Positions 1-64,000 of a DNA stretch of 64,000 nucleotides are shown here, piece by piece. The stretch's first letter is position 1, and every line of letters begins with the position of its first letter. Made by a program: the position numbers and the translations under genes. The stretch is from contig LBYD01000001.1 in NCBI GenBank assembly GCA_000995965.1, positions 279,040 through 343,039 on the forward strand. The letters are read 5' to 3'. The stretch is from Candidatus Moranbacteria bacterium GW2011_GWC2_40_12 (lineage in GTDB: Bacteria; Patescibacteriota; Minisyncoccia; Moranbacterales; UBA11712). The notes under the pieces are model-generated. The model ran no database searches and had not been told where the DNA came from. It saw only the letters and a list, made by a program, of their open reading frames with translations.

Positions 1-74
1 CGCAAAATGTCCATTCCGCTGACCATGGCCAAAATAAACATGGCGATAACCAGGACGAAAAATATTTTTATCAT
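1..74 (-). CDS. partial CDS: N-terminus of a small hydrophobic membrane protein that continues beyond the window start
   Basis: ATG at 74-72 on minus strand; translation MIKIFFVLVIAMFILAMVSGMDIL... runs off the window. Confidence 0.3.
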   Translation of the reverse strand, partial: MIKIFFVLVIAMFILAMVSGMDIL

Positions 75-96
75 TTTCAAGTTGAATTCGGCCATG

Positions 97-1470
97 TTAT
101 CTTGTTCCCCATCCGCGATCGTTTATGCGAAGAAGCGCGTAGATGGTAAGAAATGACAAAAAAAACAAATTGAACAGCGCCCAAGGGAAATAATATATCC
201 AGTATTTGTTCTCCGGCGCAACCGAACGGTAGTATGCCAGAAAAATAGCCGCGAGAAGCAATACTCCCGCCACATGAAAATATGGGAATATTCCTTTTAG
301 GATCGGCAAATAGAAAAGAGCCCGCCCCGCCATTATTGGAGAAAGATAGGTCACGCCTACCAGCGGAAAAAAATAGGTGAACGCCACGAAGGGCTGCGTC
401 TTCCAAATGAATCGGGCATTGTAAAAGGCATTCACCAGCCAAGATTTTTTCCAGCGTATTTGCTGATTTATAAGCTGTCGAAGATTCTCCGGAACAATGG
501 TTTCTGCTTTCACCTTGTTTGAATAAATGGTGCGATATCCGGCTTTCAGCACTCGGCTCGTGAGCGCCCTGTCATCTCCCCACGGAACAGGATTCCCCAG
601 AAATGTTTCTTCCATCCATTCATCCAGAAGAGGAAGTACCAGGCTTTTTCTGTAGGCTGATGCGCAGCCGCTGCAACAAAAAACCGTGAGAAATGATGAC
701 TCTGCCGCCTTGAGGACCCGAAATGACATGAAATAGTAGGCGGCCTGCATTTTTGTGAGAAAATTCCGGTCGGCATTCCTCGGGTCGGTGTGGGCGGATA
801 CCGCGCCTATGACCGGATTGCGGAACGGCTCGATGATTTTTTTGAATGTCGCAGGGTCGATAAAACTGTCGCTGTCCAGCTGAACCACTATTTCTCCCTT
901 GGCAAGGCGAAATCCCTCATTCATGGCATGTTTTTTTCCCTTGTTTTCCGACCAGTCGATGACCAGAAGGTTTTCATGTTTTTTCAGCATCCCCTTCATT
1001 ATCTCCCCCGTTCCGTCAGTGCTGCCGTCGTTGACGGCAATCACCTCGATTTTTTCCTTTGGATAGTCCGCCCGGAAACAATTGGTGATGGCCTCAGCGA
1101 TTTCTTTTTCTTCGTTCTTGCATGGAATCACAAAAGTCACATTCGGTTCAAATTCCCCGTTTTTTCCCGAAGTTGCCGGATTTTTGCCCGCATCCCACCC
1201 GTTTGCGCTCGTCGCCAAAACACTGCCCCGATATGAATTTTCATAAAACATGGCGGCGATCAGCCTCGAAAGCTGGAATGTTGTCACAAAAATCGTATAA
1301 ACATAAAGAAGCGGTTCGAACCCGAAAGATTCCGCCACTTCGGCTTTCATCAAAGTGATGAAAAATAAAAAAGCGATCCCCAAAAAAATCAGAAGGAGTT
1401 GAAAAAGGGCTCCTCGGAAAGAAAATTGGGAAAAAATATTTTCGGAAGTTTTTGTCTGTATGCCGTTCAT
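97..1470 (-). CDS. family-2 glycosyltransferase, processive membrane type (cellulose synthase/NodC/PgaC-like)
   Basis: VIAVNDGSTDGT, DSD (DXD) and QQIRW (QxxRW) motifs; several TM helices either side of the catalytic domain. Confidence 0.85.
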   Translation of the reverse strand: MNGIQTKTSENIFSQFSFRGALFQLLLIFLGIAFLFFITLMKAEVAESFGFEPLLYVYTIFVTTFQLSRLIAAMFYENSYRGSVLATSANGWDAGKNPATSGKNGEFEPNVTFVIPCKNEEKEIAEAITNCFRADYPKEKIEVIAVNDGSTDGTGEIMKGMLKKHENLLVIDWSENKGKKHAMNEGFRLAKGEIVVQLDSDSFIDPATFKKIIEPFRNPVIGAVSAHTDPRNADRNFLTKMQAAYYFMSFRVLKAAESSFLTVFCCSGCASAYRKSLVLPLLDEWMEETFLGNPVPWGDDRALTSRVLKAGYRTIYSNKVKAETIVPENLRQLINQQIRWKKSWLVNAFYNARFIWKTQPFVAFTYFFPLVGVTYLSPIMAGRALFYLPILKGIFPYFHVAGVLLLAAIFLAYYRSVAPENKYWIYYFPWALFNLFFLSFLTIYALLRINDRGWGTR

Positions 1471-1564
1471 TGCCCTATCGCTTTGTTTCCAGTTAGCTGT
1501 TTGCTAATACGTATTTTTTTTATTTATTGTTTCTCCATATCGACAAGTCAGCAATGTCGAAGAT

Positions 1565-1606
1565 AATAAAAAAAGCCTGGCCTTATTATCCCCCGGGCTT
1601 TTATCC
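1565..1606. terminator. bidirectional intrinsic terminator (hairpin AGCCUGG...CCGGGCU flanked by A-run and U-run)
   Basis: aaaaaaagcctggccttattatcccccgggctttt immediately 3' of alaS. Confidence 0.45.
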
Positions 1607-1655
1607 TCCCTTTGACGATATTTCAAAGGATGCGTCGATATTTTCCGATGGAAGC

Positions 1656-3497
1656 TTATTCCAATACTGCCTTGATTCTGCGCACTCCCGCACTGGAGGC
1701 TTCTTCTTTTTTTATACGAAAATTTCCAAGCGCACCTGTCGCGTCCGCGTGCGGACCGCCGCAGATTTCGGAAGAAAAATCAAAAATGCTGTATACCTTG
1801 ACTTTGTCCCCGTATTTTTCCCCGAATACCCCCATGGCACCCATTTTTTGCGCGTCTTCAAGCGTCATTTCCTCGCATTTCACGGGAATATCTTTTGAAA
1901 TGGCTTCGTTGACTAATCCTTCGGTTTTTTGAATTTCTTCTGGAGTCATTTTCTTTTCGTGGGAAAAATCAAGCCGCAATCTCTCGCCTGTGATGTTTGA
2001 TCCTTTTTGGATGACATGGTCACCCAATACTTTTCGGAGAGCCGCCAGAAGAAGATGCGTGGCTGTGTGAAGCCTGGCCGCGCTTTCGCCCGCATCCGCC
2101 AGTCCTCCCTTGAACATTCCCGCGCTGACCGTCCTCGACAGCTCCTGATGCTTTTTGAAATGTTCGTGATAAGATTCTTCATCTACTGCGATGCCATGTT
2201 CACGTGCGATTTCTTTGGTGAGTTCAAGCGGAAAGCCATATGTTGAAAAAAGATGAAAGGCTTTCTCGCCGGAAATTTTTTCCGCGCTCCGGCTTTCAGC
2301 GATGATTTCTTTTATTTTTTTGAGGCCTTTTTCAAGTGTTTGCCGGAATTTCATTTCTTCCTGATTGAGAGCTTCGATGATTTTTTCCGTTTCGCGTCCA
2401 AGCTCGGGATAAACTTCCTTATATTCGGAAATCACGACTTCCGCGATTTTCGAAGTGAAATTGCCTTCGATTCCCAGAATTTTTCCCTGGCGGACCGCCC
2501 GCCGGATGAGCCGGCGAAGGACATAGCCCCGCTCGACATTCGAAGGCAAAACGCCGTCCGCGATCATGAAAGTGGCCGCCTTCAAGTGGTCGGAAACTAT
2601 TCTCATGGAAATTTTTGATTCATCTTCGCTATAGTTTTTTGCGGACAACTCCTCGATCCTTCTGATAATGGGCTGAAAAAATTCCGTGTCAAAAACATTG
2701 TCTTTTCCGGTCAAAACGACAAGCGTTCTCTCCAGCCCCATGCCCGTGTCAACATTTTGCTGTTTCATTTTTTCAAAAGTCGCGTCCGCTTTTTTGTTGA
2801 ATTCCATGAAAACATCATTCCAGATTTCCATCAGACGAAAATTCTTGACAAGGCTTCCGAAAGTATCGTTCACTTTTCCGAGTTCCGGCGAAACATCATA
2901 AAACATTTCGGTGCAAGGCCCGCAAGGCCCCGTTTTTCCTGCCGGTCCCCACCAGTTGTCGTCTTTTCCAAGCGGAATAATTCTTTTCTCATAATTCACA
3001 ATCCTATCTTCGCCGGCTGCTTCGGCTTTGATGCCGACTTTGGCAAATTGCTCCTGCCAGATCCGGATGGATTCTTCGTCACGCACCGCGTCCTCATCGC
3101 CTTCAAACACCGTCACATAGAGCCGGCGCGGGTCGAGCCCCAGCCATTTTTCGCTTGTTATAAATTCAAAGCTCCACTCAATCGCTTCGCGTTTGAAGTA
3201 ATCTCCGAGCGACCAATTTCCGAGCATTTCAAAGAAAGTGAGATGGCGGTTGTCGCCCACTTCGTCAATATCAACAGTGCGGACGCATTTTTGGACGTTC
3301 GCGAGGCGCTTTCCTTTGGGATGTTTTTCGCCCATGAGAAAAGGCACGAGGGGATGCATTCCGGCGGTCGTGAAAAGCACCGTCGGGTCGTTTTCCGGAA
3401 CAACCGGAGCAGACGGAATGATGGCGTGTTCTTTTTCCTTGAAAAAATCGAGATATTTTTGTCTTAATTCTCGAGAGGTCATAAATTTCTTGGCCAA
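1656..3497 (-). CDS. alaS: alanyl-tRNA synthetase, short form (613 aa; catalytic + editing domains, no C-terminal C-Ala domain)
   Basis: N-terminus FTTAGMHPLVPF..., WSLGDYF, editing-domain HTATHLL motif; ends after GGPHADATG. Confidence 0.9.
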   Translation of the reverse strand: MAKKFMTSRELRQKYLDFFKEKEHAIIPSAPVVPENDPTVLFTTAGMHPLVPFLMGEKHPKGKRLANVQKCVRTVDIDEVGDNRHLTFFEMLGNWSLGDYFKREAIEWSFEFITSEKWLGLDPRRLYVTVFEGDEDAVRDEESIRIWQEQFAKVGIKAEAAGEDRIVNYEKRIIPLGKDDNWWGPAGKTGPCGPCTEMFYDVSPELGKVNDTFGSLVKNFRLMEIWNDVFMEFNKKADATFEKMKQQNVDTGMGLERTLVVLTGKDNVFDTEFFQPIIRRIEELSAKNYSEDESKISMRIVSDHLKAATFMIADGVLPSNVERGYVLRRLIRRAVRQGKILGIEGNFTSKIAEVVISEYKEVYPELGRETEKIIEALNQEEMKFRQTLEKGLKKIKEIIAESRSAEKISGEKAFHLFSTYGFPLELTKEIAREHGIAVDEESYHEHFKKHQELSRTVSAGMFKGGLADAGESAARLHTATHLLLAALRKVLGDHVIQKGSNITGERLRLDFSHEKKMTPEEIQKTEGLVNEAISKDIPVKCEEMTLEDAQKMGAMGVFGEKYGDKVKVYSIFDFSSEICGGPHADATGALGNFRIKKEEASSAGVRRIKAVLE

Positions 3498-3739
3498 CCT
3501 TTTTCAATATCTAAACTATGAATTATCCGAGTCTTGCCCGCCAAAGCCTTGGCGTCGGCGGGTCGGAGTTGGTTGGCTGTCATATCTTATTTGAGGCGGT
3601 CCGACCGCTCACCCCTTCGTCTGCGATCGGAACGCTTGAATTCCAGTGATTACAAAAGTAGCTTATTTTATTATAATTGTAAAGAAAAAGCCCGATGACT
3701 TCTTCGGGCGCAAGGCATTCAGCTGGATCCGCGAATTGA

Positions 3740-4045
3740 CTACTGTATAATTTTCATTTTCTTTTTTAGGCCCCTGATCTCTTCTTCCGAATACCTCTGG
3801 TTTTCCTGAATTTTTTTCAGCTTCCTGTCAAGGGCGTCACGTTCGACCCGGATGCGCTCTTCGCTTTTTTTCAGCCTTCTCTGCTCAATTTCAAGAATTT
3901 CTCTTTCGCGGAGAATTTTTTTTAGATTGGATTCGGAAATCACAATCTGGCTCTCGAGCTCCATTTTTTGCCGGCGGATATCGCCCGGATCAGAAGCGCC
4001 GCCGCTATCGTCACTGTTTTGTGAATAATCGTCGAGTAATCCCAT
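3740..4045 (-). CDS. hypothetical small coiled-coil protein (K/E/R-rich)
   Basis: 101-aa ORF, heptad-like charged repeats, tightly packed upstream of mnmA. Confidence 0.45.
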   Translation of the reverse strand: MGLLDDYSQNSDDSGGASDPGDIRRQKMELESQIVISESNLKKILREREILEIEQRRLKKSEERIRVERDALDRKLKKIQENQRYSEEEIRGLKKKMKIIQ

Positions 4046-4051
4046 AAGAAT

Positions 4052-5155
4052 TCAAATTATTGTGCCTCCCCCCAAAACTTCTCCATTTTTATAAAAAACC
4101 GCTGACTGGCCCGCTGTCACCGCCCGAAATGGCCTTTTAGTCTCGACAAGAAGCCTTCCCGACTTGCCTGGTATTATTTTAGCAGATATTCTCGTTGAAT
4201 GGTAGCGAATTTGAACGTCAGCCCGGAACGGCGATTTTTTCTTTTCATTTGTCCAATTGACTTTGCTCACCCAAAATTTCTCTTTGTGCAGCTTTTTCGA
4301 GTCGTTTGTGACAATCAGTTCATTTTTTCGAATATTTTTTCCGATTACCCAATACGGTCCGGTTCCTCCGATTTCGATCCCTTTTCGCTGTCCGATCGTA
4401 AAAATGGGCAAACCTCTATGTCTTCCCAAAACTTTTCCCGCTTCATCAATGATGTTTCCGGTTTCTGATTCAATATTCTTTGAAAAATATTTCATGGCGT
4501 CATTATCCGGCATAAAGCAGATATCTTGCGACTCATTCGTGGCAACCGGCAATTTCATTTCTTTCGCCATTTTTTTTACTTCTGATTTTTTATATCCTCC
4601 CAGCGGAAAAATAATTTTCGACAGATCTTTTTGAGCCAATTTATATAGAAAATACGATTGGTCTTTTGTTTTGTCTTCAGCTTCAAAAAGTCCGGCTTTG
4701 AAAAATTTCGGCGGCTTGCTGGCTGAAAGGCAAAGGCCGGACTTTGATTCACCGGCTAAAATACGCCCGCTTATTTTGGCGTAATGACCGGTTGCCGCAT
4801 AATCCGCCTTTTCTTTCTTCATCAAATCGAAAAGCAGGCAAAATTTCATCTCCTTGTTGCATACGACGCAGGGATTGGGGGTCTGGCCTTTTTTGTACGC
4901 GTTGAGAAAATAATCAATCACCCGCTTTTTGAATTCTTTCCGCGCGTCAATTATTTTCAGCGGAATTCCCAATTTATTCGCGATTTTTTTCACTTGGAAA
5001 CTTAGTTTCCAAGTTTGTTTGGTGAAGACAAAATAAGCACCAATAACTTCGTATCCCTGCTTTTTGAGCAGCGCCGCCGCCACTGCCGAATCCACCCCGC
5101 CGGAAAGGGCGACAACGATTTTTTTATGATTATCTTTTGGTCGCTTGTTCATCAT
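4052..5155 (-). CDS. mnmA: tRNA-specific 2-thiouridylase MnmA
   Basis: PP-loop SGGVDSAVAA, catalytic NPCVVCNKEMKF; contains an in-frame palindromic-element insertion (TWKLSFQV). Confidence 0.9.
   Translation of the reverse strand: MMNKRPKDNHKKIVVALSGGVDSAVAAALLKKQGYEVIGAYFVFTKQTWKLSFQVKKIANKLGIPLKIIDARKEFKKRVIDYFLNAYKKGQTPNPCVVCNKEMKFCLLFDLMKKEKADYAATGHYAKISGRILAGESKSGLCLSASKPPKFFKAGLFEAEDKTKDQSYFLYKLAQKDLSKIIFPLGGYKKSEVKKMAKEMKLPVATNESQDICFMPDNDAMKYFSKNIESETGNIIDEAGKVLGRHRGLPIFTIGQRKGIEIGGTGPYWVIGKNIRKNELIVTNDSKKLHKEKFWVSKVNWTNEKKKSPFRADVQIRYHSTRISAKIIPGKSGRLLVETKRPFRAVTAGQSAVFYKNGEVLGGGTII
4982..5004. repeat. PE-A: 23-nt perfect palindrome ACTTGGAAACT-T/A-AGTTTCCAAGT, copy inserted in-frame in mnmA
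   Basis: identical to the palindromes flanking and inside the RAYT-like gene at 14337-14996. Confidence 0.8.
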
Positions 5156-5202
5156 CTAGCTTTACATGATAGGTTATTTAATGGCTGCTGTCAATTCCGC
5201 GA

Positions 5203-5268
5203 TAAGAAGAAAATCCCTTTTACAAGGGATAAAAATGAGCCTAGAGCACAATCATTCGCCCTAGGCTC
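5203..5268 (-). terminator. two tandem intrinsic terminators (GAGCCUAGGGCG..CUCUAGGCUC + AUUUUU; AUCCCUUGUAAAAGGGAU + UUUCUUCUU)
   Basis: hairpins each followed by U-runs on the minus strand, downstream of ORF 5287-5796 and upstream of mnmA. Confidence 0.45.
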
Positions 5269-5286
5269 AACTCGTTGAGGGTGATA

Positions 5287-5796
5287 TTACAGCCCTTGAA
5301 AAGGCAGGACCGGGAAAAGCCGCGGTGAAGCTTGCGACTTGGGGCTGCTGCTCCATACGGTAAGCTGATCCATTGATCGGAGGATTTGCTCCGGCCGAAC
5401 CTGACTCAGAAAAGACCCGAGCGAGCCCCCCAGGAGTTGCAAACCGGAATTTCCAGCAACCTCCCTTAACGACTTTGTGAATATCCATCCTTCTCCGAGA
5501 TCCAACACCTCGTGGCGAAATACGAATTCACACTGGGTCTCGGTTAAAAAATCCACCCGGATGATGTCGGCCGACATTTGTCTTCCCCAGAAAGCGGTGT
5601 CGGAGCAGAAGATCAAATTGACGATTCCCCACTTTCCAGGTTCACGCACGAGTCCCGTGGGCCAGAAATTTAGTTTGAGCTCGCGAATGAACTCGTGAAT
5701 TGCCGCCCCCAAAACGAGCTGAGGCGGATAATTGTGGGGTAAAAGCAAACGCAAGCCGCGCACTATTTCAAAAAACAATTCGAGTCTCAACTTCAT
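5287..5796 (-). CDS. hypothetical protein, GC-elevated, no recognisable family (alternatively a structured RNA locus)
   Basis: strong SD AAGGAGGU 6 nt before ATG; TTGACA-like promoter upstream; two terminators downstream; composition about 50% GC versus about 38% in flanks; C-terminal half is low complexity. Confidence 0.35.
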   Translation of the reverse strand: MKLRLELFFEIVRGLRLLLPHNYPPQLVLGAAIHEFIRELKLNFWPTGLVREPGKWGIVNLIFCSDTAFWGRQMSADIIRVDFLTETQCEFVFRHEVLDLGEGWIFTKSLREVAGNSGLQLLGGSLGSFLSQVRPEQILRSMDQLTVWSSSPKSQASPRLFPVLPFQGL

Positions 5797-6030
5797 CGCC
5801 GACCTCCTTGAAATTTATATTGCCAATAAAAAACTTCAATCACGCTGCCGAACGTTCTCGACATAGTATTGAAGCATTTTTTTGAACATCTGTCAATAGC
5901 GCACTAAAGAAAGCAATAAATTGTTATATTTAAAGCTTTTTTACCCCATGAAGTGTATAACGCTACAAAATAAATTGCATTTTCAAGGCGCTTCCCCCAG
6001 CCGTATTTCATCTTTTGGCGACAAAAAATT

Positions 6031-7917
6031 TCAGCGGCTGCTTAGGCTCTCTTTAATCAGGCTCCGCACTTCCGCAAGATTCACCTGCTTTCTTGGCCGC
6101 TCGTTTCTTTCCCGCTTGAATTGCCGTGGCGGCATTTTTGACGCTTCACGAAGAGTAACAGTTCTTTGCGGCTGAAATCTTTCATTTCGCGGCTCTCTTT
6201 GATCGTTTGCGGCTCGGCTGCCTTGCGACTGCTGGATCTTGGCCTGCTGGCGCTGATAATCCTTGAGGCAGTCTTTGCAAAAAGTGGGCCGGGATCCGTC
6301 CGGCTTGAAGGGTACTTCTATGTCTATGTCGCAGCTCGCGCACTTGGCCGCATACATTTGCCTGCCGGAGTCGTTTCGCCCGCCTGCTTCGACTCGCGAA
6401 GCATTTCGGGCAGGTGAAGCTTTGCCGGCGGGACGATTGACGCCCGCAACGACCGCTTTTTGATTTTCGCCGGAACTTTTGATTCGTCTTGCGTCTTCCG
6501 CTTTGGCCGGCGGTTTTATTTTTTTCCCGACGATGTCATTTTTCATGTTTTTAGGGATTGAATTTGTTTGCTTGTCTTTCGTCCTTAGCTCTCTGATGAT
6601 ATTTTTCTGGCTGGCCAAATCTTTTTCAGTTACCATCCCGCTCCAGCGGGCGATTTTGTCTTCAACAATTTCCCGATCCGTCCCATACCGCTCCCGCGTG
6701 ATGCGAATCACTTTTTCTTCATTTTCCAGCGTTTTCGAAAGGTCAAACGGCGGAAGTGTCGAGGCTGAAAAAGCGTTTCCGGCTATTCCGTCAATCATCA
6801 GCTTTATATAAATTTGCCGGTTTGGAAGATTCACGAGATCCTGGATGACAAATACCGGCTCAAATTCCTTCTCCAGGAATTCGGCATCTTCTGCCCCGAC
6901 CCTGAAAACGCAAAGTGTCCCGACGTTCCCAAAAACCGCGTCTCGAACCCTCGTTGACGTATCCGTCACCAGCTGGCCGATATACTGATGGGCAATAATC
7001 AAATTAAGGTGATATTTTCTCGCTTCAGACAGAATATTGGCAAACGAATCAGTCGCGAAATTTTGGAATTCATCAACATACAAATAGAAATCTTTTCGCT
7101 CTTCTTCCGGAACATCCACCCGGGCCATGGCGGCCAGCTGAATTTTGGTGATCATCATCGCCCCGAGGAGAGCGCTGTTATCTTCGCCTATCCGGCCTTT
7201 GGAAAGGTTCATGACGAGAACTTTTCCCTGGTCCATCAGCTCGCGGATGTTGAAAGCCGATTTTGTTTGCCCGACAATGTTCCGGATAAGGGCGCTCGAA
7301 AGGAATTGACCGACTTTGTTTTGAATCGGCGAAATCACTTCTTGAAGGACCCGCTCATTCCATTGGGTGAATTCATCCACCCAGAACGACCTGACAACGG
7401 GATCGGAAATTTTTTCGACAACGCGCGCCCGGTAATGTTTATCAACCAGAATGCGGGTAACTCCCAAGAGTGTGCTGCCCGGATATTCCAGAAGTGCCAA
7501 AATAGCATTGCGAAGAATGTATTCGAGTCTTGGCCCCCATGAATCCGCCCAAATTTTTTTGAACACTCCGACCAGTCCCGATGCAATGAGATGCCGGTAT
7601 TCCGTGTCAACTTTTTCCATCACGTTGAATGCGATGGGATATTCCTGATCGGCCGGATTGAAATAAATGATGTCGTTTATCCGGTTGGAGGGAATCGATT
7701 TGATGACGGTTTCGGCAAACTCGCCGTGCGGATCAACGATTGCCACGCCCCGGCCGCTGTGGATATCCTGTATTGCCATATTTTGGATCATGGTGGTTTT
7801 TCCGGTTCCGGTTTTCCCGACAACATAAAAGTGCCGGCGCCGATCGTCGGTTTTGATTCCAAAAACCCTGTCCTGCCCGCGGAAATTTGTTTTAGCGAAT
7901 GTTGTGATCTCGTTCAT
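6031..7917 (-). CDS. P-loop ATPase of the T4SS DNA-binding-domain / VirD4-TraD-TraG-like (FtsK-HerA superfamily) with basic C-terminal tail and Cys4 zinc ribbon
   Basis: Walker A VVGKTGTGKTT after HFYV; DEFQNF Walker-B-like; C-terminal CASCD...CKDC ribbon and R/K-rich tail. Confidence 0.7.
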   Translation of the reverse strand: MNEITTFAKTNFRGQDRVFGIKTDDRRRHFYVVGKTGTGKTTMIQNMAIQDIHSGRGVAIVDPHGEFAETVIKSIPSNRINDIIYFNPADQEYPIAFNVMEKVDTEYRHLIASGLVGVFKKIWADSWGPRLEYILRNAILALLEYPGSTLLGVTRILVDKHYRARVVEKISDPVVRSFWVDEFTQWNERVLQEVISPIQNKVGQFLSSALIRNIVGQTKSAFNIRELMDQGKVLVMNLSKGRIGEDNSALLGAMMITKIQLAAMARVDVPEEERKDFYLYVDEFQNFATDSFANILSEARKYHLNLIIAHQYIGQLVTDTSTRVRDAVFGNVGTLCVFRVGAEDAEFLEKEFEPVFVIQDLVNLPNRQIYIKLMIDGIAGNAFSASTLPPFDLSKTLENEEKVIRITRERYGTDREIVEDKIARWSGMVTEKDLASQKNIIRELRTKDKQTNSIPKNMKNDIVGKKIKPPAKAEDARRIKSSGENQKAVVAGVNRPAGKASPARNASRVEAGGRNDSGRQMYAAKCASCDIDIEVPFKPDGSRPTFCKDCLKDYQRQQAKIQQSQGSRAANDQREPRNERFQPQRTVTLREASKMPPRQFKRERNERPRKQVNLAEVRSLIKESLSSR

Positions 7918-7950
7918 TTTATTGCAAGGAGCCTAAGCTTCTTATGAATC

Positions 7951-9222
7951 TTATTCGACGGGTAAATTCAATGGCGCGCCGCTTTTCTTGGCTTCAATGT
8001 GGGCAATCGCCGGAGACATGGCTGACATGTCCGGCAAATGCCAGATTGTCGCCAGTTCTTCCGTATTCAGATACATATTGGGCCCGTCATTGTCTCGAGT
8101 CAGATACCGGCGGAAAATTTTTCTCTGAGCCCATTTCATGCGATAAGGCCTGAACCAATAGTTGGCGAATGTTTTTGTTTCATTATCCTTGGCAAAGGAA
8201 TTCAAGTTGGGATCGCCAAACTGATGGGTAAATCCGTCCGGCGCCTGATAAAAAACCTTCTTGAAGCTTTCCCGCGGCGCAATATAAAGCAGCCTCAATT
8301 TCGTCCTAAAGGCCTTTTTGTTGAGGCTCTCCTCAACCGCCTGAAGGACATCCTTTTCCACCGGAGTCAGCCGAAACTGCAAAGGCTGTTCCTCTTTTTT
8401 TTCAGCTTTTTTTTCCTCGATCGGCCCAAAAATATTTTTTATTGAAGAGGCCAAAATGTCGAGAACCTCCGAAAAGAAATACACGATAGCCCATGATTCT
8501 TTTTTTATTTCCCGGTTGGCCAGTTTTGCCACCACTTTTTTGACCTCCGGCGCCCACTCTTTATCCTTGACGGGCCTTACGAGTATCTGGAGCCAAATTT
8601 GGTGGCCTGGCGGCAGAGTCGTGATCATGTCCGCCAGGGGCGCCAAAGGCTCGATCATCCCCTTGGTTACCTCTTCCTGGAATTTGTGATACGTCCGGAT
8701 AGGAAAAGCATCGTCTTTCGCCAGCTTATAATCCGTTCCCCACAAATTCCACTCCGGATTGGGAGCATTGGAAGGCACCGAATTGACATAGTCTTCCGCT
8801 TCCTCGATTTCGGCTTCCGGATACTGCGAATATACCGCCGATTCGATCAAATTGCGATAGCGGGATTCGGTCCGGATATAAAAATGCATTTCGCCATTCA
8901 CTCCCTGGATTTCGAAAGCAAAAATCGACTGGAAAAATCTCCCTTGAAAATATTTGTCGAAATAGTTGGGCGTTGACCAAATCCCGTGCAGGACAATAAA
9001 AATCTGCTCCATTGTTCTGGGGCTTCGCTCGATATTTCGGGGAGGCTTGATTTCAAGAAGCGTCCATTTGATGGTTGAAGAATAGTCCCTCCAGAGCTGC
9101 CGCCAATAAAGCTCGAAAAAAGTGAAATACAGCGCCACGGGAAAAACAAACCACCAGGTGGCTGAAACGGCCATTTTTATCTGAAGATAATATTCGATTA
9201 TGGGCTGAAAAATGCTTCCCAT
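7951..9222 (-). CDS. hypothetical N-terminally membrane-anchored protein, probable partner of the VirD4-like ATPase
   Basis: 423-aa ORF with two N-terminal TM helices, 34-nt gap to the ATPase gene downstream, same strand. Confidence 0.5.
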   Translation of the reverse strand: MGSIFQPIIEYYLQIKMAVSATWWFVFPVALYFTFFELYWRQLWRDYSSTIKWTLLEIKPPRNIERSPRTMEQIFIVLHGIWSTPNYFDKYFQGRFFQSIFAFEIQGVNGEMHFYIRTESRYRNLIESAVYSQYPEAEIEEAEDYVNSVPSNAPNPEWNLWGTDYKLAKDDAFPIRTYHKFQEEVTKGMIEPLAPLADMITTLPPGHQIWLQILVRPVKDKEWAPEVKKVVAKLANREIKKESWAIVYFFSEVLDILASSIKNIFGPIEEKKAEKKEEQPLQFRLTPVEKDVLQAVEESLNKKAFRTKLRLLYIAPRESFKKVFYQAPDGFTHQFGDPNLNSFAKDNETKTFANYWFRPYRMKWAQRKIFRRYLTRDNDGPNMYLNTEELATIWHLPDMSAMSPAIAHIEAKKSGAPLNLPVE

Positions 9223-9247
9223 TGCCAGTTTTTGTTTTTAAATTATT

Positions 9248-9340
9248 TGCGAATTACGAATACGCTTCGCTCTACAAATATGCCAATTACGAATATTTTT
9301 TACATTTGTATATTCGTAAAAGATTCATAATCCGTAAAAG
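9248..9340. repeat. about 95-bp TACGAAT/ATTCGTA-rich imperfect palindromic dispersed element (full copy 1)
   Basis: about 93% identical to 61838-61934; partial copies at 18820, 41622, 47796, 51075; fills the whole intergenic space directly 5' of a minus-strand start codon. Confidence 0.7.
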
Positions 9341-10453
9341 TTATCTTAATTTGTATCCGTCCGCTTTTTTTTCAAAGACTTTCCTGTTGGCCAGATTGAC
9401 GGCGATAGTCGCCCTTTTTACTTTTCTTTTCCCAAGAACTTCCTCATAAAGTTTTTCTCTCTTCAGAAAACCGCCAGCCGAATTCAAAAGATTGACGATG
9501 ACATCCTTCACTGTTCCCTCTTCGAAGCCCCACTCGCGCAAGGCATAGGTTCCCCGGCCAACCAGGACGAATCTTTTGTCGCGGATCAGTTCATTGTGAA
9601 CAGTTTGAGGATGGACTTTTTTTCCGCTCAACTTCAATTCTTCAATCAGTTGGCTTATTTCGCGGAAATGGAGCGGTTTTCCTTTCTTCATCAGAACCAG
9701 TGTGGCTTTTTCGCGCACTCCTCGCGGCCGGATGAGCGGCCACCGGGCTTTTCCCCAGTCTCCGAAAACATTTTGTCCGAACTTTTTGGAAATTTCGAGA
9801 AAACTCAGTATATGCTCCGGCTTCATTTCGGAATATTTTTGGGAAAACTCGCTATGATCCAGTTTCTTGAGAACTTCCTCGAGGGTCAATATTTTTTTCC
9901 CCGTGTCGAAGATCATCTCCAATTCATCAACTGCTGCCTTGAAATATTTTTTGTCGAAATCTGGGTGAATCCATGTATCTTCCATTTCCCGATTTGATCT
10001 CGCTTTTTTGATCCCGGTCATGAGAAAAATTACTTCAAGCAATTTGGCTTCCTGCAGTGAAAGTTTTTCATTTCCCGTGTATCTCAAGAAAACGCCGCTC
10101 GCCAGTTTTTCTGCTTTGATGATTCCCCCGTTTTCTTTGATTATATCGTTTACGCAAGCTGAAAGGTTATCGAGGTTACTGACTTTTTCCGTTTTTTTCA
10201 GGGCCTTCACGGCATCTCCTTCGATTTGCCTCACTCTTTCCCTTGTGATATTCAGATTTTTTCCGATAGCCTCGAGTGTTTTTGGCTGTCCGTTTCCAAT
10301 CCCGAAACGGCTGGAAAGAACCAGTTTCTGCTTGGCGCTAAGACTGTCCAAAAGGCTTTCAACGACAGACTTCAAATCTGCTGTTTTTACTGGGATTTTT
10401 TGGGATAAATCCGAATTTTCCCTTGAATTTACCATATTTCTTGAAGCAAACAT
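9341..10453 (-). CDS. sigma-70 region-4 domain protein with C-terminal HARE-HTH domain (atypical sigma-like regulator)
   Basis: LVLSSRFGIG...TLEAIGKNLNITRERVRQIEGDAVKALKK (region 4.2) near N-terminus; C-terminus LHFREISQLIEE...RFVLVGRGTYALREWG (HARE-HTH); annotated ATG at 10501 overlaps the -10 box so start moved to 10453. Confidence 0.6.
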   Translation of the reverse strand: MFASRNMVNSRENSDLSQKIPVKTADLKSVVESLLDSLSAKQKLVLSSRFGIGNGQPKTLEAIGKNLNITRERVRQIEGDAVKALKKTEKVSNLDNLSACVNDIIKENGGIIKAEKLASGVFLRYTGNEKLSLQEAKLLEVIFLMTGIKKARSNREMEDTWIHPDFDKKYFKAAVDELEMIFDTGKKILTLEEVLKKLDHSEFSQKYSEMKPEHILSFLEISKKFGQNVFGDWGKARWPLIRPRGVREKATLVLMKKGKPLHFREISQLIEELKLSGKKVHPQTVHNELIRDKRFVLVGRGTYALREWGFEEGTVKDVIVNLLNSAGGFLKREKLYEEVLGKRKVKRATIAVNLANRKVFEKKADGYKLR

Positions 10454-10500
10454 TATTGTTTTGCTATTGATTATTATAGCGCGATTAATCTCGGTATGCA

Positions 10501-10529
10501 ATCATAACACAGGGTTGTCAGATTGTCAA
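10501..10529 (-). promoter_or_regulatory. sigma-70-type promoter TTGACA-N17-TATGAT
   Basis: minus-strand cTTGACAatctgacaaccctgtgtTATGATtgc upstream of 9341-10453. Confidence 0.55.
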
Positions 10530-10607
10530 GAAACTGGTAAAAATTCAGATTTTTTAACGAACTTTTTACAAAATATATCGCCCGCGGCGCGATGCCAGAA
10601 CATTTTT

Positions 10608-11537
10608 TTAATTTTGCTTATTGGCCTGAAATTTCCACCAATCCACCATCAAAGCCGACGCAACAAATATTGAAGAATAAGTGCCGAAAGTGATTCCGAT
10701 GAGCAGCGCTAACGTGAAGTTTTTTATGGATTCTCCGCCAAAAATAAGAATGGCCAGAAGAGTGATGACAACGGTAAGAGAGGTGTTGATTGACCTGGCC
10801 ATCGTTTCATTGAGGCTTTGATTGACCGTTTCATCAAATGTTTCTCTCGCGCTTCCCCGCAAAAGATTTTCCCGCGTCCGGTCATAGACAACAATCGTGT
10901 CATGAACCGAAAAACCGAGGATTGTGAGAAGGGCCGCGATGAATGTGGTGTCAATCTCGATGTTCCAATAATGGCCGAGGATAGAAAAAATTCCGACCGT
11001 GATGAGAACATCATGCACCAGCGCCGCCACCGCTCCGACTCCGTATTTCCACGACTCAACCGGGCGCGACACTTTCCGAAAGGCGTAAGAGATATACAGC
11101 GCTATGCCGATCACCGCCACAAGTAGCGCCCAAATGGCTTTCTTTTTGAGCTCCGAAGAAATCGAGGGACCGATATAATCAAGGCGGGTATTTTGAACAT
11201 CCGGAAATTTTTCTTTGAGCTTTCCAAGAACCGCTTTGTTTTTTTCGTCGTCAGAATTTCCATAACGAATCAAAAAAGCTCCATTTTGCGCAGGAGTCAC
11301 AACCGCGTCTTCTATGCCAATCTCCTTTAGAGAAGCTTTTATCTCGTCATTTTCTATGTCTAATTTCTCATTTCTTATCTCCATCAGTGTTCCTCCAGTG
11401 AAATCCAATCCGTACCGGAGTCCCCACGCCGAAAGACTAATAATCGAGGAGACTATCAAAGCACCGGATAAAATATAGAAATATTTGCGCTGGCCGATGA
11501 TGTTATACATAAAAAAGTATAATTTATTGCAAATCAA
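10608..11537 (-). CDS. secF: protein-export membrane protein SecF
   Basis: SecF periplasmic and TM signature (GITFGTYSSIFVAS); 4-nt overlap with secD stop. Confidence 0.9.
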   Translation of the reverse strand: MICNKLYFFMYNIIGQRKYFYILSGALIVSSIISLSAWGLRYGLDFTGGTLMEIRNEKLDIENDEIKASLKEIGIEDAVVTPAQNGAFLIRYGNSDDEKNKAVLGKLKEKFPDVQNTRLDYIGPSISSELKKKAIWALLVAVIGIALYISYAFRKVSRPVESWKYGVGAVAALVHDVLITVGIFSILGHYWNIEIDTTFIAALLTILGFSVHDTIVVYDRTRENLLRGSARETFDETVNQSLNETMARSINTSLTVVITLLAILIFGGESIKNFTLALLIGITFGTYSSIFVASALMVDWWKFQANKQN

Positions 11538-13240
11538 AACTCTTCCTTTTCGAGAATCTTTTTATCAGCTATTATCCAGCTCTTTCGCTCTTCCGCCCAA
11601 TCTCCGACAACCGCCGTGAGAATCGTCCGCACTAAAATGATTGCCGTGAACATGGAAACCAACACTCCCAAAAGAAGTGTCACCGCAAAGCCTTTCACGA
11701 ATCCCGTTCCGAACCAAATCAAAATAAGAGAAGTAATGATCGAAGAAATATTGCTGTCCCGAATGCTCGGCCAGGCCCGGTGAAATCCTTCGTCAATTGC
11801 CCCTTTGAGGCTCCGGCCTTTTCGAATTTCTTCTTTGGTCCGCTCAAATATCAAAATATTCGCGTCCACCGCCATTCCGACGGAAAGAATAAACCCGGCA
11901 ATTCCGGCAAGAGTCAGAGTGATTGACCACGGCGTTCCGGTGGACATCTTGAAAAGCGCGACCATGATGGAGGTATATAAGACAAGAGCCGCTGAAGCGA
12001 CAAGGCCGAGGAACCGGTAATAGAAAATCATGAAAATCATGACGACAACGATGCCGATTGCCCCAGCTTTGAGGCTTTTTTCAAGCGAGACTTTCCCAAG
12101 CGAGGCTTCGACGCTTTGCTGGCCAATGAGCGTGATTGGCAGCGGGAGAGCGCCTTCATTGAGCCTCTGAGCCAGTTTTTTGCATTCTTCAAGTGTGAAG
12201 TCTCCGGTGATGACCGCTTTTCCGTCGCTGATTTCAGACTGCACCGTTGGCGCGCTGATGACTTGCCCGTCAAGAAATATGGCGATTTGCTTTCCGATAT
12301 TTTCTTTTGTCAGCTGGGCGAATATTTTTGCGCCTTCGCTGTCAAATTCGATTCCCACTTCAGGCTTTCCGGTTTGCGACATAAACTGGACGTCCGACCT
12401 TTTCAGATTTTTCCCGGTAAGTCCCGTGTCAACAAATATCGGCTGCTGCTGAACAGGAGGCGGAGTTTTTATGGCTAAGAGAATATGCTGGGCCTGAACC
12501 TCTTTTGCTTCACCATCGCCTTTCACTTCAAGCAATTTTATTATATGATATCCGAATTGAGATTCAACAATTTGCGGATAAATTTGCCCCGGCGGGAGGT
12601 CGCTGTCAAACAAAACCTTGTCAAATTCCGGAACAAAAGTTCCTTTTTTCACAAAACCCAAGTCACCGCCCTGGTCTTTTGATCCCGGATCTTCTGAATT
12701 TTGTTTTGCGAGCTCCGCAAAATCAGCGCCGCCTTTTGTTTGCGCGAGCAAATCTTCGGCTTTTTTCTTTTGATCCTCGTTATATTTTTTGTCTTCGGCG
12801 GAGATTTCTTGAGGAGGCTGCTCGGGGGGCGCTTCCATTTTCTTGAACTCCAAGAATGGAGTCTCTTTGATCATTTCTTTCGCTTTTTCGATGTCTTTCA
12901 CGCCAGCGAGCTCGACAATAAGCCTTTGTTCCCCGCCTGATTTTGAAGTTTCGATCAAGGGCTCCGCCACTCCAAACGCATTCACCCGCCTCTCAATGAC
13001 ATCCTGAAGGCCAGTGAGAGCATCCGGTATTTTCTCCGAATCCACTGCGCTCGTGTCGACTTTATAGATAAGGTGAATCCCGCCTTGAAGGTCAAGGCCG
13101 AGATTGATTTTCATCTTCGCCAAAAAATTTCCAAGCCAGGCCGGTTTCGAAATCGGTTTCGGGGAAGCAATTAGCGCCGCCACGGCAAAAAGCAACGCGA
13201 CAAGAAAAAATTTTACCCAGATTTTTCGTCGGATGGACAT
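11534..13240 (-). CDS. secD: protein-export membrane protein SecD carrying an inserted PpiC/parvulin-type PPIase domain
   Basis: SecD N-terminus LGLDLQGGIHL; aa about 150-255 GADFAELAKQ...GGDLGFVKKG...FGYHIIKLLEV (parvulin signature); SecD P1/TM region resumes after. Confidence 0.9.
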   Translation of the reverse strand: MSIRRKIWVKFFLVALLFAVAALIASPKPISKPAWLGNFLAKMKINLGLDLQGGIHLIYKVDTSAVDSEKIPDALTGLQDVIERRVNAFGVAEPLIETSKSGGEQRLIVELAGVKDIEKAKEMIKETPFLEFKKMEAPPEQPPQEISAEDKKYNEDQKKKAEDLLAQTKGGADFAELAKQNSEDPGSKDQGGDLGFVKKGTFVPEFDKVLFDSDLPPGQIYPQIVESQFGYHIIKLLEVKGDGEAKEVQAQHILLAIKTPPPVQQQPIFVDTGLTGKNLKRSDVQFMSQTGKPEVGIEFDSEGAKIFAQLTKENIGKQIAIFLDGQVISAPTVQSEISDGKAVITGDFTLEECKKLAQRLNEGALPLPITLIGQQSVEASLGKVSLEKSLKAGAIGIVVVMIFMIFYYRFLGLVASAALVLYTSIMVALFKMSTGTPWSITLTLAGIAGFILSVGMAVDANILIFERTKEEIRKGRSLKGAIDEGFHRAWPSIRDSNISSIITSLILIWFGTGFVKGFAVTLLLGVLVSMFTAIILVRTILTAVVGDWAEERKSWIIADKKILEKEEF

Positions 13241-13276
13241 ATCTAATTCTGCGGCCGAACCGCTTTATTTGACTTC

Positions 13277-13285
13277 ATTATAGCA
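13277..13285 (-). promoter_or_regulatory. extended -10 element TGcTATAAT upstream of secD
   Basis: minus-strand gTGcTATAATgaag about 40 nt upstream of secD ATG. Confidence 0.3.
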
Positions 13286-13307
13286 CGGATGGAAGAAATA
13301 ATAAAGT

Positions 13308-13556
13308 TCATCCGTATTTCATTTTCAACTTTGCCAAAATCAGTGAGCAAAGAAGCGGACTAACGTTCATATAGACGATATAGTTGTCTGTCTTCAAGAG
13401 ACCATAAGAAATAAGGCATACAGACTGGAGAAATAAAATCAACAAAAAATAACCCGACAGATCTTCAGTTTGTTTCGTCGTCCAGCTTTTGTAAACCTGC
13501 GGAACCAGCCGAATAGTATTCAAAACTCCTGCCGCAATTCCAAAAAACTCAATCAT
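13308..13556 (-). CDS. PQ-loop / SemiSWEET-family small membrane transporter
   Basis: 82 aa, three predicted TM helices, PQ motif (RLVPQVYKSWTTK). Confidence 0.65.
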   Translation of the reverse strand: MIEFFGIAAGVLNTIRLVPQVYKSWTTKQTEDLSGYFLLILFLQSVCLISYGLLKTDNYIVYMNVSPLLCSLILAKLKMKYG

Positions 13557-13575
13557 CTTTAGTTGAAAATCAAAA

Positions 13576-13818
13576 TCAAGGATTTGACACTTCTTTTCTT
13601 CTCATATACTCCTCCACCTCTTCCCAGCGCTGAACCAGATCTTCTCGCAAAGCAATATTATCCTCATTATCATCCAATTCGCCCCACTCAATTTTTTCCG
13701 CGAGCAAATCATCGACGAGTTCCTCAAATGCGGCTTCGTCTGTCACCAGCTCTTCCTTGGCCTTTTTTTTGAGTTCAAGCAGAAGATTTTCAGGCGATGG
13801 TTCAATCACATTTTCCAC
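13576..13818 (-). CDS. hypothetical small acidic protein
   Basis: 80-aa D/E-rich ORF tightly packed between the NUDIX and PQ-loop genes. Confidence 0.4.
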   Translation of the reverse strand: MENVIEPSPENLLLELKKKAKEELVTDEAAFEELVDDLLAEKIEWGELDDNEDNIALREDLVQRWEEVEEYMRRKEVSNP

Positions 13819-13827
13819 AATATGTTT

Positions 13828-14313
13828 TTATTTCTTAAGATAATTTAGCAAAAATCTATTTGCTTCCTTGAAAGCATTGCGTGAATTCTTGTATGTAATA
13901 CGCTTGAGGGATTCTTTGTATTCCAGCCAGGAAAAGTTGACGTGTTCAAATGACAATCTCACCTCTTTTTCTTCTGTTTTTGCTAAATAGGCTGTAACTA
14001 TTTTAAAAATGTTTATTCCTCTATTTGACGCCTTTCGTTCTTTTTTCTCATTACCTTTTGCGCGGTAAAAATATTTATACCAAGTATAAAATCCCGGAAT
14101 TATTTCAAATTTTGTAATCCCTGTTTCTTCTTTGACTTCACGGCGCAATGCATCTTCCCATGTTTCTCCTTTTTCAATATGTCCTTTGGGGAAATCCCAA
14201 TGACCCTGAAAGCCATCGCTTTTCGGATGCTGGATTAGTAAATACAATATTTTATTTTTTTCCCTCCGGAACACCACTGCTCCGACTGATTTTTCAAATG
14301 GCATACTCTCCAC
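13828..14313 (-). CDS. NUDIX hydrolase
   Basis: Nudix box GHIEKGETWEDALRREVKEETGI. Confidence 0.85.
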   Translation of the reverse strand: MESMPFEKSVGAVVFRREKNKILYLLIQHPKSDGFQGHWDFPKGHIEKGETWEDALRREVKEETGITKFEIIPGFYTWYKYFYRAKGNEKKERKASNRGINIFKIVTAYLAKTEEKEVRLSFEHVNFSWLEYKESLKRITYKNSRNAFKEANRFLLNYLKK

Positions 14314-14334
14314 TTGGAAACTTAGTTTCCAAGT
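14312..14334. repeat. PE-A palindrome copy at the 3' flank of RAYT-1
   Basis: ACTTGGAAACTTAGTTTCCAAGT, ends 3 nt before the RAYT-1 stop. Confidence 0.85.
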
Positions 14335-14336
14335 CG

Positions 14337-14996
14337 TTATTCGATTATTAATTTTTCCATCTCCTTTTTGTCTTTTATAGAAACCAGCGATTCTTCCGCA
14401 AATTTTCGATAATCTTCCCCATTTTTGAAATCATCCAAAATCACGCGTTTTTCTCCGCAAAACGTCTTTTCTGAAAAATTATCCGTATATTCCCTCCAAC
14501 TTGAAATCGACTTGGAAACTAAGTTTCCAAGTGAATGGACACGGTCATTGAGATTCACGTAGGCGCTTAAGTGCAACAGATAGCTGTTTGTTTTTATATG
14601 GACTGCTTTGAATGTTCCCTGGAAAAGAGAACCAGAGCGCTCGTGCCTCTTGTTGAAATATTTTGTATAACCTATTCCGAGACGGTGCATGAATTTCTCA
14701 ATGCCCTGCTCGGCTGTCTGTTTGAGAATGAAATGATAGTGGTTAGGATTCAGGCAAAAACACACGAAACCGACCAATTTCTTTTTGGATTTGTTCTTTT
14801 CTTTTCTGTCGCGAAAAAAATTTTCATATATGCTTCCGATCGGATCAAGCGTATTGAATTCATCCATACTCTGAAGAAATCTCCGCATATCCAATTGATC
14901 ACTGAAAATTTCCCGCTTGTCCACTCCGCGATTGAAAATGTGGTAATATTCGCCTTCAGCCAATTGTATTTTTCTCATAGCTGGATTATAGCACAA
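14337..14996 (-). CDS. IS200/IS605-family Y1 (HuH) transposase, REP-associated tyrosine transposase-like (RAYT-1)
   Basis: EYYHIFNRG..., HuH motif NHYHFIL, conserved Y in YLLHLSAYVNLN, SGSLFQGTFK; flanked by PE-A palindromes on both sides and contains one in-frame. Confidence 0.8.
   Translation of the reverse strand: MCYNPAMRKIQLAEGEYYHIFNRGVDKREIFSDQLDMRRFLQSMDEFNTLDPIGSIYENFFRDRKEKNKSKKKLVGFVCFCLNPNHYHFILKQTAEQGIEKFMHRLGIGYTKYFNKRHERSGSLFQGTFKAVHIKTNSYLLHLSAYVNLNDRVHSLGNLVSKSISSWREYTDNFSEKTFCGEKRVILDDFKNGEDYRKFAEESLVSIKDKKEMEKLIIE
14510..14532. repeat. PE-A palindrome copy inside RAYT-1 coding sequence (in-frame, encodes LGNLVSKS)
   Basis: ACTTGGAAACTAAGTTTCCAAGT. Confidence 0.85.
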
Positions 14997-15004
14997 AACA
15001 ATCC

Positions 15005-15027
15005 ACTTGGAAACTAAGTTTCCAAGT
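15005..15027. repeat. PE-A palindrome copy at the 5' flank of RAYT-1
   Basis: ACTTGGAAACTAAGTTTCCAAGT, 9 nt upstream of the RAYT-1 start. Confidence 0.85.
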
Positions 15028-15120
15028 CAAATAAGATAAAAAAAACAGGCCCGTCGAGCTCTCTTCCCCCTCCGGAGAAAAGAATCACTCAACGAGCCTT
15101 GATGGTACACAGGTAATGCG

Positions 15121-15840
15121 TTACTTAAGCAGTTTTTTTTCGCCGGAGTCGAAGGCCTCGCCCACACCGATGCTACCCACCGCGCTGACGGCGCCAACGG
15201 CAACCGCCATTTCCGGAACTGTCATGCCCAGGACCGGTGCCACAATACCGGTTGACGCGGCAACGGGCGGAATCATGGTGCCCGCCATTTCTGCCATTTG
15301 GGCAATGGGGCCGCGCTGTTTGGCCCGTTCTCCCAGCCAGTTAAGCTTGGTGGGATCGTAGTATTCCGTTTTACCAGTAAAACCGGTCAGGAATTCGGTG
15401 ATCACACCCACGGGATGATAGAGCAGCTGACTCTTGGCCGTGTTGACTGCCCGACACGCCTGGGATATGGGAGTCTCGAACTTTGATTTTGTGACATAAT
15501 TAAACCCTTCTCCCAGGGCCATGAGGCCGGTGCCAACAGTCATAAAAGGTGCGAGGATGAGGGTTTTGATCGGACTGGGCAACCCGCGATCTGCACTCGC
15601 CACTGGAATCGCCGCAGACTGGGCCTCAGCCCGCCGCTCCAGATCCTGCCGTCTTAGGGAGTACCTCAAATCGATCACGGTTTTTTCCGCCGCGGCCCGC
15701 TGGTCAGCCGCCAGACTCTTCGCCCTGGCCGCCGCCATCTTGGCGTCCAGCTCGGGGAACATCCCCGCTCCGACCGTCCCGGCGCACAGAAAGACCATTG
15801 CCATCATCATTACCATCATAAACCCCAAGTACCGTTTCAT
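15121..15840 (-). CDS. hypothetical secreted/membrane protein within the GC-rich island
   Basis: SD GGGAGGAAG before ATG at 15840; N-terminal signal-like MKRYLGFMMVMMMAMVFLCAG; about 60% GC. Confidence 0.5.
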   Translation of the reverse strand: MKRYLGFMMVMMMAMVFLCAGTVGAGMFPELDAKMAAARAKSLAADQRAAAEKTVIDLRYSLRRQDLERRAEAQSAAIPVASADRGLPSPIKTLILAPFMTVGTGLMALGEGFNYVTKSKFETPISQACRAVNTAKSQLLYHPVGVITEFLTGFTGKTEYYDPTKLNWLGERAKQRGPIAQMAEMAGTMIPPVAASTGIVAPVLGMTVPEMAVAVGAVSAVGSIGVGEAFDSGEKKLLK

Positions 15841-16109
15841 AGCCACTTCCTCCCTTTTTGCCTTTCGGCAGAAAATTCCCTCTCGATGAGAGGGGCCAAA
15901 CAATTTTCAAATAATGCTGCTATGGATAAAAATTAACATCTGCAAAAATCCTGTCAATGGGGAAAATTTATCAAAAAACAAAATTGACACTCTGTAAAAA
16001 ATGTTTACTTAAAAGATTTTTCTTATATTCCGATGGACAAAAAGGATATCCTAAGCGTAGAATAGAATAAAGGAAATTTTTCTCAATAAAATCTAAGGAG
16101 GTGCGCTCA

Positions 16110-16973
16110 ATGAAGCGCGAAAGCGAACTTTTTTTACTGGCAATTATTTTGGTGACAATTGCCTTTTCGGCAGGCTGCGTCGGACCCATCCATGAGATGG
16201 AAAAAAGCGGATTAGTCCAGCTTCAAACCGCAGCTCCTATCTCTGCTCGGCCGGGAGGAAAGTATGTCTACGTTAACTGCCGCGACGGGACGGGCAATAA
16301 TCTCGACATCCAGAATCGAGTCATTTCCTTGATTCGCTCGCGGGGATATATTTCCGTCAGCGACCCGAAGTTGGCTGACTACCAGCTCACTGGCGGTCCT
16401 AATTCCATCAGTTATCAGCAAGACCGTTCTCGGACGACCGGCGGGGGACAAGCTATTGGAGCGCTTATGCTGGGTGCTTTGGCCGGAGGACTTGTTGGGG
16501 GATTTACGGGAAATGCCGGCCTTGCAACCGCTGCTGCCATCGGCGGAGCAGCCGCGGGAGCAGCTATTGGAGGAACTGCGGAAGCCCACGCTGCGCCGGG
16601 AATTGTCATTGCTTCGGTAAACATCCGGATTGATGAACGGATCAATTTTTTGAGCGAAAGACAAGCCAAACTGCCCCAACCTATCCAAAAAGTCCGGAAA
16701 GTGAAAAAAACTCTGAAGTCCGGAAAAAAAGTATGGGTGACAGAGGACATCACTGAAACCGAAGACGCTGAAACTCCGGTGAAATCCACCGTTGCTGCGG
16801 CTCAATCCGGCGCTGGTGCTACCACAGTAGTCACTGATCGCCGGGTGGCTGATTTTGTTCCTCATCAGGCGACTTTCGAGGTCAAGCATGTAGTGGAATC
16901 TTCCACGCCGGCTGACCAAATAAAAAATCTGCTGGCGGAAAAAATCGCCGCTGCCATTGCCAACATTCTCTAG
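16110..16973 (+). CDS. traT: TraT-like outer-membrane lipoprotein (complement-resistance / surface-exclusion family)
   Basis: lipobox LVTIAFSAGC; Gly/Ala-rich central segment; C-terminus ...AEKIAAAIANIL closely resembles TraT C-terminus (...LAKSIANIL); SD AAGGAGG 7 nt upstream; about 58% GC. Confidence 0.75.
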   Translation: MKRESELFLLAIILVTIAFSAGCVGPIHEMEKSGLVQLQTAAPISARPGGKYVYVNCRDGTGNNLDIQNRVISLIRSRGYISVSDPKLADYQLTGGPNSISYQQDRSRTTGGGQAIGALMLGALAGGLVGGFTGNAGLATAAAIGGAAAGAAIGGTAEAHAAPGIVIASVNIRIDERINFLSERQAKLPQPIQKVRKVKKTLKSGKKVWVTEDITETEDAETPVKSTVAAAQSGAGATTVVTDRRVADFVPHQATFEVKHVVESSTPADQIKNLLAEKIAAAIANIL

Positions 16974-17004
16974 GCCGAATCTGACGACCAAGAGACAGGA
17001 ACGG

Positions 17005-17035
17005 GGCCCTCACCGGCTCCGTGTTTTTTTTGCAT
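17005..17035 (+). terminator. intrinsic terminator after traT-like gene
   Basis: ACGGGGCCCTCACCGGCTCCGTG followed by TTTTTTTT. Confidence 0.4.
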
Positions 17036-17080
17036 AAGTTCTATTTTCGCCAAATGTCAATTGATATTGCTGCAGCAAAA

Positions 17081-18817
17081 TTATTTGACATTTCGTTTTC
17101 TGTTTTCCAGAAAAGCAACAATTTGATCCGCCGTTAAACAATTCACTATATCCCCTTTCTTTGCCCAGCCCCTGCGCGCCTGTGCGATGCCGAGATCAAG
17201 ATTATGCAATTGATTTTTGCTGTGCGAATCAGTGCCAAGAGAAAGCTTCACGCCGTGTTCGATCGCCCGCCGGATATTCAGGTCGTTCAAATCCAGTCTG
17301 TCCGGATAGGAATTTATTTCGAGAATGGTTTTTGTCCGAGCCGCCGCGCGGAAAATTTCTTCCATATCAAGTTCGTATCCCGATCTTTTGTGGATCACCC
17401 GCCCCGTCGGGTGGGAAATGATATCCACGCGCGGATTTTCCATCGCCCGAATCAATCTTTTTGTCATCTCGGAGCGAGACATTTTGAAATTCGAATGAAT
17501 CGATCCCAAGACAATATCAAACTTCAAGAGGTATTTGTCTTCGAGCGCGATTGTCCCGTCGGGATTTATATCAGCCTCACAGCCCTTAAGTATCCTAAAA
17601 TTCCTAATTTTCCTATTTAAACCATCGATTTCCCTCCACTGTCGTTCGATTGTTTTCACGTCCATTGCCCCTGCTATTTTGAGATGCCCCACATGGTCGG
17701 TGATGGCAATATATTTTCTTCCCAATTTTTTGGCCGCTTCAGCCATTTCTTCAACTCCCTGCGCCCCGTCAGAATAGGTCGTGTGCATTTGCAGATCGCA
17801 TATTACATCTTCGTATTCAACAATTTTCGGGAGCTTATGCGCGAGCGCCAGCTCGATCTCTCCCCGGTTTTCGCGCATTTCAGGACTCATCCAGTCGAGG
17901 CCCATTTTTTTATAAATTTCCTCTTCCGTCCGGCCGGCAATTTGCCGATTATTTTTATCAAAGAGTCCGTATTCATTGAGTTTCCAACCCTTCTTGATGG
18001 CGATTTTTCGAAGCTCAATGTTGTGATCCTTGCTGCCGGTGAAATACTGGAGCGCCGCGCCAAAAGATTTTTCCGGAACGACCCGGAGATCCGCGTCAAT
18101 CCCGATGTCAAGACGCACCATCGATTTCGTTTCGCCCCGCGCGATTATTTTCTCCACATTCGGCAAAGAAACGAAATATTCCATGATTGCACGGGAATCC
18201 CTGGCACTGGCAAGAATATCAATATCCCCGATCGTTTCTCTCCGCCGCCGGAACGACCCGCAGGCCAAAATTTTTTGGACGCCAGGCGCGGAAGCGAGAT
18301 CTTTTTCCATTTTCGAAACGATAGGGGAGACAAAGCCAAGCAAAAAACGGCCCCGATGCTCGCGGGAAAGCGCGATCGAGCGCAAAATGTTCTTTTCTGT
18401 TTTTTGCCCGAAACGGGGGAGTCGGCGCACTTTCCCCGCCCGCGCCGCTTTTTCAAGGTCGCTGATATTCTTCACTCCGAGATTTTTGTATAAAGCGAGG
18501 AGCATTTTCGGCCCGACGCCTCCAACCGAGGAGAAGCTGTCAAGATCAATAGGGGCATCTTTTTTGAGCTTTTCGAAATTTTTAATCTTCCCTGTCTTCA
18601 CATATTCTTCAATATGCTCGGCCATTCCTTTTCCGATCCCCTCGATTTCCATGAGCCCTTTCACGCCCGATTTTTTGTATATATCCTCGAGGTCGTCTTC
18701 CATTGATTCAATAAGCCGCGCCGCCTTTTCATAGGCTCTCGGCCGGAATCGGTCGTCTTTCATCGTATATAGTTCCGCCATTTGAGAGAAAACTTTCGCG
18801 ATTTTGAGATTGAGCAT
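17081..18817 (-). CDS. polX: DNA polymerase X family protein with C-terminal PHP domain
   Basis: HhH motifs, Pol-beta-like nucleotidyltransferase core, PHP motif DLQMHTTYSDG. Confidence 0.9.
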   Translation of the reverse strand: MLNLKIAKVFSQMAELYTMKDDRFRPRAYEKAARLIESMEDDLEDIYKKSGVKGLMEIEGIGKGMAEHIEEYVKTGKIKNFEKLKKDAPIDLDSFSSVGGVGPKMLLALYKNLGVKNISDLEKAARAGKVRRLPRFGQKTEKNILRSIALSREHRGRFLLGFVSPIVSKMEKDLASAPGVQKILACGSFRRRRETIGDIDILASARDSRAIMEYFVSLPNVEKIIARGETKSMVRLDIGIDADLRVVPEKSFGAALQYFTGSKDHNIELRKIAIKKGWKLNEYGLFDKNNRQIAGRTEEEIYKKMGLDWMSPEMRENRGEIELALAHKLPKIVEYEDVICDLQMHTTYSDGAQGVEEMAEAAKKLGRKYIAITDHVGHLKIAGAMDVKTIERQWREIDGLNRKIRNFRILKGCEADINPDGTIALEDKYLLKFDIVLGSIHSNFKMSRSEMTKRLIRAMENPRVDIISHPTGRVIHKRSGYELDMEEIFRAAARTKTILEINSYPDRLDLNDLNIRRAIEHGVKLSLGTDSHSKNQLHNLDLGIAQARRGWAKKGDIVNCLTADQIVAFLENRKRNVK

Positions 18818-18819
18818 AA

Positions 18820-18885
18820 TATTTCTTTACGAATTTATTGTATTCGTATATTCGTAATAGATTCGTAATTCGTAAAATAATCATA
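18820..18885. repeat. partial copy of the TACGAAT-rich element, directly 5' of polX
   Basis: ctttacgaatttattgtattcgtatattcgtaatagattcgtaattcgtaaaa. Confidence 0.6.
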
Positions 18886-18952
18886 CCACTATTTTCAAAA
18901 ATAAAAAAAGGGCAGACCTCCATTTCTGCCCGGTTAAACCTTGTTGAAAGGT

Positions 18953-19282
18953 TCATAGATTCCTGCCTGCAGGACAGTATTTATTGCGCTTTTTAAGACG
19001 CGGAGAACTGGCCGTAGCACCGCATAGCTTGCAGAGATTATCCCGCTGTTGATAATTATGCCGCAGATTTCCCTGCCCGCTGAAATACAGCATGGACAAG
19101 AGAGAGCCGCGTGTTGGGTAAAGACGTTTGATCTTGCATTGCTGCCGGCGCTGACATTTATCACAGGAAGCAATTTCACCTTCCTTATTGAAATCGCAAC
19201 CGACTAGAGAAAATCCACACCTTGCCAACGCGCAAAAGCCCAACGTTAGCGGTCTTCCCAAAATATTTCTTCTTTTTGCCAT
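18953..19282 (-). CDS. small cysteine-rich protein A (109 aa)
   Basis: SD AAGGAGG 7 nt before ATG; C-x4-C-x6-C-x10-C-x2-C pattern resembling the ORF at 39991-40242. Confidence 0.5.
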   Translation of the reverse strand: MAKRRNILGRPLTLGFCALARCGFSLVGCDFNKEGEIASCDKCQRRQQCKIKRLYPTRGSLLSMLYFSGQGNLRHNYQQRDNLCKLCGATASSPRLKKRNKYCPAGRNL

Positions 19283-19362
19283 CGACTGACCTCCTTAGTC
19301 AAATGGATTTTTGAATAGATATATTAAAAATATCCTGACAAGTGACAAGAGCCCGGCTCTTG

Positions 19363-20418
19363 TCAAAACTTTTTCAACTCCTTCATAAACTCTTTGAGCA
19401 GATTTTTCTCCTCGACTTTTCTCAAAATTTTTCCCTTTTTGCAAATGAGCCCGACGCCTTCGCCGCCGATGACCGCGAGATCCGCTTCGCGCGCTTCGCC
19501 CGGTCCGTTCACCACGCACCCCATCACGGCCACGTGGATATTTTTATCCACGCCTTCGACCATTTTTTCCACTTTTTCCGCCAAACTTATCAAATCAATT
19601 TTTGTCCGCCCGCAAGTCGGGCAGCTTGTCACTGTGATTCCGCGTTTTCGAAGCCCCAATGATCGCAAAATTTCCCATGATACCTTCACTTCCTCGACTG
19701 GATCGGCCGTCAAAGATACGCGGATTGTATCACCAATGCCTTCGTAGAGCAAGTGGCCGATCCCAATAGACGACATTATCGTACCACGGAAAATGGTTCC
19801 CGCTTCGGTGATTCCGAGATGCAAAGGATAATCCACTTTTCGGCTCAAAAATTTATAGCTCTCGACCGTCCGCTCAATATCTGACGCTTTGAGTGAGATT
19901 ACAATATCCCTAAATTTTAGTTTTTCTAATATTTTTATATGCCGCATCGCCGATTCAACCATCCCTTCAGCCGTCACTTTATTTTTGTGCTTCGCGAGAA
20001 TATCTTTTTCAAGCGAACCCGCGTTCACCCCGATCCGGATGGGAATTTTTTTCTTCCGGCAGGCCGCGACGACAAGACCCACTTTTTCAACCGAACCAAT
20101 ATTCCCGGGATTAATCCGCAATTTGTCCACTCCCTGCTTCACGGCTTCCAGCGCCAACTCGTGCGAAAAATGAATGTCCGCCACGAGCGGAATGTTTATC
20201 CTTTTCTTTATTTTTCCCAATACTTTCGCCGCCGCCATATCCGGCACAGCCACGCGAATGATTTCACACCCCGCTTTTTCTAGTTTTTTTATCTGCGCGA
20301 TTGTCCCGGCGACATCCTCTGTTTTTGTGTTCGCCATCGACTGCACCGCCACCGGCGCGTCGCCACCGATGAAAATTTTCCCGACTTTTATTTTTTTGGT
20401 TTTTCGGCGTTTGATCAT
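19363..20418 (-). CDS. ispG: 4-hydroxy-3-methylbut-2-en-1-yl diphosphate synthase IspG (GcpE)
   Basis: KIFIGGDAPVAVQSM..., C-terminal Cys cluster; start placed at MIKRRK (TATAAT just upstream) rather than the 105-aa upstream extension in the ORF track. Confidence 0.9.
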   Translation of the reverse strand: MIKRRKTKKIKVGKIFIGGDAPVAVQSMANTKTEDVAGTIAQIKKLEKAGCEIIRVAVPDMAAAKVLGKIKKRINIPLVADIHFSHELALEAVKQGVDKLRINPGNIGSVEKVGLVVAACRKKKIPIRIGVNAGSLEKDILAKHKNKVTAEGMVESAMRHIKILEKLKFRDIVISLKASDIERTVESYKFLSRKVDYPLHLGITEAGTIFRGTIMSSIGIGHLLYEGIGDTIRVSLTADPVEEVKVSWEILRSLGLRKRGITVTSCPTCGRTKIDLISLAEKVEKMVEGVDKNIHVAVMGCVVNGPGEAREADLAVIGGEGVGLICKKGKILRKVEEKNLLKEFMKELKKF

Positions 20419-20488
20419 ACACTTAATATTATACAAATCCGGAAAAAAGAAAAGGGCAGCCCTCCATGGCCGCCCCGGGGAATCTAAA

Positions 20489-20692
20489 TTATTTTTCTCT
20501 AACCTTGCTTCTTGCGGGCTGACGTATCTTTGCCACATAGCCCTGGCTGACGCCGTCTTTGGGATTCTTGGAGTTCTCCTTTTTTTCACACCTCTTAGTC
20601 CTATCACAGTTATTACACTCCGTATACCCTTTCCTGCGATAGCAATATTCAGTTCCCGTAAAAATACAACGAAACCATAATGATTCTGCCAT
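20489..20692 (-). CDS. small cysteine-rich protein B (68 aa), downstream member of tandem pair
   Basis: SD GGAGGG 4 nt before ATG; CIFTGTEYC...CNNCDRTKRC. Confidence 0.5.
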   Translation of the reverse strand: MAESLWFRCIFTGTEYCYRRKGYTECNNCDRTKRCEKKENSKNPKDGVSQGYVAKIRQPARSKVREK

Positions 20693-20702
20693 GTTTCCCT
20701 CC

Positions 20703-20885
20703 TCAAAATAATGGTGGCTGTCTCTTTTTGCACTTGTCACAGATAGTTTTTCTTGTCCGATCGTTTTCCTCCGCGCCGCATGTCTTTGGATCAAGATCGC
20801 ATTCGGCGCATTCACTGAGTCCGGACTCGTCTTCACAGGAGAGATTCCTCCCGCAAACACAACATTTCTCAGTCAGAGTTTTCAA
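20703..20885 (-). CDS. small cysteine-rich protein C (60 aa, TTG start), upstream member of tandem pair
   Basis: SD AAGGAGG 6 nt before TTG; four CxxC-like pairs (CCVCG, CEDESGLSEC, CAEC, CDKC). Confidence 0.5.
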   Translation of the reverse strand: MKTLTEKCCVCGRNLSCEDESGLSECAECDLDPKTCGAEENDRTRKTICDKCKKRQPPLF

Positions 20886-21054
20886 AGTTCCTCCTTATAA
20901 TGTAATCATAAACATTTGGATATTTACGATTAATTTTGTATTTTCCTGCCAATTTCATATCATATTTTCACCCTAAAAGTCAAACTACGACATATTTTTT
21001 AATGAATATATCAACAATAATTATGCTATAGCATAATTATTGTCTATGGACATT

Positions 21055-23850
21055 TTAGGATTGAGATTTATTTTTACTTTCCGCTTTTCTTGCTTCCTCG
21101 AATATGAATACGGCCAGAGTCGCTCCGATCACCACCAGCCAGTCCCAAAAATCAATTGGCGACATATGAAGATATTTTTGAAAAAATGGAATATACATAA
21201 ACGCCAGAAGCATTCCCACTGAAATGAAAATTGAACCGATAAGCCACCTGTTCTTGAAAAATCCGATTTTGAAAACAGAGAGTTTTTCGCTTCTCGCTTG
21301 CATCAAATTGGCCATCTGGGTCATCGAGAGCACCGCATATGTCACCGCCGTCGATTTGATATAGAGCGCTGAACTGAAATCTATTTTTTCTCCGAAATTC
21401 CATCCGCCTCTTTTCATAGACCAGAGAAAGGCTACAATAGCTCCTGTCGCCATGATGAACCCGATATAAAAGAGCCGCCCGAAACCAAAACTCCCAATTA
21501 GCCGCTCGTTGGGATCAAATGTTTTTCTTTTCGTATTTCCCGCCTGCCTGCCCGTTGGCAAGGTTTCGGCCGGCTCGACGCCAAGCGCCAGCGAAGGAAA
21601 TACGTCTGTTCCAAGATCGATCGCAAGAATTTGCACTGCCGTGATGGGAGCCGGAATCATAAACAGGGTTCCGAAAATGACCGTCAAAAATTCGCTGGCG
21701 TTCGAAGAAAGGACATAATAGATGAATTTGCGAATATTTTGATAAATTGTCCTCCCTTCTTTGATTCCGGCAACAATTGAAGAGAAATTATCGTCAAGGA
21801 GAATCATGTCCGAGGCTTCCTTGGAAACATCTGTGCCGATTATTCCCATTGCCACTCCGACATCCGCCTTCTTGAGAGCTGGCGCGTCATTCACTCCGTC
21901 TCCTGTCATCGCTATAACCGCTCCCGATTTTTTGAGAACCGATGCTATGCGCAGTTTTTGCTCGGGAGTGATGCGGGCAAAAACCGAAGCGCCATTTTTA
22001 ATTCGCTTAACAATTTCATTGTCTGGCAAAGTATTCAATATCTTGCCATTAATCACAAAATTATCCGAATTATCAATTGCGAATTTCGAATTACTGCGCA
22101 AAAGATTCACCTTTTGCGCTATCGCTCTCGCTGTCACCTCATAGTCACCTGTTATCATAATCACTTTTATTCCCAATTGCTGGCATTCTTCAATGGCTTT
22201 GGCAACATCGGCTCTCGGCGGGTCAATCATCGCCATCATTCCGACCCAAATCAAATTTTTTTCGGATTCTTTTTTGCAATCGTTTTTATTATAGTTTTCG
22301 AGTGGGCAATAGGCGAAAGCCAAGACCCGAAGCGCTTGTGAAGACATCCGGTCATAAATTTCTTTTGTCTTCTTCTTTTCTTCATCTGAAAAGGGGACTA
22401 TCCCCTCCCTGGTCAATTTTTTGGGGGAGAGGCTCAAGAGAACATCCGGCGAACCCTTAATATACGAAAATATTCCATCCTTACTTCCTTGATTTCCATT
22501 GTTTTTTTCATAAATAACGCTCATGCGCATCCGTTCCGATTCGAACGGATTTTCGTCAACTTTTCGCTCCCCTGCCCCGAAATATTTCTCATCCGGATTA
22601 TATTTCCTCGCCGCGACAATCAGCGCCCCCTCTGTCGGATCGCCAATAATTTTATAATCTTCGCCTTCTTTCTCCAGGCTCGCGTCATTGCAAAGCGCGC
22701 CGATTTTGAGAATTAGGCCCAGGTTCTGAATCTTTTTCGGATCGATCGGCTTGCCATTCACAAGAAATTTTCCAGCCGGCCTGTATCCCTCCCCGCTCAC
22801 CTCGATTTCTTTCTCATCCAAAACAATTTTGGTCACCATCAGCTCATTTTTGGTGATTGTTCCCGTTTTGTCCGTGCAAATGATATTTATCGATCCGAGT
22901 GTTTCGACCGCAATCAATTTTTTTACTAGCACATTTTCCTTCATGAGCCTTCGCATCCCAAGTGAAAGAGCGACTGACATGGCCGCCGGCAGTCCTTCCG
23001 GAACCACCGAGACCGCAACCGCAAGCGCGAAAAGGAAATTCTGATACCAGGAAAGATGCTGAAATCCTCCGGCAACAAGTACCAGAACCGCGATCACCAT
23101 CGCCAAAATCGAAATATCCCTCCCAAGGGTGCGCATTTTTTTCTGAAGCGGGGTCAATTCATCCGCCACTTCTGTTGCGAGCTCGGCGATTTTTCCGAGC
23201 TCTGTTTTTATCCCCGTTGCAACGACAACCGCTTTTGCCTCGCCCTTCGTCACCTGTTCTCCAGTAAAAACCATATTTTCAATGTCCGCTATTGGAAGAC
23301 TTTCTTCAGCGATCAGTTTCGCTTCCTTTCGCTCCGGTTTTGACTCTCCCGTGAAAACAAAACTGTTCGTGTGGAGATTGTAGCTTTCGAGAATATGTCC
23401 GTCCGCCGGGACATTGTCGCCTGAAGCCATAAAAATTATGTCTCCCGGCACAATTTCACTGGCATCAATTTCTTTTTTTCGGCCATTGCGGATAACCGTC
23501 GCTTTGTCAGATGCCAGTTTTTGGATCCGATCCATAATCCGCTCTGCTTTCCATTCCTGAGAAAAACCGATTATCGAGTTAATAAGGATAATGATCAGAA
23601 TGATTGTCACGTCCTTCATTTCTCCAAACGCCAAAGCCAAAACAGCCGCTATCAGCAAGATCCATACCAATGCGTCATTGAATTGGTGCAAAACCAGCTT
23701 TGCCCATCGCCATCTCTCACGTTTTTCAATTTTGTTCGAACCGTATTCTCTCAATCGATTCCCGGCTTCCTCATCCGAAAGCCCGCCCAAATTCGTCCCA
23801 AACTTCCCCAAAACCTCTTCCGCGCTCAAATTGTATATTTGTTTTTCCAT
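21055..23850 (-). CDS. cation-transporting P-type ATPase (type II, Ca2+/Mg2+-like)
   Basis: ICTDKTGTITKN phosphorylation motif, MTGDGVNDAPALKKADVGVAMG, TGES, 10 TM. Confidence 0.9.
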   Translation of the reverse strand: MEKQIYNLSAEEVLGKFGTNLGGLSDEEAGNRLREYGSNKIEKRERWRWAKLVLHQFNDALVWILLIAAVLALAFGEMKDVTIILIIILINSIIGFSQEWKAERIMDRIQKLASDKATVIRNGRKKEIDASEIVPGDIIFMASGDNVPADGHILESYNLHTNSFVFTGESKPERKEAKLIAEESLPIADIENMVFTGEQVTKGEAKAVVVATGIKTELGKIAELATEVADELTPLQKKMRTLGRDISILAMVIAVLVLVAGGFQHLSWYQNFLFALAVAVSVVPEGLPAAMSVALSLGMRRLMKENVLVKKLIAVETLGSINIICTDKTGTITKNELMVTKIVLDEKEIEVSGEGYRPAGKFLVNGKPIDPKKIQNLGLILKIGALCNDASLEKEGEDYKIIGDPTEGALIVAARKYNPDEKYFGAGERKVDENPFESERMRMSVIYEKNNGNQGSKDGIFSYIKGSPDVLLSLSPKKLTREGIVPFSDEEKKKTKEIYDRMSSQALRVLAFAYCPLENYNKNDCKKESEKNLIWVGMMAMIDPPRADVAKAIEECQQLGIKVIMITGDYEVTARAIAQKVNLLRSNSKFAIDNSDNFVINGKILNTLPDNEIVKRIKNGASVFARITPEQKLRIASVLKKSGAVIAMTGDGVNDAPALKKADVGVAMGIIGTDVSKEASDMILLDDNFSSIVAGIKEGRTIYQNIRKFIYYVLSSNASEFLTVIFGTLFMIPAPITAVQILAIDLGTDVFPSLALGVEPAETLPTGRQAGNTKRKTFDPNERLIGSFGFGRLFYIGFIMATGAIVAFLWSMKRGGWNFGEKIDFSSALYIKSTAVTYAVLSMTQMANLMQARSEKLSVFKIGFFKNRWLIGSIFISVGMLLAFMYIPFFQKYLHMSPIDFWDWLVVIGATLAVFIFEEARKAESKNKSQS

Positions 23851-23857
23851 AGCCCTT

Positions 23858-23878
23858 CGTAGGTGTCGGACACCTACG
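23858..23878. repeat. PE-B: 21-nt perfect palindrome CGTAGGTGTC-G/C-GACACCTACG at 3' flank of RAYT-2
   Basis: distinct from PE-A; located between P-type ATPase start and RAYT-2 stop. Confidence 0.85.
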
Positions 23879-23880
23879 AT

Positions 23881-24528
23881 TTATTCTAGTAAATATTTCT
23901 CCCTTTCCTTTTTCTCTTTCATATACAAAGAATTTTCTTTTATAAATTCTCGATATTCATTCTTATTTTTAAATTCATTAAGAATAACACCTGTGTCACA
24001 AATCCCCCCGTTTCTTTTCCCAGTATAATCTAAAAAACTGGAATATGGCCAGTCAAAATCGTCACCGTATCCATGAATAAAATAGTTTTTGTTAACATAG
24101 GCTGATAAATAAAGAAGATGTGCGTTTGTCCTTATACGGATCGATTTAAATTTCCCCTGAAACAATACTCCGGATCTTTTGTAATGATAGTTGAAATAAT
24201 TTGTATAACCGCCTCCGAGCCTTTTCATATATTCAGAAATTCCATGTTCTGTTGATTGTTTTAAGATCAAGTGAAAATGATTCGGATTAAGACAATAACA
24301 TATGATTTCAACTAATTTTTCCATTCGTAGGTGTCCGACACCTACGTCTTGCTTTCTTTCTTGCTGACTGTGCCTATACAAGCTATGGATAGGATCAATT
24401 TGGTTAAATTCTTTCATGGACGTTAAAAATCGATTATAGTCTCTGTTGGATAAAAAAACTTTCCGTTTTTCAACGCCACGGTTATAAATGTGGTAATATT
24501 CATTGACATCTAGGGGTTGTTTTCTCAT
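23881..24528 (-). CDS. IS200/IS605-family Y1 transposase, RAYT-like (RAYT-2), paralog of 14337-14996
   Basis: EYYHIYNRG, NHFHLIL (HuH), YLLYLSAYVNKN, SGVLFQGKFK; own palindrome PE-B on both flanks and in-frame (VGVGHLR). Confidence 0.8.
   Translation of the reverse strand: MRKQPLDVNEYYHIYNRGVEKRKVFLSNRDYNRFLTSMKEFNQIDPIHSLYRHSQQERKQDVGVGHLRMEKLVEIICYCLNPNHFHLILKQSTEHGISEYMKRLGGGYTNYFNYHYKRSGVLFQGKFKSIRIRTNAHLLYLSAYVNKNYFIHGYGDDFDWPYSSFLDYTGKRNGGICDTGVILNEFKNKNEYREFIKENSLYMKEKKEREKYLLE
24326..24346. repeat. PE-B palindrome copy inside RAYT-2 coding sequence (in-frame)
   Basis: CGTAGGTGTCCGACACCTACG. Confidence 0.85.
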
Positions 24529-24534
24529 AAACCT

Positions 24535-24552
24535 TAGGTGTCGAACACCTAC
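24535..24552. repeat. degenerate PE-B copy at the 5' flank of RAYT-2
   Basis: TAGGTGTCGAACACCTAC (one mismatch in loop). Confidence 0.7.
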
Positions 24553-24580
24553 AAAATCATTTTACCACAAAACCGGCCGC

Positions 24581-24610
24581 TTGACGCCCCCCCCAAAAAA
24601 AAGAGATAAT
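24581..24610 (+). promoter_or_regulatory. sigma-70-like promoter TTGACG-N18-GATAAT whose spacer is a C8A8 homopolymer tract
   Basis: gcTTGACGccccccccaaaaaaaagaGATAATgg about 35 nt upstream of the PilX-like gene. Confidence 0.4.
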
Positions 24611-24642
24611 GGATATAGCTTAACCTTCTAAAACAAAAACAT

Positions 24643-25209
24643 ATGCGCGAAAACAAAAAAGGTTCCGCCCTTCTTCTCACCACCATTCTTCTTTTCGTGG
24701 TGCTTTCTATGGTAATCAGTCTTACCTATATAACCGTAATGGAGCAGAAGATGAGCGGGAAAACCAAAAGCTCCGTCGGTTCCTTCTTCAACGCCGATTC
24801 TGGAGTGGAATGGGCGCTCAACAGAATTGCCAATGCAGACAGCGATATCACCATCGCCACAGCTTTTGGCGACTCGGATATAGCTGATGGCGTCACTTGT
24901 CCCTTTCCGGGTTGCAACCTCTATTTTCTCGATGAAAATGGAAAAGTGATCTCTGACGGCAATACCTTCCGTGTTTCCGACATCAAAGCAGTCCGCTCCG
25001 TCGGGACCAACGAGACCGGTGATCCCACCCAGCGGGCTATTGAAGCGGCGGTGGCGGAGACGGGCATCGGAAAATATCAAATATCTTGCTCATTATCTGG
25101 TGCTCTAACTATGTGCTGCAGAGTGGATACAGAAACGGGATCGACCGAATGCAAGATGACTCCCGATCACCCGAATCCTTGGATTACATTTGGCAATAAG
25201 CCTTGGTAA
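24643..25209 (+). CDS. PilX-N-domain minor pilin / pseudopilin-like protein
   Basis: N-terminus KKGSALLLTTILLFVVLSMVISLTYITVMEQKMSGKTK matches PilX_N (hydrophobic helix followed by EERMAGN-like motif); Cys-rich globular C-terminal part. Confidence 0.6.
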   Translation: MRENKKGSALLLTTILLFVVLSMVISLTYITVMEQKMSGKTKSSVGSFFNADSGVEWALNRIANADSDITIATAFGDSDIADGVTCPFPGCNLYFLDENGKVISDGNTFRVSDIKAVRSVGTNETGDPTQRAIEAAVAETGIGKYQISCSLSGALTMCCRVDTETGSTECKMTPDHPNPWITFGNKPW

Positions 25210-25248
25210 TTAGAGCTTCGCTAAAGTTGAACCTTAGCGAGAATAGAA

Positions 25249-25276
25249 AGAGCGGATATTTCCGCTCTTTTTCTTT
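25249..25276 (+). terminator. intrinsic terminator downstream of the PilX-like gene
   Basis: AGAGCGGATATTTCCGCTCT + TTTTCTTTATTTT. Confidence 0.5.
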
Positions 25277-25642
25277 ATTTTATAACATAACTCGACCCAA
25301 CATTAACCATTCCTAAAGTTGAACTTTAGGAAGAGAGGATATCTCGTGGATATTGTCAGTTATTGATTGATGTCAAATCACTATCATACGATAGTAAAAC
25401 AAAAAGCTAAAAAAGGAATCGAAAAATTTTAGAGTTTTGCTAAGGTTCGACCTTAGCAAAGGCAGGAATTGGAAATTTTTTTATATTTCCTTCCTTCCCT
25501 CAATTGCGCCGGTGAGTAACCATTCCTAAAGTTTAACTTAAGGAAGTCAAAAAGAACGAGTCCACAGCTCGTTCTTTGAATATTATCCAAAAATTTGTTA
25601 TCCTAAGGCTTCCTAACATCCGATGTTAGAAAATAGAAAACT

Positions 25643-25674
25643 CACCGCTTTCGAGCGGTGGGTTTTTCTTTTGC
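25643..25674. terminator. bidirectional intrinsic terminator (serves htrA on minus strand)
   Basis: CACCGCTTTCGAGCGGTG flanked by A-rich (5') and T-rich (3') runs. Confidence 0.45.
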
Positions 25675-25747
25675 GGATTCTTTTGTAACCCTTACCAACA
25701 TTGAATGTTGGTAAGATGTTGGTAAGAAAAAAAGCGGTTTAGTTTTT

Positions 25748-25768
25748 GTAGGTGTCCGACACACCTAT
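25748..25768. repeat. degenerate PE-B copy just 3' of htrA
   Basis: GTAGGTGTCCGACACACCTAT. Confidence 0.6.
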
Positions 25769-25773
25769 GAGTT

Positions 25774-27045
25774 TCATTTCCTCTCCTCCAGTTTCACTTG
25801 AACTGTTTTTTCCTCGCCTTTGTGCCAGATTTTCAGGTTGATTGTGTCGCCGACGTTCGATTTCGCGATTTGGTCGCTCAATAGATTTTTTTCATCAATC
25901 TTCACGCCGTTTATTTCAAGAATAATGTCATTTTCCGTGAGTCCCGCTTTGTCCGCCGGACTTCCCGGAACAACCGCGAAGTCAGTCACTTTTTGCCCGC
26001 GAAGCACCAGCGCGCCATAGCCATATGGCAAATTATTTGCTTTCTTTATTTCTTCCGTTATTGGTATGTATCGCACGCCAATGTAAGGCTGGACTATTTT
26101 TCCTTTCGATTTCACGCTTTCGATGCCCTTTTTCACGATATTTATGGGAAGCGCAAAACCGATGTTTTCAGCCCCTTGCGCCATTGCAACATTCACGCCT
26201 ATCACCTGTCCGCTGATATTGAGAAGAGGCCCGCCGGAATTCCCCGGATTGATGGCCGCGTCTGTCTGAATCACCTCGCTCAAAGTTTCCGCCTGCCCGA
26301 ATCCATCTCCGGCCGTCACATTGCGTTTGAGGCCGGAAATGATTCCTTTGCTGACCGTGTTTCGAAATTCCCCGAGCGAATTTCCGATCGCAATGACCGT
26401 CTGCCCAATTTTCAAATTGCCTGAATCGGCCAATTCCAAAACCGGCAAATTGTTTCCGGCTTCGATCTTGAGAATGGCAACGTCGTTCACCGGATCGATT
26501 GCCATCACCTTAGCCGCGTGTTTTTTTTCGTCATTTGTCATCACGGTATATTCCGCCTCCTGGTCGGAAACAACATGCTTATTGGTCACAATCAGCCCAT
26601 CTTTTGAAACGATAAATCCCGAACCTCCGCCAATTTCCTGTTTTTCCGTCTCTCCCTGATTTTGCTGTTGCCTCTGGCTCGATCCGAAAGGATTGAAAAA
26701 AGGATCAAAACCGAAGGGATCGGAAAAAAAGTCCTGCATTTTTGGAATGTCTTTGGAAACAATGATACTCACCACAGCCGGCGAAGCTTTTTCGACTGAC
26801 GCCGTCACGGCCGATTCTTCATCGGGAAAATTGATGGTGCTCCCCGCACTGCCAGAATTCTTTTGCCCGACCTGATTTTGATTTTTCTTCAAAAAATCAA
26901 GGCTGAATTTTCCCTGCCCCAGATTCCCAGCCATAAAACCAAAAAGAGCCCCGAAAAATGAGGAAATGAGAAATGTGATAACAAAAAAACCGATCAGAAT
27001 TTTTTTATAAGTTTTTACCAATTCTTTGTTTTCTCGATTGAGCAT
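25774..27045 (-). CDS. htrA: HtrA/DegP-family periplasmic serine protease with PDZ domain
   Basis: GNSGGPLLN catalytic Ser motif, His/Asp triad context, C-terminal PDZ, N-terminal TM anchor. Confidence 0.9.
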   Translation of the reverse strand: MLNRENKELVKTYKKILIGFFVITFLISSFFGALFGFMAGNLGQGKFSLDFLKKNQNQVGQKNSGSAGSTINFPDEESAVTASVEKASPAVVSIIVSKDIPKMQDFFSDPFGFDPFFNPFGSSQRQQQNQGETEKQEIGGGSGFIVSKDGLIVTNKHVVSDQEAEYTVMTNDEKKHAAKVMAIDPVNDVAILKIEAGNNLPVLELADSGNLKIGQTVIAIGNSLGEFRNTVSKGIISGLKRNVTAGDGFGQAETLSEVIQTDAAINPGNSGGPLLNISGQVIGVNVAMAQGAENIGFALPINIVKKGIESVKSKGKIVQPYIGVRYIPITEEIKKANNLPYGYGALVLRGQKVTDFAVVPGSPADKAGLTENDIILEINGVKIDEKNLLSDQIAKSNVGDTINLKIWHKGEEKTVQVKLEERK

Positions 27046-27170
27046 AATGAGAAATAATAAATTAAAAATAAAATAGAAGAAATAAATATCAGAAAGAGGA
27101 AAATTTCAAGAAACACAAAAAAGCATTTCTAATTTCTGCTATTTATTTCTTCTCTCTCATATCTTATGTC

Positions 27171-27353
27171 TTATTTCTCTAGTGATATCGCGTTCACCGG
27201 GCAGCTGGACACCACTTCACTGCAATCACAATCTTGGCAAGAATCCGCAATCACACTCGATTTTCCGTTCTCAACCTTAAAGGTTTTCGGGCACAGTGCC
27301 TCGCACGTCCCGCATCCGATACACAATTCTGTGTTTACTTTGGGTTTTGACAT
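27171..27353 (-). CDS. small 4Fe-4S ferredoxin
   Basis: CIGCGTCEALCP plus second Cys cluster CQDCDC...SCP; directly downstream of the por operon. Confidence 0.7.
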   Translation of the reverse strand: MSKPKVNTELCIGCGTCEALCPKTFKVENGKSSVIADSCQDCDCSEVVSSCPVNAISLEK

Positions 27354-27408
27354 ATTTTTCGCTTATTTATTACGCTTATACTATAAATTTATTTTCAAAG
27401 ATAAGCAT

Positions 27409-28320
27409 TCAAATTTGGACCAAATTTACCAGCCTCTTCCATTCTTCATTCACCTCTTTTTGCATTTCGGCAATCACTTTTTCCCCACTGGGACGAAATA
27501 AATGTTTGAACCTTCCCTGCGTTTTCAAAAAATCTTCGATCGGTTTGGGATTTTCAGTCGCCCAGTTTATTTTATACTTGCCGTCAAAATATTCCCAAAG
27601 AGGCCAGAAATTGGTTTCGGTCGCCATTTTTCCAATACGGACATATTCGGAAGTCGGATATTTCCACAAATTCGTGCAAGGCTGAAGCACAAGCAAAAAT
27701 CTCGGACCATCGAGCGCAAAGGCTTTTTTGGCTTTCATTTTGAGGTCGGCTAAATACGCAACATTCGTCTGCGCAGCGTATTTCAGGTGATGCGCAATCA
27801 CAATTGACATCAAATCTTTTCTTTTTTCCAGCTTCCCAAAACTCTTCTTCCCCGCCGGAGTCGTTTCCGTGTCCGCTCCTCGCGGGGTCGCACCGCTCCT
27901 TTGCCCGCCGGTGTTCATATAGGCTTCGTTATCGTAGCAGACATAAAGGAAATCGTGCTGGCGTTCGAGCGCACCGGACAAGCTCTGAAGGCCGATGTCA
28001 TATGTTCCCCCGTCGCCCGCAAAAACGACCACTTGAATTTTTTTGCCGGCCGGAATCTTATTCCTTTTTCGCAAAGCTTTGATTGCCCCGTCAATTCCCG
28101 CCGCCGTCGCTCCGCCATTTTCAAATGCGCTGTGGATATACGGCACTTTCCAGGCCGAATAGGGATAAAGCGTTGAAGTCACTTCCAGGCACCCCGTCAC
28201 GCTCACGACGATCACGGGATCATCCGTCGCCCCCAAAACCGTTCGCACGATGGCCGGAATGCCGCATCCGGCGCAAGTGGAATGCCCGGGGGCCAAGTGT
28301 TTGGTTAATTTTTCATTCAT
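27409..28320 (-). CDS. porB: 2-oxoacid (pyruvate):ferredoxin oxidoreductase beta subunit (TPP-binding)
   Basis: CAGCG, GDGGTYDIG TPP motif. Confidence 0.85.
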   Translation of the reverse strand: MNEKLTKHLAPGHSTCAGCGIPAIVRTVLGATDDPVIVVSVTGCLEVTSTLYPYSAWKVPYIHSAFENGGATAAGIDGAIKALRKRNKIPAGKKIQVVVFAGDGGTYDIGLQSLSGALERQHDFLYVCYDNEAYMNTGGQRSGATPRGADTETTPAGKKSFGKLEKRKDLMSIVIAHHLKYAAQTNVAYLADLKMKAKKAFALDGPRFLLVLQPCTNLWKYPTSEYVRIGKMATETNFWPLWEYFDGKYKINWATENPKPIEDFLKTQGRFKHLFRPSGEKVIAEMQKEVNEEWKRLVNLVQI

Positions 28321-28321
28321 T

Positions 28322-29488
28322 TTATTTCAAACCAATATATCTTATTCCTTCGGCTTCGTCTTTTTCCAAACCCACAAAAACCTTTTTTATGTCCTCTTTG
28401 AGAATTTCTCTTCCGCCCAAGCCGTATATGAATGACTGTAATTTATAATTTGTAATGTGTAATTTGGATAAGCTGTTTAGTATTTCCATGTACAGTGGCG
28501 CCTGCGAACCAAAAGAAACCGTCCGGTCCAGAACCGCGATTTTTTTCACGTTTTTCAAGGCTTCAGCGATCTGCTTATGCGGAAACGGCCGAAATAATTT
28601 TATTTTAAGAAGTCCAACTTTTTCGCCTTGCTCTCGCAATTCGTCAACTGCGGACTTCGCCGTTCCGGCGGTTGAGCCGGCCACCACGATCACTCGTTCG
28701 GCGTCATCGATTTTATATTCTTCAAAAATATCATAAGTTCTTTCGCTAATATTTCTGAATTCCTCAAATATTCCCCCGATTTCACCGATTACCCCATCCA
28801 TCGCCTCAATTTGCTGTCTTTTAAATTCAAAGTATGAATTAGGCAGTGAAACTGGCCCGAATGTTTTTGGATTTTCAAAATCAAGCAAAGAGTTTTTCAT
28901 CTGGTATTCAGAGACGAAGCTTCGCGCGGCTGAATTTTCGAGAATTTCAATATTTTCCACGCTATGCGAGGTCGTAAAGCCGTCCATGATCACCATCGCC
29001 GGCAATCTTACTTTTTCAGCCAATCGCAAGGAGATAAAAACATTGTCATACACTTCCTGCGCATTTTCGGAAAATATTTGAATCCACCCGGAATCCCGGA
29101 CAAACATCACGTCCTGATGATCGCAATGGATATTTATCGGCGCGGAAATTGCCCGCGCGCTAACCAGCATCAAAATCGGCAGCCGCATTCCCGCGGCGAT
29201 CGGCAATATTTCTGCCATGAGCAAAATTCCCTGCGAGCTCGAAGCCGTCATCGCCCGCACTCCCGCCGCTTGGGCTCCCACTGCCGCGCTCATCGCGCTG
29301 TGTTCCGACTCGACTTCAATCATTTCCGTGTCCGCTTCACCGTCAGCAACAAACTTCGCAAAGGTTTCAATGATCGGCGTCTGCGGCGTGATCGGATAAA
29401 CCGGCATCACATCCGGATTGATTTGCTTCAAGGCTTCAGCGGCCGCGGCTCCGCCAGTCAGGGCCAGGTTTTTATTTTTATTAATCAT
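28322..29488 (-). CDS. porA: 2-oxoacid:ferredoxin oxidoreductase alpha subunit
   Basis: PorA N-terminal YPITPQT..., domain order; contains an unusual in-frame GTAATT-repeat segment near C-terminus. Confidence 0.85.
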   Translation of the reverse strand: MINKNKNLALTGGAAAAEALKQINPDVMPVYPITPQTPIIETFAKFVADGEADTEMIEVESEHSAMSAAVGAQAAGVRAMTASSSQGILLMAEILPIAAGMRLPILMLVSARAISAPINIHCDHQDVMFVRDSGWIQIFSENAQEVYDNVFISLRLAEKVRLPAMVIMDGFTTSHSVENIEILENSAARSFVSEYQMKNSLLDFENPKTFGPVSLPNSYFEFKRQQIEAMDGVIGEIGGIFEEFRNISERTYDIFEEYKIDDAERVIVVAGSTAGTAKSAVDELREQGEKVGLLKIKLFRPFPHKQIAEALKNVKKIAVLDRTVSFGSQAPLYMEILNSLSKLHITNYKLQSFIYGLGGREILKEDIKKVFVGLEKDEAEGIRYIGLK

Positions 29489-29518
29489 CGTTATTTTACA
29501 GAAATCGATCCCTTATGA

Positions 29519-29785
29519 TTATGTATTCTTCATCATCGTTATCGCTTTTTTCGGGCAAACTGTCGCGCAAACGCCACAGCCCTTGCAAACGTCGTAGTCA
29601 ATATCCGCTTTGCGCTCGCTGTCGTAGTCAATCGCCGCTTCCGGGCACACATCAAAACAATTCCCGCAACCAAGACAGGTTTTCTTGTCCACTTGTGGCT
29701 TCATATATCGCCAATCTCCCGTACGCGGTGACTTTTTTAGATCGTGCTCAATAATTGCTCCTTCTTCTATGTTTTCCCAATCCAT
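29519..29785 (-). CDS. porD: 2-oxoacid:ferredoxin oxidoreductase delta subunit (2x[4Fe-4S] ferredoxin)
   Basis: CLGCGNCFDVCP and CKGCGVCATVCP. Confidence 0.85.
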   Translation of the reverse strand: MDWENIEEGAIIEHDLKKSPRTGDWRYMKPQVDKKTCLGCGNCFDVCPEAAIDYDSERKADIDYDVCKGCGVCATVCPKKAITMMKNT

Positions 29786-29916
29786 AAATTAATGCAAAAT
29801 GCAAATCTCAAAATTACAAATGACATTTCAAAATGTTTAAATACCCCTAAAACAAATATGACAATAAACTTTACATTTTAAACTGTCATTTTCCATTTTG
29901 ATTTATTAATTTTCAA

Positions 29917-30495
29917 TTATAATGAATCATACGCCTCCTCAATCGCCCGGATATTTTTTTCTGTTTTTTCGGAACCTATTTTTCCCGTGTATTTTTCCCG
30001 AAAAACATCAACCAGATTTTCGAGTTTCACAATTTCAGATATCTTTACCATTTTTCCTAAAATTGCCGTATTCGGACGAGGCTCCCCGACAATTTCAAGA
30101 GAAAGCCCCGTCGCGTCAATAGGATAGACATTTCCCGCATAGCCCGTTTTTTGCCTGACTGCTTCACGATCCGAGGTAGTGTTCACGATCATAGCTTCGT
30201 TTTCATCAAGATTTTTGGTAACTTCAATAGTTCCGAGAAGCGTTTCGTCCAAAATCACCACCATGTCCGGATCAACCACCGGCTCGTGCGTGAGTATCGG
30301 CTCGGCCGAAACCCGCACGAATGTTTTCATCGGCGCTCCTGTCCGCTCGGGACCGAAATCGGGAAAAGCCTGGACAAACTTCCCTTCCGCGAGCGCCGCC
30401 TGCGCCAAAAGCTCCGCGGCCGTTTTCGCCCCCTGACCACCCCGCGCATGAAAAACAATTTCAAAAATTTTCTTTTCGAGTTTCATCCCAGTCAT
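29917..30495 (-). CDS. porG: 2-oxoacid:ferredoxin oxidoreductase gamma subunit
   Basis: GGQGAKTAAELLAQAA...; start trimmed to MTGMKLEKK. Confidence 0.85.
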   Translation of the reverse strand: MTGMKLEKKIFEIVFHARGGQGAKTAAELLAQAALAEGKFVQAFPDFGPERTGAPMKTFVRVSAEPILTHEPVVDPDMVVILDETLLGTIEVTKNLDENEAMIVNTTSDREAVRQKTGYAGNVYPIDATGLSLEIVGEPRPNTAILGKMVKISEIVKLENLVDVFREKYTGKIGSEKTEKNIRAIEEAYDSL

Positions 30496-30569
30496 TATAC
30501 CATAAAAAAACTCAGCTTCAAACAAGAAGCTGAGTTTCCAAAGAAACATGAAATTCTGAAGCTTTTTGG

Positions 30570-31745
30570 TTATTTCGCCAATTCCTCATCCAGCATTTTT
30601 TTCATTTCTTCGTATGAAACAACGCCGCCGATGAACTGGTCATTCACGAAAAAGGCGGGAGTTCCGGAAATTCCAAAGTTGGCTGCTTCCTCCTGGTCAG
30701 CTGCGATTTTGTCTTTCGGCTTATTTTGGTCAACACATTCGCTGAAATTCGCCGCGTTCAATCCGAGAGCCGCGGCATACGACTTAAATTTCGCGACTCC
30801 TTCCGTGCTTTGCCAATCGGCTTGCGATCCATAAAGCCTGTCCGACATTTCCCAAAATTTTCCCTGGTCGCCGGCGCAACTGGCTGCCACGGCCGCGTTC
30901 ATTGCCTGCTTATGAAAGTCGAGTGGAAGATATTTGTAGGCAAACAAGACCCTATCCTTGTATTCACTGATGGCCTTTCGATAAGTTTCGTGAAATGATT
31001 TGCAATAGGGGCATTGAAAATCGCTGAAAAGAACCACTTTCACTTTCGCGTCTTCGGGGCCGATTTGCGGATTATCTTTTGAGACACTGGGAGTTTCAAG
31101 ATATTTTCCGGCCTTGAACCCAACCTGTTCCGTGTTCATGAGATACTTGTTGTCTTTCTTTTCAAAAATTCCCTGGGCTTGGGCATAAACATCCGTTTTT
31201 GCCACATTTTCGTCAAAAATGAACGCGGGAATGCTTTTCACGTTTAATTTCTCAACTATAGCCTTTCCTTCTTCAGAGTCCATTTCAACTTTCTTGGCCA
31301 GCGTCGTCGGAATAACCCTTTTCAGCCATTTAAGATACTCGGTTGGATCGCACGCTTCACATTTGCTGTCGGTCAAGACTTGAAGAGTGATGACCGGCTC
31401 GCTATAGGCAACCCAGGTTTTTCCATCAAAAGGAAATACATCCACATTCTTCAGAACCCTCGGCGAAACGCCCTGCTGGCCAAAGAATTGGGCCACATCC
31501 ACGAAAATGCTGCCAATCAGGAGCCCGGCCATCAGAATAACCACTGAGACATAGTTTTTCATTTTTCGGCGACAAGACTCATCGGAACATTGAGAATATT
31601 TTTCTCCCTCCCGTTTTTCCATCGGCGCTTCTCCCGCCGAGTTTTCTTCTTTTTTTTCTTCCATTGGATATTTATCCCACACCACTTTTTTTGATAGTTC
31701 AAAGGCTCTAAAAAACCTTTGCTGAATGGATTTTTTTAGTAGCAC
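30570..31745 (-). CDS. membrane-anchored DsbA-family thiol:disulfide oxidoreductase with two thioredoxin-like domains
   Basis: CEAC and CPYC active-site motifs; TM anchor VSVVILMAGLLIGSIFV; true start probably an internal Met (31664/31622/31562). Confidence 0.7.
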   Translation of the reverse strand: MLLKKSIQQRFFRAFELSKKVVWDKYPMEEKKEENSAGEAPMEKREGEKYSQCSDESCRRKMKNYVSVVILMAGLLIGSIFVDVAQFFGQQGVSPRVLKNVDVFPFDGKTWVAYSEPVITLQVLTDSKCEACDPTEYLKWLKRVIPTTLAKKVEMDSEEGKAIVEKLNVKSIPAFIFDENVAKTDVYAQAQGIFEKKDNKYLMNTEQVGFKAGKYLETPSVSKDNPQIGPEDAKVKVVLFSDFQCPYCKSFHETYRKAISEYKDRVLFAYKYLPLDFHKQAMNAAVAASCAGDQGKFWEMSDRLYGSQADWQSTEGVAKFKSYAAALGLNAANFSECVDQNKPKDKIAADQEEAANFGISGTPAFFVNDQFIGGVVSYEEMKKMLDEELAK

Positions 31746-31816
31746 TTTTGAATAATCTCGGAAAGAGGTGGGAGGATGAAGTTATTTAATTAAGCTATAT
31801 TTTTATTCTGCGAGAG

Positions 31817-32101
31817 TTATTGCTGTTCTGCACCGCCTGGCACATTCGGCGCTTCCTGATTTGCCTCCCCGCCTGGAGCCGCCTGATCTGACGGCGCTGT
31901 TAACGTTTCCTGCTTGGACAAATCAAAATCCTGTTTCATTTCCGAAACGAGATAATCTCCGAATCCTATCGTAACCCTTTTCTTGGCTTCCGTTTTCACC
32001 GCCACTCCCACGAGAAAACCCAGAATTAGAATAAGAAGATAGTTTATCGTCTTTTCGTTTATTTTGATCTTTTTTGCCAATCCAGATATTTTTTCTTTCA
32101 T
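31817..32101 (-). CDS. hypothetical small membrane protein
   Basis: 94 aa, one TM, Pro/Gly/Ala-rich tail. Confidence 0.4.
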   Translation of the reverse strand: MKEKISGLAKKIKINEKTINYLLILILGFLVGVAVKTEAKKRVTIGFGDYLVSEMKQDFDLSKQETLTAPSDQAAPGGEANQEAPNVPGGAEQQ

Positions 32102-32219
32102 GTTTGATTGCCCTAAGAGTTATTCCATTTGACAGTCTAGCAAAAGAGTTTATTCGAAGCAATATTGACAAAGGGATGAAATTATATGTTTGTGGGAACC
32201 GGTCCTTTATAAAATTCAG

Positions 32220-32681
32220 CTATTCAATTCGAACCGGATCATTCAGTTGAACATCGTTCTGCTCGCAAAAACCGGCATTTACTTCAAGGACTACGCTGGA
32301 TTTCTCGGGAGACGTGAAAATCCGCTGGTCATCCTGCGAAATTCTTCCCTCACAGCCGACCACCCGACCGTTTTCGATCCAGATAATGTCGATTGGAAAC
32401 TGCATTCCCTTCATCCAGAAGCGCTGGAAATCATCTTGCGGCATCAGAAAAAGCATGCCCCTTCCCTCGCCGATATTTTCCCTTCCGGCGAGCCCCAATT
32501 TGATTTTTTCCGCCGTTGCCACGGCTTCCGCCTTCACGAAAGCATTTTTGAGATACACCCTTTTGATAGGATTCCCGTATTGCAGCGAATAAAATTCACT
32601 GGAGACATAGTTGAGTAAAATCATCATTATTATCGATAAAATCAATGCAACGAAGATTATTTTTTTTGATATTGAGGACAT
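32220..32681 (-). CDS. DUF192-domain protein
   Basis: signal anchor + GMLFL...QFPIDIIWIENGRVVG motif. Confidence 0.7.
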   Translation of the reverse strand: MSSISKKIIFVALILSIIMMILLNYVSSEFYSLQYGNPIKRVYLKNAFVKAEAVATAEKIKLGLAGRENIGEGRGMLFLMPQDDFQRFWMKGMQFPIDIIWIENGRVVGCEGRISQDDQRIFTSPEKSSVVLEVNAGFCEQNDVQLNDPVRIE

Positions 32682-32707
32682 GGCGCTAGTTTAAAAATAA
32701 ATTCATG

Positions 32708-33670
32708 TTAAATTTTGAATTTTATTCTCTGTAGAATGAAATATGCAGCAGAAAAGATTGCGATAAAAACCATCTTTCCGATCGCGTTTAAATTCAGTGC
32801 CGCAAGCCCAACAATCATGCCAAAAACACATACCAATACCACGATCTGCTTTTCGCCTAGTCCCAATTTTAGCAGTTTGTGATGAAGATGTCGACTGTCC
32901 CCGCCTGAAAATATGGATCCGCCGGCATGATGCCTTTCCCATATCACACTCACCAGATCCAAAACTGGTATAAGTGTTACCATGAAAACTGTCGCTATTT
33001 TTGCTCCCGCAAATATGGACAGGCTGGCAAGGAGAAACCCAAAAAACCAGGCGCCAGATGTCCCGGCTATGATTTTTGCCGGATGCCAGTTGAAAACCAA
33101 GAAAGCCAAAACTGCCCCAGCAGCGGTTGCGCACAAAATTGCCGCCGCCGGCTGATTGACATGCGGCAAGAGGCTCAAAAAAAATATCTCGGCCAGTGCC
33201 ACGAATGTCACGCTTCCCGAAAGACCGTCAATTCCGTCAAGCCAATTCAATGCATTAATAAAGAGCAAAAAGTATAACGTGTAAATAAAAATGTATACGG
33301 CAGGATTTTCGAGATTTATGGTTCCACCGAAAGGATTTGCCGTATATCCGCTCCGCACACCAAATAATATCGCTGTGATCGCTATTATAACTTGAAATGC
33401 CAACTGCCATTTCCAATTTAGATTTTTTATATCATCCCACAACCCAAAAATCAGAATCAACAGTCCACCGGTAATAATCCCCGCAATCGGTTTCGTGATG
33501 ACCAAGTCTTTATCGTATAGTACGAATAAAATGAAAATTACAATCACAACTAAACCTCCCAACCTCTTTTTAAGGTTCGGCCTTAAAAATGGCGTCCGCA
33601 GCAAAAAAAATATCGCGATGATCGATAATAAAAAAGAAAATAGAAATGGGAGAAGAAATTTTGCCGCCAC
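32708..33670 (-). CDS. glycosyltransferase family 4 polyprenyl-phosphate hexose-1-phosphate transferase (WecA/MraY superfamily)
   Basis: IFGLWDDIKNL, NALNWLDGIDGL, 10 or more TM. Confidence 0.85.
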   Translation of the reverse strand: MAAKFLLPFLFSFLLSIIAIFFLLRTPFLRPNLKKRLGGLVVIVIFILFVLYDKDLVITKPIAGIITGGLLILIFGLWDDIKNLNWKWQLAFQVIIAITAILFGVRSGYTANPFGGTINLENPAVYIFIYTLYFLLFINALNWLDGIDGLSGSVTFVALAEIFFLSLLPHVNQPAAAILCATAAGAVLAFLVFNWHPAKIIAGTSGAWFFGFLLASLSIFAGAKIATVFMVTLIPVLDLVSVIWERHHAGGSIFSGGDSRHLHHKLLKLGLGEKQIVVLVCVFGMIVGLAALNLNAIGKMVFIAIFSAAYFILQRIKFKI

Positions 33671-33757
33671 TTGACTTTTTGGTTATTTTACGAATTGCCC
33701 ACTACGATATATCGTAGTGAGTTTTTATTCGCGAAAAAAAATACGAGATACTATATA

Positions 33758-35461
33758 CTAATCTTTTTTTCTCACCTTCTCCGTCACCCAGAATTCACCG
33801 AAGTATTTGCCGAGAAGGATCCGGGTCTGGGAATCGACAGCCGGAGCGGCCCCGAGGAATGGCGCGGTGATGGGGACCAAAAACCACTGAAGAAACATAT
33901 ATATATAGCGTTTTCGGCCGTACCGGGCGGGACGCGGCGGAAGAAGCATCAGGCTCAAAAACATCGAGATGACCAGGCCGATAAGTGCCGCGTTCATCAG
34001 GTATCTCGTGAAATAAGGCAGGTTATGGGCCAGAACGCTTCGGTTAAATTCCGGACCGCCAATGATAACCGGCAGCCAACCAAGGAGCGCGATAATGAAA
34101 GAGTTGGTTGCCCAAGACCAATGGCCTTCAAGCATCGTGAAAAGATGTTTTGCTTTTTTCATCGGCCGGATTTTTTTGTTTCTCCAAAAAGCGCGGGCGA
34201 GCAGAGGAAAATTCTCAATTCCGTAGGCCCAGCGCCGTTTTTGCTTATACTGGTTGACAATTGTTTTCCAATAAGTGTTCGCCAAAACCGCGTCGAGTGA
34301 CACCGGGAGGTAAATTGGCTTTACTTCATAATCTCCGCTAAAAAACGTATAGCACTTCCAAAAAATGACGCTGTCCTCGGAAATCATGTTCACCGGCCAA
34401 TAATCAACGTCAACGATCGTTTTAAAAGCCTCCGAATGCGAAGAAAACGTCACCATATGCTCCGGCCGCATCGCCTCCACCATGTGCCAAAAGCTTGAAC
34501 CGGTGACGATGATTCTCACAAAGGCGTTTGTGTCCCAAATATTGTTGTGATACATCGGCAGAGGCTGGTAGGCAAAATTGAGCCGCCTCGGTTCAGTGGC
34601 GTATTTCAGGGTGAGAGCCGCAAAATATTGGGGATGGGCGCAGGTATCACAATCAAAATTGGAAAGAACGACGCGTTCGAGCGGAATATTTTTTTCTTCC
34701 AGATATTCTTTAAGCTTTTTTGCGGCAAAGGTGGTGTTGGACGCTTTGGCTCTCATCTCTCCCGGAGCCACTTCGTGAACCGTCACCAAAAAATCAAAAA
34801 ATGTTTTACCGAATTTATTTCTTAGATAGTTAATTTTGTGCTCCCTTTTCTTTTTGTCCTCCCGCTCTTCGGTCGCGAGAAGAATGATAAATTTTTCGTT
34901 AGGATAGTCAGATTCAGCGACAGCCTGAATGGCCGGCTCGATGATTTCCGGTCCTTCGTTAGCAGTCGGAAGCATTACTACGTGATAGATATCTTCCCAA
35001 CGCAAAAATTTTGACCTGTCGCGCCTTGAGATTTCCAGAATTTCCTTTTTGATCTCCTTCACAGCGCACAATTTCTTTTTGGATGACTTTTTTTCTGCTG
35101 AAAACAATTTCCAGCGTTTCTTGGAAAAATCCTCTTTCGCCCGCCGATAGTTTTCTTCCGTTTCTTTGAGAAAGTCGTCTATATCAGACATTTTCCGGCA
35201 TGCCTGCATCCAGTCAATCGCTTTGTGGCACTGCATTTTCCGGAAAGCGACGATTGAATATGTCGAGATATAAAGGGTGCGGAAAAGCCAGTATATGTCG
35301 AAGGCTATTATAAAAACCGCTACCCAAACAGGAAGCCAGAAAGAAAAAACAAACATGCCAAGAATCGTGAACCAGGCCAGCGACCCGGGAATAATTTCAA
35401 ATATTCTTTGTAAGCGACGTTCACGAGGATCGGTTGTGCGGGGATCGGGATAGGAAAACAT
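33758..35461 (-). CDS. integral-membrane processive family-2 glycosyltransferase (cellulose-synthase-like)
   Basis: DCDT and QYKQKRRWAYG (QxxRW) motifs; TM clusters at both ends. Confidence 0.7.
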   Translation of the reverse strand: MFSYPDPRTTDPRERRLQRIFEIIPGSLAWFTILGMFVFSFWLPVWVAVFIIAFDIYWLFRTLYISTYSIVAFRKMQCHKAIDWMQACRKMSDIDDFLKETEENYRRAKEDFSKKRWKLFSAEKKSSKKKLCAVKEIKKEILEISRRDRSKFLRWEDIYHVVMLPTANEGPEIIEPAIQAVAESDYPNEKFIILLATEEREDKKKREHKINYLRNKFGKTFFDFLVTVHEVAPGEMRAKASNTTFAAKKLKEYLEEKNIPLERVVLSNFDCDTCAHPQYFAALTLKYATEPRRLNFAYQPLPMYHNNIWDTNAFVRIIVTGSSFWHMVEAMRPEHMVTFSSHSEAFKTIVDVDYWPVNMISEDSVIFWKCYTFFSGDYEVKPIYLPVSLDAVLANTYWKTIVNQYKQKRRWAYGIENFPLLARAFWRNKKIRPMKKAKHLFTMLEGHWSWATNSFIIALLGWLPVIIGGPEFNRSVLAHNLPYFTRYLMNAALIGLVISMFLSLMLLPPRPARYGRKRYIYMFLQWFLVPITAPFLGAAPAVDSQTRILLGKYFGEFWVTEKVRKKD

Positions 35462-35548
35462 ATGAGATATAAAAAATAAGAAATAAGAAAGTTGAAAAGA
35501 GGAAAGCTAATAAAAATAATTTCTTTTCTCTTATTTCTTATATCTTAT

Positions 35549-35929
35549 TTAAAAGTTTATCAGTATCACGCTCCCCAGCCCCACCGCCATAAGAAGCTGA
35601 ACGAGAAGCGCCATTGCTGCAAAAAGATACGAAGCCAGCCGCTCTTTATAATAGAAAAAACGCGAAAGAACCGCGTTAACCAAAAAAATAACCGCCGCCA
35701 GCGCAGGCATCAGAAAAACATTTCTCCAATCCCCTATCGAGTCAACGCCAAAATAGACATTGTAGTGAAGAATTATCGGCCGGCTGGCGGGTTCCACTAT
35801 CTGCCAAACCGCTATCCACATGCCAAGATTCAAAAGAATCGCCAGAACCAGTGAAAAAAATATCACTGGATCGGTCCAATAGCTGTGCCAAAAAAACCTT
35901 TTAAATTTTTCCTTCAGTTTTTGCATCAT
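35549..35929 (-). CDS. hypothetical membrane protein (start trimmed; annotated ORF overlaps rmuC 3' end)
   Basis: 3 predicted TM helices; start set at MMQKLKE. Confidence 0.4.
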   Translation of the reverse strand: MMQKLKEKFKRFFWHSYWTDPVIFFSLVLAILLNLGMWIAVWQIVEPASRPIILHYNVYFGVDSIGDWRNVFLMPALAAVIFLVNAVLSRFFYYKERLASYLFAAMALLVQLLMAVGLGSVILINF

Positions 35930-36980
35930 TTGATTTGTCCTCAGCCAGCAATGGGACGCTTTCAACCTCCTCGAATTCTCTCGTTTTTGATTTTTCGAGG
36001 CGATTTTCAAATCTGTCCAGCCTTTTTTCGGTATCTCCGTATTTCTTGGCGGCATTATTAAGATGCGTCCCCAGCAAAACAAAGTCACTCCTAATTTTCT
36101 CGAACTCTATTTCCAGTCTCTTGAGATTTTTCAAAATATCCTTGGCGTTTTCTTCTATTTTCATACCTTTGAGTCCCATAACTATAGTTGAAAGATAGGC
36201 ATAAAGGGTGTTTGGCGAAACCGGAATGACCCTTTTTCCTGTTGAATAATCAAATAATTTTATTTCACCAAAATTATGGCTGACGATTTCATGGTATACA
36301 TTTTCAGCCGGAATATACATCAAGGCAAAATCAACTGTCCCCTCATCCGGCAAAATATATTTTTTGGCGATTGAATCTATATGCTTCTTCACATCGGTAT
36401 AAAATATCCGGGAATATTGTTCGCGATTGTCTTCGTCCGCATCAGATGCTTTTTGAAAATTCTCAAGCGGAAATTTGGAATCGATCGGCACCAGATAATC
36501 TTTCAACTTTACAATTGCGTCCACCTTTTCGCCGCTCTTGAATGTGTGCTGGATTTCATAATGGTCTCCGCTGAATATCTGCGCCAAAAGGTTTTCGAGC
36601 AGAAATTCTCCCATCACCCCCCGCAGTTTTGGAGCCCTCAGGATATCCTGGAGACTTGAGATGTTTTTCCCAACCTCATGCATCTGCTTTACGCTTTCAT
36701 GGACTTGCACCAGTTGTTTTTGCACTTCCCCATAAGAACGGCTGGCATTGTCGAGCCGATTCGTATTCTCTCCCAGCCTAAGATCTACACTTTTTTGGAT
36801 GGTGCCAATGGTCCCTGAAAGTTGCTGAATTTGATTGGTAATATTCGAAATAATATCGATATTTTTTTGATCTAACTCTTGCTTTTCCGAGTTATCTAAT
36901 TTTCTACGTAATGATAAAATAAACCCAGCCAGAGCCAGGATAACCAGAACCAACACAAAAAAAATGATATACAAGGACAT
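35901..36980 (-). CDS. rmuC: DNA recombination protein RmuC
   Basis: N-terminal TM + coiled coil, RmuC nuclease-like C-terminal domain (AIVKLKDYLVPIDSKFPLENF). Confidence 0.85.
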   Translation of the reverse strand: MSLYIIFFVLVLVILALAGFILSLRRKLDNSEKQELDQKNIDIISNITNQIQQLSGTIGTIQKSVDLRLGENTNRLDNASRSYGEVQKQLVQVHESVKQMHEVGKNISSLQDILRAPKLRGVMGEFLLENLLAQIFSGDHYEIQHTFKSGEKVDAIVKLKDYLVPIDSKFPLENFQKASDADEDNREQYSRIFYTDVKKHIDSIAKKYILPDEGTVDFALMYIPAENVYHEIVSHNFGEIKLFDYSTGKRVIPVSPNTLYAYLSTIVMGLKGMKIEENAKDILKNLKRLEIEFEKIRSDFVLLGTHLNNAAKKYGDTEKRLDRFENRLEKSKTREFEEVESVPLLAEDKSNDAKTEGKI

Positions 36981-37002
36981 GACTTTGATTTGTTAGTCGA
37001 GT

Positions 37003-37602
37003 TTATTTCCTCCGGTTCGCTATCTCTTTCAAATTAGGAATCCTGCAGATAATCTCCTCATAGGGGCCTTCCAGAAATTCCATGACGAACTTGTCCAGCA
37101 TATCCGTGCGGTATTTGAATTCGTCCGAGCCCATAATTGAATAGTTGATTTCCTTTCCCACTTCCGCCTCCAAACTTTCGAGCAGATGCTTCAGTTTTGC
37201 CCGGCTCAATTCATCTCCGACGACCAAAAGGTCGGCCCGGCCTTTGGGATAATTGAGAAATACTCCGGACATGAGAGCCAACTTCACTTTTCCAAGACCT
37301 TTGATCCGATGGAGGCTTCGGCATTCAGGAAGCGTGTTCGATTTGATGACAAGATTCCTGAGTTCCGGATAGAAAATGAAATCCCGGTTGGTTTCGAAAA
37401 TCTTATGGCCTTTTTTGGAACGCGAAACAATCATTTTCATCCTTTCCATCCGCGCAAGTTCCCGATTGGCCTGCTGGGAAGAAAGCTGGCTCTTCCTGAT
37501 GATATCCTTGAGCGAATAGCTTTCTTTGTCATTTAGCATGAAAAATTTCACCAGCCTCGACCGGGCACGCGTATCAAAAAGCTGCGAAAATATCTCGGAC
37601 AT
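37003..37602 (-). CDS. putative winged-helix transcriptional regulator
   Basis: N-terminal HTH-like segment (SLKDIIRKSQLSSQQANRELARMERMKMIV). Confidence 0.5.
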   Translation of the reverse strand: MSEIFSQLFDTRARSRLVKFFMLNDKESYSLKDIIRKSQLSSQQANRELARMERMKMIVSRSKKGHKIFETNRDFIFYPELRNLVIKSNTLPECRSLHRIKGLGKVKLALMSGVFLNYPKGRADLLVVGDELSRAKLKHLLESLEAEVGKEINYSIMGSDEFKYRTDMLDKFVMEFLEGPYEEIICRIPNLKEIANRRK

Positions 37603-37798
37603 ATTTTAGATATTCTTAATTCTTAGTGAAAAAAACTGCCCCTATTATAGCGATCGATCAGAAAAAAGTCCAATTTTCGCATGGCGCGAAACGCAATTGG
37701 GAAAAGAATGATAAATGTTGTCGCGTCATGGATTGTGCGTCATCAGTTATGCGAAAAATTGATATTTTTCTGCTTTTCCCCTATAATGGGCTCAAATT

Positions 37799-39826
37799 TT
37801 GAAAAATGAAAAAACGAAGAAAATGACCACTTCTTCCAGGAAAAGAAGGGAAAAGGAATATCACGCGGCAATTCGCGATATTTTGATTTGTTCAAAAAAC
37901 GAGCTTACGCCTTTTGCGACTGTTTTTTCCTTTCCCCCTGAAAATTTCGAACAGCAGCGATTCGGAACAATTTTTGGGATTATCAAAGTGGATGACCATT
38001 CGGAGGATTCTTCATATATCGCAAATCTCCTGACTTCCGTGATCAAGAAAGAATACTTCGGAAAACCGCAGCGCAGCGCAGAAGAGAGCTTCGAAGCCAG
38101 TCTTCGAAAAGCCAACCTTGCTCTGGCGGAACTGGTCCGCCATGGCGCCACAGCCTGGGCCGGAAAAATCAACTTTGCCGCAGGCGCCATTGAAAGAAAC
38201 AACCTTCATTTTGCTTGCTTGGGAAACGCGTCAATTTTTCTGATTCGCGAAGGTGAAATCGCTGAAATAAGTGCGGAACTTGATGAAGAAAAAGTCGCTG
38301 AATCTCATCCGCTCAAAACTTTTTCCAATACTTCAAGCGGCAAACTCGAAATCGGCGACAAACTCATTTTCACGACGCACGAGCTTATGGATATTTTTTC
38401 CCGAGAAGAGCTTCGCCAGAACGCTTCGCATTTTTCACGCGAAGAATACCCGGGATTTTTGGAAATTTCCCTAAGGGCAAACAGCGAGCTGGCCGGCACG
38501 ATTGTCATCGACCTTTCCGATTCAAATGAAGCGAAACCGATGATTGTCGAAGCTCCGGTCATCGGCGAAGAAAAGGTGAAGAAAATAGATTCGTTTGCGG
38601 GAGCAAAAGACATATTCGAGAAAGAGGCGCAAAGCCGCGACGCGAAAACTGCTTTCCCGAAAGAAACTCCGATTTTCCGCGAGATCCCTGGAAATATGGT
38701 GTTTTTCAACTTTTTTGTTAAAGTCAAAAGCATTTTATTATCTATCTCAGCCAATGCAAAAAAGATCAATTTCAAGCATTATTTCACCAAAATTTCCGCT
38801 TGGGCAAAGCTCTTGCTTTTGAAAATAAAGCCATTTTTTGTGTCTTTTTTTCATAATATAAAGAAAATAGAATGGAAAGAAAAAGGGATGCAGGCAAAAA
38901 TAGTTGCCGCAATAGCGATCCTGGCGATCGCATCGTTTGTTTCAGTGGCAATCATGAGAGATAGGAGTGAACAAAGAAAGTTGGCGGAAGAAACGACTGC
39001 CCCACCCACTGAGCCAGAAACGGCTCTTCAAAACCTTGAAGACGTGAATGTCAAAAAAATTGAAACGATTGAGGAGATCGTGAGCCTTGGTCAGCCAGCC
39101 GATCAAATGACAATTCTTGGAAATTATCTCTATATCATTCCGGAAGAAAGCCAGTCAGTTTTGAAAGTCGATCTTGGATCCAAAAGTGTTGAGGAAACAA
39201 AAACTAGCCTTGCCGTTGGAAATTTCAAGCTTGCGGCGGCTATGCCCCATCTCGAAAGCCTGTTTTTCCTCACGGAGAACAATAAAATCGTTTCCTTCAC
39301 TCCGATAAACAAAAATTTCCAGGAGAACGGCATTTCACTTCCCGGCAATCTTAAGGCAGCTGATATGAAAACTTTTCTAACTTATTTATATATACTTGAC
39401 CCAGAGGCGAATCAAATTTATCGCTATCCCCGCGCCGAAGGAGGCTTTGGTGAAATGCAAAACTGGCTCCGAAGCGGATCGGAAATCAAAAGCGCGAAAG
39501 GTTTCGCGATCAATGATGATATCTTCGCCGCAGGTTCAGGCGACATCACGGCATATCTGCAGGGAAAAACGGACAGCAGCATCAATTTCGAAAAGCCAGA
39601 TGTTCCGCTTGCCATCGACAAAATATTTTCCGAACCGGAAATGGAAGGAATTTATGTTCTCGACAATAAAAACCATCGAATAGTGAAATATTCAAAAGAA
39701 GGAAAAATTTTCAATCAGTATTTCAGCGCCGATATTGTTTCTATCAAGGATTTTTTGGTGGACGAAAAAAACAAAGTCATTTATCTGCTCAAAGGAACTT
39801 CTGTAAAAAAATTCTCTTTTGAATAA
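37799..39826 (+). CDS. large hypothetical protein: N-terminal PP2C/SpoIIE-like domain (weak), central TM helix, C-terminal beta-rich extracellular domain
   Basis: 675 aa; TM IVAAIAILAIASFVSVAI; divergent from regulator gene with TATAAT-containing intergenic region. Confidence 0.55.
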   Translation: MKNEKTKKMTTSSRKRREKEYHAAIRDILICSKNELTPFATVFSFPPENFEQQRFGTIFGIIKVDDHSEDSSYIANLLTSVIKKEYFGKPQRSAEESFEASLRKANLALAELVRHGATAWAGKINFAAGAIERNNLHFACLGNASIFLIREGEIAEISAELDEEKVAESHPLKTFSNTSSGKLEIGDKLIFTTHELMDIFSREELRQNASHFSREEYPGFLEISLRANSELAGTIVIDLSDSNEAKPMIVEAPVIGEEKVKKIDSFAGAKDIFEKEAQSRDAKTAFPKETPIFREIPGNMVFFNFFVKVKSILLSISANAKKINFKHYFTKISAWAKLLLLKIKPFFVSFFHNIKKIEWKEKGMQAKIVAAIAILAIASFVSVAIMRDRSEQRKLAEETTAPPTEPETALQNLEDVNVKKIETIEEIVSLGQPADQMTILGNYLYIIPEESQSVLKVDLGSKSVEETKTSLAVGNFKLAAAMPHLESLFFLTENNKIVSFTPINKNFQENGISLPGNLKAADMKTFLTYLYILDPEANQIYRYPRAEGGFGEMQNWLRSGSEIKSAKGFAINDDIFAAGSGDITAYLQGKTDSSINFEKPDVPLAIDKIFSEPEMEGIYVLDNKNHRIVKYSKEGKIFNQYFSADIVSIKDFLVDEKNKVIYLLKGTSVKKFSFE

Positions 39827-39873
39827 ATTATTTGAATATAATTGCTATATCATAATTATTCAAATTTTGTCAT

Positions 39874-39912
39874 CACACCCGTAAACTGGTTTACGGGTGT
39901 GTCTTTATTTTC
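39874..39912 (+). terminator. intrinsic terminator, 13-bp stem CACACCCGTAAAC/GTTTACGGGTGTG + T-run
   Basis: immediately after stop of 37799-39826. Confidence 0.6.
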
Positions 39913-39921
39913 AGTGTTCAG

Positions 39922-39954
39922 GCAAAAAGAAAAGGCGGGGATGAAGCTCCCGCC
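39922..39954 (-). terminator. intrinsic terminator for the Cys-rich gene pair (GGCGGG..CCCGCC + U-run on minus)
   Basis: aaaaagaaaaggcggggatgaagctcccgcc. Confidence 0.5.
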
Positions 39955-39990
39955 TTGGATTTCGCATGACTCTTTCACCTCCCGGCCGTT

Positions 39991-40242
39991 TTATGCGCCC
40001 AGGAGCTGCGCCCGGGAGCAATAGGTGGTCTGCAGAGCCAGGCAGCCCTTTTCAACGTTGAGGCTTTTGCAGGCTGACCCCGCGCAGTTTTTGGGATGAA
40101 AGTTATACCCCTTGATGAAATTCGCCAAACTGCAGTAACTCGCTTGCCCCGCCGTACAGCCGACTGCCCAACTAAACAAGTAGCATTTTGAGAAAAGGCA
40201 GTTCACGGGAAGAGTATTTTTCGGTATTATCCTTTCATTTCT
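39991..40242 (-). CDS. small cysteine-rich protein D (84 aa), downstream member of tandem pair; Cys spacing like protein A
   Basis: SD GGGAGG before ATG (MRRNERI); CLFSKCYLFSWAVGC...C...GYNFHPKNCAGSAC. Confidence 0.5.
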   Translation of the reverse strand, partial: RNERIIPKNTLPVNCLFSKCYLFSWAVGCTAGQASYCSLANFIKGYNFHPKNCAGSACKSLNVEKGCLALQTTYCSRAQLLGA

Positions 40243-40258
40243 TCTCATACCATCCTCC

Positions 40259-40441
40259 CTAATATTTCGCCCGGCCATCGTGGGCAAGTTCGTCTTTGGG
40301 AACACTGTAGCAATTGCATTTTCCCTTACCGACTATTTCCAATACTTTTCCTTCTAGGGCAATCTTGCAGAAACCAAGCTGATTCTTATTTCCGCACTTT
40401 GCCGTGCATTTGAAAGAAATACTATCTTCTCCCTTGCTCAT
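40259..40441 (-). CDS. small cysteine-rich protein E (60 aa), upstream member of tandem pair
   Basis: SD AGGAGA before ATG; FKCTAKCGNKNQLGFCK...KCNC. Confidence 0.5.
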   Translation of the reverse strand: MSKGEDSISFKCTAKCGNKNQLGFCKIALEGKVLEIVGKGKCNCYSVPKDELAHDGRAKY

Positions 40442-40538
40442 CTGACAGTCTCCTATTGAGGAATTTTACGAATGAAAAAAGAGCTGGATAGCCCTTCTTT
40501 CTTCTATCATATTCTGAAATTTATTTCAAGCCTGTCGT

Positions 40539-40561
40539 TTCCTAATCTCCGAGATTAGGAA
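40539..40561. repeat. 23-nt perfect palindrome TTCCTAATCTC-C-GAGATTAGGAA (CTAA-N9-TTAG family) just 3' of rplL
   Basis: same termini (TTCCTAA...TTAGGAA) as array members at 25310 and 25610. Confidence 0.7.
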
Positions 40562-40566
40562 ATTGA

Positions 40567-40992
40567 TTATTTCAGATTCACAGTCGCGCCCGCTTCTTCG
40601 AGCTTCTTTTTCAGTTCATCCGCCTCGGCTTTCGGAGCTTTCTCTTTGATCACCTTTGGAGCCGCGTCAACCAGGTCTTTGGCGTCTTTCAAACCTTTTC
40701 CGGTGATTTCACGAACAACCTTGATCACATTGATCTTGGCATCCCCGGGCGCTACCAGTTCGATGTCGAATTCACTCTTTTCTTCAGCCGCCGCGCCCGC
40801 CTCTCCGCCGGCCGCCGGCATTCCAGCCATCATCATTGGAGCTGCCGCGCTTACCCCGAATTTCTCTTCGAGTATTTTCACGAGCTCGGAAAGCTCAAGA
40901 ACAGACATTTTTTCGATCTGCTCAACAAGAGCTTTGAATTTTTCCGGAACCTCGACTTCTATTTTTTCTTCCGTTGTTTTTTCTTCTGACAT
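40567..40992 (-). CDS. rplL: 50S ribosomal protein L7/L12
   Basis: N-terminal dimerisation helix, Ala/Gly hinge, C-terminal [26 protein letters not shown]. Confidence 0.9.
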
Positions 40993-41039
40993 AATGTTAG
41001 GATTATAAATTACAATTTATGAATTATGAGTTAGCCTAT

Positions 41040-41074
41040 CCGCCCAACTCGCTTCGCGACTCGAAGCGGGCGGG
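41040..41074. repeat. GC-rich hairpin CCGCCC..CGCTTCGCGACTCGAAGCG..GGGCGG in rplJ-rplL spacer (shares CGCTTCGC/GCGAAGCG arms with the 110-bp repeat family)
   Basis: 7-bp inner stem and 6-bp outer stem. Confidence 0.5.
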
Positions 41075-41105
41075 CTCGAAAAAAACTATATTTTCACTGG
41101 CCTAA

Positions 41106-41621
41106 TCATTTTGCGTCTCCAATCGCCTTCAAAACTCCCACCAAATTCCTCAAATTTCCCGCCAGCACATTCACAAATCCGGAAACCGGAGCGTTGATTG
41201 TGCCGACAAGCTTCGCAAGCAGCTCCTCACGCGAAGGAAGCGCCGCCAAAGCCGCGACTTCTTTTTCAGAAATGACTTTTCCTTCCAGAATCCCCTGCAA
41301 TATTTTGAAATTTTTGTTCTCTTTTGAAAATTTTGCCAGTATTTTCGCCGCCGAAACTTCATCTTCTTCACCAATCGCGACGCCAATCTGGCCTTTCATA
41401 TTCTTCACGTCCACTTCGATTCCAGAATTTTTGAAAGCCAGCTCCAGCAATTTCTTTTTGGAGATTTTGTAACTTGATCCTGTTTTCCTCAGTTCATCGC
41501 GCAATTCTTTCATTTTGCCGACCGTCGTTCCCGCATAATCTGAAAAAACCATGACTTTTCCGGCTTTCACTTTTTCGGATAATTTTTTCACTAATTCCTC
41601 TTTTTGGGGTCGCGTAAGCAT
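41106..41621 (-). CDS. rplJ: 50S ribosomal protein L10
   Basis: MLTRPQKEELVKKLSEK..., L10 fold. Confidence 0.9.
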   Translation of the reverse strand: MLTRPQKEELVKKLSEKVKAGKVMVFSDYAGTTVGKMKELRDELRKTGSSYKISKKKLLELAFKNSGIEVDVKNMKGQIGVAIGEEDEVSAAKILAKFSKENKNFKILQGILEGKVISEKEVAALAALPSREELLAKLVGTINAPVSGFVNVLAGNLRNLVGVLKAIGDAK

Positions 41622-41665
41622 GATATTCTTTACGAATTACGAATCAGTTACGAATATACGAATTT
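41622..41665. repeat. partial TACGAAT-rich element directly 5' of rplJ
   Basis: ttctttacgaattacgaatcagttacgaatatacgaattttt. Confidence 0.55.
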
Positions 41666-41896
41666 TTATAAAAAATAAAAAGCCCGCTATATCCACAGGC
41701 CCAGAAAAAAACAATAAAAACTGTAATTTCCTCGTTGGGACTTAATCCGCTAGCTGGCGGAGCCCAATTTCTGCGGAAAATGATTATTTAACTGACAAAA
41801 TACATTATATATGGCCCAAATAATATGTCAAGGCCACCCTCCATATTCGATCAGATATTCTAGTACTTTAGCGAATTAAAATGTATGTTTAATAAA

Positions 41897-42853
41897 TTAC
41901 TTTAATTTACTCTCAAAAACCCTCGCAATATTTCCATATGTCATTTTTTCAATCAATTCCTGGCTAACCCCCAAGCTCGGCAAAAAATTTTCCACAAAAT
42001 CCTTATAAAGGCAAAGGGAGGGATAACCGGACATATACGGCGGGAACATTTTTTCACCCACCTGATGCGGCGCGTAATCAGTTTCGATCCAGTCTATTTT
42101 CCCGTTCTTCACGCATTCGAGAAGTCCGGCAACGGTCTTTTTATCCCGAAGCGGAGGGTTCATTTTGTAGAGAAGTCCATCGGGCCTTTTTTGCATTTTC
42201 TGGTCCCAAAGCGCGTGATGAGGCGTAACGCCGCAAGTGACAGAAATTTCCTTCCTGGCCAGATCAACCAATTCGACTGACTCGGGACAAGTGATGTGGC
42301 AGATGTGAAGCGTCCCGAGAAAACCAGCCTTTTTCGCGAGCTCGATCTGATCTTTCACCGATTTTATCTCGGCTCTTTTGGGACGGCTTTTCGAGTGCGT
42401 CAACGGATTTTTCGGATCCCAAATTTCTCCTTTGATCAGACTTTCTTTCTCGCAGTGGACAGCTATCACTCCTTTATAGCCGAGATTTGCCAAAGTTTTA
42501 TACACTTTTTTTTGGTCTTCTTTTTCCAGAACCGTGAGATCGCCGACTGATTTTCCGGCAAACATCTTGAGACCGATGACATTTTTCCGGTTTTCATAGC
42601 ATTTCACCGCTCCTTCAAGCTGTCCGGCATCAGAAGTGACGCCAATCCAGACATAATAATCATTGATTCTCTCACTAGGCACGAGCTTCAACCGCTCGTC
42701 AATATCCTTTTCCGCAGTTATCGGCGGATCGGTGTTGGGCATATCAAATATTTTTTGCACACCCTGCGCGTCAGCTACGGCGAACACGTGCGCGATTGTT
42801 TCTTTATATGACTGCTTGCCGTCGCGGCAATGAACATGGGGATCGATTTTCAT
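41897..42853 (-). CDS. pyrC: dihydroorotase-like cyclic amidohydrolase (short form)
   Basis: DPHVHCRD, FDMPNTDPP, HxH/K/H/D metal ligands. Confidence 0.7.
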   Translation of the reverse strand: MKIDPHVHCRDGKQSYKETIAHVFAVADAQGVQKIFDMPNTDPPITAEKDIDERLKLVPSERINDYYVWIGVTSDAGQLEGAVKCYENRKNVIGLKMFAGKSVGDLTVLEKEDQKKVYKTLANLGYKGVIAVHCEKESLIKGEIWDPKNPLTHSKSRPKRAEIKSVKDQIELAKKAGFLGTLHICHITCPESVELVDLARKEISVTCGVTPHHALWDQKMQKRPDGLLYKMNPPLRDKKTVAGLLECVKNGKIDWIETDYAPHQVGEKMFPPYMSGYPSLCLYKDFVENFLPSLGVSQELIEKMTYGNIARVFESKLK

Positions 42854-42868
42854 ATATTTGTAAAAAAA

Positions 42869-43978
42869 TTATAATCCATATTTTATCTTGTTGGCATCAT
42901 GCTCTTCGATCGTCTTGGAAAAAATTGTTTTTCCTGTTTCCGGGTCTGAAAGAAAATAGGTATAATCCGTTTTCGTCGGATAAATGGCCGCTTTTATCGC
43001 ATTCATTCCCGGGTTATTGATCGGACCGGGCGGAAGGCCTTTGTTCATATAGGTATTATAGGGCGAGGGAGTCCTTGTGTCCTCATAGGAATACTGTTTT
43101 TTTTCTTTTCCAAGGACATAGGCGATAGTCGCGCAGCTTTGAAGCGGCATGCCATATCCTATCCGATCCCAGAATATCCCGCTTGCTGTTTTCATATCTT
43201 CGGGTGTTTTCACTTCTTTTTCCAAGATGCTCGCCATTGTCACAATTTCAAAAACCGTGCGGTTTTGTTCTTGTATTTCGTTTCGCATCTGGGGCGTCAA
43301 TTTCTCGTCAAAATTGAGCAGCATCCGGCTCACGATGTTCGCCTCATTTGTGTCTTTGAAGAAAATATACGTGTCAGGGAATAAAAATCCTTCGAGATTC
43401 ATTTTTTCCGGCTTGCTTTTCAGGAATTCATAATCCTTTTTTGCTCCCGCGCCGGATTTCGCGGCATTCAAAAAATTTTCGCCGTCAAAACCCTTATTCT
43501 TGAGAACATCCGCCATATCCTTGAGACTCGTCCCCTCGGGAAAAGTGATTTTCACTTCATTCGGAACCACTTCGCCCATGCTCAAAACCTGGACAATTTC
43601 CGGGATAGTCATCGACCCGCGCAGTTCGTATTTTCCGGCTTGTATTTTTCCCCTACTATTTGTTTTCCAAATAAAATAGTTGAAATATAAATCTTTTTTT
43701 ATATATTGTCCGTTTTCCAGATTGTTCGCGATATCTTTCACTCCCTCTCCAGACTTTATTTCAAAAGTTTGCATGATATTTCCCGTTCCGTGAGAATAGT
43801 AGACTTGCCGGTGAAACCAGTATCCGGCGACTGATAAAACAGCCAAAAAAACAAAACCTTTCCAGAAAAAAGATTTTGGCCGATAATTTTCGTTTTGGGA
43901 AGATTCATATCGCACGGACTTAATAATAGCAGATTCATCTCTTACTACGCAATGGCGCAAAAACCACTTTTCCGGCAC
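42869..43978 (-). CDS. mltG: endolytic murein transglycosylase MltG (YceG family)
   Basis: N-terminal TM, YceG-like domain, GLPPGPINNPG. Confidence 0.85.
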   Translation of the reverse strand: MPEKWFLRHCVVRDESAIIKSVRYESSQNENYRPKSFFWKGFVFLAVLSVAGYWFHRQVYYSHGTGNIMQTFEIKSGEGVKDIANNLENGQYIKKDLYFNYFIWKTNSRGKIQAGKYELRGSMTIPEIVQVLSMGEVVPNEVKITFPEGTSLKDMADVLKNKGFDGENFLNAAKSGAGAKKDYEFLKSKPEKMNLEGFLFPDTYIFFKDTNEANIVSRMLLNFDEKLTPQMRNEIQEQNRTVFEIVTMASILEKEVKTPEDMKTASGIFWDRIGYGMPLQSCATIAYVLGKEKKQYSYEDTRTPSPYNTYMNKGLPPGPINNPGMNAIKAAIYPTKTDYTYFLSDPETGKTIFSKTIEEHDANKIKYGL

Positions 43979-44082
43979 GACGGCGCAACTAAAATGAGGA
44001 TTTCAATATTTTGGCAAAATTTTACCCTCCGCATCCCAATAGGCTGCGGAGGGCTCTCTCCATGTTGCTATTCTGACTAATT

Positions 44083-44406
44083 TCACTTCATATTTGGAGG
44101 CCTGTTTGTTTTCCAATTCCTTGGAGGAATTGGAGGAATGGGGTTCTTCGGCGTAGTGTTGCGGTCGCTTTCGCAACACGCGAAGCAGTGATAATCACGC
44201 CAAGTTGCTTTTCCCGATAGAATGCGTTCGATTTTCGTCCACGCCAGGGTTGTTTCACATCCCTCCGTGTCGCATTTCATTGGCGGCAAATCATGCGAAA
44301 TGTGCTTTTTGGCAGCCTCGGGCGAAGCATAAATCGATTGATCAACTCCGCCAGAGCTCTTCCGGGCGGGAAGTGAAGTGCTCCATCCTTTATCTTGATT
44401 TTGCAT
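44083..44406 (-). CDS. small cysteine-rich protein F (107 aa), downstream member of tandem pair
   Basis: SD AAGGGAG before ATG; CDTEGCETT...HCFACCES; Pro-rich tail. Confidence 0.45.
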   Translation of the reverse strand: MQNQDKGWSTSLPARKSSGGVDQSIYASPEAAKKHISHDLPPMKCDTEGCETTLAWTKIERILSGKATWRDYHCFACCESDRNTTPKNPIPPIPPRNWKTNRPPNMK

Positions 44407-44417
44407 CTATCTCCCTT

Positions 44418-44651
44418 CTAATTGGTGGTTTTCGGAAAAGGATCGCCGAAAGCCGTGCAGCATGCCCCCGTGCAGCGAGCTTGCCCCAGCTGAATGGCAT
44501 TTACTTCTTCTGGCGAAAGTTCTCTTGTTGATCTCCCGCCGCTATGAAGCCTCTTGCCTTCCCACGTGCCTCCGAAGAAATCAAGTTTCTTGATTTCTTC
44601 CAAATCCGTGAGTTCACTTTCTCTTGGGATACTGGCACAACCAGATCCGAC
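44418..44651 (-). CDS. small cysteine-rich protein G (77 aa; start at second Met), upstream member of tandem pair
   Basis: SD AAGGAGGTG 7 nt before ATG (MVGSGCAS...); CTGACC near C-terminus. Confidence 0.45.
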   Translation of the reverse strand, partial: VGSGCASIPRESELTDLEEIKKLDFFGGTWEGKRLHSGGRSTRELSPEEVNAIQLGQARCTGACCTAFGDPFPKTTN

Positions 44652-44759
44652 CATGAGATTCACCTCCTTTTGATTTGAAATCATAAAAGCTTAGCATAAA
44701 GAAAAGCTTTGTCAATATCGTTGATATTTTATATCTTCTCTCTTATTTCTTACATCCCT

Positions 44760-45203
44760 TTATTCCCCGATTATCTGCAAAGCAATTTGGCGCGGGCGGG
44801 CGTTGTCGAGCTCCACGGCGAAAATCCGCTGCCATTGACCCAGTTGAAGATCGCCTTTCATTATATTCAAATAACAGCTTGTTGGCAGAAATGCCGCCTT
44901 GCAATGAGAATGTCCGTTTTTCGGCTCATTGGGATTCATATTCACCGTCCGGATGTCAAAGTTGTCGTGCATATATTTCACAGTCCGCGGAGCAATTTTA
45001 TCCAAAACTTTTCTGAGATCTGATATCATAAGCGGTTCTGCCTCTTGCACCAGAATCGCCATCGTTGTGTGAAGGCTCTGGATGTTCACAACACCTCTTT
45101 TTATGCCCGCTTTTTTGAGTTTCGTCTTGATTTTGTCGGTTATGTCGATGAAATCCAGCGTCGTCGCGGTTTTGAGTTTGATGAGATGATTAATAATTTT
45201 CAT
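44760..45203 (-). CDS. yjbQ: YjbQ/UPF0047 family protein (secondary thiamine-phosphate synthase-like)
   Basis: GHSHCKAAFLPTS signature. Confidence 0.85.
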   Translation of the reverse strand: MKIINHLIKLKTATTLDFIDITDKIKTKLKKAGIKRGVVNIQSLHTTMAILVQEAEPLMISDLRKVLDKIAPRTVKYMHDNFDIRTVNMNPNEPKNGHSHCKAAFLPTSCYLNIMKGDLQLGQWQRIFAVELDNARPRQIALQIIGE

Positions 45204-45258
45204 TTTGATATAAGATATTAAAAATAAGATAGAAGAAATAAATATTAGAAATAATAAA

Positions 45259-45657
45259 TTATTTTTTTCCTCTTAACGTTAACAAGCTTGACCCAAATAT
45301 CTTAGAATACTCATCTAATTCCTTCAGAAACCATTCGACACTTTCGGGTTTCACTCTTTTACTGTCCCGCAAAAGCGCAAACCACAATTTACTTTCATTA
45401 TTCGACTTATAGGAATGATTGAAAAAATTAGTGAAGTCTTTTTTACTACTGGCACATTGCCCCTCCACAAAATTTGCAATAATACTCGTGCCACTTCTTA
45501 ATAATTGATCACCAATTCTTTTCGAAACATTGTCATTTGGGAGTTTATCAATAAATTCGATAAGTTTCAATGTAAAAATATAAAGCCTCTTTTTAAAATC
45601 ATTTCTTAATACTTCTTTCTCATCTTTCATTTTTATTTCTTCTTTTTTATATCTCAT
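45259..45657 (-). CDS. four-helix-bundle protein (bAvd / 23S rRNA IVS protein family)
   Basis: ...SIIANFVEGQCASSKKDFTNFFNHSYKS... matches TIGR02436-type four-helix bundle. Confidence 0.65.
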   Translation of the reverse strand: MRYKKEEIKMKDEKEVLRNDFKKRLYIFTLKLIEFIDKLPNDNVSKRIGDQLLRSGTSIIANFVEGQCASSKKDFTNFFNHSYKSNNESKLWFALLRDSKRVKPESVEWFLKELDEYSKIFGSSLLTLRGKK

Positions 45658-45665
45658 TTCTTATT

Positions 45666-47417
45666 TCACCAGCTTCCTCCGCCTCCGCCACCGAATCCAC
45701 CGCCACCTCCCCCTCCGGAAAAACCGGAACCGCCGCCGGATGCTGAAGATGGCTGGCTGGCCATGGCCGTCCCGGCTGTATTCGAAAAATCATTTATCAG
45801 GCTTGATAAAATTATAGCATTGAAAGCCCGCCCAGACGAATCCTCGTACCAGTCCGGCTGCTGGTTGTATATTCCTTCAAATTGCTTCGCCCATTCTTTT
45901 TCAACCCCAAGAACCATCGCGTAGGGTAGAAATCTTTCGAACATCTGGGGATTTTTCTCGGGCGCGTTATGAAATTTCAACCGATCCGTTTCCGTGACAG
46001 AGAGAAAATCCTTGAATCCCAGAATATTTTCCTTGATCCCGGCGCCTTTTTTGGTCACCGCCGGCATCAGCCAGCCAAAGATTGCTATGATTATCGTCGA
46101 GACAATCCCGCTAAACACTCCCCATCCTCCCTGAAGATTGCCGAAAATCACTGTGAGGAATACTCCGCCGATTATCCCGCCAATAAGCCAACCAGCTCTC
46201 GTACTATTCGGATTTGAAACATAATATCCTTTTTCTGTGATGCCCTTATAAAGCTGGTCTTTTACCGCCGCGAGGGTTTTGAAAAATTTGTTTTTGAGAT
46301 CCGATAATTTCTTTTCTTTATCCCCATTGAAGATTCCCTTCATCACTTCTTTTTCAAAATCCCGCGTCGGCTCTTCATCCTTGATTTTAATAAACGTATA
46401 ATCCTTGCTTTTCGTCCCGAAAAATCCCTTTTCCTCCGTGCGTTTGATTTTCAAGAATTTGTTGACAGCCAGATCAATGATTGTCGAAGAAACATCCTTG
46501 TTGTCCGCCGAACCATCCATCATTGTTCCGATTTCCGCCGGCGCGAGCTTGTCCGGCGGTTCATATTGCGCGATGATTGTCCCCCGCCCTTTCGGGTCAC
46601 GGCCCTTTTTGCTCCAAAGGCGATACATAAAGACAAAAACAATGATTGGAAAAAATAGCGTCCAGTTATCGCGCGCGATATCCATAATTTTTACCCTAGA
46701 GCTCAGCTCTAGGGTAATTCCTTTCGGCCAGCCGGCGACAATCGTCATCCCTTCGCCGGGATTGATTATTCCCGTTGATTTATATTCTAAAATATTTCCG
46801 CTCGCGCTTGCCACGCATTCATTCGTGGTCCCAAAAACTCCTTCAAAGCATTTGTACTGCAAATTTTCTATGGCGTTTTCTGGAAGAATAATTTTGAGCG
46901 CTGCGCTCTCAATGGGGACTGGCCATTTGTCGCCCGTGAAGTTCCAATAAAGCTCATCGTGATCTGGGAAAAAATTCACCGCCCGACGAATTACGTAACT
47001 AATTACGTAATTCTTCGTCCCGCTGACGTATTTGTCCGCGTCGCCGATTTGAAATTTTATATTCTCGCCCTCGTAATCCGTGGTGAAATTATACGGCGCG
47101 CCGTTTTCGTCCGTGATTTTCATGTTCGAAACCCGCAAATTATAATTCCCTCCCCGCGCTTTGTATTTCACCGGAATGAACCGGAAAATTCCGTGCTTCT
47201 GCTGGTCGCCAAAGTCATAAGCGATAGTCTCTTTTACATCAATCGTGCTGTCTGAGTTTATTCGGATATCGCCGATGAAATTTATGATTTTCTCGGTGCT
47301 AGGATAACTTTGTGCAAAAGATGAATTTAAGGAAAATATAAGAAATAAGAAACAAGAAATAAGAAAAATTGGAAATTTTTTATTTCTTCTATTTATTTTT
47401 TCTATTTTATTTCTCAT
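45666..47417 (-). CDS. DUF2207-like membrane protein (large extracytoplasmic N-domain, C-terminal TM pair, Gly-rich tail)
   Basis: signal peptide, ...GGGSGFSGGGGGGGFGGGGGGSW tail; carries in-frame PE-C palindrome (TLELSSRV). Confidence 0.65.
   Translation of the reverse strand: MRNKIEKINRRNKKFPIFLISCFLFLIFSLNSSFAQSYPSTEKIINFIGDIRINSDSTIDVKETIAYDFGDQQKHGIFRFIPVKYKARGGNYNLRVSNMKITDENGAPYNFTTDYEGENIKFQIGDADKYVSGTKNYVISYVIRRAVNFFPDHDELYWNFTGDKWPVPIESAALKIILPENAIENLQYKCFEGVFGTTNECVASASGNILEYKSTGIINPGEGMTIVAGWPKGITLELSSRVKIMDIARDNWTLFFPIIVFVFMYRLWSKKGRDPKGRGTIIAQYEPPDKLAPAEIGTMMDGSADNKDVSSTIIDLAVNKFLKIKRTEEKGFFGTKSKDYTFIKIKDEEPTRDFEKEVMKGIFNGDKEKKLSDLKNKFFKTLAAVKDQLYKGITEKGYYVSNPNSTRAGWLIGGIIGGVFLTVIFGNLQGGWGVFSGIVSTIIIAIFGWLMPAVTKKGAGIKENILGFKDFLSVTETDRLKFHNAPEKNPQMFERFLPYAMVLGVEKEWAKQFEGIYNQQPDWYEDSSGRAFNAIILSSLINDFSNTAGTAMASQPSSASGGGSGFSGGGGGGGFGGGGGGSW
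46691..46717. repeat. PE-C: palindrome TTACCCTAGAGCT-C-AGCTCTAGGGTAA in-frame in DUF2207 gene
   Basis: identical 25-nt core also inside secA at 55354-55378. Confidence 0.8.
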
Positions 47418-47429
47418 TTCTTATATTGA

Positions 47430-47795
47430 TTAGAATCTCGCGTTTTCATCAACTACCATTTTTTTCTTGAGCGAGCGGCCGCCGCGGCGGCGGAGGGTCG
47501 TGATTTTGTCCTTGTCCCTTTCAATTTGCGATTCCAGGCTTTCATAGACACTGTCTATTGAACCCTCGACTGACACAGTTGTATCTTCCCCCCGATATTT
47601 TTGATAAGGCGTTTGAAGCATCACTTCCACACGGAATTTTCCTTTTTTGTCGAGATTTATTTCCACTTCGGCCGAAATTTCAGCGTCTTTGCGAAAAGAC
47701 TCGAAGAATTTTCCAAGTTTCTCGACTTTTTCCCTGACATAACTTTCTGTCCTCCCGTCAATTTTGACCTCCTTGAAAAGAAATCTGATATTCAT
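47430..47795 (-). CDS. hpf: ribosome hibernation promoting factor (HPF/RaiA)
   Basis: sigma-54 modulation protein fold; KFFESFRKD...VEVML. Confidence 0.85.
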   Translation of the reverse strand: MNIRFLFKEVKIDGRTESYVREKVEKLGKFFESFRKDAEISAEVEINLDKKGKFRVEVMLQTPYQKYRGEDTTVSVEGSIDSVYESLESQIERDKDKITTLRRRGGRSLKKKMVVDENARF

Positions 47796-47920
47796 GAATT
47801 CTTTACTAATTACGAATTAAATACGAATATACGAATTTTAAATGAAGAATGCTTACACAATGATAATACGCTCTACATTACACATTATTCGTACATTCGT
47901 AAAGATTCGTAATTCGTAAA
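47796..47920. repeat. variant copy of the TACGAAT-rich element between smc stop and hpf start
   Basis: ttactaattacgaattaaatacgaatatacgaa...atacgctctaca...ttcgtacattcgtaaagattcgtaattcgtaaag. Confidence 0.6.
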
Positions 47921-47922
47921 GA

Positions 47923-50259
47923 TCATTTTATTTCCCCTTTTTCATCCACCTGATCCAGTTTCACCGAAAGAACCTTGGAAACTCCGTCTGCACTCATAGT
48001 CACGCCATAAAGAACCGACGCCTGCCGCATAGTTTCCCGGTTATGCGTGATAAGGATGAACTGCGTTTCACTCGAAAGCTCATTGAGAATCCGGCTGAAC
48101 CTTTTGGAGTTGGCTTCGTCGAGCGCCGCTTCAACCTCGTCGAGGACCGTAAACGGAGGGGGGCTGTTGGAGATAATGGCAAAAAGCAAGGCGAGGGAGG
48201 TCAGCGCCCTTTCTCCTCCGGAAAGCATATTGAGCGTGGAAATTCTTTTCCCCGGGGGGCAGGCCTTGATTTCAATACCCAGCTCTTTTGGCTGATCTTC
48301 CTCGACTTCCGCCTCCTTTTCATCGGCCTCATCTTTGCCATTTTCATCTTCCGTCTTGTCCGCTTCAATATCCCCGATATTTCTTCTCGCTTCTATTTTT
48401 GTTTTCACGAGCTCCGCGCCGCCGCCGCCGAAGATAATTTTGAAATACTTCGAAAATTCAGAGTTTACTTTTTTGAAGGCTTCTTCAAAAGATTCCTTGA
48501 TCCTGTCGTCCATTTCTTTGATAACTTCCTTGAGAGTCAGCATTGATTTTTCAAGATCTTCTGACTGGCTAGTGAGAAAATCATATCTTTTTTGTGTTTC
48601 TTCAAATTCTTCGATTATCATCGGGTCGATCGCGCCGATTTGTTCGGCCTGGATTTTGAGCCGGTTTATCTCCCTTTCAAGCGCGTCAGAATCGGAAAAT
48701 ATTTCAGATTCTTTCGGCTTTTCAATTAGATTGGGATCGCTTATATTCAGATCTTCCCGCATTCGTTTGGCCATATCTTCTTCGCGCACTTCGATTTTTG
48801 CCATTTCTACTCGAATTTCGTTCAATTTCTCCCGGATGCGTGAAATTTCAAACTGCTTTTCGCGAAGTTCCGACTCCATTCGAAAATACGATTCGCGGGC
48901 CTCCCGGTCCGCCTTAATCATATTGTCGATCTCGCGGCGATTTTCTTCAATAGCCCGGCCCAGCTCCTCTATTTTTTGGTTCGCGGCTTTCTTTTTTTCT
49001 TCAAGTTCGCCAATTGTTTTCAAATTGATGACGTTTTCTTTTTTCGGCAAGTCTTTTCCCGCTTTTTTCTTTCCTTCATTGATTTCCTGATATAGCCGGC
49101 TTATTTCATTGCCGAGAACCCTAAATCCATTTCTTATTTCCTGAAGTTCTGCCATTTCCTTGACTTCCGCCAGCTTTTTTTCCAATTGTCCGTAGTTATC
49201 CTTGAATTTCTTGAATTCGTCCCTGAAATACGGCATATCGACTGGAATTTCCCGGATCATCTCGAAATTTTTGGCTTTCTCTTTTTCAATTTCTATTTTT
49301 GCGCCTAGCATCGCCGCCTCTTGCCTGATATTGTTTATATTTTCAAAAATTTCATTCCGTCTATTCTCAAGCCTCGCGCGTTTTTCGTCAAACGCCGTAT
49401 CATTTTTCGCTTCTTTTTTTATTTTTATTTCCAAATCGTCAAGAAGGCGCTGAATTTTCATCTCTTCGCGGCTCACTTCCTCCCTTTCGGACAATATTCT
49501 GAGTTTATTTCTTTGAAGCTCATGCCACAAGAATCCAAAGTAAAAATTTTGTTTTTCCTTGAGTTCCCGCGACACGCCTTCGCCTCTTTTGGCTTTTTCC
49601 GACTGGCGCTTTAGCACCCGAAGATGAGGGGCGATTTCTTTTATGAGGTCGGCAACTCTCGCAAGATTCTGGCGGGTCGATTCAAGTTTCCGGGCAGAAC
49701 GATCTTTTTTGAGCTGGTATGGTTTCACTCCGGCTGCCTCTTCAAGAATAACTCTCCGCTCGACAGGCGAGGCGTTCAATACAGAATCGGCCATACCTTG
49801 ATTGATAATGCAATAGCTTCTCTGCCCAATGCCGGCTTTTGCTAAAAGGTCGGCAATGTCAATAAGACGCACTTTCGAGTTGTTGATGAAATATTCCCCT
49901 TCGCCGCTCCGGTATACTTTTCTCGAGATAATTACCTCTTCAAACTCAATCGGAATTTGCTTATCGGAATTGTCAAAAAAAAGAGAAACTTTGGCGCTTC
50001 CAAGCTGGGCTTTTTTTCCGCTGCCGGCAAAAATCACGTCTTCCGATTTCTTTCCGCGGATATTTTTGAGTGATTGTTCGCCCATCGCCCATTTTACGGC
50101 ATCGGCCACATTTGACTTTCCGCTTCCATTTGGGCCAACAATGGCTGTAACTCCGCAAGCTTTTCCGTTTTCCGCAATATTGCACGACGGCAAAAAATCC
50201 AAGACTGTCTTGGTCGCAAATGATTTAAAACCAGTGAGTTCAATACGCTTTAGGTACAA
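47923..50259 (-). CDS. smc: chromosome segregation SMC-family ATPase (short, 778 aa)
   Basis: Walker A GPNGSGKSN, long coiled coils, C-terminal LSGGERALTSLALLFAI...D-loop. Confidence 0.85.
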   Translation of the reverse strand: MYLKRIELTGFKSFATKTVLDFLPSCNIAENGKACGVTAIVGPNGSGKSNVADAVKWAMGEQSLKNIRGKKSEDVIFAGSGKKAQLGSAKVSLFFDNSDKQIPIEFEEVIISRKVYRSGEGEYFINNSKVRLIDIADLLAKAGIGQRSYCIINQGMADSVLNASPVERRVILEEAAGVKPYQLKKDRSARKLESTRQNLARVADLIKEIAPHLRVLKRQSEKAKRGEGVSRELKEKQNFYFGFLWHELQRNKLRILSEREEVSREEMKIQRLLDDLEIKIKKEAKNDTAFDEKRARLENRRNEIFENINNIRQEAAMLGAKIEIEKEKAKNFEMIREIPVDMPYFRDEFKKFKDNYGQLEKKLAEVKEMAELQEIRNGFRVLGNEISRLYQEINEGKKKAGKDLPKKENVINLKTIGELEEKKKAANQKIEELGRAIEENRREIDNMIKADREARESYFRMESELREKQFEISRIREKLNEIRVEMAKIEVREEDMAKRMREDLNISDPNLIEKPKESEIFSDSDALEREINRLKIQAEQIGAIDPMIIEEFEETQKRYDFLTSQSEDLEKSMLTLKEVIKEMDDRIKESFEEAFKKVNSEFSKYFKIIFGGGGAELVKTKIEARRNIGDIEADKTEDENGKDEADEKEAEVEEDQPKELGIEIKACPPGKRISTLNMLSGGERALTSLALLFAIISNSPPPFTVLDEVEAALDEANSKRFSRILNELSSETQFILITHNRETMRQASVLYGVTMSADGVSKVLSVKLDQVDEKGEIK

Positions 50260-50305
50260 ATTTTTGTTTTAGAGAATTTAGAATTTGGAATTGCGAATGG
50301 GAATA

Positions 50306-50370
50306 GAGAATTGTGAATTTAGAATTCCAAATCCTATATTTATATTCTCAATTCTAAATTCACAATTCTC
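50306..50370. repeat. long inverted repeat: 21-nt arms GAGAATTGTGAATTTAGAATT / AATTCTAAATTCACAATTCTC separated by 23 nt, between rnc and smc
   Basis: perfect 21-bp complementary arms; embedded in GAATT-rich direct repeats. Confidence 0.6.
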
Positions 50371-50380
50371 AATTCTATTT

Positions 50381-51073
50381 TTACCATCCTTTCGCCTCGA
50401 GACCGGCTCTCGCTGCTTCTCTTTGCGCCTGCTGCTTTGAATTTCCTTCGCCTCGGGCCACTTCTTCGTCTTCAAGATAAACTCCAACAATGAATTTTTT
50501 GTCATGGTCCGGTCCGGATTCGGAAATCACTCGATAATTCGGGGTTATTCCAGCCCGGGCCTGGGATTCTTCTTGAAAATTGGATTTGGGATCAATATAT
50601 AATTTCCTTTTTATGACTTCTTCGAGTCGGGACAGGATATTTTCTGATATGAATTTTTTGGCCGCGTCGTATCCTCGATCGAGATAAATCGCTCCGATGA
50701 TCGCTTCAAACGCGTTGGCGAGAAGATATTCCCGCGCCCGGCCTGTATCTTTGGCTTCACCGCGGCTCATTTGCAAATATCCCTCGACGCCCAATTCGCG
50801 CGAAACCTTCGAGAGCATATCCTTGTTCACGAGCGCCGCCCGCCAGTTGGTAAGTTCGCCCTCGGGATTGGGAAAATTGAGATAGAGATAATCCGTCACC
50901 ACCAATTCCAAAACTGCGTCGCCTAAAAATTCGAGCCGTTCATTGTGGTCAAGCTTATAGCTGCGGTGCTCGTTGATGTACGAGCGGTGAGTCACAGCGG
51001 TTCGCAAAAGATCGATATTTTTGAGTTTTATTTTTATTTTCTTCTCGAGTTCTTCGATATTTTTGACAGTCAT
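50381..51073 (-). CDS. rnc: ribonuclease III
   Basis: ERLEFLGDAVLELVVTDYLY signature, C-terminal dsRBD. Confidence 0.9.
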   Translation of the reverse strand: MTVKNIEELEKKIKIKLKNIDLLRTAVTHRSYINEHRSYKLDHNERLEFLGDAVLELVVTDYLYLNFPNPEGELTNWRAALVNKDMLSKVSRELGVEGYLQMSRGEAKDTGRAREYLLANAFEAIIGAIYLDRGYDAAKKFISENILSRLEEVIKRKLYIDPKSNFQEESQARAGITPNYRVISESGPDHDKKFIVGVYLEDEEVARGEGNSKQQAQREAARAGLEAKGW

Positions 51074-51074
51074 A

Positions 51075-51170
51075 GCATGACTGTAATTGGTAATTTGTAA
51101 TCGGTAATTGGGGATTTTAAAAATATCCTAATTACGAATTACTAATTACGAATTACTAATTACTTAAAAA
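51075..51170. repeat. GTAATT/TACGAAT-type repeat block between nusB stop and rnc start
   Basis: gtaattggtaatttgtaatcggtaattgggg...cctaattacgaattactaattacgaattactaattac. Confidence 0.55.
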
Positions 51171-51172
51171 AA

Positions 51173-51658
51173 TTATTTATTATTTTCAGATTTATCCCTT
51201 TCTTTTTCTTCCTTTTCCGCTTTATCCTCCTTCATCGGTTCTCCCATCTCACGATATATTGTCCCAAGGACACCGTTCACAAACCGGCCTGACGATTCCC
51301 CGCCGTAGGTTTTGGCAAGTTCAATCGCTTCATTGATGGCCACCTTTGGCGGAACTTCTTCGTAATTTCCAAAAACCAGCTCAAAGATCCCCAAACGCAG
51401 GACATTGCGGTCCACGACCGTCACTTGCTCGAGCGGCCATTCAGGCGCGCATTTTTCGATGAGTTTATCTATCTTTGGCTGATTTTTGAGAACGCCGTTC
51501 ACCAGATAGTGCACGAAAGAAATATCTTCGGCTCCCGGACCGAATTCCTGTACATTGCGCGCCATGATTTCAGGAGCCGTTTCCTTTTTCTTTCCCTTGA
51601 AATCCCATTCGTAGAGGGACTGCATGGCGATGCTTCGGAGTAGGTGGCGATTAGCCAT
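51173..51658 (-). CDS. nusB: transcription antitermination factor NusB
   Basis: NusB fold; [13 protein letters not shown]... Confidence 0.85.
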
Positions 51659-51732
51659 AAAATTAGAAATTTTTCAACTTGGAATATTCAATATTCAAAA
51701 AAATCTTCAACTTGTCAAATTTCAACGGCAAA

Positions 51733-52929
51733 TCATTTGAAAACCAGTCTGCAAAAATGCAACTTACCGATCTTTATATCTTTGCCACTATGATTTTTTT
51801 TGTTCAATTCATAATTGAAATCCGTTATTCTATCACCGTCAATTTTCACCCCTCCCTGTTCAATTTTTCTCCTTGCATCGGACAAACTTTTTGCATAACC
51901 AAAATATACCATTAAATCAATCAGTTTGGTTTTTGGCCTAAAAATCTCGATAACGTCAATGGCGTTCGGAGATTTTCTTTCCTGAAATACCGTTATAAAT
52001 TCTTTCTGCGCCTTCTGCGCAGCTCTTTCCCCGTGATATTTCTTTGCTATTTCAAAGGCCAGCTTCATTTTTGTGTCTCGAGGATTTGACTTCTCTGCCA
52101 TTATCTTATCAATTTCATTTTTTTCCAAATCCGTTGCCAGCTCAAAATATTCCTTCATCGCCGAGTCCGGAATAGACATGGTTTTCCCGTACATTTGAAC
52201 CGCTGATTCGGCAATTCCAATATAATTGTCGAGTGACTTGCTCATTTTTTCTTTCCCGTCCGTTCCGACCAGAATTTTCAATATGATCAGCGCTTGGGGA
52301 TCCTGCCCGAATTTTTGCTGATAGTGCCGTCCGAAAAGTTCGTTGAATTTTTGATCGTTCCCGAGAAGAACCACATCCGCGCATAGTTCAGCGCTGTCAT
52401 ATCCCTGCATAATCGGATAAACCAGCTCATGGAGCCCGACATCTCGTCCTGATTTCATCCGCTTCTGAAACATGTCTCTTTCTAAAATCCTCGCCGCCGT
52501 AGTCATAGTCATCAGCATCAGAAATTCATAAAAACTCATTTTTGAAAACCACTCGGAATTATATTTTATTTCGAGAAGGCTTTTTTCCGTTTTTAAGATT
52601 TTTGACGCCTGTTTTACATAAGTTTTTGCGTTATTTTTGATTTCCGCGTCGGTCATTACCGGACGGGTTTTGTCCTGTCCCGTCGGATCTCCGATTTTCG
52701 AGGTGGCATCCCCGATCAAAAACATGACTTTGTGCCCCAAATCCTGAAATTCGCGCATTTTGCGGAGCGCCACGGCATGCCCCAAATGCAAATCCGGCCT
52801 CGTGGGATCGGCTCCGAATTTCACTATCAATTTTTTTCCGGATGTGAGCTTTTTTTCGAGCTCTTTTCGGCCAATAATTTCCGCCACGCCGCCTTCCGAA
52901 AGAAGCTTCCTGATTTTTTCGCTGCTCAT
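51733..52929 (-). CDS. tyrS: tyrosyl-tRNA synthetase
   Basis: HIGH (HLGH), KMSKS, C-terminal S4 domain. Confidence 0.9.
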   Translation of the reverse strand: MSSEKIRKLLSEGGVAEIIGRKELEKKLTSGKKLIVKFGADPTRPDLHLGHAVALRKMREFQDLGHKVMFLIGDATSKIGDPTGQDKTRPVMTDAEIKNNAKTYVKQASKILKTEKSLLEIKYNSEWFSKMSFYEFLMLMTMTTAARILERDMFQKRMKSGRDVGLHELVYPIMQGYDSAELCADVVLLGNDQKFNELFGRHYQQKFGQDPQALIILKILVGTDGKEKMSKSLDNYIGIAESAVQMYGKTMSIPDSAMKEYFELATDLEKNEIDKIMAEKSNPRDTKMKLAFEIAKKYHGERAAQKAQKEFITVFQERKSPNAIDVIEIFRPKTKLIDLMVYFGYAKSLSDARRKIEQGGVKIDGDRITDFNYELNKKNHSGKDIKIGKLHFCRLVFK

Positions 52930-52981
52930 AATTTTCCTTTTTCTCTTTTCAGATCATACCACTTCCCGTCTTTTTTTTCAA

Positions 52982-53758
52982 TCATTGAGAAACTTGCGCC
53001 TTCCGGGGATCAACCCACAGGGTATCAAGGTCCACGATATAATAACTGCCCATATTGCTCTCAAGCGTGAGAGGATTTCCAACTGTGTATTTCACGCCGT
53101 TATGCGTGTTGAAATATTGCGCGTGCCAATGACCCGCAAGCGCCAGCTTTACTTTTCCGCCATCACTGAACCATTTTTCCGCCTCCCGATATGCCTTATA
53201 GATCGAATCGTCGCGCCTGTCAAAGAATGGATAATGCATCAGGGCAAGGACGGGCTTGTCTGTTTCCTCCAAAAGATTCTCCAGCCATTTCTGCTCGGCA
53301 TTTCTCATCCCGCCTTCTTTGACTGAAAGCCGTTGGGAATTGTCGAGGGCGACTATTCTCCAGCCATAGCGGTCAATGAAATAATAACTCTTTTTTTGTT
53401 TCATATATTTTTCCACCGCCCCCTCGCTATCATGGTTTCCCCTCGCCCAAACCATCTCCATGCCCTTTTCCCTGATCATTGATCTTATTCTTTTCGCATA
53501 TTTTGTTTGCCTGCTTTTATCCGTTAAATCACCGGAAATTATGACAGTTTGAATCCCTTCGTTTTTCATTTCCCTCAGAACTTGAGAGAGATATTTTTTA
53601 TATTCCCTTGGATAAAAAATATTCACCGGGCTTTTCTTTTTTTTCTTGGCTGATCCGGCATGAATGTCGGTTATCCAGCCAATTTTCTCGGCGTGTGAAA
53701 AAAGAGGAGAAAGAAGTGCCAACAAAACAAAAATTATTGTGAGTTTCTTGAATTTCAT
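52982..53758 (-). CDS. calcineurin-like metallophosphoesterase (secreted)
   Basis: signal peptide; DIHAG, GDLTD, GNHD motifs. Confidence 0.8.
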   Translation of the reverse strand: MKFKKLTIIFVLLALLSPLFSHAEKIGWITDIHAGSAKKKKKSPVNIFYPREYKKYLSQVLREMKNEGIQTVIISGDLTDKSRQTKYAKRIRSMIREKGMEMVWARGNHDSEGAVEKYMKQKKSYYFIDRYGWRIVALDNSQRLSVKEGGMRNAEQKWLENLLEETDKPVLALMHYPFFDRRDDSIYKAYREAEKWFSDGGKVKLALAGHWHAQYFNTHNGVKYTVGNPLTLESNMGSYYIVDLDTLWVDPRKAQVSQ

Positions 53759-54393
53759 TTTTTTATATTATCATATTCCTTCTTCCAAAGAAATCTCCCT
53801 TTCTGGAATTCTTTTTTCAGCCTTCCTTTCACGGCTTTCAGAAATTTTTTTAATTCCGAAAAATCGGCGACTGCCTCGTCCGGATATGTCGCGATCAGCT
53901 CGGGAAAATCGTATTTTTCATGTCCCGCTTCAATGAGATGAATTGTCGTTTCGATTTTGTCGAGCGCTTTCACGAACTTTGCTTCCCTCGTGCGGCTGTT
54001 CTCATAATCTTGCCACAAATCAAATATTTCTTTTCCAAGTTTTTGAGGAAGCGTTTTTCGAATTTTCAGCATAGCTTTCCGCTCCCGCGCGTTTTTTTCT
54101 TTTTTTGACATTTTGCCAAAAAAAATCAGCCGATAGTCAATTTCGCCCGTGAGCCCTTCGGCAATATCGTGGACCAGCGCGATCTTCATCGCCCGCTCAA
54201 TGTTTATTTTCAGTTTCAATTCCCCGGCAACCGTGAAAACCAAGAGCGCCAATCTCCAGGAATGATCCGCCGAAGAATCCCCTTTGATTTTTTTCGCCGC
54301 CGAAAACCGGATTGCCTGCTTGAGTTTTCCGGCAATTTCGAAGAAATCAAGAAGTTTTTCTCTATTCTTCTGATTATTTTGCATTATAATCAC
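53755..54393 (-). CDS. HD-domain phosphohydrolase (YfbR-like)
   Basis: H...HD...D motif (HSWRLA...VHDIAE...D). Confidence 0.75.
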   Translation of the reverse strand: MIIMQNNQKNREKLLDFFEIAGKLKQAIRFSAAKKIKGDSSADHSWRLALLVFTVAGELKLKINIERAMKIALVHDIAEGLTGEIDYRLIFFGKMSKKEKNARERKAMLKIRKTLPQKLGKEIFDLWQDYENSRTREAKFVKALDKIETTIHLIEAGHEKYDFPELIATYPDEAVADFSELKKFLKAVKGRLKKEFQKGRFLWKKEYDNIKK

Positions 54394-54671
54394 AGTCCCA
54401 ATTTTTCTTTCGCCATTTTCATCTGCTCATCCGTCAATTGCCCTGATTTTTTCATCTGCTCCATTGCGGCGATGATTTTATCTTTGTTTTTGGCGATATT
54501 TTCCGGCGCGAGAGCCTTTTGCATCAGCTTTTCGCGCTCTTTCGGATCCATTTTTTCAAGCTTTTTCATCGCCAGCCGCTGAAGTATGCCCATTTTCGGG
54601 GCGTCATTATTCTCATCGCTGAATTTTTTCTTTTTCCAAAACATTATTTTTTTCCTATTACTTGTATCCAA
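54390..54671 (-). CDS. hypothetical small K/E-rich protein
   Basis: 93-aa ORF overlapping neighbours by 4 and 28 nt. Confidence 0.35.
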   Translation of the reverse strand: MDTSNRKKIMFWKKKKFSDENNDAPKMGILQRLAMKKLEKMDPKEREKLMQKALAPENIAKNKDKIIAAMEQMKKSGQLTDEQMKMAKEKLGL

Positions 54672-55252
54672 TTTGTATTCCCCAGATCAGTGACAGCCTC
54701 ATGCACAATCTTCAGCCCGATTTCTTTCATATAGCCGATAATTTCGTCTTTTGAAAAATAGCTGAAAAATCTTTCATATTCGTATCCATAGTCATTTTCT
54801 AATACTACTTCTTCTTCCTGACCGTTTTTTCTTTTTTCTTTGACCGCGATATATAAATATCCGCCTTTTTTCAGTTTTTTGGCTACCTTTTCCAAAACAG
54901 GAATAATCTTTTTTTTGGGTATATGAAGCAGTACCGCTTGCATAAAAATACCGTCGAAAGTTTCTTTCAAATTTTCAATATCATCCAAGTCCAAAACCAT
55001 GAACCGGCCGGCGGGAACTTCTTTTTTGGCGATTTTTATCATCTCTTTGGAAAAATCAATCCCGACAACCTCTAATCCTTTTCCAATCAAATATTTTGAT
55101 TTTGTTCCAGCTCCGCAACCAACGTCGAGAACCAGATCATTTTCCGCAAGAAGCGAAACAAATTTGTCAGTCCCGACAACCCACCACTCGTCTTTTTGAT
55201 GGTCCTTGTGCCAGTCTTTCGCAATTTTATTATAGGTATCTTTCAAATCCAT
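54644..55252 (-). CDS. class I SAM-dependent methyltransferase
   Basis: motif I VLDVGCGAGTKS, motif II-III spacing. Confidence 0.8.
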   Translation of the reverse strand: MDLKDTYNKIAKDWHKDHQKDEWWVVGTDKFVSLLAENDLVLDVGCGAGTKSKYLIGKGLEVVGIDFSKEMIKIAKKEVPAGRFMVLDLDDIENLKETFDGIFMQAVLLHIPKKKIIPVLEKVAKKLKKGGYLYIAVKEKRKNGQEEEVVLENDYGYEYERFFSYFSKDEIIGYMKEIGLKIVHEAVTDLGNTNWIQVIGKK

Positions 55253-55258
55253 AAATTC

Positions 55259-57904
55259 TTACGCCCCGCAACATTTTTTATACTTTTTCCCCGATCCGCA
55301 TGGGCATGGGTCATTGCGGCCGATTTCGGTTTTATTGCGGATAGTCTGGCCGCTTACCCTAGAGCTCAGCTCTAGGGTCGAATCTGAAGCGAATTGCGCC
55401 GGCTGTTCCTCCGCCCCCTGATATTTCGCCTCTTCAAGGATATTTTTTTGCGGAGCCGGCTCTTCTTTCAATAAGCCGACTTTGAAAATATTTGTGATGA
55501 CCGCGATTCGGATGGCTGCCATCAAATTCTGGAAAAGAAGGTAGGCTTCTTTTTTATATTCCACCAGCGGATCCCTCTGTCCGTATCCCCGAAGCCCGAT
55601 TCCTTCCCGAAGATAATCAACATCGTCCAAATGGTTCATCCAAAAAGTATCGATGGCGCGCAGATACATAGCTTTTTCAATCTGGCGCATAATTTCCGGC
55701 TTGATTTCCTGCTCTTTCTTCCCATAAGCTTCTTTGGCCAATCCTTTTAAAAATTCGATAATGGCAGAAACTTTTTGAACATCATTCATGTGATCCTTGG
55801 AGCGCTTGAGTTCCAAAAGTCTCTTGAAAGAGTCCTCATCAACCCGAAAAATTTGTCCCAAAGCATCTTTTATCTCTCCCACATTCCAATCCTCCGCGTG
55901 TCCAGCCGTGTGAAGACCCACAATCTGCTCGATTTCTTCTTCAACCATCCCGATGATTTCACTCTTCAATGTTTCCTTTGTGAGAATTTCTTTGCGTTTC
56001 TTGTATATCACTTCCCTTTGCTTGTTCATCACGTCGTCGTATTCCAAGACATGTTTTCTGATATCAAAATTGAAACCTTCAATCTTGGCTTGGGCGGACT
56101 CGATCGATTTTGAAATAATTTTGTTCTCAATCGGCTGGTCTTCAGGAAGGCCGAAGCGGTCCATGATATTTTTCACCCGGTCGCCGCCGAAACGTCTCAT
56201 CAGCTCATCCTCAAGTGAAACATAAAATTGCGAAGCTCCCGGATCGCCCTGCCGGCCGGCGCGACCGCGCAGCTGATTGTCGATCCTCCGCGCTTCGTGC
56301 CGTTCGGTTCCGATGATGCGAAGGCCGCCCAGACCTGCCACACCCTCGCCGAGCTTGATGTCAGTTCCCCGCCCGGCCATATTCGTGGCAATGGTCACCG
56401 CGCCGCGCTGCCCGGCTTTGGCGATGATAAGCGCTTCCCGTTCGTGATTTTTGGCATTCAAAACTTCGTGCTCGACACCGGTTTTGGCAAGCATGTCCGA
56501 AAGGACTTCCGACTTCTCAATCGCGACTGTACCCACCAGCACCGGCTGTCCCTTTCCGCTGAGGCGCTTTATTTCCTCGATCACCGCCCTGAATTTTCCG
56601 TCTTCGGTTTTGTATACCATATCCGGGTGGTCTTCACGGATCATCGGCACATTGGTCGGTATCGGAACCACATCGAGATTATAAACTTTGGCGAATTCTT
56701 CGGCACTGGTGAGTGCCGTCCCGGTCATCCCGGATAATTTTTTGTAGATGCGGAAATAATTTTGGAAAGTAATCGTTGCCAGAGTCCTTGATTCTTTCTG
56801 CACTTCGACGTTTTCTTTGGCTTCTATGGCCTGATGAAGTCCTTCGGAATATCTTCGCCCCGGCATCAAGCGACCAGTGAAATCGTCAACTATGATGACT
56901 TGCCCGTCCCGAACGACATAATCGCGATCAAGCTTGAATAAAATGTTGGCTTTCAAGGCCTGCTCGAGCTGGTGGACATAGGAAATTTTCGATATGTCAT
57001 AAATATTTCCGATGCCGAGCATTTCTTCGACTCTTCCGATTCCTTTTTCTGTGAGCGACACTGCCCTCATCTTCTGATCAACTGTGAAATCTTCATCTTC
57101 TTTGAGCCGCGGGACGATTTGGGCAAATCGTTTATAAAGTTTGGTTGATTCCGAATCCGGCGCGCTGATGATAAGAGGCGTCCTGGCCTCATCAATCAAA
57201 ATGCTGTCTACTTCGTCCACAATGGCATAATTCAGTTCTCGCTGCACCATTTGGTCAAGACTTTGCACCATATTGTCCCGGAGATAATCGAACCCGAATT
57301 CGTTGTTTGTGCCATAGGTGATGTCAGCCGCGTAGGCCTCGCGTCGCGAAACGGGTCTCAGATTTTCCGTTTCAATGCTAACTTCGTCAGAATCATGAAT
57401 TTTTGGTTCGTACATAAAAGACGCATCATGCTGGATGCTCGCACAAGTGAGACCGAGGAAATGATAAATCGGTCCCATCCAATTCATATCCCGCTTGGCG
57501 AGATAATCATTGACTGTCACCACATGAACTCCTTTTCCTGAAAGCGCGTTGAGATATACTGCGGTAGTGGCTGTATGCGTCTTTCCTTCTCCTGTTTTCA
57601 TTTCGGCAATTTTTCCTTCATGAAGAGTGATTCCGCCCAGGAGCTGGACATCGAAAAGCCTTTTTTCATCCACTCTCTTTATCGCTTCGCGCACTACGGA
57701 AAAAGATTCCGGAAGTATATCATCCGTTTTTTCGCCTCCGCCAGACGGCGGATTCAGCCTCTTTTTGAATTCATTCGTTTTTGCTTTCAGCTCTTCGTCG
57801 GACAGCTTGCTGACCGCCGCTTCGAGTTCGTTTATCTTTTCGACCAAAGGCTGGAGCTTTTTCACTTGCCGTTCGGCTCCGCCAAATAAGCGTTTTAGAA
57901 TCAT
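55259..57904 (-). CDS. secA: preprotein translocase ATPase SecA (with C-terminal zinc finger [14 protein letters not shown])
   Basis: DEAD-like motor domains, full-length alignment to SecA; PE-C palindrome in-frame near C-terminus. Confidence 0.9.
55354..55378. repeat. PE-C palindrome copy in-frame in secA (encodes TLELSSRV)
   Basis: TTACCCTAGAGCTCAGCTCTAGGGT identical to 46691-46715. Confidence 0.8.
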
Positions 57905-58053
57905 AATCGTGGTTTTTTATACTTTCCAATATTAACTGATTTACTCAAGAAAGTAAACTTCAATGACCGTAGAATAACAAAAAATGAAGACAGCTCACCA
58001 ATGACAAACGTGAACTGCCTAAAAACCCCTTTATACATAATAATACGTAGATC

Positions 58054-58746
58054 CTAGTCGTGTTTTTCGGTAATTTCCTGCCTGATCTTTTTTAGGATCA
58101 AAGCCGCTTCATCTTTTCCGCCCAATCCAAAGGCAAGGCCGCCGGCCAAGGCCAGCATCGCCACAAAGCCGATAAAGAGCGTATTGATAAGCGAAGCCGC
58201 AATTCCTAGCTGGATAAGCGCCGCCAAAAAACCAAAAATCACAATAGCCCATTTGGCCACCGTCGCGAGAAGAGTCGCGGAAACGATTCCAGCCACTTTC
58301 GTGCTTCCTTTCACAACCGCGAAAACAAAATTGGCGACTAAAAAAGCGACAGCTAAAATAACGGCCGCTACAACTACGTTCGGGAGATAAAGAATGATAC
58401 TGTTGAGGAAATTGGTAACCTGCGTCAGCCTCAGTATGTCTGTTGCCGCCATAAGAAACACCAGAATCAAAAACCATTTGACCAAACCACCCATAAATTT
58501 GGCGACATTGAGCTCCACTCCGACTTTCTTAAACCTGGCTTTTGTCCCGGCTTTTTCCATTACGTCATCCACCTTTATCATCTTGAAAATATGCTCAACA
58601 ACTTTCCCAAGTGCTGCCGCAACAATCCAACCGGCTACAAAAACCAAAATTGCGCCAACAAGAGACGGCACAAAATTCACGAACTTCGCCCAGAGATTCA
58701 AAAGCGACAAAGTGATCGCCTCTCCCCAAGTTTGCACTGATTCCAT
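58054..58746 (-). CDS. hypothetical polytopic membrane protein (conserved TM-helix repeat type)
   Basis: 230 aa, about 6 TM helices, K/E-rich C-terminal tail. Confidence 0.55.
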   Translation of the reverse strand: MESVQTWGEAITLSLLNLWAKFVNFVPSLVGAILVFVAGWIVAAALGKVVEHIFKMIKVDDVMEKAGTKARFKKVGVELNVAKFMGGLVKWFLILVFLMAATDILRLTQVTNFLNSIILYLPNVVVAAVILAVAFLVANFVFAVVKGSTKVAGIVSATLLATVAKWAIVIFGFLAALIQLGIAASLINTLFIGFVAMLALAGGLAFGLGGKDEAALILKKIRQEITEKHD

Positions 58747-58774
58747 TTAATCACCTCCCTTCATGTTAATTTTT

Positions 58775-58784
58775 GTGTTATAAT
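58775..58784 (+). promoter_or_regulatory. extended -10 promoter element TGTGtTATAAT for the plus-strand methyltransferase gene
   Basis: ttttGTGTTATAATcc about 50 nt upstream of ATG. Confidence 0.35.
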
Positions 58785-58831
58785 CCTTTTGGCTATATTG
58801 TATCATATCAATACTAACAAAGACACTTTGA

Positions 58832-59407
58832 TTGTGGATAACTAAAATGAAAAATAATAATTTGTTTTTTAAAGCTTTTATCAAAAATCCTCGCCAAGTT
58901 GGCGCTTTGAAGCAAACTTCAAATTTTGTAATCAAGGAAATTGTTAAGTCAATAGATTTCGAGAAAGCTCGCTGTCTGGTCGAGTTAGGAGGCGGAATGG
59001 GCAATATCACTAAAAAAATAATAAATAAAATGCATCCGGAATGCATTTTATTTTGCTTTGAGATTGATCCAATTTTAGCGAAGCATCTTGCGGAGAAAAT
59101 CCAAGATAATCGGGTGAGAATAATTTCAGACAGTGCTGAAAATATTGGAAAATATCTGCTCCAATCAAATATAGAACGGGTGGATTATGTCATTTCAACT
59201 GTTCCGCTAACAACTATTCCTTATCGCAAAATGAAAGAAATTTTGAAATTATCCTTCCAGTACCTTCGAGGCGGAGGAAAATATATCCAGGTGCAATATT
59301 CACTTCTGGGGCGCCGCTATCTGCGGATGCTATTCCCAAAAATTGGCGTCAACTTTGTTTTCCTCAACATACCGCCGGCTTTTGTTTATATTTGTGTGAA
59401 AAATTAG
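58832..59407 (+). CDS. class I SAM-dependent methyltransferase (small, rRNA/phospholipid MTase-like)
   Basis: VELGGGMGNITKKI glycine-rich SAM motif. Confidence 0.65.
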   Translation: MWITKMKNNNLFFKAFIKNPRQVGALKQTSNFVIKEIVKSIDFEKARCLVELGGGMGNITKKIINKMHPECILFCFEIDPILAKHLAEKIQDNRVRIISDSAENIGKYLLQSNIERVDYVISTVPLTTIPYRKMKEILKLSFQYLRGGGKYIQVQYSLLGRRYLRMLFPKIGVNFVFLNIPPAFVYICVKN

Positions 59408-60459
59408 CCGACTTTCTCCCACGGGAACTCGTCTCGCCCGAAATGGCCGTAAGCGGCTGTTTTTTTGTATATCGGCCGGCGCAAATCAAGTTTTTTGATA
59501 ATAGCATTCGGTTTGAAATCGAATCTTTCTTCAACCGCTTCGCGAATACTCTCGCCTTTTTCATTGAGGGCCTCAACCATGAGAGGCTCCGCTCTTCCAA
59601 TCGCGTATGCGACAGAAACCAGGCATTCCCTGGCCTTCCCCTCAGAAACGAGAGTTTTCGCCACGTAGCGGGCCATATACGCGGCGCTGCGATCCACTTT
59701 TGTCGGATCTTTTCCCGAAAAACATCCTCCGCCATGCGGAATGAGTCCGCCGTAAGTATCGACCATAATTTTTCTGCCGGTAAGTCCCGTATCGCCCTCG
59801 AATCCGCCAATGGCAAATTTGCCGGTGGGATTCACCAGAATTTCAATGCCGGAAATATCGCCGGAAATGGGTTTGACCAATTTTTCAATGAGAGCTTTTC
59901 GAATTTCTTCCTGGATGATATTTTCGTCGTGCTGGGTGCTGATGAGAATTGACCGAACTTTTCCTCCCCTCGTTTCATCTATTGTCACCTGAGCCTTCCC
60001 GTCCGGACCGAGCCATGCAATTTCCCCGCTGGTTCGCAAATTTTCAAGGCCTTTTGTCAGCTTGTTCACCAAAACTACACCGTGCGGAAGAAGTTCCGGC
60101 GTCTCATCCGTCGCGTAGCCATACATAATTCCCTGATCGCCCGCTCCGCCAGTGTCCACGCCTTGGGCAATGTCCGGCGATTGCTTCACGACGTTCGTGA
60201 TGACTTTTATGTCCTTCATATAGCCAATTTCTTTATAAACATCCCGCGCGACTTTTTCAAAGTCCACTTTTGCTTTGGTAGTCACTTCTCCTCCGACAAT
60301 CAAAAGGCCGTGGCCACCGAAGGCTTCCATTGCCACCCGGCTCATCGGATCCTGCTCGAGACACGCGTCCAAAATCGCGTCCGAAATCTGGTCGCAAATT
60401 TTGTCCGGATGCCCGGCTGTCACGCTTTCGACTGTGTAGATCTTTGGTTTGTAGATCAT
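59404..60459 (-). CDS. metK: S-adenosylmethionine synthetase
   Basis: GHPDKICDQISDAILDACL, GGGAFSGKD-like motifs. Confidence 0.9.
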   Translation of the reverse strand: MIYKPKIYTVESVTAGHPDKICDQISDAILDACLEQDPMSRVAMEAFGGHGLLIVGGEVTTKAKVDFEKVARDVYKEIGYMKDIKVITNVVKQSPDIAQGVDTGGAGDQGIMYGYATDETPELLPHGVVLVNKLTKGLENLRTSGEIAWLGPDGKAQVTIDETRGGKVRSILISTQHDENIIQEEIRKALIEKLVKPISGDISGIEILVNPTGKFAIGGFEGDTGLTGRKIMVDTYGGLIPHGGGCFSGKDPTKVDRSAAYMARYVAKTLVSEGKARECLVSVAYAIGRAEPLMVEALNEKGESIREAVEERFDFKPNAIIKKLDLRRPIYKKTAAYGHFGRDEFPWEKVG

Positions 60460-60465
60460 TTCTAT

Positions 60466-60611
60466 TTCATTAAAAATAAAATCTTCCGCATAGGAAGATA
60501 AGAAATTTATATCTTTCCCTTGCGGGCTAGAGGTAGCACCACGTCTAATAAAAATTAGATTGGTTGCTGGCAGGTCGCAGGGCTAGTTCCCTCGCTGCGC
60601 TCTTGATACTC
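60466..60611 (-). promoter_or_regulatory. SAM-I (S-box) riboswitch with terminator expression platform in the metK leader
   Basis: minus-strand AUCAAGAG-CGCAGCGAGGGAACUAGCCCUGCGACCUGCCAGCAACC...GGUGCUACCUCUAGCCCGCAAGGGAAAGAUA matches SAM-I core; followed by AUCUUCCUAUGCGGAAGAU + UUUAUUUUU just before ATG. Confidence 0.7.
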
Positions 60612-60699
60612 GCCCCGACCTTAATGCGTCGGGGCTTTATTCAATTTTCGAAAGATATATGTATTATAGCGTTTTATATATTCGAGTCAAGGACAATAG

Positions 60700-60772
60700 T
60701 GGACCCGAGGGGATTCGAACCCCTCGCCTCCTCGGTGCAAACGAGGCGCTCTACCAAATGAGCTACGGGCCC
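60700..60772 (-). tRNA. tRNA-Ala (anticodon UGC)
   Basis: cloverleaf folds; G3:U70 identity pair; anticodon loop UUUGCAC. Confidence 0.85.
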
Positions 60773-60789
60773 AAATATACAGTTTATCT

Positions 60790-60860
60790 TGTAAGGCTGT
60801 AAAACAAAAAAGGCGCTCGGACCCTGTCCGCCTTTGGCGGAAAATGAGCTACGGGCCCGC
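60790..60860. repeat. element upstream of tRNA-Ala: conserved hairpin (GGCGCUCGGACCCUGUCCGCC) plus direct copy of the first 20 nt of tRNA-Ala
   Basis: aaaatgagctacgggcccgc at 60841-60860 duplicates tRNA 5' end (60753-60772). Confidence 0.6.
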
Positions 60861-60877
60861 AAACCTAGTTCAAGATG

Positions 60878-60990
60878 CAAAAATCAAAATGAAAAATTTT
60901 GGTGTTCGCTTCGCTCACTTATTTTTAAAAAATAATCATCGCGAAGCGATACATTAATTTTGCACTTTTAATTTTGAATTTTCAATTTAT
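60878..60990. repeat. about 110-bp dispersed repeat with inverted TCGCTTCGC/GCGAAGCGA arms (copy 1)
   Basis: about 85% identical to 63068-63175. Confidence 0.7.
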
Positions 60991-60994
60991 TATG

Positions 60995-61068
60995 TGGGCG
61001 ATCGAGGATTCGAACCTCGGACCTCGTCATTATCAGTGACGCGCTCTAACCAACTGAGCTAATCGCCC
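60995..61068 (-). tRNA. tRNA-Ile (anticodon GAU)
   Basis: cloverleaf folds; anticodon loop CUGAUAA. Confidence 0.85.
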
Positions 61069-61118
61069 AAAGTTTGTTTCTTGCTACGTAGTTTGTTACG
61101 TAACGAGGTAAGTAAATG

Positions 61119-61191
61119 TGGGTCGTGCAGGGATCGAACCTGCGACCATCAGCTTAAAAGGCTGCTGCTCTACCAACTGAGCTAACGACCC
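61119..61191 (-). tRNA. tRNA-Lys (anticodon UUU)
   Basis: cloverleaf folds; anticodon loop CUUUUAA. Confidence 0.85.
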
Positions 61192-61214
61192 GTGATTATT
61201 CACTTTAATTTCTA

Positions 61215-61277
61215 TTTTGCAAAAGTCTGTTGCTCGGACCTTGCCCGCCTCTGGAGGGAACTGAGCTAACGACCCGA
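61215..61277. repeat. element upstream of tRNA-Lys: conserved hairpin (UUGCUCGGACCUUGCCCGCC) plus direct copy of first about 18 nt of tRNA-Lys
   Basis: gaactgagctaacgacccg at 61259-61277 duplicates tRNA 5' end (61173-61191). Confidence 0.6.
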
Positions 61278-61335
61278 AAACACATAAAAACGGCCTATAT
61301 CTAGGCAACGATAAAATTATACTATAAAAATAAAT

Positions 61336-61833
61336 TTAGTCAATTCTTTTCCGCACCGCACCCAAATAAATGAGCGGAGCGACAGCCCAGGCAAATCTCC
61401 AGATATCATCTGTGAAAAATTTCCGCGTGGCGGGAGTGATGATGTCAGCCAGTTCCTTGGGTGTGTACCAGTTCAATATGACCGAAAGCGAGAGCCCGAT
61501 CACAATGGCCGTGCCAAGCACCAACTTGACCATCAGCATCGGGCCATGTCCGGAAACACTTCCTCTGATTATTTTCGAGAAAAACAGCACAAATCCCGCT
61601 AAAATAGCCAAAAAAATCAGTACTTTGGCGCTCGGTTCTTTCAGGAAATCAAAATCGGCGAAATTCACCACGACGTAGGCAACATAAACCCCAAGAAGCG
61701 AAACCAGAACCCGATGCTTGCCGAGCGCAAATGAAGCGACAAAACTAACCAGCAGAAAAATAATCAAAAAAGATACGTCGCCCGCCAAATTGCTTTTTAT
61801 CCCCAGGCTGCTAAGTAGATTGTTGAGATTCAT
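61336..61833 (-). CDS. CvpA-like small membrane protein
   Basis: 165 aa, 4 TM helices. Confidence 0.45.
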   Translation of the reverse strand: MNLNNLLSSLGIKSNLAGDVSFLIIFLLVSFVASFALGKHRVLVSLLGVYVAYVVVNFADFDFLKEPSAKVLIFLAILAGFVLFFSKIIRGSVSGHGPMLMVKLVLGTAIVIGLSLSVILNWYTPKELADIITPATRKFFTDDIWRFAWAVAPLIYLGAVRKRID

Positions 61834-61837
61834 GTGT

Positions 61838-61934
61838 TTCTTTACGAATTACGAATACGCTTCGCTCTACGAATATACCAATTACGAATATTTTTACATT
61901 CGTATATTCGTAAGAGATTCGTAATTCGTAAAAG
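61838..61934. repeat. about 95-bp TACGAAT-rich imperfect palindromic element (full copy 2)
   Basis: fills dnaJ-stop to next start codon; about 93% identical to 9248-9340. Confidence 0.7.
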
Positions 61935-63047
61935 TTAACTTTTTAATTTTTCAAAAATTTCTTTCTCCTCTCTCGTAAGGTTTCTGGGTGTGACAACTTG
62001 TATTCTAACATATTGGTCGCCATGCCCAAAACGCGACAAGTGCTTCACCCCGTGCCCTTTGAGGCGAAAAATTTCTCCCGACTGCGTCCCGGCGGGTATT
62101 TTGAGCTTCACTTCGCCACCGATTGTTTCAACGGAAATTTTATCCCCAAGTGCCGCTTGGGAAAAAGAAATTTCGGTTTCAGAATGGATATCATCGCCAT
62201 CACGTTCAAACCTTTTATCAGAAATAACATGGACATTGACATACAAGTCCCCGGCTTCCCCGCCTTTTTCTCCCGCCTCTCCCATGTTTTCAAGCCGGAT
62301 CGTCTGGCCATCCTTGATTCCGGCCGGGATTTTGATTTTGATTTTTTCGTATTCACGCGTCCGTCCATCCCCGCCGCATTTTTTGCATTTTTTTTCCGGA
62401 ATTTTTCCCTCGCCCTGGCACTCGGGACAAACACTCGTTTGCTGAAAAGTTCCCAAAATTGTCCTTCTCGCCGTCCGAATTTCACCTTCGCCCTGGCATT
62501 TCGGACATTCCACTTTTTTACTTCCCGGTTCCACACCTTCACCTGCACAACGCGGGCATTTCACCCTTTTATAAAGTTCAATCTCTTTTTCAACACCCTC
62601 CGCCATTTCCTTGAAAGTTATTTCTGCGTCAACTTGGATATCTTCACCGCGATAACGCCGTCTGCTTCGTCCGCCTCGCGCGCCCCTTCCGAATCCGGCC
62701 TGCTCAAAAATATCCCCAAAAATATCCGAAAATCCGCCTTGCTGGCCTCCGCCAAAATTGAAATCAAAACCTTCCGCATAAGAGGAAAAATCACGAAAAC
62801 CCTCAAAACCAGAAAATCCGCCCTGCGATTGGGCTTGCTCAAAAGTCTGGCCGTATTGGTCATATTGAGTGCGCTTTTCCTTGTCTGAAAGCACCTGATA
62901 GGCCTCATTCACTTCTTTGAACTTCGCCTCATCCCCTCCGGATTTGTCCGGATGGTGCTGATGCGCCAGTTTCCGATAGGCCTTTTTTATTTCATCGTCA
63001 GTTGCGCCTTTGCCAACGCCGAGAATGTTGTAGTAATCTTTGGGCAC
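61935..63047 (-). CDS. dnaJ: molecular chaperone DnaJ
   Basis: J domain HPD, G/F region, four CxxCxGxG repeats. Confidence 0.9.
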
Positions 63048-63067
63048 CGTAATTAATGTAAAATTAA

Positions 63068-63175
63068 AAAATCAAAATGAAAAATTTTGGAACTCGCTTC
63101 GCTCGTAAACTATTTTAAAAAACTATAGTCGCGAAGCGACACCTTAATTTTGCATTTTGATATTTTCATTTTGAA
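63068..63175. repeat. about 110-bp dispersed repeat (copy 2)
   Basis: aaaatcaaaatgaaaaattttgg...tcgcttcgctc...gcgaagcga...ttaattttgca... Confidence 0.7.
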
Positions 63176-64000
63176 TTAAATCGAGTATTCAATCACAGCC
63201 ACTTCTTTTTTCTCCTGGTTCACTTCGACAATCCCGCCCGTCCGGAGCAATTTGATGATGAGCAGAATAAGGAGTCCCAAAAATATATCCACCGCCGTCC
63301 CAAGAATCCGCGCCGTGAGAAACAGTCCAAACGCCAGAATCACGGGAATATAAAATTTTTCCGAACCCGAATATTCAAAAAAGCTTCTTTCCGTCTTGTC
63401 GATATATGCCATCAATACTTCCTTCATCGGCTGCTCTCCTACCACGTTCACTCCGAGCTGTTTAGCAAGGTCTTTTTTTGATTTTTCCAGCATTTCTTCT
63501 CGGATTTGAAAAGCCGTAGCTTCGCCGATTTGCATCGTCGCTTCCGTCGGGCCGCCCGGGATTATATTTTTCGCCGCGGCCATATTCTCATCGATTTTCG
63601 GATCCACAAAATTTTTCGAAAGGAATTCGTCTACTGTCACATTATTCGTAATTTCGTTGGCCAGGACTTTTTTGTCTTCCGGAAGAAATATGCTTGCCGC
63701 TTTGAGGCCCCAATCCATCTCCATTTCAAGCGTTTTTGTTTCAATAAATGTCGGGGAAGGTGCCGCGGACCTTTCCGTGATGGAAAAGTAGTAGGAAATT
63801 GCAATCACAAGGCATACAGTGGTCACAAAATACTTGAGAGTATGGCTGACAATGTGAAAGAAATCTATTTTTATTCCGCGGTCAATTTCCTTTTTTGTCT
63901 GGTATTCGGTAAAGATGAAAAGAAGGACCGCAAATCCAGCTCCCAGAGCTGAAAAGCTTATTCCGAAAAATAGCAGGTACCCGGCTGCGCCGGCAACATA
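63176..64000 (-). CDS. partial CDS (C-terminal part in window) of a hypothetical membrane protein; reading frame stays open to the window end
   Basis: no in-frame stop between 63826 and 64000 on minus strand; hydrophobic segments. Confidence 0.45.
   Translation of the reverse strand, partial: YVAGAAGYLLFFGISFSALGAGFAVLLFIFTEYQTKKEIDRGIKIDFFHIVSHTLKYFVTTVCLVIAISYYFSITERSAAPSPTFIETKTLEMEMDWGLKAASIFLPEDKKVLANEITNNVTVDEFLSKNFVDPKIDENMAAAKNIIPGGPTEATMQIGEATAFQIREEMLEKSKKDLAKQLGVNVVGEQPMKEVLMAYIDKTERSFFEYSGSEKFYIPVILAFGLFLTARILGTAVDIFLGLLILLIIKLLRTGGIVEVNQEKKEVAVIEYSI

Follow-up and report, generated by a model that had tools for sequence, protein, structure and literature searches.

Hairpin-bearing partial copies of tRNA genes in a Candidatus Moranbacteria genome: possible ORF-less footprints of tRNA-gene-targeting insertion cassettes

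The window, that is, the whole 64,000-nt stretch analysed here, contains a cluster of tRNA genes on its minus strand, with tRNA-Lys(UUU) (61118–61191, 72.5 bits), tRNA-Ile(GAU) (60994–61068), which is the second gene of the cluster, and tRNA-Ala(UGC) (60699–60772, 68 bits); the intact Lys and Ala genes do not encode CCA. The first 17 nt of tRNA-Lys, GGGTCGTTAGCTCAGTT, occur on the minus strand, that of the tRNA genes, at 61191–61175, as the start of the gene, and again at 61275–61259. Likewise, nt 1–17 of tRNA-Ala, GGGCCCGTAGCTCATTT, are found on the same strand at 60772–60756 and at 60858–60842. Each sequence has two exact copies in the 64 kb, against 0.00 expected from shuffles. A preliminary description of this DNA had reported upstream copies of 18 nt (Lys) and 20 nt (Ala); the copies are real, but the exact match is 17 nt for both, with a start-to-start distance from partial copy to gene of 84 nt for Lys and 86 nt for Ala. 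No partial copy accompanies tRNA-Ile(GAU), which serves as an internal control. A sigma-70-like promoter, TTGACT-16-TATAAT (61316–61343, minus strand), conserved in relatives, lies upstream of the Lys element.

The likeness to the tRNA does not end with these 17 nt (T5, at 61259–61275 for Lys and 60842–60858 for Ala). In the Lys element T5 is followed by a 23-nt block, I, of sequence CCCUCCAGAGGCGGGCAAGGUCC (61236–61258), in place of the GGUA of the D-loop, and the likeness to the tRNA restarts past this block, where GAGCAACAGACTTTT resembles GAGCAGCAGCCTTTT of the tRNA. This second segment, T5b (GAGCAACAGACTTTTGC, 61219–61235), corresponds to tRNA-Lys nt 22 to about 36, with 13 of its first 15 nt identical, and covers the 3′ strand of the D-stem, the 5′ strand of the anticodon stem and part of the loop. 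It is separated from the gene by an AT-rich spacer of 27 nt, X (61192–61218), with the promoter-like hexamers TTTGCA-17-AATAAT. The Ala element has the same organization: the canonical 23-nt form of block I, UCCGCCAAAGGCGGACAGGGUCC (60819–60841), with a 6-bp stem, an AAA triloop and the tail CAGGGUCC; T5b (60805–60818), in which GAGCGCCTTTTTTG resembles GAGCGCCTCGTTTG of the tRNA (repeat family D6; nt 22–35, 12/14 identical); and a 32-nt X (60773–60804) with the promoter-like pair TTTACA-18-TATATT at 60803–60774, all on the minus strand. The two upstream elements are 80% identical across 50 nt (repeat family D3) and have in common the core GGCGGRCARGGTCCGAGC, found at only two sites in the window (0.09 expected). 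Each element thus consists of tRNA nt 1–17, a 23-nt insert of the pattern YCCGCC-ARA-GGCGGR-CARGGUCC and tRNA nt 22 to about 35, the GGUA of the D-loop being swapped out; it is a 5′ half pseudo-tRNA broken by a hairpin, more than a 5′ copy followed by one. Neither ARAGORN nor the Rfam tRNA model called the partial copies as tRNA. Truncated, non-functional and beside the parent gene, they fit tRNA pseudogenes from partial tandem duplication, although duplication alone leaves unexplained the conserved insert and a segment ending at tRNA +1.

The preliminary description had noted a similar hairpin after both copies. The hairpin is confirmed, but not the stem then drawn, CGGAC/GUCCG (P2), which overlaps the bases of a better supported one, P1, and shows no covariation. 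Both collection scans fixed the tail bases CARGGUCC, whose uniformity is therefore no sign of selection. P1 pairs YCCGCC with GGCGGR around an ARA triloop and is backed by comparison among loci: one of its pairs is U-A in 41 cases, C-G in 11 and never U.G, a score matched in 0 of 500 shuffles, which indicates that formation of the hairpin is selected. Locus L028 accommodates a larger loop in P1. In the Ala element, P1 is within the minimum-free-energy structure, a strong hairpin followed by a U-run that is provided by T5b (−25.8 kcal/mol, z = −2.1). In the Lys element, P1 has one U.C mismatch, so that the hairpin is slightly degenerate, and folding gives no clean P1 (z = 0.1). In searches of Rfam 15, neither window leader matched any family at E ≤ 10 or at the gathering threshold; among related loci, a 3′ type copy (L130) gave a sub-threshold match to tmRNA (23.4 bits versus 47), owing to an acceptor and T-arm of Ala type. 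We found no published description of these elements, which fit no known Rfam family or description that we could find.

Related genomes were compared, as the preliminary description had proposed. In L143 (MetK 78% identical) and L140 (85%) the same promoter region abuts a 100% identical tRNA-Lys, whereas L043 carries the block as the window does; tRNA-Lys is identical in all four. Since the promoter runs straight onto the gene in L143 and L140, the 84-bp block is a presence/absence polymorphism, and its presence does not track the similarity of the flanks. The alignment also shows that T5 of the Lys element is still attached to the original upstream region of the gene and its promoter, which in the relatives directly serves tRNA-Lys, and that X has no relation to that original flank. 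T5b of the orthologous leader in L043 is identical to tRNA-Lys at 13 of 13 positions. Contig Ga0208245_1009766 (L071) has the Lys and the Ala element alike, and their 46-nt core-and-flank sequences do not differ from those in the window. Additionally, the repeating unit, designated E and defined below, forms tandem arrays in L040, L046, L062 and L031; the oldest unit of L031 is decayed (T5 12/17) and its block I is degraded too.

Pattern scans yielded about 70 distinct instances of block I, all on Patescibacteria-type contigs and upstream of at least nine isotypes (Thr, Ala, Lys, Phe, Val, Asn, Cys, Ser and Pro), and the suggestion that the similarity might be limited by chance to the two loci of the window can be dismissed. 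A scan of 185,579 species genomes gave the strict motif in about 25 MAGs only. Block I is always in sense relative to the downstream cognate tRNA, with its end 7–146 nt from the gene, and always inserted after D-loop nt 16/17. In a few instances the block sits in a 3′ half copy, in the variable loop; these copies are located between tRNA-Ala and 23S rRNA. Pseudo-copies with I in the D-loop are upstream without exception, and those with I in the variable loop are always downstream. Thirty-nine of 45 extra 5′ copies bear I, every one at the same D-loop position, and a 5′ copy devoid of I was found for only six of the ca. 97 tRNAs that lack an I leader in these loci. T5 matches the tRNA at 17/17 positions in about half of the instances; in the remainder the acceptor portion has diverged, as it would in a fossil. 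T5b typically stops within or close to the anticodon loop, which alone in the tRNA is AT-rich. The 23-nt block is near-identical over distant lineages and at apparently orthologous loci: six genomes of Moranbacteria type have it at Thr-CGU, and three lineages in the Ala-23S spacer. This near-identity could signal function, bearing in mind that exact-pattern scans, by which the collection was made, catch intact copies only. No U-run or second structure is conserved downstream of the block across loci.

The hairpin unit is not restricted to tRNA leaders. A search with nhmmer located TCCGCC-ARA-GGCGGA elsewhere in these genomes, and several genes, among them those for a PFOR-beta homologue and an SMC-like protein, contain a palindromic doublet of the unit of ca. 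30 nt that is translated in-frame; in the PFOR-beta homologue, the encoded SAKGGSASGG falls opposite gaps in solved homologues. Near-matches to CCGCCNNNGGCGG in the window number 8 (1.5 expected), with the two leaders as the only clear copies; the description of a multi-copy short palindrome in varied contexts, including in-frame coding, holds for the related Patescibacteria loci.

Some related loci have a gene between the partial copy and the intact tRNA. In L132, an I-bearing pseudo-tRNA-Ala and an intact tRNA-Ala flank an ORF for a GIY-YIG nuclease (Pfam PF01541, E = 7e-14), whose stop codon falls within the intact tRNA, and in L045 a P1 hairpin within a pseudo-tRNA-Ile precedes a GIY-YIG ORF. 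Four of four independent GIY-YIG loci, picked irrespective of block I (L145/146, L147, L148/149 and L150), showed a hairpin-modified 5′ pseudo-tRNA, the ORF and the intact cognate tRNA, and in L148 a large serine recombinase adjoins the tRNA. Among nine other GIY-YIG ORFs in loci with I, six adjoin a pseudo-tRNA or an I leader (L105, L045, L049 and L110, where the leader comes immediately after the ORF, plus the mirror types L114 and L047). The proteins have 85–100 aa, those of L132 and L150 having 87 aa, a GIY-YIG domain of this length shows no obvious DNA-recognition domain, and their ORFs abut or overlap tRNA ends; relatives of one nuclease have a common hairpin type, CCGAUG-N-CAUCGG. The window itself has no GIY-YIG gene or remnant, as tblastn with eight GIY-YIG proteins returned only noise, and no ORF remnants were detected in X. 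The proposed link of the ORF-less elements to nuclease cassettes rests on the shared architecture, on L132 and L045, and on L110.

We propose, with a probability of about 0.5, that the elements of the window are ORF-less (solo or miniature) footprints of insertion cassettes that target tRNA genes in Patescibacteria. Each would be the displaced, inactivated 5′ half of the neighbouring tRNA gene after an insertion-type event between nt 17 and 18, where the D-loop is encoded. What was added, block E, would comprise I, a stretch corresponding to tRNA nt 22 to about 35, the AT-rich X and a fresh copy of nt 1–17; the latter would restore an intact gene downstream while the old 5′ end keeps the original promoter. 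Fuller members of the family would hold the gene of the 85–100 aa GIY-YIG protein between the pseudo-copy and the intact tRNA, with GC-rich mini-hairpins substituting for loops of the pseudo-copy. The nuclease may break tRNA genes as SegB of phage T4 does, the survivors being those repairs that regenerated a whole tRNA. The hairpins might disable the pseudo-tRNA, by interrupting its D-loop or removing its anticodon loop, and might also split the direct repeat into short stretches, slowing deletion of the cassette by homologous recombination; exact repeat runs are 17 nt with the D-loop block, and the longest in any cassette is 27 nt. The proposal draws directly on observed features: the anatomy, empty sites, arrays, fixed position over isotypes, layout of the GIY-YIG loci, decay, and occurrence of the hairpin elsewhere. 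It also agrees best with one of the options of the preliminary description, a small tRNA-targeting element, given the gain of 84–86 bp at a fixed D-loop position, the absence from collinear relatives, the tandem arrays, and the occurrence at many isotypes in scattered Patescibacteria. Nevertheless, the cassette reading leaves the source of the target-matched T5 and T5b in the block unaccounted for, a pure decaying scar needs no covariation in P1, though a mobile palindrome would, and the invariable sense orientation is what would be expected of a role at the RNA level.

A second explanation takes the hairpin embedded in the D-arm to be a functional leader, which would act in cis as a structured part of the tRNA precursor or be cut off by RNase P as a small RNA. 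The block would be recognized by a conserved protein or RNA, with effects on processing, folding, stability or termination, and its tRNA-like flanks would be an evolutionary residue. The preliminary description had likewise listed a leader structure for tRNA processing, and the constant sense orientation together with the covarying pair still allow it. The short distance to the tRNA and the location inside tRNA transcription units agree with it, with I between two tRNAs, leaving no space for a promoter, in L037, L051 and L105, as do the tolerance of a larger P1 loop in L028, the strong hairpin followed by a U-run in Ala and the apparent retention of the block at orthologous loci. However, we consider it unlikely, because the block is missing in close relatives with an identical tRNA-Lys and the same promoter, and old copies decay; the window Lys copy itself has a broken P1 pair and folds no better than random. 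Further points against it are the sporadic distribution over species genomes, the lack of a conserved U-run or second structure downstream, the same unit within protein-coding genes and the lack of a matching Rfam family.

A nuclease-free origin appears more doubtful still. Slippage between the AT-rich anticodon loop and AT-rich upstream DNA would copy the 5′ half of the gene, and a mobile GC-rich palindrome, similar to the Rickettsia palindromic elements, would later enter loops and persist only in the dispensable copy. The usual end of T5b in or near the anticodon loop, the independence of the palindrome in many contexts, including in-frame in proteins, and the few 5′ copies without I are all consistent with this sequence of events. 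Conversely, X in the window is unlike the original upstream flank despite a 17/17 T5, so the duplication stops at tRNA +1, a limit not foreseen under simple slippage; 39 of 45 copies with I at one position are too regular for independent later insertion; and the side of the pseudo-copy is strictly set by the loop that holds I.

It seems very improbable that the hairpin-decorated pseudo-tRNA guides or scaffolds the minimal 85–100 aa GIY-YIG nuclease to the cognate tRNA gene, as a form of programmable homing retargeted by carrying the 5′ half of the target, with the window copies as stand-alone or spent guides. In its favour, the proteins have no recognizable DNA-binding domain, each cassette has a target-matched pseudo-tRNA with conserved hairpins, and the relatives of one nuclease all use the same hairpin type. 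However, RNA binding by the protein is unsupported, the resident intact tRNA gene would also be a target, the flanks diverge from the target in old copies, and target-matched flanks are explained more simply as the residue of an insertion event.

Least credible are attL/attR remnants of a genomic island or prophage that was almost wholly deleted. Partial duplication of a tRNA gene is a hallmark of integrase-mediated integration, and direct tRNA repeats around a short insert, as well as the serine recombinase beside the tRNA at L148, recall it; but the repeat is the 5′ end (nt 1–17 and 22 to about 35) and not the 3′ part, only 84–86 bp lie between the repeats, the same 23-nt block occurs at many tRNAs, and the resumption of likeness beyond the insert is not produced by crossover at an att core. 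The search for integrase remnants nearby was also negative, with no integrase, recombinase or transposase among the 16 ORFs at 45.6–64 kb around the cluster, for which Pfam scans gave housekeeping families or nothing. Site-specific integration in the classical sense, another option of the preliminary description, is therefore not supported.

Other candidates were discarded. A minihelix mimic with G3.U70, formed by the acceptor strand and the GGGUCC tail, fits the Ala type and dominates the Ala fold, but the acceptors of Thr, Lys, Phe and other tRNAs cannot form it, so that it is not general. A P1/P2 terminator/antiterminator switch is contradicted by the unconserved U-run after the block and the lack of covariation in P2. 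Hammerhead, HDV-like, pistol and twister ribozymes, the K-turn and the T-loop lack core nucleotides or pairings (by eye against consensus sequences, and by Rfam scans). ARAGORN finds no tmRNA, and the window has no complementary half for a split tRNA. An antisense guide RNA for D-loop modification is at odds with the sense promoters upstream, and X is missing in L048 and L116, leaving no room for an antisense promoter. Regarding boxB/boxA antitermination, boxA is in the rRNA spacers of L095 and L068, at least ca. 130 nt from I, and was not seen near tRNA leaders in the sequences read. The variation in loop length in L028 and the covariation favour a hairpin over the spaced palindrome of an operator for a dimeric repressor. 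All 20 IMG/VR matches were chance hits to GC-rich coding DNA, which speaks against a viral origin, and a MITE is excluded by the lack of terminal inverted repeats, the 17-nt target-specific flanking repeat and target-derived sequence also inside the block.

If the cassette reading is correct, these elements would be a previously undescribed type of selfish insertion in Patescibacteria, residing inside essential single-copy tRNA genes and harmless because the gene is rebuilt and the displaced fragment is capped with standard GC-rich hairpins. It would account for odd 'partial tRNA' sequences and for assemblies of these genomes that break where tRNA genes cluster. The association of homing endonucleases with tRNA genes, known from T4-like phages, would reach cellular, ultra-small bacteria, and the unexplained short insertions in their rRNA genes and the palindrome-encoded peptides in their proteins would be tied in. 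As an experimental object, it would also provide a GIY-YIG nuclease of very small size whose targets seem to be programmable. Should the block instead be a functional leader, it would be a new RNA motif of tRNA precursors confined to this radiation.

A close parallel for the nuclease is SegB of phage T4, a GIY-YIG homing endonuclease encoded in a tRNA cluster that recognizes T-loop DNA of tRNA genes, is found in some relatives and not in others, and causes tRNA segments to be amplified in tandem (PMC2330249, PMC13096335). As in T4/T6, the GIY-YIG genes of the related loci lie amid tRNA genes and are co-oriented with them, and the block is present or absent at an otherwise conserved site (window and L043 versus L143 and L140). 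Unlike SegB, the proteins here have only the catalytic domain in 85–100 aa, whereas Seg-type and I-TevI-type enzymes add a C-terminal DNA-binding part; the host is cellular and not a phage; the cassette is flanked by a hairpin-modified partial target tRNA, for which we found no report for SegB; and the window elements have no ORF at all. As in att duplications of islands and prophages, an intact tRNA is kept by partial duplication, with the partial copy at the other end of the insert, but the duplicated part is 5′ (3′ in the mirror type), an integrase is lacking, the insert measures 84–86 bp, and the displaced copy holds a conserved hairpin beyond which the likeness resumes.

Rickettsia palindromic elements, as Ogata and colleagues reportedly described in 2000, are tolerated in loops of RNA genes and in-frame inside protein-coding genes. 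The elements found here resemble these and REP-like elements as short GC-rich palindromes scattered in a reduced genome, and differ from the Rickettsia ones in the size of the unit (15–23 nt, doublets ca. 30 nt, versus 100–150 nt), in their strong coupling to partial tRNA duplications at one loop position and in occurring in many Patescibacteria lineages. Lastly, insertions are reported in the rRNA genes of CPR bacteria, at the tips or bases of stem-loops; some are short and lack an ORF, others encode GIY-YIG proteins without being introns, and many are uncharacterised and of less than 200 bp (PMC11270868). That paper does not discuss tRNA loci ('tRNA' has 0 occurrences; PMC11270868). The organisms are the same and the insertions are likewise in stem-loops of stable-RNA genes; those in rRNA interrupt the functional gene, whereas here the functional tRNA is uninterrupted and the insertion lies in the duplicated fragment.

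The tRNA cluster of the window, on the minus strand, contains intact genes for tRNA-Lys(UUU) (61191-61118), tRNA-Ile(GAU) (61068-60994) and tRNA-Ala(UGC) (60772-60699). None of them encodes the 3′ CCA, as is ordinary in many bacteria, so CCA must be added post-transcriptionally. The first 17 nt of tRNA-Lys (GGGTCGTTAGCTCAGTT) are repeated at 61275-61259, 84 nt upstream in the tRNA orientation, and those of tRNA-Ala (GGGCCCGTAGCTCATTT) at 60858-60842, 86 nt upstream; each 17-mer occurs exactly twice in the 64 kb, with a chance expectation of none. Across 50 nt, the upstream elements have 80 % identity and share a core, GGCGGRCARGGTCCGAGC, found in the window only at these two sites, which bears out the partial 5′ copies with a similar hairpin reported in the preliminary description. 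Each 17-mer is directly followed by a 23-nt block, designated I (UCCGCCAAAGGCGGACAGGGUCC in the Ala element and CCCUCCAGAGGCGGGCAAGGUCC in the Lys element), after which similarity to the tRNA restarts at position 22 (GAGCAACAGACTTTT versus GAGCAGCAGCCTTTT in tRNA-Lys, and GAGCGCCTTTTTTG versus GAGCGCCTCGTTTG in tRNA-Ala). Each upstream element is therefore a pseudo-tRNA of the 5′ half (nt 1 to ca. 35) with I in place of the D-loop GGUA; an AT-rich spacer, X, separates it from the intact gene that follows. No such element accompanies tRNA-Ile, the second gene of the cluster, and neither element had a match in Rfam even at E ≤ 10. Promoter-like hexamer pairs lie within both X spacers (61223-61195 and 60803-60774, minus), their −10 ending 1–3 nt before the tRNA +1, and terminator-like hairpins (minus) are present between tRNA-Ile and the Ala element (60951-60937) and just past the Lys promoter (61306-61293).

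The MetK of the window has 100 % identity to a protein from Candidatus Moranbacteria. We compared the tRNA-Lys region of the window with three of the related loci (L numbers), L043, L143 and L140. In L143 and L140, with MetK products 78 % and 85 % identical to that of the window, respectively, the same promoter and upstream sequence joins directly to a tRNA-Lys 100 % identical to the window's, with no leader. The alignment shows a clean 84-nt indel, filled in the window and in L043 and empty in the other two. The original flank attaches to the left, partial copy, and therefore the extra sequence, block E, consists of I, nt 22 to ca. 35, X and a new copy of nt 1-17; X bears no relation to this flank, and the duplication accordingly ends at the tRNA +1. 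The elements of the window are displaced, hairpin-interrupted 5′ halves resulting from a gain of 84–86 bp at a fixed loop position. The filled or empty state is discordant with flank similarity, the window resembling L143 and L043 resembling L140, which would mean either repeated loss of the 84-nt block, easy between 17-nt direct repeats, or its transfer. Block E is tandemly repeated in L040, L046, L062 and L031, and in the latter both the 17-nt copy (12/17) and I are decayed in the promoter-proximal unit. As a separate observation, one and the same 85-nt element, rich in GC and in hairpins, is located after tRNA-Lys in one genome and after tRNA-Val in another (L043, 7124-7017, minus; L143, 985-1090), each time with a 21-nt copy of the adjoining tRNA from the T-loop to the 3′ end; it is a second tRNA-associated insertion family, with target-matched duplication on the 3′ side.

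A scan of 185,579 species genomes with a 21-position pattern (19 bases fixed) returned 32 loci, 28 of them real and all in Patescibacteria-type MAGs (Moran-, Levy-, Nomura-, Parcu- and Saccharibacteria, plus some labelled Bdellovibrionales); the strict motif occurs in only ca. 25 of these genomes. Metagenome contigs, scanned without the D-stem in the pattern, yielded 86 loci, ca. 55 of them real. Together, the two scans gave ca. 70 distinct instances, and the arrangement first described at two loci thus extends to many isotypes: Thr(CGU/GGU/UGU), Ala(UGC/GGC/CGC), Lys(UUU/CUU), Phe, Val, Asn, Cys, Ser and Pro. A viral origin of the 16-nt core was rejected, as the 20 matches in the viral contigs scanned were all due to chance, in GC-rich coding DNA. 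Except in three lineages, the elements are upstream of, and in sense to, the tRNA whose 5′ half they copy; I always starts after D-loop nt 16/17, and the flanks correspond to the D-stem of the tRNA concerned (GCUC..GAGC, GUAU..AUAC, GCGC..GCGC and others). Among the instances recovered with these patterns, the 23-nt block is very uniform. The 17-nt copy matches its tRNA at 17/17 positions in about half of the cases; elsewhere, the D-arm part is retained and the acceptor part differs, and the leaders of several lineages retain an acceptor sequence that has since changed in the tRNA itself; the match therefore reflects ancestry and not an ongoing requirement. Relatives differ in whether they have the gain, which recurs across isotypes and lineages, can be amplified, and decays. 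In the three exceptional lineages (the L068 group, 9026-9075; L095/L108, 6495-6541 in L095; and L130, 381-328, minus), I is in a 3′ half pseudo-tRNA-Ala, at the position of the variable loop, and this pseudo-tRNA is situated between tRNA-Ala and the 23S rRNA. The 3′ half copy of L130 gave a sub-threshold tmRNA/tRNA-like score (E = 7e-6), and a boxA (UGGCUCUUUAACAA) is found downstream of that of L095, at 6652-6665.

Covariation links the first base of I to the one that follows GGCGG (U-A 41, C-G 11, C.A 9, U.G 0; Fisher's exact p = 4e-7), with the observed score reached in 0/500 shuffles; the true stem is therefore a 6-bp hairpin, YCCGCC-ARA-GGCGGR (P1). One Saccharibacteria copy has a 7-nt loop in place of the triloop. 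The stem implied by the preliminary description (CGGAC/GUCCG) overlaps the bases of P1 and shows no covariation. That the tail CARGGUCC does not vary is no evidence, since its bases were prescribed by the search patterns. This covariation and the constantly sense orientation would favor a functional leader RNA, as would an apparent retention at orthologous loci, which cannot be judged from a sample gathered by motif. In the Lys copy of the window, P1 already contains a mismatch and the fold is not better than that of shuffled sequence, and we consider a leader function unlikely.

Using an HMM of I, the unit TCCGCC-ARA-GGCGGA was also found at other sites in these loci, often as a perfect palindromic doublet of ca. 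30 nt. Copies of this 15-nt unit are in-frame within unrelated protein genes (L048, 2010-2041; L061, 5499-5529; L081, 581-613; L130, ca. 1867-1897; L137, 11834-11853), which encode a PFOR-beta homologue, a membrane protein, a small protein, a TrxB-resembling protein and an SMC-like protein; it is a doublet of ca. 30 nt in 4/5 genes and a single extended hairpin in the SMC-like gene. The encoded peptides include FPPKVDPPLAG, in the membrane protein, and SAKGGSASGG, in the PFOR-beta homologue, where solved homologues have gaps opposite the decapeptide. In its behavior, the hairpin is therefore a small insertional palindrome, in the manner of the Rickettsia palindromic elements. A slippage duplication combined with the independent insertion of such a palindrome is a rather improbable origin of the elements. 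In loci of the Levybacteria/Microgenomates type (L056, 3900-3975; also L066, L114, L022 and L093; L095, 6270-6336), a second conserved element (UUGUCCC...stem-loop...GGGAUCCCGU, with the palindrome CGGGAUCCCG) separates the I leader from the intact tRNA, starting just past what remains of the anticodon; in an rRNA operon, it also precedes tRNA-Ala. It had no match in Rfam.

Locus L132 contains an 87-aa GIY-YIG ORF (PF01541, E = 7e-14) between an I-bearing pseudo-tRNA-Ala, which reaches the T-stem and has CUCCGAUGGACAUCGGAG in place of its anticodon arm, and an intact tRNA-Ala that includes the stop codon of the ORF. Nine other GIY-YIG ORFs occur in loci with I, mostly within the same tRNA clusters. 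The order hairpin-bearing pseudo-tRNA, ORF and intact tRNA is found in L105, L045 (where the hairpin is P1 itself) and L049, and the mirror order, intact tRNA, ORF and hairpin-modified 3′ copy, in L114 and L047. Homologues of the L132 protein, fetched regardless of I, came from four independent loci (tRNA-Gly, two Ala-GGC and Asp); in all four, the intact tRNA is preceded by the ORF and, further upstream, by a 5′ pseudo-copy of that tRNA in which CCGAUG-N-CAUCGG takes the place of the anticodon arm. I-free 5′ copies were present at only 6 of ca. 97 other tRNAs in the gathered loci. Small GIY-YIG genes are thus surrounded by the same architecture as the window elements. Pseudo-copies often bear extra GC-rich hairpins at loop positions (L026, L079, L116, L120, L123 and L046). 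The D-arm of pseudo-copies of two isotypes, Thr and Ala, carries another conserved hairpin module, CCYNRAAGUACAAAURCUUCGCAUUUGACUACRGGG plus CAAG (L116, 5375-5415; L120, ca. 146-107, minus). In L148, a gene for a 533-aa serine recombinase (Pfam Resolvase; 2240-3841, minus) overlaps or abuts tRNA-Ala after the GIY-YIG cassette, and may be an element integrated at the same tRNA-Ala.

Our overall reading, with a probability of about 0.5, is that the window elements are ORF-less footprints of tRNA-gene-targeting insertion cassettes, and they would belong to the GIY-YIG family as ORF-less members. The nuclease would break tRNA genes, and only the repair products restoring an intact gene would persist. 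The hairpins would inactivate the pseudo-tRNA and split the direct repeat, to 17 nt for the D-loop block and ≤27 nt in any cassette seen, and such short stretches would guard the cassette against deletion. The involvement of an RNA-guided nuclease is very improbable.

Neither a GIY-YIG gene nor a remnant was found in the window. The neighbors of the cluster are housekeeping genes (for DnaJ, MetK, SecA, an SMC-type protein, RNase III, NusB and TyrRS); metK (60459-59404, minus) has its own TTGACT-16-TATAAT promoter (60690-60663) and is preceded by an ordinary SAM-I riboswitch (60506-60612, minus; 47.1 bits, exceeding the gathering score). Classical att remnants are hardly credible: the integrase remnants to be looked for in this neighborhood did not appear, with no integrase, recombinase or transposase among the 16 ORFs tested around the cluster.

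Known relatives exist for the components: endonucleases of the SegB type that reside in tRNA clusters, the partial duplication of tRNAs where elements integrate, and selfish palindromes. SegB from phage T4 is a GIY-YIG homing endonuclease in a tRNA cluster that recognizes T-loop DNA of tRNA genes (PMC2330249) and drives tandem amplification in the cluster (PMC13096335). In CPR rRNA genes, non-intron insertions encoding GIY-YIG proteins occur together with many short, ORF-less ones at stem-loop tips (PMC11270868). We found no description of this tRNA arrangement in Rfam or the literature searched; not encountered there was the combination of an insertion that lies in a tRNA loop and restores the gene, a displaced fragment capped with standard hairpins, and cellular hosts that are ultra-small bacteria.
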